A stretch of DNA of 42,879 nucleotides from UHGV virus genome UHGV-0301147; one strand, 5' to 3'. This stretch comes from a virus. The notes under the pieces were generated by a model. That model was not told where the DNA came from and ran no database searches. It was given only the letters and a program-made list of their open reading frames with translations. The translations under genes and the position numbers were made by a program. Below are positions 1-42,879 of this stretch, piece after piece. Positions within the stretch are counted from its first letter, which is position 1; each line of letters opens with the position of its first letter.

Positions 1-20
1 AAACCACCCGAAGGTGGTTT
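1..20 (-). terminator. Hairpin downstream of the tRNA 3' end (probable tRNA terminator; U-tract reaches the window edge)
   Basis: Perfect inverted repeat aaaccacc / ggtggttt with a 4-nt loop at 1-20, lying 3' of the minus-strand tRNA fragment. Confidence 0.4.
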
Positions 21-64
21 CACGACACTGCTTATTGCTTTGATTTTATTCTTATCTTTCCCAT

Positions 65-119
65 GGTACCCGGAGCGGGACTTGAACCCGCACAGCGCGA
101 ACGCCGAGGGATTTTAAAT
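65..119 (-). tRNA. Partial tRNA-Leu(UAA): anticodon loop through CCA end only; prophage attachment core
   Basis: Reverse complement reads ...ATTTAAAATCCCTCGGCGTTCGCGCTGTGCGGGTTCAAGTCCCGCTCCGGGTACCA: T-arm GCGGG-TTCAAGT-CCCGC, long variable arm, anticodon loop with TAA, CCA end; match to a tRNA stops at ~119 so the 5' half is absent. Confidence 0.7.
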
Positions 120-300
120 TGGTCGCTTTGTGCAATAAATTCAAATAATTATGGCAAATTATCCGGACATAATGGTGTGTATGAATATCAAATAATCATA
201 TAGTTACGACGCGTCTTACTCATCGTCTTCTGAAGGTTTTTGGCAAAAATGGTGATGTTCTGCGCCTTTATGTGACCAAACTGTCAGGAGCAAAGCGAGG

Positions 301-331
301 TAAAGGGGTATGAGAAAAACTCACATACCCC
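301..331 (-). terminator. Rho-independent terminator candidate after the left-end lipoprotein gene
   Basis: ggggtatg / catacccc 8-bp stem at 305-331 directly after the stop at 340-342, followed on the minus strand by TTTA. Confidence 0.45.
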
Positions 332-339
332 AACACAAA

Positions 340-759
340 TTAAAACGCGGTTGGGTGAATTCCATATTCACCGTTTGATCCATACCCTATGCGATACATC
401 AAAGTACGATCTGTTGTCACCTTGCCCGCTTGTTCGCTCATGCCACCACCACATACTCCTTTTGGCCACGCGCTGAAGACATGATCACCAATCGTTGGGT
501 ATACAACGACTTTCTGAGCTGTACCTAAATCTGCCACCTCTTTACCATCAACATAAACACGGGAAAAACACGCGCTTCCAAAGAAACCCGAGTCACGCTT
601 GATGATCACCTCTCCCGTACCGTCTCGTTTTTCGAGTAACGCGGTACTGATAATTTGTTTTTCAGGAACAGGAGTGGCTTGTTCATTTGAGACAGGTTTT
701 GTAGCACAACCGACAAGAGCAAGCATAATCCCACAGGCAAGACCATTTTTAACGACCAT
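340..759 (-). CDS. Putative lipoprotein (cargo gene at prophage left end)
   Basis: 139-aa ORF with signal peptide and lipobox (LVGC); sits between tail gene D and the att core; no family recognised. Confidence 0.55.
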   Translation of the reverse strand: MVVKNGLACGIMLALVGCATKPVSNEQATPVPEKQIISTALLEKRDGTGEVIIKRDSGFFGSACFSRVYVDGKEVADLGTAQKVVVYPTIGDHVFSAWPKGVCGGGMSEQAGKVTTDRTLMYRIGYGSNGEYGIHPTAF

Positions 760-925
760 GTTTGAAAACTCCCAATATTAAAAATATGTCAGCATCTAAC
801 GATAACAACGTTCAGCACCAGAGACTCTTCGTTCTCCGGCTTACGCCTAAAAATATCGCAGGTGCCGTTTGCAGTCGACATCTGTTAATACTAAATTCAT
901 ACCGCCACCGGCTCGCCGAGCCCAT

Positions 926-1969
926 TTACTCCAGAGACAGCCGAACCGAAAAACCGTTTTCAGCGAGCGTCAGACTCAGTGTGTTGATAGTCCAGTCCCG
1001 GTCCTCCTCGGTCCCGAATCCTTGAGTTGTGACTTTGCATTCTGCTGTCAGCGACACTAAATCGAGCGTCGCTGGCGTCGTGTACGTCATAGAGAACTCT
1101 TTTTTAGCTGCACCGCCCTTGAGCCCTGGTGCAGCTTCTTTCGCTGCGTCGAGCGACGGCTCAACTGCCGGCCATTCAATGACAGGATCGCCGCCACTAC
1201 CTGTCCGCAATTCTTTGATCTGCCCAGTTGCTGTGTCGTGATATTTAATCAGATACGTCGGTTCCGGATTTTCGCCACCGCTACCACTATCGCCACTTTG
1301 TCCATTTCTCGAATAGCCCCAGCTGGAGTTATCACGACGAGTTAGCGTGTAGTGCTGGAGCGGAGCACCGCTAACAGATTCGCCCGCGCCGCGCGGCAGG
1401 AATATCCAGTACCCGCCCGCGGGTTTACTCACCGCATCGAATCTCGTTGCGAGCCGCGACATCAGGTGCATATCTGACTCGCCGACCTGATCGAGTTGCG
1501 TGATAACATTGTCTGCAAACCGCTTTGATACGCGTGGTTTTAGCCCATTATCGCTCGCTATTGTCGCAACGATATCGCTGACAGTGACGTCGCTCCAGGA
1601 ACGAGTCTTTTTGCTCTGAACTGTCGGAGATCCTTTTGCTGCGTTCATCGGAGCCGCTTTTGCTGTGAAATCAACTACCCGGGGTTCACCGCCACTGCTA
1701 GCACCGTCAACGATGTATATCCCTTTATCAATTATCTGATTACCGAAACCGAGCCCAATACTGATTTTTACTCCGCGGGCCGGAATTTTCAGAGTTTCAG
1801 AAACTATTGCTACGCGGAGTTCGTCTGTCTGTTTACTGGAGCCGCCGTAATCTGTCAGCGTGATATTGATCAAACCTTTTCTTATTTTATCCGTGATGTT
1901 TTTATTATCAGCAGATATATAAAAATTAGGTTTCCACGCCTCCACGCCAGTATTTACGTAATCACTCAT
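926..1969 (-). CDS. Tail protein, P2 gpD (late control D) family
   Basis: 347-aa ORF at the distal end of the tail operon, in P2 gene D position; sequence consistent with late-control-D family. Confidence 0.8.
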   Translation of the reverse strand: MSDYVNTGVEAWKPNFYISADNKNITDKIRKGLINITLTDYGGSSKQTDELRVAIVSETLKIPARGVKISIGLGFGNQIIDKGIYIVDGASSGGEPRVVDFTAKAAPMNAAKGSPTVQSKKTRSWSDVTVSDIVATIASDNGLKPRVSKRFADNVITQLDQVGESDMHLMSRLATRFDAVSKPAGGYWIFLPRGAGESVSGAPLQHYTLTRRDNSSWGYSRNGQSGDSGSGGENPEPTYLIKYHDTATGQIKELRTGSGGDPVIEWPAVEPSLDAAKEAAPGLKGGAAKKEFSMTYTTPATLDLVSLTAECKVTTQGFGTEEDRDWTINTLSLTLAENGFSVRLSLE

Positions 1970-1972
1970 TCA

Positions 1973-2197
1973 TCAATCCCATAATTGCGTTTCTTTTTTA
2001 ACCGGCTCTGGTTCGATATCTGGTAAAACAATTTTTTCTCCAGCACGAAACACGGCACACATATCCGTTACGCCGTAATTCGAAACCTGATATAAAACAG
2101 TCTCTGTCGTTTTTGACGCTCTCCCGTAGACCGCAAGGCAGATCTGATCGAGACGGTCACCGTCCCGTGTAGTGTATGTAATCATTTGGGGCCCCAT
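1973..2197 (-). CDS. Tail protein X (LysM-like)
   Basis: 74-aa ORF with the phage tail X family signature, immediately upstream of the D-like gene. Confidence 0.8.
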   Translation of the reverse strand: MGPQMITYTTRDGDRLDQICLAVYGRASKTTETVLYQVSNYGVTDMCAVFRAGEKIVLPDIEPEPVKKETQLWD

Positions 2198-2358
2198 TAA
2201 TTAAAAGGATTTCATAATGAGAATTAATTTTAGTAGTCGGAGAGGTATTAGTATTTCGGCGTCAAAAAAAATACCATCAGGTTGTTTTACATTTATGTTC
2301 GTAGTTTTTTTTATTATTTTTATACTTGTTAAGTGCTCTGGTAGCGCTTGATTTTGTA

Positions 2359-2787
2359 TTAATCTAGCGAAGCTCCATAATATTCGAGCGTGAGTGAAAA
2401 GTCCTGCGATTTAGGTGTTCCGCCCATCAAAAAGCTGTTTTGCGTTTCAGTTAGTTCTCGCAGCACCCAGTACCCTTTCACCTCCCCGGTCCCCAGCACT
2501 AGCTGCTGGGGTTCTCCCGTGTTCCCGAGCGCTCGCAAATCTGTCAACAGGCCGACGCCGCACCCGTCAAGAAATAAAGCGTTTATCTTTCCATCGATAG
2601 TAATTGTGGGGTTCGGTCGTCCGGTTATCTGCAACGCGTCGTTTTTCCCGAATCGTGTTTGCTGAGCCCAGCGCCAGGCGTCACTACGTTGCAGTTTGTT
2701 GTACGCTACTGTTGATATAGCAAAAATGAAATCACCCAGGCCGAGCATGATATCCTCAGCACCGTTTATTGCATCACTCATTGTCAC
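2359..2787 (-). CDS. Tail protein, P2 gpU family
   Basis: 142-aa ORF directly downstream of the tape measure gene, matching P2 T-U-D order. Confidence 0.8.
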   Translation of the reverse strand: MTMSDAINGAEDIMLGLGDFIFAISTVAYNKLQRSDAWRWAQQTRFGKNDALQITGRPNPTITIDGKINALFLDGCGVGLLTDLRALGNTGEPQQLVLGTGEVKGYWVLRELTETQNSFLMGGTPKSQDFSLTLEYYGASLD

Positions 2788-4424
2788 CCCGCCGCCGCTG
2801 GTTTATCAAACATCGCGCCACGATTGTACGAACTCGCAGCCTGTCTCAGTCCATCGAGCACCCCCGACGCTGCAGATTGTTGTATTGACTGCGGATCTGT
2901 CGCACCGACAATATTGATTTCGATTTTATTGTTTTGCTCCGGCGCAGGTGTCGAGACTGCCTGCTTCAACGTATCAATATTTAACGTCGACGAATCCAGT
3001 GCTGCAGGCGCGGTATTTTTATTTACCATCCCGGATAATGGATTAACAAACGCGAGCATTGATTCTGCCTGAGATTTTGCCTGTTCTTGCCGTTCTGGAT
3101 GCCGCATATTTTCGACAGCCTCTTCGGCTTTTGCCTTCGCAATATTATCAGCAGTCAATCCAGCGTTCGGTGAATATTTACCTCCCGAATCCATAAACTC
3201 TTGATATGCCCGATTATATTCGTCATTATAAGTTTTCTGTTCTTCATCTGATTTTTCATCCGGAATAAGCCACTCCAGTTTCTTTACGACAGCCCATATA
3301 ATCTTCCCGAATTTGACGCAACCTTCTCCAAAATTGACGATGCCATCCCACATTTTTTTCATATTTTCTGGTTTTACCCACTCAGTAATTGTGCTGACAA
3401 AACCACCCTGATTATCCTTAAACCAGGATGTAAATGTTTCACGTACTGAGTCAAACGTCGGCGCGAGTTCCCCCCCGATTTTACCGAGTGTATCTGCAAG
3501 TCCCGACGTAATAGAGCCCCACAGATTTGTCACTGATACATGCGCACGCGCCGCCCCTTCCGCACCCTCTTTTGTTAACAAATTCGACTTTTGCGCGTCA
3601 GACATTGTCTGTTCCCAGCTTTTACCCGTCGCCTTCATATACGTCATGATCTTATTAGCCTCGCCCCCCATGAGCTGGTCAGCGAGGCTCGCCGCTTGCT
3701 TCTCATCTTTCATTTCAGAGATGCGACGCATAACCTCATTAAACTGTTTTTCCCGATCCCAGCCAGCCATTCGTTTTTTCGTCAGGCCAATTTGAAATAA
3801 CATGGGATTCAGGCTTTTTTCGTTTCCGATTTCGCCGATTTTATTTGTAAGTTCTTCAGACAAATCCCCGATATTTTCGCCGTTCAGGCCCGCGGCTTTA
3901 CCAATATTTTCCCACGCAGCGTATTTTTCGACGCCAACGCCGTAGGACTTCGCCAGACCGAGTTTTTCTGACGTCTCTGCATTCATTGCCAGCGCACCAG
4001 CTGCAGCACCGCCAATGAGCCCTGCCGCGCCAAGTGTCCCCCATTTGATACCCCGCCCCGTAGCCCTCACCGCACCTGCGGCGGCTCGTCCGCCCCATTT
4101 TGCAGCTCCTTTTGCGCGACCCGTCCACTTCTCCAGCTGCTGTTTTTTAGCAAGTTGAGTATTCAGCGCCTCCTGGTCCTGCGTTGTCGCTTTTATCCGA
4201 CGGTCCAGCTTTTGATACTGAGCAGATAAATCAGAAACGTCTTTACCTGCCAGTTTCATTGCTGCGATTTTGTCTTTTAATTTATCCTGACTTTTCGTTA
4301 ATTTCCCGACAGTAGACGACGTCTGCCGAATCGCATCATTGAGTTCTGTTGTACCGCGACGAAACGACGGGTCTATTCGCCCACCGAATACAACCTGCGT
4401 TTTAAAGTTTTGAGAAATAGCCAT
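2784..4424 (-). CDS. Tail tape measure protein
   Basis: 546-aa Ala/Gly/Lys-rich coiled-coil-type protein between the assembly chaperone and gpU. Confidence 0.75.
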   Translation of the reverse strand: MAISQNFKTQVVFGGRIDPSFRRGTTELNDAIRQTSSTVGKLTKSQDKLKDKIAAMKLAGKDVSDLSAQYQKLDRRIKATTQDQEALNTQLAKKQQLEKWTGRAKGAAKWGGRAAAGAVRATGRGIKWGTLGAAGLIGGAAAGALAMNAETSEKLGLAKSYGVGVEKYAAWENIGKAAGLNGENIGDLSEELTNKIGEIGNEKSLNPMLFQIGLTKKRMAGWDREKQFNEVMRRISEMKDEKQAASLADQLMGGEANKIMTYMKATGKSWEQTMSDAQKSNLLTKEGAEGAARAHVSVTNLWGSITSGLADTLGKIGGELAPTFDSVRETFTSWFKDNQGGFVSTITEWVKPENMKKMWDGIVNFGEGCVKFGKIIWAVVKKLEWLIPDEKSDEEQKTYNDEYNRAYQEFMDSGGKYSPNAGLTADNIAKAKAEEAVENMRHPERQEQAKSQAESMLAFVNPLSGMVNKNTAPAALDSSTLNIDTLKQAVSTPAPEQNNKIEINIVGATDPQSIQQSAASGVLDGLRQAASSYNRGAMFDKPAAAG

Positions 4425-4814
4425 CGATTTTCATGACCTCGTTTACATAGAAATTAAAAACCCGGTACGGCAGGTCCATTTGCGTATCGGGCGGGATGGC
4501 AAGTTTTTTCGCAATAAACGGAATCAGAATAACTATATCTGATGTCGGTCTTTCGGGGGCTTTACCAGTTCGTTAAACGCGGCCTCCATTTGATCGTAAT
4601 CGCACACAGGCAGTGCATATAAATCCTCACGCTCCAGATTTGCCAGGCGCGCCAGCATTGTCGCTGTCCGCTCTTCAAGACCACTTTTATCGTTACTGAA
4701 CATAATGCGGTCGCGTAATTTTGGTTCGCGAATAGTAATTGTATCGCGGCTCTCACCCTTAATAATAAACGGGCGAGAGAGCGTAATAGTCATACTGTCT
4801 AATAATGATTCCAT
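4402..4814 (-). CDS. Predicted E+E' fusion produced by programmed -1 frameshift near the 3' end of the chaperone gene
   Basis: The -1 frame opens after a stop at 4573-4575, runs ~55 codons without stops across the 108-bp gap and ends at 4402-4404, overlapping the tape measure start at 4424; G GTA AAG lies in the shift window. Confidence 0.5.
4533..4814 (-). CDS. Tail assembly chaperone (P2 gpE-like)
   Basis: 93-aa ORF between the tube gene and the tape measure gene. Confidence 0.7.
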   Translation of the reverse strand: MESLLDSMTITLSRPFIIKGESRDTITIREPKLRDRIMFSNDKSGLEERTATMLARLANLEREDLYALPVCDYDQMEAAFNELVKPPKDRHQI

Positions 4815-4826
4815 TTTATTTGCCTT

Positions 4827-5339
4827 TTAATATACATGGAGAATACGAGCAACGCCCGCAAGAACGTCAACACCATTAATTACTCGTTTCATTTTTGCAG
4901 GATGAATCTCGTAAATAACTTTTCCATTTTGAACTCGTTTATAATAGCTCGGCGCAATCGTTACTGATTGCCCAACTGCTGATTTTGAATCAGTCCCCTG
5001 CGCGTCATCAGTAATCGCCGTAATAAGCCCCTCATATGTATCAATACGTTCAAAATTGACACCGTAATTGTCAGTATATGCACTTCGAATTTCGAACCTT
5101 GTTTTAGCACCTGGTATTAATCCAAAATACCCCATCACACCAGAATCGGAGCCAGAGACTTTAAAACTGGCTGACATTTTCTCCATTCCTCCGTCCAGAG
5201 TGATAGCTGTATCCATCGCGCCTGTTTTAAACTCGTCTTCGATTATTTTCATATCGACTGGAGTATATTCAGTACAATTTAAAACCCGTTCGCCCTGCAC
5301 GAATAGCGCAAACGCGCGGTAAGCGTTGCTGTCTGACAT
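4827..5339 (-). CDS. Contractile tail tube protein (gpFII-like)
   Basis: 170-aa ORF directly downstream of the sheath gene. Confidence 0.8.
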   Translation of the reverse strand: MSDSNAYRAFALFVQGERVLNCTEYTPVDMKIIEDEFKTGAMDTAITLDGGMEKMSASFKVSGSDSGVMGYFGLIPGAKTRFEIRSAYTDNYGVNFERIDTYEGLITAITDDAQGTDSKSAVGQSVTIAPSYYKRVQNGKVIYEIHPAKMKRVINGVDVLAGVARILHVY

Positions 5340-5356
5340 ATTTAATCTCCGAATTA

Positions 5357-6859
5357 TCAGGCTGCTTCTTTAAAAAGGGAGGCCAGTGCTTCAACTGTAT
5401 AGTCATTATTAATGCGGTACATTAACGTAATTGTTTGTGCCGGAGATTTCGGACCAAAATCAACATTAATATAAAGATTACCCGCAGCCAGGCTTTCTTT
5501 TGTATTCAGCTCACTGTCTAACCACGCACGCCCTCCGTTAATCGCACCCTGCTCCTCTAATTTGTGCAGATATGCGTTTATCGACTCGACAACGTCTGTT
5601 CCGAGGTGCAGGTCTATCGGACGAACAATAAAATCGGTCATCATTGCCCGGGCTATAGAATCCTCAATTACGTCAGCTGTTCGACGAACGCTCTCGAAAG
5701 ACCATTGCGGGCTGAGGCTGCACAAATAGTTACCCCAGTGTCTGAACCCGTCATAGCGAATAATCGTGCTGACCTGGCTGGCATTCAGCAGGTTCGCTGT
5801 GCAGTTTGTCTCACCAATAATAAAATCGTCGACTTGTTCAAGCCCTGTAACTCCGTAGATATTCTGGTTCGATTTACTCCACCAGAATCCTTTTTCATTA
5901 TCAATTCGGGCTCGTAAACCAGCAGCGATAGCTGAATACGGACGAGATAACCCACTGACATCACTCGTAGAATAAACGCGAGGTCGCAACAACTCAGCGC
6001 GTCCGCCGAGTTTTTGCCTGCGATTCACAACGTCTGCAGGGGTAGCAGCGCGCGGAGAGTCGATATAACACACTCCCCGGAGTTTATTTGCAACCACTTC
6101 AAGCTGAGCCGCTATTTCGTCTCGTGCGCTGTAATCCGGCGCTATAATAATTCGCGGGGTAACTTCGTTAATTTGCGCTGACGTCAAAAGCGAATTAATT
6201 CCGGCGATAACATTTTCGCTCATATCAGCGTCGTCGCTACTCTCTACAACGCGAACAACAACGATTAATGCATCAGTCTGATTTAAAATATCAGAAATAG
6301 CGGGGGGCAGAGTCCCGTATTTCCCGAGCAGGGCGGCTTTCTTCTGACTACCTGCAATTAATACAGGAGAATTAATCGGGAATGCGTCATCTGTTCCACC
6401 TGATAAATTTGTTGGTGGAAGACCAAATACTGTACCGGTTCCGGAATGCTCGCCACCAAAAGTTACATTAATCCACTCTCCGTCTGTTTTCCCCTCTCTA
6501 TATTCCTGATTCTGATCATACATTTTGCCGGGGGTCATTCCCGGCTCCGTAATCATCGTTAATTTTTTTGTTCCGTCGGGCAGCGTGCTATATCCTGGAG
6601 TGCAGGTTGCGCCCTCAACTGTCATATCTACAATTTCAACAACCCATTTGTTCCCGTCGCTGCCCGGTGATACAGTTGAAAACTCAACGAGATTATCAGC
6701 CAGCGATGAGCCCCACGTTAATGATGCTCTCGTAGCCTCCGCGACGTTCGTCGCAGTACCAACAATCCCAATCACGGAAATATCTACTGTGTTGATCTCT
6801 TTTGTGCCGTCGTCGTATTCGAGCGTGCGAATACCGTGCAAAAAATTAGTTACGCTCAT
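5357..6859 (-). CDS. Contractile tail sheath protein (gpFI-like)
   Basis: 500-aa ORF with sheath-family character, in sheath-tube-chaperone-tape measure order. Confidence 0.85.
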   Translation of the reverse strand: MSVTNFLHGIRTLEYDDGTKEINTVDISVIGIVGTATNVAEATRASLTWGSSLADNLVEFSTVSPGSDGNKWVVEIVDMTVEGATCTPGYSTLPDGTKKLTMITEPGMTPGKMYDQNQEYREGKTDGEWINVTFGGEHSGTGTVFGLPPTNLSGGTDDAFPINSPVLIAGSQKKAALLGKYGTLPPAISDILNQTDALIVVVRVVESSDDADMSENVIAGINSLLTSAQINEVTPRIIIAPDYSARDEIAAQLEVVANKLRGVCYIDSPRAATPADVVNRRQKLGGRAELLRPRVYSTSDVSGLSRPYSAIAAGLRARIDNEKGFWWSKSNQNIYGVTGLEQVDDFIIGETNCTANLLNASQVSTIIRYDGFRHWGNYLCSLSPQWSFESVRRTADVIEDSIARAMMTDFIVRPIDLHLGTDVVESINAYLHKLEEQGAINGGRAWLDSELNTKESLAAGNLYINVDFGPKSPAQTITLMYRINNDYTVEALASLFKEAA

Positions 6860-7245
6860 TTTATTCCTTCTCTATTTTCACCAATTCGCGTCGCTATTGC
6901 TTCTTTAAGCTCGGCCAAGTTTTCGATTTGCGCGTCAGATGCGGTTCCGGCATCTACTGCACACTGAATTGAGAATGCCTCAATTGACAGATCGCCAACA
7001 GTCCGTAATGTAGTCTGGAGTTTTTGCGTCTGCTCTTTTTTTACAAATTTAGAAATGCTCCCATAATCCCCGCTCAGCGCTCTTTCATATAAAACCCTAC
7101 CGTGTTCCTCGCAATCATTTTTCATTGCGGTGAATGGAATGTCGTTTCCAATCCCGTCAATATCGCAAATAATATTTATAGATAACCCATGCTCGTCATT
7201 AAAAACAGGGTTTGTTATTTTTCTAAATGAATCAACACTTATCAT
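6856..7245 (-). CDS. Tail fiber assembly protein (gpG-like)
   Basis: 129-aa ORF immediately downstream of the tail fiber gene; call is mainly positional. Confidence 0.55.
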   Translation of the reverse strand: MISVDSFRKITNPVFNDEHGLSINIICDIDGIGNDIPFTAMKNDCEEHGRVLYERALSGDYGSISKFVKKEQTQKLQTTLRTVGDLSIEAFSIQCAVDAGTASDAQIENLAELKEAIATRIGENREGIK

Positions 7246-8456
7246 TACGCAATCCTAATAGCTAAAAAACAGGCAGTCCCAATATCACCGACCCCGCCTG
7301 GTGAATACGCCATAGCTCGCCATGAGCCAACAAGGGGTGTGTCATAAAATGGTTTTGTGGCAATATCCGTGTTATATGAACCGGTATTATTTATACTAGC
7401 GTAATATAAATCACCTCCAGCCCATATGGAGCCCGGTAGTATTTGTGGTGCATGATTAATAGCGACAAGCGCATAAGTATTAACCGCGCCAACAACACCT
7501 ATTTCCGGTGATGGGTCCGGTGAAAGACTTATATCTATGTTGCCATTTTCATCCGGCGACTCCCCGTTAATCGTTTTAACCGGTTTAAGATTAGCCTCAT
7601 TCCAGTATTTATACGTCATTCCGCCACACAGTAATACCAGGCCATCATAGTGAACTCCGCGTAATCTATAAAAAACCTTCTGATTGTTTTCTCCACGGGT
7701 CGAAAAATCTAAATAATCGCCCGACACATCTGATAAACCAGCAAGTGAAAACAACGTCAAATCAGTGCCCGGTTTGTTTATATTTATTTGTTTTTTAGAG
7801 GATAAAACGTCTTCAAAAATCACATCATCTTTAAAAGTATTTGGATGAGTAAATGCATTACCCTTATCTCTATATGCAACGTCCCCATCTATACCAATAT
7901 TTTTCCGCGCAGCCTGCTGAGCAGTTTCACCATTTGCGGGAATTTCAGATAAGTTTTTACTTATCTGCAAATATTTTTTGTCAGCTTCCTCGGGAGTTAC
8001 GTAGTTGTCATATACTACAACATTAACCGTAGATGTGCTGGACACCGCGAGTGTGTATTTATACGTGATTGAAATCAGCGCACCGTTGCTGTCCGTAGGT
8101 TTTAAAATGTCCGGCGAGCGCGCCACAGAGTACAGCTCGCCTTTATCTGTTAATATCCCCACCTCACGGATAGTATAGCCCCCAGTGTCTGGCGGTACGT
8201 AAAGTGTAAAGATAACCTGGTTACCGCTATTTTCTGCGGATTTAATATCCCCACGATACGTCTCGTGAATTAATGCAGTTCGTGCCGGGTCCGGTGTTAC
8301 GTCGTCGTTTCCGTTTGCGTCGCCAATAACGAATTTATTCAGCACCACGGGTACACCCGATGCCAGCGCAGCGGCTTCAAGTTGCGCCCCCCGGTCTGTC
8401 AGTACCGCATAAACCTGGCTCGCGCTCGCTTTCAGATTTGATTTTAATTTAGCCAT
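7245..8456 (-). CDS. Tail fiber protein (gpH-like)
   Basis: 403-aa ORF after baseplate gene I with a conserved-looking N-terminus and a variable C-terminus. Confidence 0.75.
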   Translation of the reverse strand: MAKLKSNLKASASQVYAVLTDRGAQLEAAALASGVPVVLNKFVIGDANGNDDVTPDPARTALIHETYRGDIKSAENSGNQVIFTLYVPPDTGGYTIREVGILTDKGELYSVARSPDILKPTDSNGALISITYKYTLAVSSTSTVNVVVYDNYVTPEEADKKYLQISKNLSEIPANGETAQQAARKNIGIDGDVAYRDKGNAFTHPNTFKDDVIFEDVLSSKKQININKPGTDLTLFSLAGLSDVSGDYLDFSTRGENNQKVFYRLRGVHYDGLVLLCGGMTYKYWNEANLKPVKTINGESPDENGNIDISLSPDPSPEIGVVGAVNTYALVAINHAPQILPGSIWAGGDLYYASINNTGSYNTDIATKPFYDTPLVGSWRAMAYSPGGVGDIGTACFLAIRIA

Positions 8457-9075
8457 TAGGTCCTATCTCCACTAACAAACTCACAATTGGCGAGCCTGAT
8501 ATATATAGCCCGCCGTTAATTTTTACACCGCCGTCGCCGTCTGCTGGGATATTTACGCCTATTTTCGCGTAAGGCGCACCAGCTATAAAAAATTCACCAT
8601 CGACACCCGTTTCAAAATTTATTTCTTTTAATAAGGAACGGCAATTTTTTGCATCAAATATTTGTGCAATAAAGGTATTCAATAGTTCTAAATCTAACCC
8701 TATACTTTTTAGCAGATATATTTTAATTGCGAATGTATACGGGTCGTCCCTGGGCGTGGCTTCAAACCACTCTCTCATTTTGCTCTCAAATCCCACCGTT
8801 AATAATGCTCGTTCGACGGCACCACGCGTGCCGCGATGTTTATTTTGCCAGGCTGCGGCCTTAATAATTTCGCGTTTTTGCTGCTCGCTCCAGTCGGGGT
8901 TCCAGTAGGTGACCGCGTACTCCCACGCCAGCCACGGCAACAGATTTGCAGGGCACAAATCGGGATTTTTAATAATTCGAATATCGCCAGGCAGATCGCC
9001 GACGTGAGATAAAACAACCTCAAGCGCCCTCTCAGGGGTTATTGCGTTCGGAGGCAGTACGCTTTGACTTGTCAT
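8449..9075 (-). CDS. Baseplate/tail protein I (P2 gpI family)
   Basis: 208-aa ORF between J-like and H-like genes. Confidence 0.75.
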   Translation of the reverse strand: MTSQSVLPPNAITPERALEVVLSHVGDLPGDIRIIKNPDLCPANLLPWLAWEYAVTYWNPDWSEQQKREIIKAAAWQNKHRGTRGAVERALLTVGFESKMREWFEATPRDDPYTFAIKIYLLKSIGLDLELLNTFIAQIFDAKNCRSLLKEINFETGVDGEFFIAGAPYAKIGVNIPADGDGGVKINGGLYISGSPIVSLLVEIGPNG

Positions 9076-9077
9076 GG

Positions 9078-9998
9078 CTACCCCATTTGCACGCTGAGTT
9101 TGATTTCTGTGCAGTACGGAGCCTGTCCGACGCCAGCAATCACATCCTCTGTTGGCGATATCAGAATCACACGCTCCGTTCCGTCACGATGTATCGCGTC
9201 GTAAATTCCTGACAGGGCTGCTGTCGCCCCGATTTTATGTTGTGTAGCCACGTATATAGCTAAATCGCTTTGAGCACCGTTGAGCAACACGTTCTGATCG
9301 GGACCGAGCCCCGCTACGATAACGGCTTCAACCCGGTAATTCAGGTTCGACGCAGGTTTTACAGTCACGAAATCAGTCAGCGGTCGAGTATCGTCAGGAG
9401 ACAGGGCCGCATTCACTGTATTCAGTAGTGATTGAGGCGGAGTGCCGTCGCCGGTTCGCGACAAAACATACATATCGACGTATCCAGGCTGGGTCACCGG
9501 CGGGCCGTACGCCTGAGCTGACAGAACGTCGGGATCACTCGACAGCGCGAAATAGTTATAGGCGTTCGTACTGCCGGCAGTATTCCGCGCGTACCATGAT
9601 AGCTGTATGCGATGACGATACTCGTCGTCACTCTCGTAAACCGCCTCAGTCGGAGGAATTGCGTCAGGATTAGCTGGCGTTATCAACAGCCGCAGGCAGT
9701 CAAAATTAGCGCCGATCTGGTCGAGGTCACTCCCTTTTGCAAACGCGAGCAATACAGCGAGCATCCCCTGATTTACCCGAGCTGTAATAATGATTTCTCT
9801 GTATGCAACTATTTCCAGCAGTTTAACGGCCGGGTCTGACTCCAGGAGTGCGTTAAATTGTGGATATAATATCTGCAATTCTGACAGTAGACTGGATTTA
9901 ACATCTGAAAATAATGGGGTTTTAACGAATGCTGGCGGCGGCAGCAGACTCATATCAATAGTTTTCACTATCGAATTCTGAACTGTTGATGTTATCAA
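9078..9998 (-). CDS. Baseplate protein J
   Basis: 306-aa ORF with baseplate J character, in W-J-I order. Confidence 0.85.
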   Translation of the reverse strand: MITSTVQNSIVKTIDMSLLPPPAFVKTPLFSDVKSSLLSELQILYPQFNALLESDPAVKLLEIVAYREIIITARVNQGMLAVLLAFAKGSDLDQIGANFDCLRLLITPANPDAIPPTEAVYESDDEYRHRIQLSWYARNTAGSTNAYNYFALSSDPDVLSAQAYGPPVTQPGYVDMYVLSRTGDGTPPQSLLNTVNAALSPDDTRPLTDFVTVKPASNLNYRVEAVIVAGLGPDQNVLLNGAQSDLAIYVATQHKIGATAALSGIYDAIHRDGTERVILISPTEDVIAGVGQAPYCTEIKLSVQMG

Positions 9999-10384
9999 AA
10001 TATCAGTTCCATATTATTAAACTCTAATCGCTGTTGTGTTTCGATATCTGTTGCGATAATTAATATTGTTATTTTCCCGATGTCCACTGCTAACACATTT
10101 ATTCTGTCAATTCTGACGCGTGGTTCCCAGCGTGCTATTGCTCCTGCACTTTCCATTATTATTCTCATAGCAAGCGACGGATCAGTGGGATTATCAACGA
10201 GGTCAAATAATTTGCTGCCGTATTCCGGCAACATTACACGGGTTCCCAGCGGGGTCGTTAAAATATCAACGATAGACTGACAAATGTGATCAGTCCCCGA
10301 TAAAGGCTTACCGGTGTTACGGTCCATTCCAAGCATATTTACGCCATTGGTTGGTTCGGTTGTTGTGTTTCCCCGTCCGGACAT
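9995..10384 (-). CDS. Baseplate wedge protein, GPW/gp25 family
   Basis: 129-aa ORF with the MLPEYGS ... WEPR signature of the gpW/gp25 family. Confidence 0.85.
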   Translation of the reverse strand: MSGRGNTTTEPTNGVNMLGMDRNTGKPLSGTDHICQSIVDILTTPLGTRVMLPEYGSKLFDLVDNPTDPSLAMRIIMESAGAIARWEPRVRIDRINVLAVDIGKITILIIATDIETQQRLEFNNMELIF

Positions 10385-11256
10385 ATATGAGTGTGTCCGT
10401 TGTACGTTGTGCGGACCTCAGTCATTGTGCCTTGTCGGTCCTGCACCTCTTGCCCTGCTAACACACTACCGCGAGTTGTGATATTACCTGTTCCACCGTT
10501 ATCTCCAGTGACAGAAATATCGTTACGGAATGTCGCTAATTTATCTACTACTAATGTCTCGGTAATATGCGTTGGACCAGCTAGTGTTATACCACCCGGA
10601 GCCCACGCGCTGATTGTTTGAGCTGTCAGCGATATTCTGTTCGCAGCAGTAACACTAACAGAACTCGTTGCTATAACGTTCACTAAATCAGCATGTGCGT
10701 TAATTGTATCTGTCGCTGTGACATTAATAATATCAGCGTCTGCGTTAATTAATTTCCCACCATGGATATTAACTACATTTTCGCTATTAATAGTAACATC
10801 TGCGCGTCCAAATATTTCTATTTCAGACTCACCGAGTATTTTTACCACGCCGTCCGGTACGCCCTGCCATGTCAGAGTGTGATTTTTTGTGTTATACGTC
10901 ATCGTAGCCCCGTCACAGTATGCAGTGACATGATCATGGGGGTCATTGCTTGGCGGAGCTTTGTCGTCAATGTGCAGCCCGAGCATAACTACACCGTTCC
11001 GCGTATCCCCACCCTCAGAAACAACAGTAACGGGATCGCCCACTGATGGTGCGCTCCAGTCGACGCGTTCTGAGGTGGCGTGAGTAAACCACTGCAGCCA
11101 GCCTGACTGGTGTTCGCCACCAAATGAGACTCGGCAGCGTGGAGGATTCATTTTAACTGCAGCTATCGTGCCGCGTTTAACTGCGTCACGCAGCCTGCGC
11201 GCGTTCTCCGCTGCAGCATATTCATCGTCCGATTGGGCCATAATAGTCGCCCTCAT
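10339..11256 (-). CDS. Baseplate assembly/spike protein V
   Basis: 305-aa ORF with gpV-type N-terminus and Gly-rich repeat C-terminus; true start may be an internal Met. Confidence 0.8.
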   Translation of the reverse strand: MRATIMAQSDDEYAAAENARRLRDAVKRGTIAAVKMNPPRCRVSFGGEHQSGWLQWFTHATSERVDWSAPSVGDPVTVVSEGGDTRNGVVMLGLHIDDKAPPSNDPHDHVTAYCDGATMTYNTKNHTLTWQGVPDGVVKILGESEIEIFGRADVTINSENVVNIHGGKLINADADIINVTATDTINAHADLVNVIATSSVSVTAANRISLTAQTISAWAPGGITLAGPTHITETLVVDKLATFRNDISVTGDNGGTGNITTRGSVLAGQEVQDRQGTMTEVRTTYNGHTHICPDGETQQPNQPMA

Positions 11257-11758
11257 GTTCTGCGCCGATATCTGGTGCTATTCCGACGTATATATTTTTC
11301 AGGGTCCCCTGTGAGGGATAATCGAAAATATCTGGACCAACGCCTACAACCTGCGTGAACGACACGCACTGAACTGAATGCGAACCGACTGACTGCCCGT
11401 TTTTAATCCAGTCGCACGGTTCCGCGTCGCTGAATTTTGCCGGTTTAGTTCCGGGACCGAACATTCGCCCATTGATCCAGCTCGTCATATAGAGCGCTGC
11501 ATTCTGCGATTTCAGTCCGTACTGATCAGCTGCAAATTCACGCAGCAAATACAAATTACACGACAGCTCGACTGACTGAATTGAGCCTGGAACCGATTCG
11601 TCACTCTGTGACCAGTTGCTGATTTCCAGGAACAGAGCTGGCGTTTCAAATCCAGCCGGAATTTCCGGATAAATTCCGAATGTTTTGATGAACGGTATTT
11701 GTAAAACCGCGCCTTTAACGCGATCAAGATATTCGTCAAATGCATCCAGTCCGCTCAT
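11222..11758 (-). CDS. Putative tail completion protein (P2 S position)
   Basis: 178-aa ORF upstream of V; assignment is positional. Confidence 0.45.
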   Translation of the reverse strand: MSGLDAFDEYLDRVKGAVLQIPFIKTFGIYPEIPAGFETPALFLEISNWSQSDESVPGSIQSVELSCNLYLLREFAADQYGLKSQNAALYMTSWINGRMFGPGTKPAKFSDAEPCDWIKNGQSVGSHSVQCVSFTQVVGVGPDIFDYPSQGTLKNIYVGIAPDIGAEHEGDYYGPIGR

Positions 11759-12435
11759 AATCGTTTACCTGTTTTTGGGTCTACGTGGACATTACCTTTC
11801 ACGCGACCGCGCAAATCTTTCTCAAAAAAGCCCATAAAAACAGGGCCAATGTTTTCAAAAATATAATCATCGATAGCATCCTCCAGCGCGTCGTGCACAG
11901 GTACGCGAGCCTCTTCGATTCCTCCGCGATCCAGTCGAATCCAGACACTTTTCGCACCGTAGCGTTTCGCTACGAATGAATCGGGCCAACTCATCATCGC
12001 CAGCCCTGCACTTTTGGGTGTAAAAGTTGCCCCTCTAGCGCCTTTTTTGGTTTTCAAAAACAGGCCGGTCTCAAGATCGCGAGGCTGTTTTTGCCTCCGT
12101 GGATTTTGTAATCGCCCCTTTAGCTCAGATACCCGGAAATCATTCAGACCGTACCAGAGCTTGGCGCTGCTCAGGTCTCCTGCCCCTTCTTTTGTAAAAT
12201 TACGGCGCTTAATGAACGGCTTGATTCGTTTATCTACGGCCTTATGATTTTTAGCTGCCAGTGCAGTCAAAATCATTCCTGCTGAAATTCGGTGCATATG
12301 TTTTGCAGTTCGGTTCAGCGCCCTGTTGTATACCATTAACATTTGATGTTGCGTCGCGCTGATTTCGACTCTGAGCTGCTCCAGCGCCGAAACATCGATA
12401 TCGAACATCTGCGCGTTACTACGTAAATCGGCCAC
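11755..12435 (-). CDS. Putative virion morphogenesis / tail completion protein (P2 R position)
   Basis: 226-aa ORF, translationally coupled to the next gene. Confidence 0.45.
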   Translation of the reverse strand: MADLRSNAQMFDIDVSALEQLRVEISATQHQMLMVYNRALNRTAKHMHRISAGMILTALAAKNHKAVDKRIKPFIKRRNFTKEGAGDLSSAKLWYGLNDFRVSELKGRLQNPRRQKQPRDLETGLFLKTKKGARGATFTPKSAGLAMMSWPDSFVAKRYGAKSVWIRLDRGGIEEARVPVHDALEDAIDDYIFENIGPVFMGFFEKDLRGRVKGNVHVDPKTGKRL

Positions 12436-12466
12436 GGTTCCCCCTTAAGTGGGACCGAGGTCCCAC

Positions 12467-12847
12467 TTAGTATTTTGAATACTCGCTGTTTTCGCTGGAC
12501 GTGTGAGGCTCTAAAAAAATATTCGTGAGCCCTGTGCCATCAGGTTGAGGCTCTTTAACCACGTAATCGGTCCAGCCAGACCAGGTAACAGAGCCGTCAG
12601 GTTCGATGCTGCGCTGCTTTGGAACCTGGACGACGTCACGCGCAACAACGCCAGCGACGTCGTCCGAGAGCGCCGTCAGGCTCGTTACTGTACCGGTAAT
12701 AAAACCAGCGTGAGGAACGTCAACGCGCGCGTAAGGCTCGTTGAAAATAGCGATAATGGGGTCGGTTTTACCGCGTAATTTAACGGGCCGTCCCCACTCA
12801 CGGATCATCTCCTCGTCGCCGGCCCGGAGGTCATCGTAGTAGCTCAT
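12467..12847 (-). CDS. Putative head-tail adaptor (lambda gpFII position)
   Basis: 126-aa ORF between the FI-like gene and the tail module. Confidence 0.45.
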   Translation of the reverse strand: MSYYDDLRAGDEEMIREWGRPVKLRGKTDPIIAIFNEPYARVDVPHAGFITGTVTSLTALSDDVAGVVARDVVQVPKQRSIEPDGSVTWSGWTDYVVKEPQPDGTGLTNIFLEPHTSSENSEYSKY

Positions 12848-13263
12848 AGAGCGTAAACGTGATCAGCTGCGATAAGGTCTGCGACCTCCGGTGAATCAAC
12901 AACAATTTCACGGCCTGCGGCAACAATCTCGCGAACGCGACGCCCGTTCACGTAGTGATAAACGTCCAGCGTGTTACGCAACTTGACGCGGCGCGTAGCC
13001 GGTGCGAGCTCCTGCTCTTGTGACTGTGAAACGATAGCGCTCGCGATTGATTGAGCGAGTTCATTATCGGTCCCGGACGCAGTATTCACTGTAATCTCGA
13101 TGCCTCCCGCGTCACCGGATTGCTCGTTCAGAATATCGAGCTCTGACTCAGCGCCGGCAACGATTGATTCCAGTTCCGCAATAGTCCCGCTGCGCGGTAA
13201 TTCGCGACCGAGCTGAGCGCTCATATCGTCAATACGCGCCAGCAATTCTGTTTTTGTGCTCAT
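12844..13263 (-). CDS. DNA packaging protein, lambda gpFI-like
   Basis: 139-aa ORF immediately after the major capsid gene; N-terminus resembles lambda FI. Confidence 0.6.
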   Translation of the reverse strand: MSTKTELLARIDDMSAQLGRELPRSGTIAELESIVAGAESELDILNEQSGDAGGIEITVNTASGTDNELAQSIASAIVSQSQEQELAPATRRVKLRNTLDVYHYVNGRRVREIVAAGREIVVDSPEVADLIAADHVYAL

Positions 13264-13297
13264 GTTGATTCCTTAACAAAAAAGAGCCTTTCGACTC

Positions 13298-14332
13298 TTA
13301 CGCGATTTTTACGACAACGAACGCGTCGGCGTCCGTGAGGACCATTGCTGGCGCGGATTGCGTCATTGTTTGCGTCACTGCCGGATCACCGGTAGTGGTC
13401 CAGACTTTTGGATAGCGCGTCGCTTCGGAAATACCCTCTTTCAGCGCGTCTTCGTCCTGAATTGCGCCATAAGTGCGGAGCCCGCGGTTTTTTGTGTTGC
13501 CAAGGATCATCGTGTTATCCGGCATATAACGCGTTTCAGTATCTGTTACCGGGTCGAGGTATTGCCCTTTGTAGACAAACAGCGCAGTGTCGCCGTAGTA
13601 GCCTTTAAAGCTGACAACGTCGCCCAGGTTTTTCAGCGCGACCTCGAGCTGGCTGTTTGAGCCACGGCGCGTATCCAGTGCCGTCCAGAATTTTTTAAAA
13701 CGCTTCAACTGCTTCCAGGCTTTACCATCCATGATGATCACGTTAACCGCACCGGAGGCGAGGTCCGCGTAGGATTCAATATCGTCGCTCGGGTCATACG
13801 TTTCCGCGTCCTGAGTCGACCAGGCTGTCGAACCGGACTGAGTGACGTTATTCGTCGCGCTGCGGCTCATGTCGATCTCATATGTCTCGATATTGCTGCC
13901 GGAAACAGTGTATTTACCGTACAGAACAGCCTGTACCGCCTGGAACTCTTCGAGCTGGCTGATGCTCAGTTCCTCATCAAGCAGGTTCTGCATGATGATT
14001 TTTGCACGACGTTCGACCGGCGTTTCCGGCTGGCCAATCTGCTCACCGGCTGCGCGCTTGATGCTCATATTCGGATTGATCGTGTGCTTGGGTTTCGTGT
14101 AACCCGGTTTGAAATGGTTCGTTGAATAGCCGCGAGTGCGGTCAACTTTGCCGGTGATCATCGGCGCGCAGTACACGGCCATGTTCACTTTTCCCGGGAT
14201 TTTATCCAGAAAAACCTCTTCGCTCGTAAACGTGTAGGTCTCACGGAAAAACAGCTTTAAAAACAACGGATTGAACTTAAATACCTGCTGTGTCGCGGTA
14301 ATCAGTTCTGACGTAGTAAACGAATCGCTCAT
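13298..14332 (-). CDS. Major capsid protein, lambda gpE family
   Basis: 344-aa ORF with long colinear similarity to recalled lambda gpE (FKF-PLFL-LFFRE ... GNT-ARGLRTYG-IQD). Confidence 0.9.
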   Translation of the reverse strand: MSDSFTTSELITATQQVFKFNPLFLKLFFRETYTFTSEEVFLDKIPGKVNMAVYCAPMITGKVDRTRGYSTNHFKPGYTKPKHTINPNMSIKRAAGEQIGQPETPVERRAKIIMQNLLDEELSISQLEEFQAVQAVLYGKYTVSGSNIETYEIDMSRSATNNVTQSGSTAWSTQDAETYDPSDDIESYADLASGAVNVIIMDGKAWKQLKRFKKFWTALDTRRGSNSQLEVALKNLGDVVSFKGYYGDTALFVYKGQYLDPVTDTETRYMPDNTMILGNTKNRGLRTYGAIQDEDALKEGISEATRYPKVWTTTGDPAVTQTMTQSAPAMVLTDADAFVVVKIA

Positions 14333-14348
14333 TTATATATCCTGTTAT

Positions 14349-14377
14349 AAAAAAACCGCCCGGAGGCGGCTTGTTTT
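14349..14377 (-). terminator. Intercistronic stem-loop with flanking T/A runs between decoration and capsid genes
   Basis: ccgcc-cgga-ggcgg hairpin flanked by a 7-nt A run and a T-rich run. Confidence 0.4.
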
Positions 14378-14390
14378 GAGTTTTTTGCTA

Positions 14391-14720
14391 TCAGCCGACG
14401 CTGATCGGCGTACCCACAAATGCTGATTTGCGTTTAGCTACGTCGGTAACCGTACCCCAGTTAATCGCCGTGTAACGGAACGAGCCTGATTTATAGTACG
14501 AGCAGTCTGCAGAACTGGAGCCAGTATTAACTGCGGTGGCAGTGAGGCCAATAGCTTTACCGACTGAGCCGTCCCAAACCTTAAACGTCCCGACAGTAGC
14601 GTCGAGCATAATCGGTGTCAGCCGGGGTACGTTGATCCCGCCCTGAAAATGACCGACGGTCGTGACAACAAGGTCAGGCCCAAGAATAAAATCGTCCGGG
14701 CTATACGTTTCTGTAGTCAT
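14391..14720 (-). CDS. Head decoration protein, lambda gpD family
   Basis: 109-aa ORF similar in length and sequence to recalled lambda gpD (YKSGSFRY ... AFVGT). Confidence 0.85.
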   Translation of the reverse strand: MTTETYSPDDFILGPDLVVTTVGHFQGGINVPRLTPIMLDATVGTFKVWDGSVGKAIGLTATAVNTGSSSADCSYYKSGSFRYTAINWGTVTDVAKRKSAFVGTPISVG

Positions 14721-15829
14721 TATTCATCCCCTAAAATTGAACGCCCTGCAGCAACCAGCATCGAGACGTTTGCGGTTGTTCCTGTTGCCGTAGTACTGCC
14801 AGCATCCTGAATAGTCGCTGGTGATTCAGTGCTCATTAGTGTATCGAGCGCCGTTTCTGTCCGCGCCTGCGCCGTTTTAGGTGCTGCAGCGAGGACTACC
14901 TGCGCCTGCCCGACCGTCATCCCGGGGACGCCAGCGAGCGCTTTTGCCTGCGCCTCGCGCCCAACAGCTTCGGGACAATTGATGATGGCCATCACACGCG
15001 CCAGTTCGCTTGATGCGGCGTCCGCGCCGATAAATACTGCAGCTTCCGTGGCCAGCACCCTGGATTTTTTCAGCCCGGTATAATCCGAGACTTTTTGCGC
15101 GAACTGCTCGCGCGTGCTGTTAATACTCAGCTGGAATTCGTCGCGAACGTCGCCTGGCAGCTGGGAATACGGGTTCCCGTCAACTTTGTGCGCGCCGGCG
15201 TAAATCAGCGTCACGTCGACGCCAGCAATCTCCAGCGCTTTTTCGACGCAGCGGTGAGCCATCAGGACACCGATTGAACCAACTGTGCCTGTCTGCGTTA
15301 TCAGCCGGCGCGAACACGCTGACGCCAGCAAATAGGCAGCGCTGCAGGCCGTATCGCTGGCCAGCGCCCACACAGGTTTTTGCTCTCGCGCCCGGGCGAT
15401 TAAATCAGCAGTATCAAACGCGCCGGCGACTTCACCGCCAGGGGAGTCAATATCAAGCAGGACCCCTCTTACATCGGGATCAGAAATCGCCTGCTGCAGG
15501 CGTTTTGCGATTCCGTCGTAACCGCTCATCCCGCTAACTGGGTTGATATAACCCAATTTATGAACCAGCGTCCCGGTAACCGGCAGAACGGCTATACCAC
15601 GCTCCACGCGATACGATTTCTGGCGTGTTCGCTCGCTGCTGTCCCACCCCATCGCGAGCGCGTTCATTTCGTCGCTGTTCATTACCTCTCCAGACGCTGT
15701 ATCAATCAGTCGCCCGGTACCGAACCGGTCGCTCAGCGCCGAAAAAAATACCCGCGCGTAGGTGGGCTCCAGCAAAAGCGGTTGATTGAACGCCCTGGCG
15801 GCGAGGTGCGGAAAATTGTTCCACGGCAT
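14720..15829 (-). CDS. Prohead protease (S49/SppA family) with C-terminal scaffold region, lambda gpC/Nu3-like
   Basis: 369-aa ORF with an S49 peptidase core and an Ala-rich C-terminal tail. Confidence 0.85.
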   Translation of the reverse strand: MPWNNFPHLAARAFNQPLLLEPTYARVFFSALSDRFGTGRLIDTASGEVMNSDEMNALAMGWDSSERTRQKSYRVERGIAVLPVTGTLVHKLGYINPVSGMSGYDGIAKRLQQAISDPDVRGVLLDIDSPGGEVAGAFDTADLIARAREQKPVWALASDTACSAAYLLASACSRRLITQTGTVGSIGVLMAHRCVEKALEIAGVDVTLIYAGAHKVDGNPYSQLPGDVRDEFQLSINSTREQFAQKVSDYTGLKKSRVLATEAAVFIGADAASSELARVMAIINCPEAVGREAQAKALAGVPGMTVGQAQVVLAAAPKTAQARTETALDTLMSTESPATIQDAGSTTATGTTANVSMLVAAGRSILGDE

Positions 15830-17403
15830 CAGTTACCTCCCCAGCCGTTATCGTTGGTATTTGAGGGGTGAGATACAGACCATGACGGTTCGCTCAGCCC
15901 CATTTCACGCCGGCGCTGAATTTCGTATTCCTGCTGCTCCATAACCTCCTCGTAATCCTGTCCCTGCAGCGCCAGTTCGTTCTGATACGTGCTGAGGCCA
16001 GTTGTGATGCGCATGGCGCTCTCCTGAACCTCTTTCAGCCCATCAATCGCCATGCGACCAGCGCCGATCCAGAGCGCGTTCGTCCAGGAGTTCCGCGCCT
16101 CATAAAACGACCGGACAGCTGAGCGTGGCAGGGTGATAATTCCGCGTGCCAGCGCCTCTTCAAACCAGCAGCAGAACATCAGCGACGCCTGTCGCGCGGC
16201 GATAAAACGTCGACGCCCCATGAAAAATCGCCAGCTGACGTTAGCACTGGCCCGGGCGCTGGAGTAACTGACCTGGCTGTAGTCCCGGCTAAGTTCTTCG
16301 TATGACGCGCCAACGCCAGCTGCAACGTAACGCAGGAGTGATTTTTCCAGTGAACTAAAACCAGCATCAGCATTCTGAGCGGTCTGTAAACTGAGTTTGT
16401 CGCCGGGATGCAGGTGGGGAACTTTCACACCACCGAGCTTGATATTTGCGCCGTTGTAGTACGTCACGTAACTCTGAATAAACGAATTCAGCGGGTTCGA
16501 GTCGATATCAGTACCCGCGCCGGCGATATATTCAAACGCCTGCTGGCTGTCGAGCTCTGATTCGATTGTCGCGGCATACATCGCCTTCACAATGGCGCTC
16601 TGCAGTTGTGTTTGCTGCAGTGTGTCGAGCATTTTCAGGCGCTCCATGACGCTGTAAAAAATATTGTCCCCGCGGGTCTGTCCGTCCTCGAGCGGCTCGA
16701 ATATGTGGATGAATGCGTGTCTGCCGCTGCTGAGCTGTGCTGGGATACGCCGGCATTTACCGACTCCGCCGAGAGGGTAAGTATCCTCGGCTATCCAGTA
16801 CCCGACCGCGGCCCCGTTTTTATCGATATCAACACCGGCGCGGCGAAATTGAGTGTCAGCTGCGTAACCCGGATTTCGAATCCGTTTCGGTGAGACCATT
16901 TTGAATCGCGTCCGAAAAACGCTGCCGGCACTACTCTCCCAGACTGGTTGTACGCAGGTTTCACCGTTGAAAGCGTGAGTAGCCACGCCCTCGCGGATCA
17001 TCATTGTGAACGTCCGTTTCCGCTCGATATCAATCGTGCAGTGAGGGTCCTCGGCGTATTCAGTCCACGCTACCTCGACGTCACGCGCCAGCGCCCTGGC
17101 GTCCTCGCGAGATATGCCGAGGTAACGCCAGTTAGGGCGATAACTCAACTTAAACAGATTGCCGACGATATGATCCTGGTGCAGCTGCACGGCGTTCGAC
17201 GCGACGCCGTTATTGCGAACGAGATCGTCTGCTCGCGCGTTACCGCGATAAAAATTCGGCAACAGTGCTGCGTCGGCGCTCTGCTGTGGTGCGTTCCAGT
17301 CAATCAGCTGGCCACCGAAACCGGGACCGCCGCCGTTATACCCCGCGTAACGGCGTAGTGGCGTTTTACCGTCAGGCCCGAGCAGCTGCTGCGGAGCAGT
17401 CAT
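15829..17403 (-). CDS. Portal protein, lambda gpB family
   Basis: 524-aa ORF between the gpW-like and protease genes. Confidence 0.85.
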   Translation of the reverse strand: MTAPQQLLGPDGKTPLRRYAGYNGGGPGFGGQLIDWNAPQQSADAALLPNFYRGNARADDLVRNNGVASNAVQLHQDHIVGNLFKLSYRPNWRYLGISREDARALARDVEVAWTEYAEDPHCTIDIERKRTFTMMIREGVATHAFNGETCVQPVWESSAGSVFRTRFKMVSPKRIRNPGYAADTQFRRAGVDIDKNGAAVGYWIAEDTYPLGGVGKCRRIPAQLSSGRHAFIHIFEPLEDGQTRGDNIFYSVMERLKMLDTLQQTQLQSAIVKAMYAATIESELDSQQAFEYIAGAGTDIDSNPLNSFIQSYVTYYNGANIKLGGVKVPHLHPGDKLSLQTAQNADAGFSSLEKSLLRYVAAGVGASYEELSRDYSQVSYSSARASANVSWRFFMGRRRFIAARQASLMFCCWFEEALARGIITLPRSAVRSFYEARNSWTNALWIGAGRMAIDGLKEVQESAMRITTGLSTYQNELALQGQDYEEVMEQQEYEIQRRREMGLSEPSWSVSHPSNTNDNGWGGN

Positions 17404-17633
17404 AATCGAACTCCCACGGGCCGACGGCGTCCCGTACTCAGACCGAGCTGTGATTTCAGCTCGATAATGTACGTTCGGAGCTGCTCAATACTCGCCTGCG
17501 AGTATTGATAGCTCCGGTTATTTCCTGCTGAATCGCCGTGAGACAGCGACACGGTCGATTTACCCGTTAATAATTTGTGCAGAGCGATTTCCGCTTCCAG
17601 CAGTCGTTCTGTTAAAACCTCGCGCGACGTCAT
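17400..17633 (-). CDS. Head-tail joining protein, lambda gpW family
   Basis: 77-aa ORF between terminase large subunit and portal. Confidence 0.8.
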   Translation of the reverse strand: MTSREVLTERLLEAEIALHKLLTGKSTVSLSHGDSAGNNRSYQYSQASIEQLRTYIIELKSQLGLSTGRRRPVGVRL

Positions 17634-19594
17634 TAGCTCCCTCCGAGCATTCTGGCCATCTCCTCGAGAGACAGTTTGTTTTGTGATTTTTTCCGTTGCT
17701 CAGCGAGCGTCTCGAGATTGAGCTGGAAACGAATTTTACTGATACGCAGCGCTGCCAGTCCGTACACCCAGCAGTCGAGCGCCTCATTTCGCCGGCCCTG
17801 GTTGTCCCAACGATAAACGACGCGACCGTTAATGAGTTTCGGGATCAGAACCTCGGAGACGAGCTGTTTTGCCTCTGTCGTGCTGAATATTTCGTCGTCG
17901 TTGGGAAAATGAATCGCACCTGGTGTCGCCGATTTGGAGTCGGGTTCCAGCTGCAGGCGCATTGCGAGCAGGTCTTTCGCTGTATCTGTCCCAATCAACG
18001 ACAAATACACTTTATTCGCGTTACGGGTACGAGGCATATTTACGACCGGCTGGCCGTATGAGCTCGCGCCCTTGATTGGAATGACCCACAGCGGACCGAG
18101 TTTCAGCGAGCGGTTATAAACGACCTGCGCATCTATGCCGCCGGTATCCCACGCCCAGCGACTGACGCCGATTGTGGTCCCGTCGCTGCGCCGGTATTGT
18201 TTGCGAATCACGCCGTCGACGCGCTGCAGCGTATCCTCCTCGTCGTAGCGACCGAGGACGATTGTTTTATCAATCAGCCAGCACTCCTCCTCGGCTCCCC
18301 AGCCCCACACGTAACACTCGTAGCGCCCGGACGTCTGAGAGTCGATGCCGCCGGTTATATAAACAACACCGTCAGGAACCTGGCTGGCGTATCTTTCCCG
18401 GCGATTAACGAGAATATCGTGTTCCAGCTGCTCGCTGGCCACTTCGCTCCAGAGTTCGCCGAGCGTAGTGTTATGAAACGTTTTTTCTTTGAGTGGTTCG
18501 CCCTTCGCTTTCAGCCACTCGCTGACAATCTCGCCCCAGCCGTCGAGATTCAGTGAATACAGGGCGTTTATCACGATCGCCGCGTGTTTCGGCGCGCGAA
18601 CGACGCCACCGTCATGATCAAAAAAATGGATTCCGTCTCGGGTCCAGGTGCAGTCCTCGGCTATCCAGCGCCCCCCGAGCTCCATTTTTTCGAGATCGCG
18701 ATAGTAAAAATGCTCCGGGCAGTGGCAGCACTGGTAATACGCGGACGACGATTTCGACTCGTTGGTCTGCAGGCTGTCATCCCACTTGAGACCGTATTCG
18801 ATACCGTCGAAACCAAATACCAGGGTCTGCTCCTCGCTACAATGCGGACACTTCAGGTAAAAACGAAATGTCAGATCAGCAGCGTCTTCCAACATTTCGA
18901 TATGACTTTTACCGGTGACTGTCGGTGTCGAACCGAAAATCGCCTTCGGGTACGCTGCCCCTTTAATTCGAACGAGCGCCAGTTCGATGGGCGAGCCCTC
19001 GCCTTTGCCTTTTTTGGCAACTTCCAGCGGCCAGCCGTCAACTTCGTCACCCTCGACAACCTGTTTCGTTAGTCGCCGGAAATTTCCTGGCGTACTCGCG
19101 CCGCGAAAATCAATAATCGCGCCGTTCATTTCTTTACGCTGGAGATTGTTACGCTCGTTGCTTTTATCCCAGTCGGGGAAAATTTTCTGAATCACCGGCA
19201 TTTCGGCGATAGCGGGGTCAACCTCATCGGCGACAAATCCATCCGATTCGTCATCGATAGGCTGATAGACCACGGCACTACGTTTTTTGTGCTCAGCGAA
19301 ATAGAGCAGCGCCGCGACGAGTATTTTTGTATAACCGAGACGAGCTGATTTGCGAACAGACACGATTTTTATCGCGTCGTTAGTCATCATATTGAGCATC
19401 ACTACCTGGACCGGCTGAGTCGTCCAGTGGCCAGCGATGTGGCTGGAGCCCTCAGGGAGATAAAAATATTTATCAGCCCACTTAACCCCCGTCATCGGTA
19501 TCGTCACGCGCAAGGGATTCAACCCTGTCGAGATCGCGTTCGATATCGCTGACATCGTAATCGCTGAAGTCGACTCGTATGTCTGCCAGTTCAT
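17633..19594 (-). CDS. Terminase large subunit, lambda gpA family
   Basis: 653-aa ORF with gpA-like N-terminus (VKWADKYFYLPEGSS vs lambda VEWADANYYLPKESA); the annotated start overlaps the small subunit, so the true start may be an internal Met. Confidence 0.9.
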   Translation of the reverse strand: MNWQTYESTSAITMSAISNAISTGLNPLRVTIPMTGVKWADKYFYLPEGSSHIAGHWTTQPVQVVMLNMMTNDAIKIVSVRKSARLGYTKILVAALLYFAEHKKRSAVVYQPIDDESDGFVADEVDPAIAEMPVIQKIFPDWDKSNERNNLQRKEMNGAIIDFRGASTPGNFRRLTKQVVEGDEVDGWPLEVAKKGKGEGSPIELALVRIKGAAYPKAIFGSTPTVTGKSHIEMLEDAADLTFRFYLKCPHCSEEQTLVFGFDGIEYGLKWDDSLQTNESKSSSAYYQCCHCPEHFYYRDLEKMELGGRWIAEDCTWTRDGIHFFDHDGGVVRAPKHAAIVINALYSLNLDGWGEIVSEWLKAKGEPLKEKTFHNTTLGELWSEVASEQLEHDILVNRRERYASQVPDGVVYITGGIDSQTSGRYECYVWGWGAEEECWLIDKTIVLGRYDEEDTLQRVDGVIRKQYRRSDGTTIGVSRWAWDTGGIDAQVVYNRSLKLGPLWVIPIKGASSYGQPVVNMPRTRNANKVYLSLIGTDTAKDLLAMRLQLEPDSKSATPGAIHFPNDDEIFSTTEAKQLVSEVLIPKLINGRVVYRWDNQGRRNEALDCWVYGLAALRISKIRFQLNLETLAEQRKKSQNKLSLEEMARMLGGS

Positions 19595-20048
19595 TCAGGG
19601 CTATCGCCAGCTCCTCTCGTAATACACTGCTCGCCTCCTGCGGCATTTCAGGCCACACCTTTTTCAATCGTGGTGGCCACGACTCGACGCGGGTACGTAA
19701 TTCAACGGCGACGCGAGATACAGCAACGCTAATTAATTCAATTGGCGCGTAGCGTTTAGCGAGAATGCGGCGTTTTACTCGTGCCATCAGGATTCGCTCC
19801 TGTCGTTCCTCATTTTTCAGCCACTGCTCGCGATTTTTTTCGGGAGAATTGTCCCCCACTTCCGGTTCGTCAGTACCAATTGTGTCGCGTCTATTACTCC
19901 GGAGATAATGAATATAAAAATGGCGCCAGGCATCAAGGTCCCAATCGCCACGTCCCTGTGGGACTGGAGCTCCCGGAAGTTTTGCGAGATCGCGCAGACG
20001 ACGATCAGATAGCAGTAAATGTGCTGCGACCTCAGCCTGACTTGCCAT
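19482..20048 (-). CDS. Terminase small subunit (Nu1-like, N-terminal HTH)
   Basis: 188-aa ORF immediately upstream of and overlapping the large terminase gene. Confidence 0.6.
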   Translation of the reverse strand: MASQAEVAAHLLLSDRRLRDLAKLPGAPVPQGRGDWDLDAWRHFYIHYLRSNRRDTIGTDEPEVGDNSPEKNREQWLKNEERQERILMARVKRRILAKRYAPIELISVAVSRVAVELRTRVESWPPRLKKVWPEMPQEASSVLREELAIALNELADIRVDFSDYDVSDIERDLDRVESLARDDTDDGG

Positions 20049-20401
20049 TAAAAATCCTCACCGGAACCGGAAATACCCAAAATGAAAAAATACTAAAAAT
20101 GAGTGAGTTTTTGCGCGTCTACCGACCCTCGGTGTTTTGGATTTCGGAAAGGACCCGCGACCAGGGGGCTATCTCCCTTTCAGGACAGGAATTAGGGGCT
20201 CGCATCAGGTTCATCAAACTCAACTGTAGCCTCGCGGCGTACTTGTTTGCATACATCAGCTTTGTGTATCTGATTATCAGCGTAAGCTTTCACTTTGGCA
20301 GCGAGCCATCCTTTTGTGCTGTATCGATAGACTACCGAACAAGTTTTCCATATATGTATATATATTGAAATTATTGATATCATTACAGAAAAACAACAAC
20401 C

Positions 20402-20662
20402 ATGAGAACGCAAAAAATGAACAGAGAAAAAATTGAAGCCTTAATGAGCGTAATATTAAAAGAAGCTGACCCAAAAAAGTTTCCTGAGAAGTTATCAGAG
20501 GACGCCATCGTATCTTTTTATCGTGCGAACTCCTCTTATCTAAATTGTTCAACTTTAAGAGAATGGCTAAGCGGCGAAGCAGAGCCTTCAGATGAGATAC
20601 TTCAGAAGATTATGGTTCAGAACAACTGGCGCGCAACAAAATGGTCAAATCAGTTACCTTAA
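20402..20662 (+). CDS. Hypothetical protein (plus-strand cargo ORF in AT-rich segment)
   Basis: 86-aa ORF on the opposite strand to the flanking modules, in a locally AT-rich stretch; weak ribosome-binding site. Confidence 0.35.
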   Translation: MRTQKMNREKIEALMSVILKEADPKKFPEKLSEDAIVSFYRANSSYLNCSTLREWLSGEAEPSDEILQKIMVQNNWRATKWSNQLP

Positions 20663-20676
20663 TCTGTTGAATGTGT

Positions 20677-20700
20677 GCCGCCTTAAAACAAAAAGGCGGC
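20677..20700. terminator. Stem-loop between convergent genes (possible bidirectional terminator)
   Basis: gccgcctt / aaggcggc 8-bp stem with A-rich loop between the 3' ends of the 20402-20662 and 20722-20916 genes; no clean U-tract. Confidence 0.35.
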
Positions 20701-20721
20701 CTCTCGTTAAAGTAAATTACC

Positions 20722-20916
20722 CTATTTTCCACCAAGGCATGAAGCCTCTGCCCCGGTTGAATCAATACAACCACCGTTCGCAGTAGTAATCTTCGTACCC
20801 GGCGCGATCATCACGTGTTTAATACTGCTGCCGTCAGCGCGAGTCGCTTCGGTGTATGTCGAATGTGTGCAGCCTGCCATCGTGAAGAACGCGACAGCTA
20901 AGAGAAGTTTTTTCAC
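20722..20916 (-). CDS. Small lipoprotein at the end of the lysis cassette (possible spanin-like component)
   Basis: 64-aa ORF with GTG start, lipobox MAGC, 8 bp after the endolysin stop. Confidence 0.5.
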   Translation of the reverse strand: MKKLLLAVAFFTMAGCTHSTYTEATRADGSSIKHVMIAPGTKITTANGGCIDSTGAEASCLGGK

Positions 20917-20923
20917 GTTTTAC

Positions 20924-21403
20924 CTACGCTTCTGAGATAGATTTCTCAGCATTCACCAATGGAAGTGATTGTGGAACATCCGTTTGACCTGCTGGCCAGC
21001 GGTAGCCTGTTACGCGGGAACGAGGAAAAGCTTTGATATTCACTGCGTCTGCCTGGTTGCCACCCAAAATCATTAAATCCCCGGCGGCATTTTTCCCGAC
21101 AACAAAGCCAACGTGACCACCGCCAGACCGAGACAGAATAGCAATGCATCCATAGGCGGGTTCCTTCAGTTCATTACCCCAATCGAGATAAGAATTCGCA
21201 GACTCAAAACGCGTTGAGCGAATACCCGCACGTTCCAGCATTGCCCCGGTGAAAGCAGCGCACCACGGTGTTTCGTCATCCTTAATGCCGCCGCGTTTGA
21301 TATCTTTCCAGTACTGCACAATTTCCGCAGCATGTTGCTTCCCTTTCATTTCCCGAATGCCGAGGTTTTTTCGAGCCTCAATTAGCCATTTAGGATCGGT
21401 CAT
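20924..21403 (-). CDS. Putative endolysin (CHAP/NlpC-P60-like Cys-His peptidase)
   Basis: 159-aa ORF directly after two holin-like genes; conserved Cys (WCAAF) and His (GHVGFVV). Confidence 0.55.
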   Translation of the reverse strand: MTDPKWLIEARKNLGIREMKGKQHAAEIVQYWKDIKRGGIKDDETPWCAAFTGAMLERAGIRSTRFESANSYLDWGNELKEPAYGCIAILSRSGGGHVGFVVGKNAAGDLMILGGNQADAVNIKAFPRSRVTGYRWPAGQTDVPQSLPLVNAEKSISEA

Positions 21404-21675
21404 TACCTGTCTCCTGTTATTTTTGAAATATTCCCTCGTGCCCGCCAGACAGCAATACAGATGGTGAGGTTGAGAAAGAACTCTGCGGGATCAACCTGCG
21501 TATATTTCCCGTAAAAAATTCGTAGGGCTATCCACGCAGCAGACAGAATCGCCAGGTAAGCAGTTAGTGAGATGAAAAAACGATAGCGGCCTGTTTTTTG
21601 AAAAAACATTAACCGCAGTGCCAGCATCAGACAGATAATTGCATTGGCATTGATGAGGACAGAGTGCAGGGTCAT
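21403..21675 (-). CDS. Holin-like membrane protein
   Basis: 90-aa ORF with three predicted transmembrane segments in the lysis cassette. Confidence 0.55.
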   Translation of the reverse strand: MTLHSVLINANAIICLMLALRLMFFQKTGRYRFFISLTAYLAILSAAWIALRIFYGKYTQVDPAEFFLNLTICIAVWRARGNISKITGDR

Positions 21676-22058
21676 TATTTCATCCCCTTATCTGATTTCC
21701 ATAAACGAGCTTGTGACATGATCCGCAACAGTGATGTAACGCTGATTACTGATGCAACCAGTGCACCAATGGCGGGAGAGACTTTTACTGTTACGGGAGG
21801 GTTCAGGTGACTCAGCACCGCGTTCAGAATACCGGTAATGATTGCTGACGCTGTCTCAGCGCAATACACACCGCCAACAAACGAAATGAGTGCGAAAATA
21901 ACCTGCTTCCAGAATCGATGCTGCCCGGATGACAACACATAGAGAGCTGCGCCTGCCAGCGCACAGATCATCACTGCAGGTGTTGCCTCAGGAAATAACG
22001 CAGCAAACGTCACCCCCGCCGAGCCAGCAGCAACGCCAGCGGTTAGAGGTTCAGACAT
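21675..22058 (-). CDS. Holin-like membrane protein
   Basis: 127-aa ORF with multiple hydrophobic helices, first gene after the tR'-like terminator. Confidence 0.6.
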   Translation of the reverse strand: MSEPLTAGVAAGSAGVTFAALFPEATPAVMICALAGAALYVLSSGQHRFWKQVIFALISFVGGVYCAETASAIITGILNAVLSHLNPPVTVKVSPAIGALVASVISVTSLLRIMSQARLWKSDKGMK

Positions 22059-22082
22059 GATTTTTCCTGATTCAGAAACGAC

Positions 22083-22102
22083 AAAACCCCGCCGTGGCGA
22101 GG
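22083..22102 (-). terminator. tR'-like rho-independent terminator upstream of the holin gene
   Basis: Minus strand reads CCTCGCC-ACG-GCGGGG followed by TTTT, ~25 bp upstream of the holin start. Confidence 0.5.
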
Positions 22103-22452
22103 TTCTTAGAAATTTGGCAATATACCAAATTAGCGTTAAATATGGCCTATTTTGTTCGGTTTTGCAAGCATTATACGCAAACGTCGTCTAAATGGTTTTG
22201 ATAATGATGCAAAGTTGCAAGAAGTGCCACTTCATCAAGTGCTCTCACCGCCTCTTTCATTCCTGCCCAGTGCGGGGAGTATGTTTCGCACCAGGTGGAA
22301 CGAGAAACAGACAACATTCCAGCTAGCGCAGATCCGGCCATCTCCTTAAAATCCTCGCGTTTATTTGATGCTGCGACCGCCTGCACGGACAACCACACCA
22401 ACGAAAGCAGGCGCTTAACTACTTTTCTCTGAGTTGACGCGGGGATGTTTCC

Positions 22453-22480
22453 TTTATAGCGACTCCAGACAGCCTAACAA
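22453..22480 (-). promoter_or_regulatory. pR'-like late promoter candidate immediately after the Q-like gene
   Basis: Minus strand TTGTTA - 16 nt - TATAAA overlapping the stop of the 22474-22842 gene. Confidence 0.35.
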
Positions 22481-22842
22481 ATAGCTGTTTGGTGTTTGAA
22501 TGCCAGGTTACCACCGTAGCAATAACGCAACCACGCTTGCTGACTTGCATCCAGCGAGTTCACAGAACGCCGCCAGGATGAATCAGCAAATTCAAAATCA
22601 CTCATCGGCGGCGCGGGGCGACGTCTGCTGAAACTTTCCAGAGCGTAAACTGGCGTAACCAGAGCATCAACGGTCCGGTCCTCCAGCTGCACACGGTGAA
22701 TATGTTTGCGTGGGTATGCGTTTTTGTCTGCCGGTGGGTGCTCACACAATGCTTCCAGTTGCCCCTTAGAACCACCAGACAAATCCCGCAATGCAGCGCG
22801 CAGTTTTATGCGGGTATATTCCAATAAATACTCGTTACTCAT
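22474..22842 (-). CDS. Putative late-gene antiterminator (Q-like); assignment is positional
   Basis: 122-aa ORF between the YbcO-like gene and the promoter/terminator/holin region; lacks the DxD motif of RusA. Confidence 0.4.
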   Translation of the reverse strand: MSNEYLLEYTRIKLRAALRDLSGGSKGQLEALCEHPPADKNAYPRKHIHRVQLEDRTVDALVTPVYALESFSRRRPAPPMSDFEFADSSWRRSVNSLDASQQAWLRYCYGGNLAFKHQTAIC

Positions 22843-23135
22843 CAGATAAACTCCTCATCGCGCCAGATAGCCAGTGTTCTGAAAACTCCCTCAGCGTGCA
22901 TCAACAACAATGAGTCGTGCCCGTAATCCGTTTTTGTACGTCCGTCGATGGCATCGTGACACGCACTACAGGCGATAGCGCCCTGCATATCGTGAGGTTT
23001 GATGGCTGTGCCGCACGTTCCGGCGAGACGATAATGAGCCAGTACGCTGGTTTCAGGATTGTGATTGCACACACCGGGGATACGCACAGTACAAGCGCGA
23101 CCACGTGCAGCTTTTCTCAGGTCGATTTTTTTCAT
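22842..23135 (-). CDS. DUF1364 family protein (YbcO-like putative nuclease)
   Basis: 97-aa ORF with the conserved Cys pattern RGR-C-VRIPGVCN-NPETSVLAH ... ACSACHD recalled for YbcO. Confidence 0.8.
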   Translation of the reverse strand: MKKIDLRKAARGRACTVRIPGVCNHNPETSVLAHYRLAGTCGTAIKPHDMQGAIACSACHDAIDGRTKTDYGHDSLLLMHAEGVFRTLAIWRDEEFI

Positions 23136-23728
23136 GATGTGTAATCCAGCAGCTGCGCGGCAGCATTTTCAGCGGCCTCCTGAGAGGCAAACGTGCGGAA
23201 CAAAATATAATTCCACAGCACATCTAAAACGGCTGAATACAGTTGACCGAACTCAAGATCGTCCATCGCAGCAAACGAGATTGAACGAGGTACGCGCATC
23301 AAACTGCCGTCTGGCATCTGATGAACGTCATAAAACCCAGCTTCCATAATCGCCCATGCGCGAAACGCCTCGAACGACTTCACCGCACTGATATTCCCCG
23401 CGCGCTTTTCCGACTCATCGAGAAGATACTGATCAGCCAGCTCTGCCATGACATCACCGTGTCCACCGTAATACGCCAGTAACTTAACGTAGCCGTGAAC
23501 CAGTTCGCGCTCCGCAGGAGAAATAGCCCCTCCGGACGGATGCCAGTAATCAAAGCCCAGGTTGAGAAGTGAGAAAAATTTACGGTGAAACGCGGGATTG
23601 CGTGCCTGTTTGAAATCTGCATACACAACAGCACCTGGTTTGACTCGTTCAGTCAACCAGCGTTGCGTGTCTGGTGTCGCGGGTATTAGCGAACCGCCGG
23701 ATACCCTGATAAATGAATGCTGCGCCAT
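23132..23728 (-). CDS. DUF1367 family protein (YbcN-like)
   Basis: 198-aa ORF with ADFKQ-RNP-FHRKFF-LL-LGF-YW motif, upstream of and overlapping the YbcO-like gene. Confidence 0.75.
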   Translation of the reverse strand: MAQHSFIRVSGGSLIPATPDTQRWLTERVKPGAVVYADFKQARNPAFHRKFFSLLNLGFDYWHPSGGAISPAERELVHGYVKLLAYYGGHGDVMAELADQYLLDESEKRAGNISAVKSFEAFRAWAIMEAGFYDVHQMPDGSLMRVPRSISFAAMDDLEFGQLYSAVLDVLWNYILFRTFASQEAAENAAAQLLDYTS

Positions 23729-23805
23729 GGTTAACTCCAGGTGGCGCGGCAGTGTTCAGAAAATGGTGCCGGGTGTTCAATCCAGCACCGATATTATACC
23801 GTGTT

Positions 23806-23985
23806 TTACGCGTCAGGGGGTGTAATAGTATATCCAGCTATTTCTGCCAACTCGAGAAACGCCATCAGGCTGGCAATCCGCTCATCATCGGTCAGAACAC
23901 GCACACCAACGATGTGTCCGTCCTTACGCTTGATAACAGCCCGGCATGTTTCCGGTAGTTCGCCTATAGATTCTTGAATATTCAT
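23806..23985 (-). CDS. Small hypothetical protein (~59 aa) preceded by an SOS box; candidate SOS-inducible antirepressor or division inhibitor
   Basis: ORF below the supplied 60-aa cut-off (MNIQESIGELPETCRAVIKRKDGH...), strong SD AGGGGGAAG, CTGT-N8-ACAG box 22 bp upstream; stop coordinate approximate. Confidence 0.45.
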   Translation of the reverse strand: MNIQESIGELPETCRAVIKRKDGHIVGVRVLTDDERIASLMAFLELAEIAGYTITPPDA

Positions 23986-24005
23986 GTCTTCCCCCTAACG
24001 CCATT

Positions 24006-24025
24006 GCCTGTACATTTATACAGTA
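24006..24025. promoter_or_regulatory. LexA (SOS) box candidate overlapping a sigma70-like promoter
   Basis: gcCTGTacatttatACAGta, close to the CTGT-N8-ACAG consensus; overlaps a putative -10 (TATAAA) with ATGACA -35 on the minus strand. Confidence 0.6.
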
Positions 24026-24136
24026 TTTTATGGCATTTGTCATAACGCTAGATACAATGAGGGAATAATGAACAATTATATTCACGTCGTGAATTTTATT
24101 AAACGGTTTTATAGGGGATTAAACCGTTTATGGTCA

Positions 24137-24768
24137 TTATTTATCACTCCTGTAAATTGAAATTAACCATTTTCTAATCGTCGACGCTGCAGGTGGGTCA
24201 GAGTATTTCGCCACAAAAATACCGGATATGTATTGCACACCACGCGATAATGGCGCTGTCGGGTTTTCAGTAAAAAAACGATCAGCCAGTTCAATGGCTT
24301 CGCTTTTTAATCTGTGCTGTGGCCGTCCTCCGCCCTTCGTGCCAAGGTAGCGCGCCAGTTGTTTGAAACGGTAAGCAATGATTAACGGTCGCATCATCAT
24401 ATTGAAAAAATCGCGGGCATCGTTGTCAGCGCCTTGCGCTATCAACAGTGCAAAAAACAGATACGGGATTGTGTACACTTCAGGGGATATACGAACTCGT
24501 TTACAGGTTGGTGGAGCCAAATTAATAAGTAAGTCAGCCAGCGAATTCCCCTTTTCTCCACGTTTGTAATAGCGATACAGCGGCCCGATATCGAGTTTAC
24601 TCACATCGATTTCAGGGTGCTCGGCAACGGCTGTACGTATCTCTTCTGCCAGAGCGTCAAATATTGCTCCGGTCCGCTCAAGATAGAGCCTCCGGGTCGA
24701 ACCGCGATCATCCAACGCCCGTAACATATCTAACCGGCTAACGAAAGTTTCAGGCCAGCCCTCATAGA
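24137..24768 (-). CDS. Hypothetical protein
   Basis: ORF with good SD (GAGGT) before the Met at 24768; the longer annotated start at 24814 lacks a ribosome-binding site; no family recognised. Confidence 0.5.
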
Positions 24769-24845
24769 AGGTTTTCATAATTACCTCGAATAATAAAAAC
24801 TGCACTATTTGCACAATTTATTATTCGTTTTCACATCGCAGGGTT

Positions 24846-24875
24846 CTATAAAAAAGAAAACCCGCCGAAGCGGGT
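24846..24875 (-). terminator. Rho-independent terminator after the 24897-25175 gene
   Basis: Minus strand aacccgc-ttcg-gcgggtt hairpin followed by TTCTTTTTTAT. Confidence 0.6.
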
Positions 24876-24896
24876 TAGTTAATAAGTTACACCTGG

Positions 24897-25175
24897 TTAT
24901 GAGGCCATGCCGTAGGCTTTTTTATGCATCCCATGGTCATATCCCATGTTATATGCTTCAAAAGCATCTTTATGACGTACATGCCCGGCCTGGCTTTCGG
25001 GTAAATCACCTAAAACAGAGTCATCAACCGCACGCGGAACGCCAATTAATGCGTGCCACATACCTTTATCATAGGCACATCCACAACATTTGTGCCGCCC
25101 AACGTTCCCCTGATTTGCGGAAAGAACATCAAACATACTGTCGTGACGATGTGACTTTTTACAGATGTGTTTCAT
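24897..25175 (-). CDS. Small Cys/His-rich hypothetical protein
   Basis: 92-aa ORF followed by its own terminator; start may be the internal Met; no family recognised. Confidence 0.45.
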   Translation of the reverse strand: MKHICKKSHRHDSMFDVLSANQGNVGRHKCCGCAYDKGMWHALIGVPRAVDDSVLGDLPESQAGHVRHKDAFEAYNMGYDHGMHKKAYGMAS

Positions 25176-25203
25176 TCATTGACCTATATCATTTTCGGTA
25201 ATG

Positions 25204-25265
25204 AATGCTTTACACGGGATCCCGGTTGAGGTAATCTCCCAAACCGAGATCTCAACGAAAGCATT
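25204..25265 (+). ncRNA. Candidate structured small RNA (nested stem-loops) ending at the plus-strand terminator
   Basis: Outer stem aatgcttt / aaagcatt (25204-25211 with 25258-25265) enclosing gggatccc and an interrupted helix ggttgag...atctc / gagatctcaac; a terminator follows 9 nt downstream. Confidence 0.3.
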
Positions 25266-25273
25266 AACCGATG

Positions 25274-25308
25274 TTTTTGTATGGCCCTGACAGCTCCAAC
25301 TGTCAGGG
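25274..25308 (+). terminator. Rho-independent terminator (plus strand) with no protein gene upstream on that strand
   Basis: 10-bp stem gccctgacag / ctgtcagggc, 6-nt loop, followed by TTTCCCTTT. Confidence 0.6.
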
Positions 25309-25395
25309 CTTTCCCTTTGATGCGATTCTAAAATCTTCGCAACCTCCAGATCCTATCCAGGACCAAGAAAAACTTCAATGAAAAGATCAAGTTAG

Positions 25396-25415
25396 ATCTG
25401 TATTTTTTTACAGAT
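25396..25415. promoter_or_regulatory. Second LexA-box-like site
   Basis: atCTGTatttttttACAGat fits CTGT-N8-ACAG with an AT-only centre; in the 567-bp intergenic region between the 92-aa gene and the ImmA-like gene. Confidence 0.45.
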
Positions 25416-25651
25416 GTAATAAATCACACATGTAATAGCCTTCCCTTCCTGTGCTCATCCAGGCGCTTGTGGCATCCATTTTTTTCAGAAACATATGGAC
25501 GCCTAAAAAACCACTAATCTCATGATTATCCTGTATGTTTTTACTGGAAACATTGAGACATCCACAATGCAGCGTAAAAAGCAAGCAATTCACAAGATTT
25601 TAAAGTGATTTATCTGGAAGACTTTACTACTAACAGTTAATATCGTACCAG

Positions 25652-25670
25652 AAGTGCAGAATTTGCACTT
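25652..25670. promoter_or_regulatory. 19-bp perfect palindrome (operator candidate) upstream of the ImmA-like operon
   Basis: AAGTGCA-GAATT-TGCACTT, ~75 bp upstream of the start at 25743. Confidence 0.4.
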
Positions 25671-25742
25671 TTACAGGAATGTGGTACGGAACATGTTGTC
25701 TATATTTCGACCAATAATCGTAATGCAGTAACTGGAGGAGCT

Positions 25743-26231
25743 ATGGCTACCAACCCAAGAGAGCACGCCCGGCGAGTGCTGGACACGTTCTGGTGCGGGC
25801 GTGGTTTCCCTGTTGATCCAGCGAAAATTGCTCACGACATGGGATTAGATGTTTTTATTACCGATCTTCCTGGGAAAGTTTCTGGCGCACTGATTAAACA
25901 AAAAGATCAAGATCCAGCGATCTTTCTAAACAGTGATGACAACAAAGTTCGTCAACGTTTTTCATGTGGGCATGAGTTGGGGCATTACATCGCCCGGCAA
26001 GCATCGCATAGCGATGAATATGAGTACGTTGATTTACGTGGCGAAACCGCAAGCGCCGGAACGCATCCTGATGAAATTTTTGCGAACAAGTTCGCAGCAG
26101 AACTTCTGATGCCGGTAGATGAGGTCAGAAAACTGCACGCTGACGGCCAACCAAGTTATATAATGGCGCATCATTTTGGCGTATCTGACGATGCGATGAC
26201 TTATCGTTTAAAGAACTTGAGGTTGGGGTAA
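25743..26231 (+). CDS. ImmA/IrrE family zinc metallopeptidase
   Basis: 162-aa ORF with HEXXH motif (CGHELGHYIARQ) and strong SD GGAGGAG. Confidence 0.85.
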   Translation: MATNPREHARRVLDTFWCGRGFPVDPAKIAHDMGLDVFITDLPGKVSGALIKQKDQDPAIFLNSDDNKVRQRFSCGHELGHYIARQASHSDEYEYVDLRGETASAGTHPDEIFANKFAAELLMPVDEVRKLHADGQPSYIMAHHFGVSDDAMTYRLKNLRLG

Positions 26232-26240
26232 CGCTTTAGA

Positions 26241-26846
26241 ATGCCATCGGATGACGATTTTAACAGCCGTTTCAAACAGGAAGTTGCACGCCGACTGAAG
26301 GATTCCCTCAACCTACACCGTCAGTTAGCAGAAGAGGTTGAGCCGGAGGAGGATGAAACTCCGGTTCAGTCTCCTGACGAAACTTCACCTCAGACAAAGG
26401 TTTCGCACGCTCCAAAAAAACCGTCTGCCCGTATTCACGGAATAGCCAGAAAAAGAGCTGCCGAAGCTCACAAAATGGCTGTAGCTGCGTCAATCAAAAG
26501 AATTCCAATTCCTACCCCCTCTCAACAAGTCACCCGTACTGAGAGTAAAATCTTGACCGAGTTCACATCTGTGAAACAGGTGAGTTCACTTGATACCGAG
26601 CATGAGCGCAAACAACTCAACAACAAAGATTTTGAAGCTGAAATCGCTCTAAAAAAACGCTACGGAAAATGGTTCCTGATAATCCTTGCTTGCCAACTTC
26701 TGATAATGAATGGTGTATTTATTGCCGACGGCGCAGGTAAGCTGGAATTTGAAGATTTAACGCTACAGTTGTACATGGGCGGTACTTTGACAGAGGTATT
26801 CGGCCTCGTGCTGGTCGTGACAAAATACCTTTTTAAACGCAAGTAA
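26241..26846 (+). CDS. Hypothetical membrane protein (acidic N-terminal region, two C-terminal transmembrane helices), co-operonic with the ImmA-like gene
   Basis: 201-aa ORF starting 9 bp after the ImmA-like stop; hydrophobic segments KWFLIILACQLLIMNGVFIA and GGTLTEVFGLVLVVTKYLF. Confidence 0.6.
   Translation: MPSDDDFNSRFKQEVARRLKDSLNLHRQLAEEVEPEEDETPVQSPDETSPQTKVSHAPKKPSARIHGIARKRAAEAHKMAVAASIKRIPIPTPSQQVTRTESKILTEFTSVKQVSSLDTEHERKQLNNKDFEAEIALKKRYGKWFLIILACQLLIMNGVFIADGAGKLEFEDLTLQLYMGGTLTEVFGLVLVVTKYLFKRK
26775..26846 (+). repeat. Direct repeat copy A (last 24 codons of the membrane-protein gene)
   Basis: 72 bp matching 30377-30448 with 6 mismatches. Confidence 0.8.
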
Positions 26847-26955
26847 CTCTCTCTATGGAACAGACTTTAGTCGATTTAATGGAGAAGACCAGCAACCCCA
26901 AATGACCAAGTAACAAGTGCTGGCCTTATAGACGATTACTGAGTGTGTTCGAGTG

Positions 26956-27360
26956 TTATCGTTGTACAATTCGTCCGTTGGGATCCAGCCACATCCCATC
27001 AGAAAGATACACCATTTCCCTGGGTTCATCCGTTACCTGCAGGTCATGGTAAATTGAAGTAAGCTCATTTTTAGGTGAAGGAGTGATATCTTCGCTTCCA
27101 AAGATCATATCTTGGTATTGTGCCCAATTTTGGCGAATTTCGAAATACATATCAACATCATAATCCTGCCCTCTTAGTTCATCATCTGAAGATATATTCA
27201 ATGTCTTTTTGAGACCGATGATGTTAAAGATCCACTTCTTACCACCTTTAATGAAGTATGCCCCAGTATATGCCTCTTCATCTGGTACAGCCTCATAACC
27301 TAAATTTAATGCTAATTGTATCTGTTCTGCTAATGTAAAAGACTCTTTCCATCCACTCAT
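26956..27360 (-). CDS. Hypothetical acidic protein
   Basis: 134-aa ORF in the low-GC cassette; no family recognised. Confidence 0.5.
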   Translation of the reverse strand: MSGWKESFTLAEQIQLALNLGYEAVPDEEAYTGAYFIKGGKKWIFNIIGLKKTLNISSDDELRGQDYDVDMYFEIRQNWAQYQDMIFGSEDITPSPKNELTSIYHDLQVTDEPREMVYLSDGMWLDPNGRIVQR

Positions 27361-27680
27361 AGCTTATTACCTACCTGTGAACCTGTTTGCTGCATGAAAA
27401 ACAATATAATAAAGCGTTATTGAAGACTATGAACCAAGTAAATTTAATCAAAGACGTTTATAACGCATTTGCCTAAACAACTTCCACCGTATGATCCGCT
27501 TCTCGCTCTCAGCAGACCTTTATCTGCAGGTGCTTGTCTGCTGTGTTCCAGAAGCAGATATTATTATATAACTCTTTAACCCATGTATGACAAAATATTC
27601 TTGGAGCTTATTAAAACTTCATACGTCTAAATCACCTCTTCATTAGTGAATCAATAATTGTATAGTTAAAATGTAACACT

Positions 27681-28346
27681 TTATTTTTTATGATTAACTT
27701 GCTTTGCTAAAGAGCTATAAATCATATCAACCAAAACATATTTTTCGCATTCCCAAGGTTCACTAATAGATGGGTTTACTAAGTCTGGCTTCCCCCCCAT
27801 TAGTGTATGAACATGCGAATAAATACCTATTCTTTCTGCGAGTTGCATTATTTTTATTTGATGTTCTGGTGGGAGCATTTTGTTTTTAAACCATGTTGTA
27901 AATATATGCTTGGTAAGTTCCTTAGTACAAACAAACCATTCACCTTGACGTCTTTCGTTGCTAAATTTTTCATGAAGATAATTTTCTTTTTCTGAACCAC
28001 CAGGTTCCAAAGCGTGTAATATTAATTGACCAAATGCACCTGTTTGCAGGTTAGACAACCTTTTTAGCACATTATTGGAACGCCCTATTTTCACATAAAG
28101 TCCCGAGTAAGGGTTATTTTTATCTGAAGAACCGGCCCAAGTATCAGGCACTTGTAAAATATAATAAATACTACTTACTTTCCCACTCGATACATTATTT
28201 GCCCAAATCTGCCATTCTTCCATCCAGCTTTTTGCATCTTCTCTCGTGTCAAAGGCATGACTTGTATAGTAAAATTCACCAGTATCCAAGAACATATCGA
28301 AAACATATTTGCCATTCTCTATAATTCTTAAGTTGTCGGCTTTCAT
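27681..28346 (-). CDS. T5orf172 (MUG113, GIY-YIG-like) domain protein; putative defence-type nuclease
   Basis: 221-aa ORF containing LYVKIGRSNNVLKRLSNLQTG ... ENYLHEKFSNERRQGEWF, matching the T5orf172 signature (YKIG-T ... R ... L ... E ... LH ... F ... R ... GEWF); AT-rich. Confidence 0.75.
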   Translation of the reverse strand: MKADNLRIIENGKYVFDMFLDTGEFYYTSHAFDTREDAKSWMEEWQIWANNVSSGKVSSIYYILQVPDTWAGSSDKNNPYSGLYVKIGRSNNVLKRLSNLQTGAFGQLILHALEPGGSEKENYLHEKFSNERRQGEWFVCTKELTKHIFTTWFKNKMLPPEHQIKIMQLAERIGIYSHVHTLMGGKPDLVNPSISEPWECEKYVLVDMIYSSLAKQVNHKK

Positions 28347-28550
28347 GGAAGTTTCTCACAAAGTTACAGGAATATATAAAAACTTTACTACGCTTAGTAT
28401 ATGTTACCACCTGATTATGTATTATTTGATTTACACAACTTATTGCTAGTAATAACGGTTTTGATGTAATCTTCTCATCCCAAACTAACCTTCAAAATAG
28501 ATTTAATCTAAATTATATCAAAATATGCTCTCAGTTAAGATGGCTTATTT

Positions 28551-28748
28551 TTAATCAGTTAGAGGATCAACCTGATTTTCTCTAATAAGATTTCGTAACG
28601 CAGTACGAGCAGCCGCGACTTCTGTCATTCCATTTAGAACCACGCTGGAATGCCCTCCTCTAACCCCAAAGACTGTGACCATATCCTCTTCACGGAAGTA
28701 TTCTGCTTCATACTGAAGGCCATCTTTCTCTACGCGAATATATGACAT
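28551..28748 (-). CDS. Small hypothetical protein
   Basis: 65-aa ORF with SD GAGG, upstream of the T5orf172 gene. Confidence 0.45.
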   Translation of the reverse strand: MSYIRVEKDGLQYEAEYFREEDMVTVFGVRGGHSSVVLNGMTEVAAARTALRNLIRENQVDPLTD

Positions 28749-29374
28749 AACAACCTCATTTTATTATCTTTTGTTTGAATGATATATCCACAAAATAATT
28801 TAAGCAATCTCGCCCAAGACGGCACGCCAAGCTTGCCTTGTAAGTATAATGTAAATATTCCGATAAAACTAATCATTCGCTTTTAGCGCATGTCCAAAAA
28901 ATGGTTCAGGTATCCTATCGTGCCAATATTCGCTCCTCACTCATAGCGGCTTTCAGGCAAGTTAACTAGTCCGCTCGGTGCCATATAGAGCCATGGTTAT
29001 TAACAGCAGGGAATAATTCCACACTGAAATTAAATGTCTGCCTTTTACAGTAGAAATAGTTTCTCCAGGACACTATCCATTGCCGGGCACAATCACTCGG
29101 GGTATAACGATATAAAATATGTTCATGATAGTGCAGGTTCGTATATTAAGTTCAGCAGCGAAAACATGCCTTACAGGTTTCCGGTTTTGGGAGCGTCGTT
29201 ACAGGATCCTGCGCATACCGTTCCCATCTGTTGAATTAAAGGTTTCACAGCCTTTGCCGATATCGCCTTTTACCTTGCCTGTGATGCGTTCAGTGCTCAG
29301 CGTTGTTTACTGTAGCTCTCGGAACTGATTACAGACCGCGTCTTAAAAACCAATCCTTACTCTAAAGGGAATTC

Positions 29375-30298
29375 ATGAGATTAAAATACTCAGTACTCTT
29401 ACTCGCCATTGCCCTTACAGGCTGTGATAACAAAAAAGATGAGATCGGTTGTTCTTCGGAAATGACCCAATCAGCTCTCATGGATTTATTAAAAAAATCT
29501 GCTTATGAAGGACTCTCTGAACAGGTCGATAAATACCCTGATGTCACTAATCAGACCAAACGAAGCACACTGGACAAGATCAAACTAGCCGTCTCTGAAA
29601 TCTCCACAACATCAAGTGACACGGGCAGCACAATGAAAACTTGTGAAGGGACCGTGACGATGACTCTACCTGCGAACGAGTACGTCCAGCTTTCAGATGC
29701 TTACAGAAAGAATTTTAATCGTAATCTCGACAAGCAAATGGAAAGCCTGTTTTTGGAGAACAACGCAAACGCCTTTTCCAAACGTATCACCTACACCGTG
29801 CAGGCGACCGACGATCAGAAAAACGTTTTTGTAAAAACCTCTTCTGATAATCCGATATCAGTGGGCGCCGCTTTACTGACATCACTTTCTATTATCAACC
29901 CGATCGTTGAGCAGCAGAAAATCCAGCAGGCTAAGGATGCCCAACAGAGCCAAATTGAAGCGGAACAACAGGTGCAACTCAGGGCGCAGGAACAGGCTAA
30001 GTATGAGGCGGAGAAGCAAATAGAGAGACAGGCACAACTTCAGCCACAAAAAGCTGACAGCCTTGATCAGTCCCGAATGGCATTTGCGAATGCCGACTCT
30101 GATTTGAGTACCGTCTGGAGCAAGTTAACCCCGGCGAAGAAAAAAGATTTGCTGCCTTCTCAGCGTCAGTGGATCAAAACTAAGGATGCTATGTGCGGTA
30201 AAGTTTCAATGCAGGGAACAGATGCTGAAGTCAAGAAAATGCTCGACTGCCAGACGCAAATGACCCTTTCAAGAATCGCTTTCCTCAGAAACCAATAA
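29375..30298 (+). CDS. Lipoprotein with Gln-rich coiled-coil region and C-terminal DUF1311 (LprI-like) domain
   Basis: 307-aa ORF with lipobox LTGC and C-terminal DLLPSQRQWIKTKDAMCG ... MLDCQTQMTLSRIAFL typical of DUF1311. Confidence 0.7.
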   Translation: MRLKYSVLLLAIALTGCDNKKDEIGCSSEMTQSALMDLLKKSAYEGLSEQVDKYPDVTNQTKRSTLDKIKLAVSEISTTSSDTGSTMKTCEGTVTMTLPANEYVQLSDAYRKNFNRNLDKQMESLFLENNANAFSKRITYTVQATDDQKNVFVKTSSDNPISVGAALLTSLSIINPIVEQQKIQQAKDAQQSQIEAEQQVQLRAQEQAKYEAEKQIERQAQLQPQKADSLDQSRMAFANADSDLSTVWSKLTPAKKKDLLPSQRQWIKTKDAMCGKVSMQGTDAEVKKMLDCQTQMTLSRIAFLRNQ

Positions 30299-30312
30299 CT
30301 GAAGTTTCCTTC

Positions 30313-30346
30313 AAGCTGGCGCCAGGTGTTAACCTGGTGCCAGCTT
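30313..30346 (+). terminator. Strong stem-loop after the DUF1311 lipoprotein gene (terminator candidate)
   Basis: aagctggcgccagg / cctggtgccagctt 14-bp stem (one G-U) with loop tgttaa, 15 bp after the stop; no clean U-tract. Confidence 0.4.
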
Positions 30347-30376
30347 AGTCATCAAGTGCATATTTAACTGTTTTAT

Positions 30377-30448
30377 ATGGGCGGTACTTTGACAGAGGTA
30401 TTCGGTCTCGTGCTGGTCGTGGTCAAATACCTTTTTAAACGCAAATAG
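30377..30448 (+). repeat. Direct repeat copy B (orphan 24-codon remnant of the membrane-protein gene 3' end)
   Basis: 72 bp matching 26775-26846; retains ATG and a stop but no upstream gene body. Confidence 0.8.
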
Positions 30449-30472
30449 AGTATTTCCACCCCAAACAACCTG

Positions 30473-31309
30473 TCAAAATGCTGAATCAGCAACAGATACA
30501 GCCGACTTTTTCCCCATTACCATCAATTTATCCAGTGTCATACTTCGCAGATTGTCGCTGTGGATCACCAGATACCCTGCCCGCTCAGCGATCTCTTTGA
30601 AAGCGTCAAAGGTCATCAGATGTTCGCCTTTGGCAACATGGCGCATCCTTGTCACTTTTCCATTTTTGATAGTGGTGATAAAAGAAAAATCCGGAATGGT
30701 TGGCTGATTTTCATCGAGTAGCAGGCAGTGGATGTATTCAATCGCCTCTAACATTTGCGTCTGTGACAGTTGTTCTATGTGAGAGACGGCGAAGCGTTGA
30801 TGAATCATGGTGTAGGCATCGGGATACATCATGCCTTTCTTACCGACCAGCATATTAACGGCATCACGTAAGGGAGTACGGTCATCGGTAGTTGTACTCC
30901 GCCTCTCTGGGCGCTGGCTAAAATAACAATCTTCAAGCTTTTCGAAAACTTCCCAAGCCTGTTCTGTTTCCAGCATTTTGGCATGGCGAGCTGCGCCGCG
31001 TTCTGTCCAGAGAATGAGGGATCGGGTATGTTTAGCAACTGACTGACTATCTGTCAGTCTGTTTTTGAAGTCGCGTAATTCATTACCTTCCAGCTTAAAA
31101 AAATGCTTTCCTACGACAAATCTGGCGATGTTGCGCTTGAAGTTTTGCTGGATACCATTTACTTCCGTGCCATACAAACTGGCAAGCAATTCAGTAGTGA
31201 TGACGGGAAGTTGGTTATGATGTAGCGGAGAAAGGGATTCCGCAGATATTTGGATTGTCATCGCAGTGGCCTCACTTAGTGTTTTTTTCATCACCACCAG
31301 CGACGCCAA
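30473..31309 (-). CDS. Phage antirepressor-like regulatory protein (Ant/Rha-type N-terminal domain)
   Basis: 278-aa ORF with antirepressor-like N-terminal region; true start probably an internal Met. Confidence 0.55.
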   Translation of the reverse strand: MASLVVMKKTLSEATAMTIQISAESLSPLHHNQLPVITTELLASLYGTEVNGIQQNFKRNIARFVVGKHFFKLEGNELRDFKNRLTDSQSVAKHTRSLILWTERGAARHAKMLETEQAWEVFEKLEDCYFSQRPERRSTTTDDRTPLRDAVNMLVGKKGMMYPDAYTMIHQRFAVSHIEQLSQTQMLEAIEYIHCLLLDENQPTIPDFSFITTIKNGKVTRMRHVAKGEHLMTFDAFKEIAERAGYLVIHSDNLRSMTLDKLMVMGKKSAVSVADSAF

Positions 31310-31533
31310 TCATCTGGTGGTGAACTGTGCAGGGTTGGCGTAACCGGCTAAGTGAACCCGGCGCTTCCGCAGAAGCCCCCACACAGCCCACCATAATGCG
31401 AATGTGGCCGTGCCTAACACATAAAAAAACCGCTAACGCGGCTATGCGTCACTTAGATATCCGGGACGCCAATCCCGGCAACCGATTTTGCGGCTGCGCG
31501 GAAACTATAGCCCCGGGCTTTTTCTAAGTCAAT

Positions 31534-31755
31534 TCAATCAACTTCAAACCTCCGGTGTTCACATTCCATACACTCAACGGGAACATCATCGCGATGCAAG
31601 TCCACATATCCGACCCGCTTATACAACTCAATAATGTCCGGTAACGTGACCAGATGTTTTTCCGGTTCCAACACCTCAGCCCTGGTTACTTTGTAATCTG
31701 AAATATAGAGCACTATCCGCCCGTTCCGTGGTAACTCCAGTTTATCGCCAAACAT
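31534..31755 (-). CDS. Hypothetical protein (nin-region-like)
   Basis: 73-aa ORF colinear with the minus-strand early-right operon. Confidence 0.4.
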   Translation of the reverse strand: MFGDKLELPRNGRIVLYISDYKVTRAEVLEPEKHLVTLPDIIELYKRVGYVDLHRDDVPVECMECEHRRFEVD

Positions 31756-31941
31756 GTCCTTCCCTCCGGGAAACCAATGATATTGACGATATTACACCCA
31801 CAACGATTCGTTTTACGTCACTCCGCAATCACCATACATACGTACCAATCCGTACATTCCCACCACAAAAATGGCATTCGGCGGGCACTGGTAATGGATT
31901 TTTAACGTGTGCTATTGCCTTGCGACGTATTTTCAACTCAC

Positions 31942-32166
31942 TCATACAGCCTCCCTGCTCTCAAATGGGCGAATATTGGTTGGTTCTCCACACGGAATAG
32001 CCCAACCCAGCCAGGTAAATATTTTCAGGTCACACATCGCGTCATACCGTTCGCCAGGATTCACATCCACCATGCTGCAGGCAATTTCATATTGTTCACC
32101 ATTATCAGTCAGTGCGATCTGGTCATTAATAAACCGGGGCACAAATGCCAGAAAAAGTTCTTTCAT
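31942..32166 (-). CDS. Hypothetical protein
   Basis: 74-aa ORF whose stop abuts the start of the next gene; an overlapping plus-strand ORF was judged less likely. Confidence 0.35.
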   Translation of the reverse strand: MKELFLAFVPRFINDQIALTDNGEQYEIACSMVDVNPGERYDAMCDLKIFTWLGWAIPCGEPTNIRPFESREAV

Positions 32167-32474
32167 GAAATCCTCCGCTCAAAATAAACATACTGATTCA
32201 CCGCACCGATCGACATTTCGAGTTTTTCCGCGATATCCTGGCGATTAATACCCGACTGATGTAATTCCCTTGCCAGCTCGATATCCTCCTGGCGGTATTT
32301 CACTGACTGGTGATAATTACCCCGCAGATACATACAGATTTTCAACTCGCGCGCTTTTGTGCGTACCGCAGCACCGGTTCTTCCAATAAGCTGCCCTATA
32401 CGTTCAACTGTCATGCTGCCCGCACATTGTTTGATGATTACGACTTCCGCACGCACCCACCGTTTGTATTTCAT
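32163..32474 (-). CDS. HTH-motif DNA-binding protein
   Basis: 103-aa ORF with two helix-turn-helix-like segments. Confidence 0.45.
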   Translation of the reverse strand: MKYKRWVRAEVVIIKQCAGSMTVERIGQLIGRTGAAVRTKARELKICMYLRGNYHQSVKYRQEDIELARELHQSGINRQDIAEKLEMSIGAVNQYVYFERRIS

Positions 32475-32707
32475 TGCTCCATCCCCCCTCTCCAGTAGTT
32501 CAGACGCTCTCTGAAAAATTCCCGGTACGTATCCGGCGTCATTCCGATTTGCTCAATCACGCTTCCCCTCGGAATACGTTTCTCAAAGAGTTGGCGGATC
32601 AGCGTCGCCGCTCGCATGTCGTAGTGCTCTTTAAGCAGGTATTCCTGAGGCCATTTGGCGCGGTTGTGTGGTAAGCCGGGCGGCAGGTAATCTGATTGCC
32701 CTGCCAT
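32471..32707 (-). CDS. Hypothetical protein
   Basis: 78-aa ORF translationally coupled to neighbours. Confidence 0.4.
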   Translation of the reverse strand: MAGQSDYLPPGLPHNRAKWPQEYLLKEHYDMRAATLIRQLFEKRIPRGSVIEQIGMTPDTYREFFRERLNYWRGGMEQ

Positions 32708-32708
32708 A

Positions 32709-33119
32709 TCACGTCCCTTTCTTTGCTATCGGAGTGATGGAACTCAGCAGCAGGCGACAGCGACCGGGCGCGCCAATGCGCTGTCCGGTTATCTTGTCGT
32801 AAGTTTCATGCGGTGAGGCACACCAGGTTGTCGCTGTTTCGTGGAGTTTCACTTGCCGCTCACCATTTCTGCGAATCGCGATCCCGATGTGCGTTTTACC
32901 CTTACATTTCACTGCTGGCGCTGCGGCTACGGATGCCTGACGGGCAGGCTGAGCTGGTGTTGAAAAATTGCCTGCTTTGGGTCTTGGTACAAAAACCGCA
33001 CGAGTGCGCGCACGTGGCCCGGCGTTCATATTCCACAAAATGACGTCGAGATAGTTTTTACCGTCGTCTATGTGTCCTTTGTCCGACGGGTACTCTAATT
33101 TGCCTGAAATGGTGGTCAT
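32709..33119 (-). CDS. Hypothetical protein
   Basis: 136-aa ORF directly downstream of the helicase gene. Confidence 0.45.
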   Translation of the reverse strand: MTTISGKLEYPSDKGHIDDGKNYLDVILWNMNAGPRARTRAVFVPRPKAGNFSTPAQPARQASVAAAPAVKCKGKTHIGIAIRRNGERQVKLHETATTWCASPHETYDKITGQRIGAPGRCRLLLSSITPIAKKGT

Positions 33120-33157
33120 TGGTCTTTCCTCGGTTATTTCACGCTGGTCATGCGTGG

Positions 33158-34549
33158 TTAAAATGGGTCCGTATTAAAGTTTTTGTTTGAATACCGTTTT
33201 TCACGTTTTCTCGGTTGCTCTGCCTCCTTCTGGATGCGTAATTTTTCGCGTGCTACGTGTTGATCAACTGGCAGGAAATGCCCATTCCGGAATTCCTGAT
33301 AAATAATTTCACCTGCCCCGCCAGAACGGTTTTTACCGATAATCACCTCGGCGATACCCTTTGCAGGTGAATCAGGTGTGTAAACTTCATCGCGGTACAA
33401 AAACAAAATGCTGTCAGCGTCCTGCTCAACACTGCCGGAATCGCGCAGGTCCGACATCACCGGGCGACGCTGGCCAGCAGGTCGAGAATCCACCTGGCGG
33501 GAAAGCTGGCTAAGAGCAAAAACAGGGGTATGCAGACGCATGGCCATAGTCTTCATGTTGCGGGAGATATGCCCGACAGCGAGATCGTGGCGCTCGGCCT
33601 TCGGTTTTTTGATCAGGCCCATGTAATCAACACCAATCAACTTCAGGTGCGGATAACGGCGTTTATGAGTCTCTGCAATGGCGCGGATCTGCTCAATCGT
33701 CAAATCAGTGGCATCAACAATCCAGATATCGCGATCCTGCATGATTGCAAGCGCGGCGGTTAATCTGGTCAAATCCTCATCGTCCATTTCTTTTGGATTA
33801 CGCAGACGCGACGTGGACATATTCCCAGCCCCGGCAACGGTACGTTCAACAATCTGCTGAGCGCCCATTTCCATGCTGAAAAACAGTGCGCCGCCGCCAT
33901 CTGCGGTAACGCCATCGATAATCTTCAGGGTAAATTCCGTTTTCCCCATGCCTGGACGACCGGCAACCACAACAAGGTCGGTCATGTTGATACCGCCCAG
34001 GGCGACATCCAGATCCTCGACTCCGGTTTTCAGCATCATTTCCTGCGCGTCGCCAGACATCCGTTTATCAACGGTGTCAATGTAGAGCGGTAACAGCTCT
34101 TTGATGTGTACCGGCTGGACTGTGCCGGTAGCGGCGCTCATATCCAGCACCTGAGCAACATGAGATTCAATAACCTCATCACGCTGACTCTGGTTTACAG
34201 CGTTACGGATACCATCCGCGCCAGATTGCAACAATGCCGCCATTTTGCGGCTCCGCCATGCCCGCACCATTTTCCCGGCATAGCCTTTCAGATTCGGTAC
34301 CGTTGCCGGGATCCGGGATATTTGAGACAGATCCGCAAGGCTGGAACCGCCCAGCGCTTCGCTGATAAACAACATGTCGATCATGCCGTTCGCCAGTGCC
34401 TGCTTTTTGATTTCGCTGAAAGCGCGACGGTGAAACACGATGCTGAAGGCTTCCTCCGGAGTAGTGGCAATCACATCAAACGCGTCAGGCGTCGCGCCAC
34501 CGTTAATCAGACCAGCGAGAACGATCGCTTCCAGTTCTTCTGGATTCAT
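33158..34549 (-). CDS. Replicative DNA helicase (DnaB family)
   Basis: 463-aa ORF with Walker A (GRPGMGKT) and DnaB-like C-terminal motifs. Confidence 0.9.
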   Translation of the reverse strand: MNPEELEAIVLAGLINGGATPDAFDVIATTPEEAFSIVFHRRAFSEIKKQALANGMIDMLFISEALGGSSLADLSQISRIPATVPNLKGYAGKMVRAWRSRKMAALLQSGADGIRNAVNQSQRDEVIESHVAQVLDMSAATGTVQPVHIKELLPLYIDTVDKRMSGDAQEMMLKTGVEDLDVALGGINMTDLVVVAGRPGMGKTEFTLKIIDGVTADGGGALFFSMEMGAQQIVERTVAGAGNMSTSRLRNPKEMDDEDLTRLTAALAIMQDRDIWIVDATDLTIEQIRAIAETHKRRYPHLKLIGVDYMGLIKKPKAERHDLAVGHISRNMKTMAMRLHTPVFALSQLSRQVDSRPAGQRRPVMSDLRDSGSVEQDADSILFLYRDEVYTPDSPAKGIAEVIIGKNRSGGAGEIIYQEFRNGHFLPVDQHVAREKLRIQKEAEQPRKREKRYSNKNFNTDPF

Positions 34550-35646
34550 AATGCCCCTTCCCTGGTTTTACGCAGTGTTTCTGGCTTCATCAGGTAATCA
34601 AACCCTGCCCGCCAGCCGGTGCGATATTCGCCGCCGAAATAGAAGTCTGGGGCGTTATCGCGGAATTTTTCGAAGTAGCCGATAAATGCGCCAAGAGTTT
34701 GCGTGCGCATATGTGCCAGCAGGCGCAGGATTGCCCGACGGCGGTCAGTATCAATTTCAGCTATAGGTAGCAGGTCGCCCAGAATCTCGTTGTAGCCCTT
34801 CACAACTTCAGCAGGGTCAACGGCAGCCTCAGCAGTGGCCCACGTCTCAGCGTCAGCCAGGTATCCGTCAAACCGGTTTACGCGGCAAATGTTCGCAGGT
34901 TTCGGAACGCTTCCGCTACGACGGCGCCATGTCGCAATAACCCAACGAATTACTAACTGAATCTCAGCCACGCTGTAACCAGCGCGGGTGGTGGTGGCAG
35001 TTAGCAGCATGACAAACGGTTTAACGTCGCGGCAGCGGGTACCGACTTTCTCGTTGTAGTAGTTCAGAGCTTTTTGAGCGTCAGCGAGAATGATTTCCTC
35101 GCCCTCCCCCTTTTGGGGGTAAGGGGGATCTTTTATCTCTGTAGTACTCTCTGTTGTATTCTCTGTAGGAGATTGGGTCATTTTGACCTTAGCGCATGGG
35201 TCAACTTGACCTGATGCTTGGGTCACATTGACCTCTTCGATTGGGTCAACTTGACCTAATCGATTGGCCACAGGGAATGTTGTCTCTTCAATCTTACATA
35301 ACTGGGCATAATTGATTGAATACCACTTGGTTTTATCCCAGGCATCACTGTTAAAGTTCCCAGTAAGCAACACATTCAATTTTTCCAGATTGGCCAACAC
35401 GCGTTTTATTGTCGACTCGCTCCAGAACGGGAATTGTTCTTGCCAGTCGGTCACACTGTTGTACACCCAGTGGCGATTTTCGAAGAAATTTTGAGACGAA
35501 TTCAGCCAGTAGTGGATTTGCTGTAGAACGATGGCTTCATTCAACCCTATAGTGCATGCCAACGTGGGCAGGACCTGAAGGGGGTTTTCGTTAATCAGCA
35601 AACGACTCATACTCAGATCTCCAGAGCTTCGGCTATCTGACGACAA
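34546..35646 (-). CDS. Replication initiator protein (lambda O-like; iterons inside the gene)
   Basis: 366-aa ORF upstream of and overlapping the helicase gene; contains the iteron array at 35172-35256. Confidence 0.7.
   Translation of the reverse strand: MSSDSRSSGDLSMSRLLINENPLQVLPTLACTIGLNEAIVLQQIHYWLNSSQNFFENRHWVYNSVTDWQEQFPFWSESTIKRVLANLEKLNVLLTGNFNSDAWDKTKWYSINYAQLCKIEETTFPVANRLGQVDPIEEVNVTQASGQVDPCAKVKMTQSPTENTTESTTEIKDPPYPQKGEGEEIILADAQKALNYYNEKVGTRCRDVKPFVMLLTATTTRAGYSVAEIQLVIRWVIATWRRRSGSVPKPANICRVNRFDGYLADAETWATAEAAVDPAEVVKGYNEILGDLLPIAEIDTDRRRAILRLLAHMRTQTLGAFIGYFEKFRDNAPDFYFGGEYRTGWRAGFDYLMKPETLRKTREGAL
35172..35256. repeat. Origin of replication iterons (4 palindromic repeats, ~22-23 bp spacing)
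   Basis: TGGGTCAttTTGACC, TGGGTCAacTTGACC, TGGGTCAcaTTGACC, TGGGTCAacTTGACC at 35174, 35197, 35219, 35242, followed by an AT-richer stretch. Confidence 0.7.
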
Positions 35647-35837
35647 CCGGCTTCATAGTCCGCATTGCTCAGCCCTTTGTCGCGCAACTCGACCTTCCTG
35701 GATTCATACTGCTCCCACACCGAAAGCGCGGCAGCCATACGCCCATCAAAAATAGGTTGGATCTCTGCAACATGTGCCGGGCGCCCATTCAGGTGCCAGC
35801 CGTTACGCCAGGTAATGCGGTCAATATGTCTTAACAT
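35613..35837 (-). CDS. Hypothetical protein
   Basis: 74-aa ORF between the CII-like and initiator genes. Confidence 0.4.
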   Translation of the reverse strand: MLRHIDRITWRNGWHLNGRPAHVAEIQPIFDGRMAAALSVWEQYESRKVELRDKGLSNADYEAGCRQIAEALEI

Positions 35838-35876
35838 CGGTCTTTCCTCGGTATAAGTTAAACGCTGGTCAGGCGC

Positions 35877-36353
35877 TCATGCATGGTGGCCTTGCGCAGT
35901 GCTTATCACTGCTCCTCGCGTCGCTACCAGCGCCGCTATTGCTTCGTCAATTTCCTGAATAGTTAACTCTGGCGCGAAGTGGAGATGTACAGCGTTAATC
36001 GCTTCCACCCCTTCTTTTGCCGCCAGCGTTGCCAGCAAAACGGGATCGCCCGGCGACTCCAGACGCGCCCGCCGTTCTGCGGGTAGCACTGCTTTCATCA
36101 CACTGGCCAGCACCTGAGTTTTTCGGCGCGCCGCCGTTGTCTCGCCACGTAACCAGCGAAAGATTTTCTGCCGGTTGTTGTTGATGGCTCTCCAGTCCAC
36201 GTTGCCGTCCGTGTCCTCAAATTCATGTAGTCTCAACTCATCATTGCGTCCCTGACTGAACCAGGCCCGGCAGATTTCAATCGTGACGAGTTCCTGCCCT
36301 GCCCTTGCCGCCCAGGTCAAAATCTCTTTTTGTAATTCCTCTTGGTTTTCCAT
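35877..36353 (-). CDS. YdaT-like / CII-analogue regulatory protein (tentative)
   Basis: 158-aa ORF immediately downstream of the Cro-like gene, as in YdaS-YdaT arrangements. Confidence 0.45.
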   Translation of the reverse strand: MENQEELQKEILTWAARAGQELVTIEICRAWFSQGRNDELRLHEFEDTDGNVDWRAINNNRQKIFRWLRGETTAARRKTQVLASVMKAVLPAERRARLESPGDPVLLATLAAKEGVEAINAVHLHFAPELTIQEIDEAIAALVATRGAVISTAQGHHA

Positions 36354-36412
36354 AGCGTCTCCTGTCGCTAAAAATTGATTACGCTTAATCAGATGTAATA
36401 AGCCGCCTTTTG

Positions 36413-36610
36413 CTAAGCTTTTTCATGTTTTGGAACATCGTAAAAAGTCGGGTCATATTTCAGTGCTCCATTAGTGATATGGTCGAGTCGAGCTGCTCGC
36501 TTTTCAGGAACTGTTGCCCCCCAACGAGTAACCGCCACTTGTGATATACCCAGCACCTTGGCTGTGGCTGTCTTTGAACCAAAAAAACTAATAACCGTCT
36601 CTGTTTTCAT
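36413..36610 (-). CDS. Cro-like HTH regulator (YdaS/DicC-like)
   Basis: 65-aa ORF divergent from the repressor gene. Confidence 0.7.
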   Translation of the reverse strand: MKTETVISFFGSKTATAKVLGISQVAVTRWGATVPEKRAARLDHITNGALKYDPTFYDVPKHEKA

Positions 36611-36678
36611 AATTCCTCCGCGTAACTTTTGTTAGCAACACAAATACTAACGAAAGTTATGTCAAGTTAACTTATATT
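36611..36678. promoter_or_regulatory. Divergent promoter/operator region of the immunity switch
   Basis: 68-bp AT-rich intergenic region between the Cro-like and repressor genes, containing AAGTTA-N8-TAACTT and a TTAG...CTAA dyad. Confidence 0.5.
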
Positions 36679-37092
36679 ATGAGGATGAAAAATTTGATGC
36701 TTAGCGACCGTTTATCTCAAAGACGCAAACAGCTTGGTCTAACCCAACAACAGCTTGCTGATATGGTTGGAAGATCGAGTGTGAGCGTTTTTAAATGGGA
36801 AAGCGGACAAAATGAACCAAAGGGCCAGAACTTGTTGGCTTTGGCCAATGCACTCAAGTGTTCTGCCACATGGCTGCTTTTTGGTGACGAAGACCAGGCG
36901 CCAACTCCGGTAGACGAATTACCAACAGAGCTGGATTCACGTCAAAAAAGATTGTTAGAGTTATTTGATTCATTACCCGAGTCAGAAAAAGAAAAGCAAC
37001 TAATTGAATTAGAAGATAAAGTTGAAAACTTTAATCGTTTATTTGAAGAGTTACTGGTTACCAGAAAGAAACTAACCCCCACCAAAAAATAA
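36679..37092 (+). CDS. CI-like prophage repressor, XRE-family HTH only (no S24 autopeptidase domain)
   Basis: 137-aa ORF with HTH LTQQQLADMVGRSSVSVFKWESG; too short for a LexA-like cleavage domain; start may be the Met at 36697. Confidence 0.8.
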   Translation: MRMKNLMLSDRLSQRRKQLGLTQQQLADMVGRSSVSVFKWESGQNEPKGQNLLALANALKCSATWLLFGDEDQAPTPVDELPTELDSRQKRLLELFDSLPESEKEKQLIELEDKVENFNRLFEELLVTRKKLTPTKK

Positions 37093-37095
37093 AAT

Positions 37096-37130
37096 AAAGG
37101 CAATGTTTTCAATGCATTGCCTTTATTTTT
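37096..37130 (+). terminator. Rho-independent terminator after the repressor gene
   Basis: Perfect 10-bp stem aaaggcaatg / cattgccttt followed by ATTTTT, starting 4 bp after the stop. Confidence 0.7.
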
Positions 37131-37930
37131 ACCCCAAATACTAACTTTTGTTATAAAACATCTTGCACATAAAATTACCTTTAGTTATATTCATTCCATC
37201 AACAACGCTTACCCAGCGGCAGTTGTTCAGAAACACGTTCTGACAGCCGGAAAGACGGCACCAAATTTTGCGCGTCGGCGCCAACACGGTGACAGAGGGA
37301 AAGACTTCACCGGCATATGGCACATGTGTCGAAGCGGTCTGGATGGAAGCGGAGCCTTAACGCGTTGTCTCCATAGCAGGTAGCCGGAATGTGCAAGCCA
37401 CAGCCAGGTATGAGCGATTGATTCACCATCAAGGCGATACGGTGTGACCACCAGGGAAGAGTCCTGGCTACAACACGAGAGCGCACTTCATCGACTCAAC
37501 TTTGAGCTTTGTCGTTAAATTTTGAAATGGCGGAGTGCGCTCCCGGTTGTGGTGAACAGGTGTTTAACGGGAACTCCCTGCCCGTTACCCGGTTCGATTC
37601 CGGGCGCCCATCATCAATTTGCTGTGTTTAGTCTTTGCCCAGTCCGCACGATGGGCCATTTTTTCACACAGCCAGGTTTTATCGCTGTGCCTGAGTCCCC
37701 AACAGGAGAGGCCAAACCCGCAGCGTGACACCAGGGAAAGACCGGAGGAAGTACCACGCCTGACCAGCGTTGACCATGAGCCTGACCAGCTCAAAACAGG
37801 AAAGACCAGCCCTGTACGGTCGTAATGGAAACATAACGACGCCGGAAACGTAACCGGCACCCTTTAGATAGCAAAAGACCCGCACAAGGCGGGCCAGTTA
37901 CCCCGAACGGCGACCAAACCATTCGGATTT

Positions 37931-37954
37931 ATCACAAGTGACCAAACTTGTGAT
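37931..37954. promoter_or_regulatory. Inverted repeat (operator- or hairpin-like) upstream of the early-left operon
   Basis: ATCACAAG-tgaccaaa-CTTGTGAT, 8-bp arms with 8-bp spacer. Confidence 0.35.
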
Positions 37955-38038
37955 GAGGAAAGACCAACGACACTGACGCTATGGAAGCTGATCAATATTC
38001 GCTGATCGGCTCTGAGTATACATTACCAAGGAGTCGCT

Positions 38039-38359
38039 ATGGAAGCGCGCACCATCCCAGTAACACTCTTTATTCATTATGCAACTTCAACTTTCAGCCA
38101 CGAAAAGCTGCTTGTTGCGACGGTTGATATGTCAAAAAATTTTCCAGACAGGTACATCCTTCTGGAAAGCCGCGAAATTGAAATTACCGTCAACCAGCCC
38201 CAGCCAATCGACATCATCGGTTTACAGGTCGAGCAGCTGCATGAGCAAAAACAGAAAACAGCCGCCGACGCCCAACAGCGTATTGCTGCTATCGATGACG
38301 AAATCCAGCAGTTACTTTGCATCGAATACACGCCAGATACCGATGAAATCCCCTACTAA
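38039..38359 (+). CDS. Hypothetical protein (first gene of the plus-strand early-left operon)
   Basis: 106-aa ORF with SD AAGGAG; no family recognised. Confidence 0.5.
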   Translation: MEARTIPVTLFIHYATSTFSHEKLLVATVDMSKNFPDRYILLESREIEITVNQPQPIDIIGLQVEQLHEQKQKTAADAQQRIAAIDDEIQQLLCIEYTPDTDEIPY

Positions 38360-38389
38360 AGACCACTGACCTGTAATGAGGAAAGACCA

Positions 38390-40606
38390 ATGACCATTTT
38401 TAACGGCTTGTTAGAAGCGAAAAAAGGCGCGCTCAAAAACGGTGCGATCCCGGCGCTGGCCATCGCCATCGACGCCCCTAACAAAAAAGTTGCCGAGAAC
38501 ATCATCATCGGCAAATTGTGGGAAGCCTACCCTGACCACGGCGACAACTATTTCAAACCTAAAATCTGGGAGGATGCCCCAGGCCAACCGCGCCCAGGCG
38601 TCGGTGAGTTTGATGAGACGTTTGCCACAGAACACAGTTTTGATGGCGAAAAATGGGTAGTTAACCCCCCCGCTGATTCAGATAGCGGTTCAGCAGATAT
38701 CGCACAGGTTAACGACCTGATGAAACTGCCTGCTCGTGAACGCTTCGCCGCCGTCCTGCTGTTCAGCCACGACGCCAACGAAGTCGACAGTGAATTGCTT
38801 GCGCAGACGCGTGAATACCTGGAGATGCTCGACAACAGTGATACTAACAGTGAGGATGAGGTTGACGCGTTTAACCGCATCGTCCTCGATGCCATGGTAG
38901 CGTGTAAGCCCATTGAGTACATGCATATTGCTGGATTGAATAATCTGGTACATGCAATTTTGGCAAGTTGCGATACCCAGGAACAAAACCCGACCAGTTG
39001 GACTATCTCCAAATTTATAAAAAAATGGGTAGAGAATCCCGGTAAACGCGATGAAATGCTGCCGGAGGTAAAACCACAAACAGCATCCGCACGTCCTTAC
39101 CAACAGACTCACGCCACACTGGATCGTGAAATTGCCTGCGCCCTGTTACCTGTTGCCCCGGAAAAAATCACCCCCAGCATCCTGAAAGCGGCAGACGAAA
39201 TAATCAGTCAGGACAGGGAAGATTTTAAACGCTGGTCAATGGCCTTGCGCACAACGGATCAGATCCTTGCCTATGACCGCGCATCAGTATTCGGTGTTAT
39301 TCAGAGCGCCCCCGCAAAAGACACGTACCACTTCCCACAATCCCTGCGCAGTCACATCGACAACTGGCTGCAAGCTAACGGGCAGCGTGATGCAAATGCT
39401 GTTGAAGAGAAGCCAAAGGAAGCAGCACCAAAGGATGATGTAAAAGTCACCAACCACGGCGGCGGACGATTCTCAATTGATGGGATGATGTCAGAAACAC
39501 CCTCAAATCAGGGCGAAAAAAGCGAAGCAGCAAATGCTGGAGAACGTAGTTTGCAGCAGTTGCGTGAGCAGTTTGTCACGCCTCGCCATGTGTATGACGT
39601 ACCTGAAAATAACGCCGTATCACAGAGGGAACCTGCAGCTATTACCCCGGCAGAAGAGACTCCTCCACAAGAACAACTTAGCGAGCAGGTAAAGGATCTG
39701 GTGCAGAACGTTGACGCGCTGGTTGAGCGGATCCATACCGAAGAGTACAAGCGGCAGAATGCAATCTCAGCTATCGAAACGGAGTTAAAGGACTCCGACG
39801 ACACGGATAATCTGGCATTGTGGAAGAACGTATTCAAAACCGATGAGCGCTTCACCAGTGCTTTCTCTCAGAATGGCGGCGGCACATCCATCAACGGCAC
39901 TTATATAGCGATGAAAGCGACTCGCGAATTTGGGCCGTTTGGTATTGGCTGGGGTGTAGAGGTGCTGGAGGAGCGCTTTGATAAAGGCGCACCGATAGTT
40001 CGCAAAAAACAGGTTGGTGAAAAAATAGAATGGGATCTGATTCACGACGGTGTTGGCGGGTACCTATGTGAAATGCACCACACCATGAAAGTGAGAGTCT
40101 GGTACATATTGAATGGGGTGCGCGGCGAGTCTGCGGCTTACGGTTGCACTCCGTACATCTACGATACTAGACATGGACCAACAAGCGACGGCGAAGCGCC
40201 GAAGAAATCCTGGACGGATGCTGTTAAGAAAGCGCTATCCCCTCTCGGATTCAGCGCCGATATTTTCATGGGCCTGTACGACAATCCGGAATACCGCCAG
40301 AGGAATAAAGCTGAGTTTGATATCAAGAATGCCAGCGAGAATGCGGAAGATGCTACCCGTCTTCGTAAGGAACTGGATGAGAAGCTGATCAACGTTGCCA
40401 ATACGCTGGCCGCCGCGGTAACCACCAACGAAGTAAACAAGGTATTTGGCCTCATCGCCCGCGAAGTGGATGTACACCGAAAAGCAGCAGAAGCCAAAGG
40501 CGATAAAGAATATTCATCGTATCTGGGATCGCGCCTGCGCCGTATCACCGACATCAAAACTGAACGCCTCGCCACCCTCACCGCTGCACAGGAGCAAACC
40601 GCATGA
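38390..40606 (+). CDS. Rad52-like single-strand annealing protein with a ~450-aa N-terminal extension of unknown function
   Basis: 738-aa ORF; C-terminal third carries Rad52/Sak-type motifs (GPFGIGWG ... KKSWTDAVKKALSPLGFSADIFMGLYD). Confidence 0.65.
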   Translation: MTIFNGLLEAKKGALKNGAIPALAIAIDAPNKKVAENIIIGKLWEAYPDHGDNYFKPKIWEDAPGQPRPGVGEFDETFATEHSFDGEKWVVNPPADSDSGSADIAQVNDLMKLPARERFAAVLLFSHDANEVDSELLAQTREYLEMLDNSDTNSEDEVDAFNRIVLDAMVACKPIEYMHIAGLNNLVHAILASCDTQEQNPTSWTISKFIKKWVENPGKRDEMLPEVKPQTASARPYQQTHATLDREIACALLPVAPEKITPSILKAADEIISQDREDFKRWSMALRTTDQILAYDRASVFGVIQSAPAKDTYHFPQSLRSHIDNWLQANGQRDANAVEEKPKEAAPKDDVKVTNHGGGRFSIDGMMSETPSNQGEKSEAANAGERSLQQLREQFVTPRHVYDVPENNAVSQREPAAITPAEETPPQEQLSEQVKDLVQNVDALVERIHTEEYKRQNAISAIETELKDSDDTDNLALWKNVFKTDERFTSAFSQNGGGTSINGTYIAMKATREFGPFGIGWGVEVLEERFDKGAPIVRKKQVGEKIEWDLIHDGVGGYLCEMHHTMKVRVWYILNGVRGESAAYGCTPYIYDTRHGPTSDGEAPKKSWTDAVKKALSPLGFSADIFMGLYDNPEYRQRNKAEFDIKNASENAEDATRLRKELDEKLINVANTLAAAVTTNEVNKVFGLIAREVDVHRKAAEAKGDKEYSSYLGSRLRRITDIKTERLATLTAAQEQTA

Positions 40607-41172
40607 GCACCGCTATCGCTATTGCAAAAGAATATGCCAGCCTGATTGACCTGCTGGAAACCTCCGACGAACTGACGCCAGAGATGATCGCCGACACGCT
40701 TGAAGGTATGGAAGGAGAACTGGGAGACAAACTGGACGCCATGATGGTCATCTGCCGCAATTTACAGGGCAATGCCAGTACCTGCGCTGAAGAAATGTCT
40801 CGCCTGGCTACCCGTAAGACGTCCTTTGAAGGCAAGGAAAAAGCAATTCGGAAGCATATGCTCGCCTGCCTGCAAGCTGCTGGCCTGGATAAATTGAAAA
40901 CTGCTAAAAACACATTTACTGATGCACAGGGGGCTATCCGGGTAATTATCGATAGCAAAGATAAGATCCCGGACGAGTATGAAGGCGTGTCACTTGTTGA
41001 AGTAGAAACGGTTATTACACCAAACAAGCGAGCCATTAAAGAAGTGATTGAATCTGCGGAGGCGGTTGCCGCAGAAATAATGGCGCGTGGAGAAACACCA
41101 CCTGCCGAATTACTTAACCCGGTACCAGGCGCACATCTGGAACGCGGCGAACGTTCGCTGAGGGTACGCTAA
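40603..41172 (+). CDS. Gp157-family protein (recombination-associated)
   Basis: 189-aa ORF overlapping the upstream stop; N-terminus EYASLIDLLETSDELTPEMIADTLEGMEGE and IPDEYEG match recalled Sipho_Gp157 features. Confidence 0.65.
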   Translation: MSTAIAIAKEYASLIDLLETSDELTPEMIADTLEGMEGELGDKLDAMMVICRNLQGNASTCAEEMSRLATRKTSFEGKEKAIRKHMLACLQAAGLDKLKTAKNTFTDAQGAIRVIIDSKDKIPDEYEGVSLVEVETVITPNKRAIKEVIESAEAVAAEIMARGETPPAELLNPVPGAHLERGERSLRVR

Positions 41173-41354
41173 TGCTTAAACTCACATTAAAGCGTGGTGA
41201 CGCGGTTCACCTGGTACTTGCCGATGGTACCAATGGCATTATTGAAGCACGGAGCCGCTGCGAACTTGGGCTACACCTGCCAGAAAACATTAAGGTCACG
41301 CGGGAGAAATCGGCATTCCCCCCACCAGAACTGATTACGCCTAATCAGAAATAA
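41172..41354 (+). CDS. Hypothetical protein
   Basis: 60-aa ORF whose ATG overlaps the upstream stop (TAATG). Confidence 0.4.
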   Translation: MLKLTLKRGDAVHLVLADGTNGIIEARSRCELGLHLPENIKVTREKSAFPPPELITPNQK

Positions 41355-41403
41355 AAACTCACCATCGCTAGCATTACGATTCACCAGTAACCGGAGGATC
41401 ACA

Positions 41404-41628
41404 ATGCTGCGATGGCAACCGGGAGCAACTCTGCTCTCCGCATTTGATATCAAAATTGGCCGACTCTCGGCCAGCGTCAGGAAACAGACTTTGACCGAGT
41501 CTGATATTGCCCGTGCCTGCAAGGCGGCAGATGACGCAATAAGCTACATAATGAGGAAAGACCATGAGAAGCGATCACGACATAATCACCAGAGAAGAAA
41601 TGGTCGAGCTGACGGGAAGCCCACTTAA
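41404..41628 (+). CDS. Hypothetical protein
   Basis: 74-aa ORF with SD GGAGGA; overlaps the next gene out of frame. Confidence 0.35.
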   Translation: MLRWQPGATLLSAFDIKIGRLSASVRKQTLTESDIARACKAADDAISYIMRKDHEKRSRHNHQRRNGRADGKPT

Positions 41629-41827
41629 ATCAAAGCAATGTGAGGCTCTTCGCCGGGCTGGAATTTTCTTCATGGAAAGGGCTGACGGGCACCCAAAAAC
41701 AACCTGGGGCCATTTCATGAACCCAATAAAATTTCGCAATTTACAGGAGGTGACGACGCGAAAAGATGATGAACCTGATTTTGGAGCAATATTTAATGGC
41801 CGGAAAGAGAAAGAACCCAGCAGATAA
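41564..41827 (+). CDS. Excisionase-like protein (DUF4224 family)
   Basis: 87-aa ORF immediately upstream of and overlapping the integrase gene; MVELTGSPLKSKQCEALRRAGIFFMERADGHPKTTW resembles DUF4224. Confidence 0.6.
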   Translation: MRSDHDIITREEMVELTGSPLKSKQCEALRRAGIFFMERADGHPKTTWGHFMNPIKFRNLQEVTTRKDDEPDFGAIFNGRKEKEPSR

Positions 41828-42812
41828 CTGGATGCCGCCTCGTGTTTACCAGGGCAAAGCGGCCTACGAATTCAGGAATAAAGATAACAAAGCGATACGC
41901 CTGTGCGCATTGGATGCGCCACGATCAGCCGTATGGCTGGCATATGAAAAAGCGGTCGGTGACGAAAAAGAAAGAAATACTTTTCAGGCGCTCGCGGAAC
42001 AATTCATGACCTCCCCTGATTTTATGGATTTGGCAGTCGAAACCAGGAAAGACTACACAAAATATTCCGGAAAAGTTCTGCCTGTCTTCGGGAAGATCGA
42101 CCCGGATAAAATCAAACCTGAACATATTCGGCGCTATATGGATCAACGCGGTTTATCAAGCCGAACTCAGGCAAACAGGGAAAAAAGCTTTATGTCCAGG
42201 GTATTCCGTTGGGGTTATGAACGAGGTTATGTCCAGAGGAATCCTTGTCAGGGAGTTAAGCAGTTTAAAGAGACAGCACGCGAACGTTATATTACGGATG
42301 AAGAATATCAGGCCGTTTATGAAGTATCTCCTGATGTTGTTCGCGTGGCAATGGAGATTGCCTACTTATGCGTGGCCAGACAGAGTGATGTACTTTCATT
42401 GCAGAAAGACCAGCTGTTCGATTCCGGGATCTACATTCGTCAGGGAAAAACCGGCGTTAAGCAAATCAAAGCCTGGTCGCCTCGTCTGCAGAAAGCGATA
42501 GCTCTGGCTCGTTCTCTACCATTAAAACCGGGAATCAGTAGCCTGTTTGTGATTCATCAAACTACCGGAGGCAAGTACACCCGTGATGGTTTTAACTCTC
42601 GTTGGCGTGATGTCAAAGCGGCAGCACAGGAAAAATATCCTCATCTGCAAATAGACTTCACATTTCATGATCTGAAAGCAAAAGGTATCTCTGATCTGGA
42701 AGGCAGCCTGGAAGAGAAGCAAGCAATTTCCGGGCATAAGAACCCACGACAGACAGCAGCATATGACCGAAAAGTTAAAGTAGTGCCCGTAGTTGGTGGC
42801 CAGAGAAAATGA
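41766..42812 (+). CDS. int: Tyrosine integrase (lambda Int family)
   Basis: 348-aa ORF at the prophage end; QGKTGVKQIKAWSP and C-terminal HDLKA ... Y resemble lambda Int; true start probably an internal Met. Confidence 0.9.
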   Translation: MMNLILEQYLMAGKRKNPADNWMPPRVYQGKAAYEFRNKDNKAIRLCALDAPRSAVWLAYEKAVGDEKERNTFQALAEQFMTSPDFMDLAVETRKDYTKYSGKVLPVFGKIDPDKIKPEHIRRYMDQRGLSSRTQANREKSFMSRVFRWGYERGYVQRNPCQGVKQFKETARERYITDEEYQAVYEVSPDVVRVAMEIAYLCVARQSDVLSLQKDQLFDSGIYIRQGKTGVKQIKAWSPRLQKAIALARSLPLKPGISSLFVIHQTTGGKYTRDGFNSRWRDVKAAAQEKYPHLQIDFTFHDLKAKGISDLEGSLEEKQAISGHKNPRQTAAYDRKVKVVPVVGGQRK

Positions 42813-42879
42813 ATGATGATGCGTCCAGAGAAAAATCATCTTCGGACGCATCTTCGGAAATGAAAAAGAAGATACAAAA

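What the first reader, a model, noticed from the sequence alone, without database searches (positions are those of the whole stretch)
42817..42867. Hairpin and short direct repeats immediately after the integrase stop
GATGCGTCC ... GGACGCATC forms a 9-bp stem with a 17-nt loop, followed by a repeated ATCTTCGGA element. These could be a terminator or integrase arm-type sites near the unseen right att.
Basis: seen in the sequence. Interest (0 to 1): 0.2.

Follow-up and report, generated by a model that had tools for sequence, protein, structure and literature searches.

The report
Integrase arm-binding sites beside leuZ attachment site
The two short repeats just after the integrase gene are very probably the sites where this prophage's lambda-like integrase grips the arm of its attachment site next to the host leuZ tRNA gene; this is an ordinary feature, and the overlapping hairpin is real but is not a terminator.

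Summary
A 9-bp stem (42818-26 / 42844-52, 17-nt loop) and two exact CATCTTCGGA copies 12 bp apart (42837, 42849) lie just after the int stop (42812).

The window is a prophage in E. coli leuZ (tRNA-Leu UAA). Its last base abuts the 119-126-bp att identity block, which is also window 1-119.

The direct repeats are best read as lambda P'-type tandem arm sites for Int:
- About 40 Int relatives (60-99% identity) carry 2-4 tandem repeats at the same place, in at least eight motif variants (ATnTnnnGAA).
- Complete phage attPs (mEp390, ZF40, Fostie) have an inverted copy at +42 to +44, and mEp390 and ZF40 a direct copy at +105 to +107, from the anticodon loop.
- The window has 7/9 matches at exactly +44 and +107 (joint p about 1e-5).
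- Int has a lambda-like fold including the N-terminal three-strand-plus-helix domain, and that domain co-varies with the motif.

The hairpin is thermodynamically strong (-21.4 kcal/mol, z -4.9). It is conserved only in the CATCTTCGGA lineage, lacks a U-tract and matches no Rfam family. It is not a terminator. It may be an int-mRNA 3' stem-loop or a by-product.

This is a new member of a known kind, of low interest.

The parts
41796..42812 (+). int: lambda-family heterobivalent tyrosine integrase, 338 aa (RefSeq start; the longest ORF starts at 41766)
   Evidence: ORF list and RefSeq annotation of the identical locus. Pfam Phage_integrase plus Phage_int_M. A family profile aligns residues 61-324 to lambda Int 74-343, E 5e-15. 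The AF2 model has mean pLDDT 85.5, with N-terminal strands 17-19, 23-27 and 33-38 plus helix 43-53 and a flexible linker at 56-59. The best fold match is full-length lambda Int 1z1b_A over 364 columns.
41564..41827 (+). DUF4224 gene overlapping the int start; probable excisionase (recombination directionality factor)
   Evidence: Pfam DUF4224, E 1e-14. A homologue sits directly upstream of int in all 37 relatives tested. It is annotated 'excisionase' in mEp390, Fostie and ZF40. The function is inferred.
42837..42846 (+). Arm-type site, P'-like copy 1 (CATCTTCGGA), -159 from the anticodon loop
   Evidence: It is 100% conserved in Raoultella (L012, Int 86%) and Enterobacter (L013, 82%) while the flanks diverge.
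42849..42858 (+). Arm-type site, P'-like copy 2 (CATCTTCGGA), -147 from the anticodon loop
   Evidence: Same calls as copy 1. The 12-bp spacing matches ZF40 (12), Fostie (13) and mEp390 (7-13).
42815..42855 (+). Imperfect inverted repeat / hairpin (core stem 42818-26 with 42844-52); the right arm is the junction of the two arm sites
   Evidence: dG -21.4, z -4.9. Eight core pairs are kept in 16 haplotypes. One C/U change gives G-C or G.U on the + strand only, and there is no compensatory double change. No Rfam family matches and there is no + strand terminator.
42874..42879 (.). First 6 nt (ACAAAA) of the att identity block, which continues as window 1-119 in the excised circle and in attR
   Evidence: Comparison of the attR and attL flanks in E. 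coli Z0117EC0036.
1..119 (-). att identity block: leuZ-operon terminator hairpin (1-20) plus the 3' half of tRNA-Leu(UAA) (64-119), ending at the anticodon loop (TTTTAAA, 112-118), the probable crossover region
   Evidence: The same block follows window base 42879 in the lysogen and runs on into intact leuZ-cysT-glyW. A minus-strand terminator is detected and a tRNA match is found. The reconstructed empty attB is present intact in 3791 of 5426 E. coli genomes. The crossover position itself is inferred.
162..170 (-). Distal-arm inverted arm-type copy (ATGTCCGGA on the minus strand, 7/9), P2-like, +44 from the loop
   Evidence: The inverted copy sits at the same offset in mEp390 (+43), Fostie (+42) and ZF40 (+44).
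225..233 (+). Distal-arm direct arm-type copy (GTCTTCTGA, 7/9), P1-like, +107 from the loop. A further CGTCTTACTC lies 12 bp upstream at 212-221
   Evidence: The direct copy sits at the same offset in mEp390 (+107) and ZF40 (+105).
33..45 (-). IHF-consensus-like site (AATCAAAGCAATA, 1 mismatch) between the P'-like sites and the core
   Evidence: Consensus match only; the function is inferred.
139..206 (+). Three IHF-consensus-like sites (139-151, 186-198, 194-206) flanking the inverted distal copy
   Evidence: four sites in the 599-nt attP region against 0.69 expected from the window's density. Consensus matches only.

Best explanation
The two CATCTTCGGA repeats are the int-proximal (lambda P'-type) tandem arm-type binding sites of this prophage's attachment site.

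The element is a temperate phage integrated in E. coli leuZ (tRNA-Leu UAA). After excision, the window end joins the window start to give the attP described below.

**Order of features in the reconstructed attP:**
1. int stop
2. two tandem arm sites
3. an A-rich stretch
4. the phage-borne copy of the leuZ terminator and tRNA 3' half, with an IHF-like site
5. the crossover at or near the anticodon loop
6. an IHF-like site
7. an inverted arm copy (+44)
8. IHF-like sites
9. a direct arm copy (+107)

**Proposed mechanism:**
- The small N-terminal domain of the heterobivalent Int (three strands plus a helix) binds these arm sites.
- Its C-terminal domains bind and cut at the core.
- Host bending proteins fold the arms back, so that Int bridges arm and core, as in lambda.

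**Shown here:**
- the site anatomy
- the positional homology with relatives
- the Int fold
- the co-variation of motif and N-domain

**Inferred:**
- actual binding of Int to the repeats
- the crossover point
- a role for IHF

**The hairpin:**
- It is a lineage-specific inverted repeat whose right arm is the junction of the two arm sites.
- It is not a terminator.
- Its most likely role, if it has one, is a stem-loop at the 3' end of int mRNA (sense strand) that limits 3' exonucleolytic decay. About 0.3.
For: 1. **Location.** Window base 42879 is followed in the lysogen by the same block as window 1-119, then the rest of leuZ-cysT-glyW. The empty site exists in 3791 of 5426 E. coli genomes.
2. 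**Integrase.** Int is lambda-like end to end. This rests on PDB sequence hits, an AF2 N-domain of three strands plus a helix with a flexible linker, and a top Foldseek hit to full-length lambda Int over 364 columns.
3. **Family-wide anatomy.** Phages mEp390, Fostie and ZF40 (Int 63-64% identical) share one order of features: int stop, tandem repeats, terminator, tRNA-Leu 3' half ending at the anticodon loop. About 40 genomic relatives show the same arrangement up to the tRNA. Eight repeat motifs all fit ATnTnnnGAA.
4. **Position test.** Tandem copies lie at -159/-147 (window), -160/-148 (ZF40), -158/-145 (Fostie) and -169 to -138 (mEp390). An inverted copy lies at +44, +44, +42 and +43 in the same four. 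A direct copy lies at +107, +105 and +107 in the window, ZF40 and mEp390; none was found in Fostie. The window's two 7/9 matches at the predicted offsets have joint p of 1.4e-5, or 1.8e-4 with +/-5 nt tolerance.
5. **Paired pattern.** CRTCTT-N6-CRTCTT occurs only twice in 42.9 kb, once in each arm, against 0.02 expected. This pattern was chosen post hoc.
6. **Footprint.** In protein-found relatives L012 and L013 the 22-nt tandem block is identical while the flanks diverge.
7. **Co-variation.** At matched C-terminal identity of 0.70-0.80, N-domain identity is 0.75 for same-motif pairs and 0.49 for different-motif pairs.
8. **IHF-like sites.** They are enriched in the attP region, 4 against 0.69 expected.
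9. **Agreement with lambda.** The layout matches the lambda scheme of arm sites, IHF sites and N-terminal-domain binding (PMC4880445).
Against: - No binding data exist for any member of this Int group.
- The window's distal copies are degenerate (7/9 each).
- The upstream DUF4224 (putative Xis) also diverges between motif groups. Co-variation alone therefore cannot separate Int from Xis as the binder.
- The P'-like sites lie about 150 bp from the presumed crossover, farther than my recollection of lambda's P'1-P'3 at roughly +50 to +90 (not checked here). This needs extra bending that is only inferred.
- Pfam finds no arm-binding-domain family in residues 1-60.
- The exact-match scan of viral contigs is conserved by construction and adds no independent support for the repeats.
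Confidence: 0.85

Rival explanations
1. The hairpin is an intrinsic (Rho-independent) terminator for int.
For: A strong GC-rich stem lies directly after the stop codon.
Against: - There is no U-tract; the stem is followed by UUCGGAAAUGAAAAAG.
- The scan finds no + strand terminator here. The only one found is the minus-strand leuZ-operon terminator 25 nt downstream.
- There is no hairpin at this place in mEp390, Fostie, ZF40 or most genomic relatives.
Confidence: 0.04
2. The hairpin is a functional RNA stem-loop in the int mRNA 3' UTR (exonuclease barrier or processing site). It is superimposed on the DNA arm sites, so the same bases serve twice.
For: - Folding z-score is -4.9.
- Eight core pairs are kept in all 16 haplotypes, although the loop and flanks vary.
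- The only stem change (C to U) keeps pairing as G.U on the + strand but gives A.C on the minus strand. The minus-strand RNA of the commoner type does not fold.
- A 7-nt loop deletion in E. whittamii keeps the stem.
- The spacer CGC between the two sites is invariant in all 20 tRNA-linked hits even when left free in the search. Spacers vary in the other motif groups.
Against: - There is no compensatory double change.
- z-scores for the non-E. coli haplotypes are weak, -0.9 to -2.6.
- The hairpin is restricted to one lineage.
- The right arm is constrained anyway by the arm sites.
- No Rfam family matches.
Confidence: 0.3
3. The hairpin has no function of its own. It is the remnant of a small inverted duplication of the arm-site junction, kept because the lineage is young.
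For: - The left arm is an 82% inverted copy of the site junction.
- The same stretch holds another local duplication, CCAGAGAAAA at 42800 and 42825.
- The hairpin is absent from other motif groups.
Against: The left arm ATGCGTYC is invariant in haplotypes whose neighbouring bases differ at many positions. The Int genes of these haplotypes are only 82-86% identical to the window's.
Confidence: 0.35
4. The left stem arm is a further, inverted arm-type site, or the two stem arms are half-sites of a dimeric DNA-binding protein.
For: An inverted repeat could serve as a pair of half-sites. The 22-nt template scores 12/20 on the minus strand at 42812.
Against: - The reverse complement of the left arm keeps only G(G/A)ACGCAT, not the CTTCGGA part that defines the motif. 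The family-invariant T4 is also lost in the commoner haplotypes (by inspection).
- The 7-nt deletion in L011 changes half-site spacing by two-thirds of a turn.
Confidence: 0.08
5. The direct repeats bind the excisionase (the DUF4224 protein), not Int.
For: The DUF4224 gene is always adjacent and also diverges between motif groups: 35-56% identity between groups, 77-98% within the window's group.
Against: - By my recollection (not checked here), lambda's Xis sites lie on one arm only, next to the inverted P2 site.
- Here the same motif occurs on both arms in the lambda P1 / P2 / P'1-3 orientation pattern.
- The tandem copies lie on the int-proximal arm, where lambda has only Int sites.
Confidence: 0.06

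Closest known systems
Bacteriophage lambda attP P' arm (P'1-P'2-P'3 arm-type Int sites)
   Same: - Tandem direct roughly 10-bp repeats about one helical turn apart lie next to the 3' end of int.
- On the other arm, an inverted copy lies nearer the core and a direct copy farther out.
- IHF-like sites lie between arm sites and core.
- Int has the lambda fold, including the N-terminal domain (PMC4880445).
- The orientations of lambda P1, P2 and P'1-3 are recalled from the lambda attP sequence, not tested here.
   Different: - There are two copies rather than three.
- The motif is unrelated to lambda's.
- The sites lie about 150 bp from the crossover, because a 119-126-bp tRNA/terminator block sits between them and the core.
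- The target is a tRNA anticodon loop, not an intergenic attB.
- The distal copies are degenerate.
attP of phages mEp390, Fostie and ZF40 (closest sequenced relatives, Int 63-64% identical)
   Same: The target (tRNA-Leu UAA 3' half plus terminator), the order of elements and the offsets of arm copies are the same. The ZF40 motif ATATTAGGA matches the window's ATCTTCGGA at 7 of 9 positions.
   Different: The arm motifs differ: AATGGCGAA, ATTATGAA and ATATTAGGAA. None of the three has the hairpin. The mEp390 record annotates only the 121-bp identity block as attP. I found no description of arm sites for these phages.
Haemophilus phage HP1 attP (from memory, not checked here)
   Same: A lambda-family Int integrates at the anticodon region of a tRNA-Leu gene. 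The phage/host identity block is long and includes the tRNA 3' part. Int sites are spread over arms several hundred bp long.
   Different: The Int lineage and site sequences differ. The similarity is recalled, not tested.
Lambda sib / tI retroregulatory hairpin
   Same: A strong hairpin lies downstream of int.
   Different: - By my recollection (not checked here), sib lies across attP from int, so it is separated from int in the prophage. This hairpin is on the int side in both states.
- Most haplotypes have only a 9-10-bp stem, which is too short for a typical RNase III site.
- There is no U-tract.

Membership tests
Lambda-type arm-type Int binding sites (heterobivalent tyrosine recombinase attP) | Adjacent integrase of the lambda Int family with a separate N-terminal arm-binding domain | tested here: met
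   A family profile aligns to lambda Int 74-343. The AF2 N-domain has three strands plus a helix and a flexible linker at 56-59. The top fold hit is full-length lambda Int over 364 columns. Pfam itself has no hit in residues 1-60.
Lambda-type arm-type Int binding sites (heterobivalent tyrosine recombinase attP) | Two or more tandem direct copies of a roughly 10-bp motif, about one helical turn apart, in the arm next to int | tested here: met
   CATCTTCGGA at 42837 and 42849, 12 bp apart. The same arrangement occurs in about 40 relatives.
Lambda-type arm-type Int binding sites (heterobivalent tyrosine recombinase attP) | Further copies of the same motif on the other arm, including an inverted one | tested here: met
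   An inverted 7/9 copy at +44 and a direct 7/9 copy at +107. These are the offsets seen in mEp390 and ZF40, and for the inverted copy also in Fostie. Joint p is 1.4e-5. The copies are degenerate.
Lambda-type arm-type Int binding sites (heterobivalent tyrosine recombinase attP) | Sites lie outside the phage/host identity (crossover) region and differ from the core sequence | tested here: met
   The identity block is 42874-42879 plus 1-119. The sites lie at 42837-42858, 162-170 and 225-233.
Lambda-type arm-type Int binding sites (heterobivalent tyrosine recombinase attP) | Motif co-varies with the Int N-terminal domain among relatives | tested here: met
   N-domain identity is 0.75 for same-motif pairs and 0.49 for different-motif pairs at matched C-terminal identity. 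The test is confounded by phylogeny and by parallel divergence of the putative Xis.
Lambda-type arm-type Int binding sites (heterobivalent tyrosine recombinase attP) | Bending-protein (IHF) sites between arm sites and core | tested here: inconclusive
   Four consensus matches with at most 1 mismatch, against 0.69 expected, in lambda-like positions. These are consensus matches only.
Lambda-type arm-type Int binding sites (heterobivalent tyrosine recombinase attP) | Direct binding of the Int N-domain, and a requirement for recombination | not testable with these tools
   Needs EMSA or footprinting and att-site mutagenesis.
Intrinsic (Rho-independent) terminator | GC-rich stem-loop | tested here: met
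   A 9-bp core stem, -21.4 kcal/mol for the extended hairpin.
Intrinsic (Rho-independent) terminator | U-rich tract directly after the stem | tested here: not met
   The following sequence is TTCGGAAATGAAAAAG. The scan reports no + strand terminator.
Lambda sib-type retroregulator | Located across attP from int, so that integration separates it from int | tested here: not met
   The hairpin lies between int and the att block, and so stays linked to int in both the prophage and the excised form.
tRNA-gene prophage att site (anticodon-loop type) | The phage carries the tRNA 3' part, the identity ends at the anticodon loop, and the tRNA is restored at the int-proximal junction | tested here: met
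   The empty attB is found in 3791 genomes. The exact crossover point was not mapped.

The most novel reading that the evidence does not exclude
This Int family keeps one core target, the tRNA-Leu(UAA) anticodon loop. Its arm motif and Int N-domain (and Xis) have diversified into at least eight specificities with fixed geometry. These would form a natural set of mutually orthogonal arm/N-domain modules. Several elements could then sit in tandem at leuZ without cross-excising each other. In the window's lineage the arm sites would additionally be co-opted into a conserved int-mRNA 3' hairpin, so that the same bases act as a DNA site and as an RNA structure.
Probability: 0.25. Interest if true: 0.45.

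Novelty: new member of a known kind. Interest (0 to 1): 0.2.

Why it matters
Practical value is modest. The result defines the full functional attP of a prophage carried by about 8% of complete E. coli genomes (440 of 5426). That attP spans roughly 42837 through the att block to window 233, about 400 bp, not just the 119-126-bp identity block that annotations mark. It also gives a ready comparative set of eight arm motifs paired with their N-domains. That set could be used to study or engineer arm-site specificity in heterobivalent integrases. It does not change how such systems are understood.

Tried and rejected
- **Megablast against phages.** The int end of the window found nothing. tblastn was needed to find relatives.
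- **ARAGORN.** It finds no tRNA in the window, because only the 3' half is present.
- **Single-motif counts.** CATCTTCGGA with at most 1 mismatch and CRTCTTC are not enriched window-wide. Only the paired or positional tests are informative.
- **A priori 22-nt template scan.** It places the left-arm hits among the top 13 of 85,716 positions, which is only suggestive (about 0.06 such hits expected in the arm by my estimate).
- **Exact-match scan of viral contigs.** It is conserved by construction, so I used it only for the flanks and the left stem arm.
- **Looser scan.** It returned mostly unrelated hits. Only the 20 tRNA-linked ones were used.
- **Contiguous attP for the CATCTTCGGA group.** None was found. 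L075, L076, L086 and L080 continue into other DNA after the anticodon loop.
- **E. coli distal arms.** They are at least 99% identical in 428 of 455 records and so are uninformative.
- **Rfam.** Only the tRNA and sub-threshold terminator-like hits matched.
- **Structure job with locus-derived sequences.** A protein search was used instead.
- **Inverted arm-site reading of the left stem arm.** Rejected, because the defining CTTCGGA part is not kept.
- **sib-like reading.** Rejected on position.
- **Simple residue-to-base code between the N-domain and the motif.** None emerged.

Full report
**1. Observation**

The last 70 bases of the window read TGA ATGATGATGCGTCCAGAGAAAAATCATCTTCGGACGCATCTTCGGAAATGAAAAAGAAGATACAAAA.

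- The int stop codon is at 42810-42812.
- GATGCGTCC (42818-26) pairs with GGACGCATC (42844-52) across a 17-nt loop.
- This stem is the core of a 17-nt imperfect inverted repeat, 42815-31 / 42839-55, 82% complementary.
- The direct repeat is 10 nt, CATCTTCGGA, at 42837 and 42849, 12-bp spacing.
- As RNA the region folds at -21.4 kcal/mol against -9.4 +/- 2.4 for shuffles, z -4.9, with 0/200 shuffles as good.

**2. Where this lies**

The window starts with a terminator hairpin (1-20) and the reverse complement of the 3' half of tRNA-Leu(UAA) (64-119), which ends at the anticodon loop.

An E. coli genome that is 100% identical over the int end shows what follows window base 42879. It is exactly the same block, continuing into intact leuZ-cysT-glyW-pgsA.

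At the other junction the host flank shares six more bases, ACAAAA, so the duplicated block is 119-126 bp.

A reconstructed empty site is present intact in 3791 of 5426 complete E. coli genomes.

The window is therefore a prophage in leuZ, cut at its att repeats. The finding sits on the int-proximal arm, 15 bp from the identity block.

**3. The integrase**

Int (41796-42812, 338 aa) has Pfam Phage_integrase and Phage_int_M domains. It matches lambda Int in the PDB.

A 29-sequence family profile aligns residues 61-324 to lambda Int 74-343 at E 5e-15. That leaves about 60 N-terminal residues where lambda has its arm-binding domain.

An AlphaFold2 model built from 56 homologues has mean pLDDT 85.5. 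It predicts strands 17-19, 23-27 and 33-38 and helix 43-53, followed by a low-confidence linker at 56-59.

Its best PDB match is full-length lambda Int (1z1b_A, E 4e-14, 364 aligned columns). Truncated lambda Int 75-356 aligns over about 285 columns. This supports a lambda-like heterobivalent Int. In lambda, the N-terminal domain binds arm-type sites in the P and P' arms, with IHF, Xis and Fis sites between arms and core (PMC4880445).

**4. Relatives**

tblastn found phages with contiguous attP: mEp390, Fostie and ZF40, with Int 63-64% identical.

All three show the same order: int stop, tandem direct repeats, terminator hairpin, tRNA-Leu(UAA) 3' half ending at GGGATTTTAAAT, then the distal arm.

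A scan of species-representative genomes gave 62 loci. In nearly all with a complete int end, 2-4 tandem repeats 11-13 bp apart follow the stop codon.

At least eight motifs occur:

| Motif | Where found |
|---|---|
| CATCTTCGGA | window, E. whittamii, Raoultella, Enterobacter |
| ATCTTCTGAA | (genomic relatives) |
| ATATTCTGAA | (genomic relatives) |
| ATATTCGGAA | (genomic relatives) |
| ATATTAGGAA | ZF40 and others |
| ATATTATGAA | Fostie and others |
| ATATAGTGAA | Xenorhabdus, Arsenophonus, Providencia |
| AATGGCGAA | mEp390 and others |

All fit ATnTnnnGAA. More distant Ints on other tRNAs (ST64B, KpF5, Chris1) show the same plan.

**5. Position test**

Offsets below are measured from the end of the anticodon-loop TTTTAAA.

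| attP | Tandem copies | Inverted copy | Direct copy |
|---|---|---|---|
| window | -159 / -147 | +44 | +107 |
| ZF40 | -160 / -148 | +44 | +105 |
| Fostie | -158 / -145 | +42 | none found |
| mEp390 | -169, -156, -145, -138 | +43 | +107 |

In the window these distal copies are ATGTCCGGA (minus strand, 162-170) and GTCTTCTGA (225-233), each 7/9.

Matches of at least 7/9 occur at 1.2e-3 per position. Hitting both predicted offsets therefore has p of about 1.4e-5, or 1.8e-4 with +/-5 nt tolerance.

The pattern CRTCTT-N6-CRTCTT occurs only twice in the window, once per arm, against 0.02 expected. That pattern was chosen post hoc.

The orientation pattern is tandem direct next to int, inverted near the core, and direct farther out. 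This is the pattern of lambda P'1-3, P2 and P1, which I recall from the lambda attP sequence.

IHF-consensus matches are enriched, 4 against 0.69 expected. They fall between arm sites and core.

**6. Footprint and co-variation**

In Raoultella (Int 86%) and Enterobacter (82%), both found by protein similarity, the 22-nt tandem block is identical to the window while the neighbouring bases differ widely.

Int N-domain residues are group-specific. At matched C-terminal identity of 0.70-0.80, N-domain identity is 0.75 for same-motif pairs and 0.49 for different-motif pairs.

One caveat applies. The upstream DUF4224 gene, annotated excisionase in the three phages, is also always present and also diverges between groups. 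Co-variation alone does not separate Int from Xis. The two-arm geometry favours Int.

**7. The hairpin**

- It is absent from mEp390, Fostie, ZF40 and the other motif groups.
- Within the CATCTTCGGA group, 16 haplotypes keep eight core pairs.
- The one variable stem position (C or U) pairs as G-C or G.U on the + strand but would be A.C on the minus strand. There is no double compensatory change.
- The minus-strand RNA of the commoner haplotype does not form the hairpin.
- E. whittamii has a 7-nt loop deletion that keeps the stem.
- With the spacer left free in a collection scan, all 20 tRNA-linked hits have CGC.
- The reverse complement of the left arm keeps only G(G/A)ACGCAT and not the CTTCGGA part, so it is not an inverted arm site.
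- There is no U-tract, no + strand terminator call and no Rfam family.

The terminator reading is rejected. A sib-like role is rejected on position. A sense-strand int-mRNA stem-loop is possible (about 0.3). A by-product of a local inverted duplication is about equally likely.

**8. Verdict**

The direct repeats are P'-type arm sites of a lambda-like attP that targets leuZ (confidence 0.85). This is a new member of a known kind. The hairpin is real and lineage-conserved, but its function is not established. Interest is low (0.2). The family-wide diversification of arm motifs on a constant core is the only mildly unusual aspect.

Noticed in passing
window 1-119 and 42874-42879: The window is cut exactly at the prophage's att repeats: one copy of the 119-nt block is at its start and none at its end. 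The true identity block is 6 nt longer (ACAAAA, 42874-79) than the copy at the window start.
   Followed up: yes
L075, L076, L086 (IMG/VR contigs), just after the anticodon loop: In these E. coli-type contigs the P'-side arm and tRNA 3' half are followed by a different element, not by the rest of leuZ or by this phage's distal arm. Judged by eye only, that element seems to carry its own integrase gene on the opposite strand. This suggests tandem elements at leuZ.
   Followed up: partly
E. coli collection: About 30% of complete E. coli genomes (5425 minus 3791) lack an intact leuZ/yecA junction, so the site is often occupied. Only 440 carry this integrase. PMC7067040 also mentions integrative elements at leuZ.
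   Followed up: partly
L012, L013, L003-L005 and many others, between the tandem repeats and the terminator; window 42859-42873: Relatives share an element of the form GATTTCAnnCA(C/T)AAAAAAACC, often a TGA-N6-TCA palindrome, between the arm sites and the terminator. The window and E. whittamii have AAAAAGAAGATAC there instead. It might be a bending-protein site. Unexplained.
   Followed up: no
window 42800-42809 and 42825-42834: CCAGAGAAAA occurs twice, 25 bp apart: once as the last int codons and once in the hairpin loop side. This hints at a small local duplication of the gene end.
   Followed up: no
L011 (Escherichia whittamii), equivalent of window 42831-42837: A 7-nt deletion shortens the hairpin loop from 17 to 10 nt. 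It changes the first repeat's leading C to G and keeps the stem and both ATCTTCGGA cores.
   Followed up: partly
L085, L089 (IMG/VR), downstream of the two repeats: A third, degenerate tandem copy (CGCTTCGGAAATG / CGTTTCAGAAATG) follows 13 bp after the second repeat. Copy number therefore varies within the lineage.
   Followed up: no
window 42865-42874 (minus strand): TATCTTCTTT on the minus strand is a weak inverted match to the arm motif, next to the att block. It pairs with ATCTTC of repeat 2. It is not conserved in the non-E. coli haplotypes.
   Followed up: partly
window 41564-41827 and 41796: The DUF4224 gene overlaps the int start by 32 nt (RefSeq start 41796; the longest ORF starts at 41766). 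DUF4224 is the conserved int-upstream gene that is annotated as excisionase in related phages.
   Followed up: partly
window versus NZ_CP098214.1: The prophage in strain Z0117EC0036 is about 780 bp longer than the window, although it is 100% identical at the int end. The window therefore comes from a different strain or variant.
   Followed up: no
window 42522-42851 (minus strand): A 109-aa ORF antisense to int starts inside repeat 2. No promoter-like site was found nearby. It is probably spurious.
   Followed up: no
mEp390/Fostie att block (L003 2562-2682, L004): Their phage-borne tRNA 3' half differs from E. coli leuZ by paired changes in the T-stem (GAGTGGG...CCCACAC against GAGCGGG...CCCGCAC). 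Integration in E. coli would therefore give a hybrid but still base-paired tRNA.
   Followed up: no
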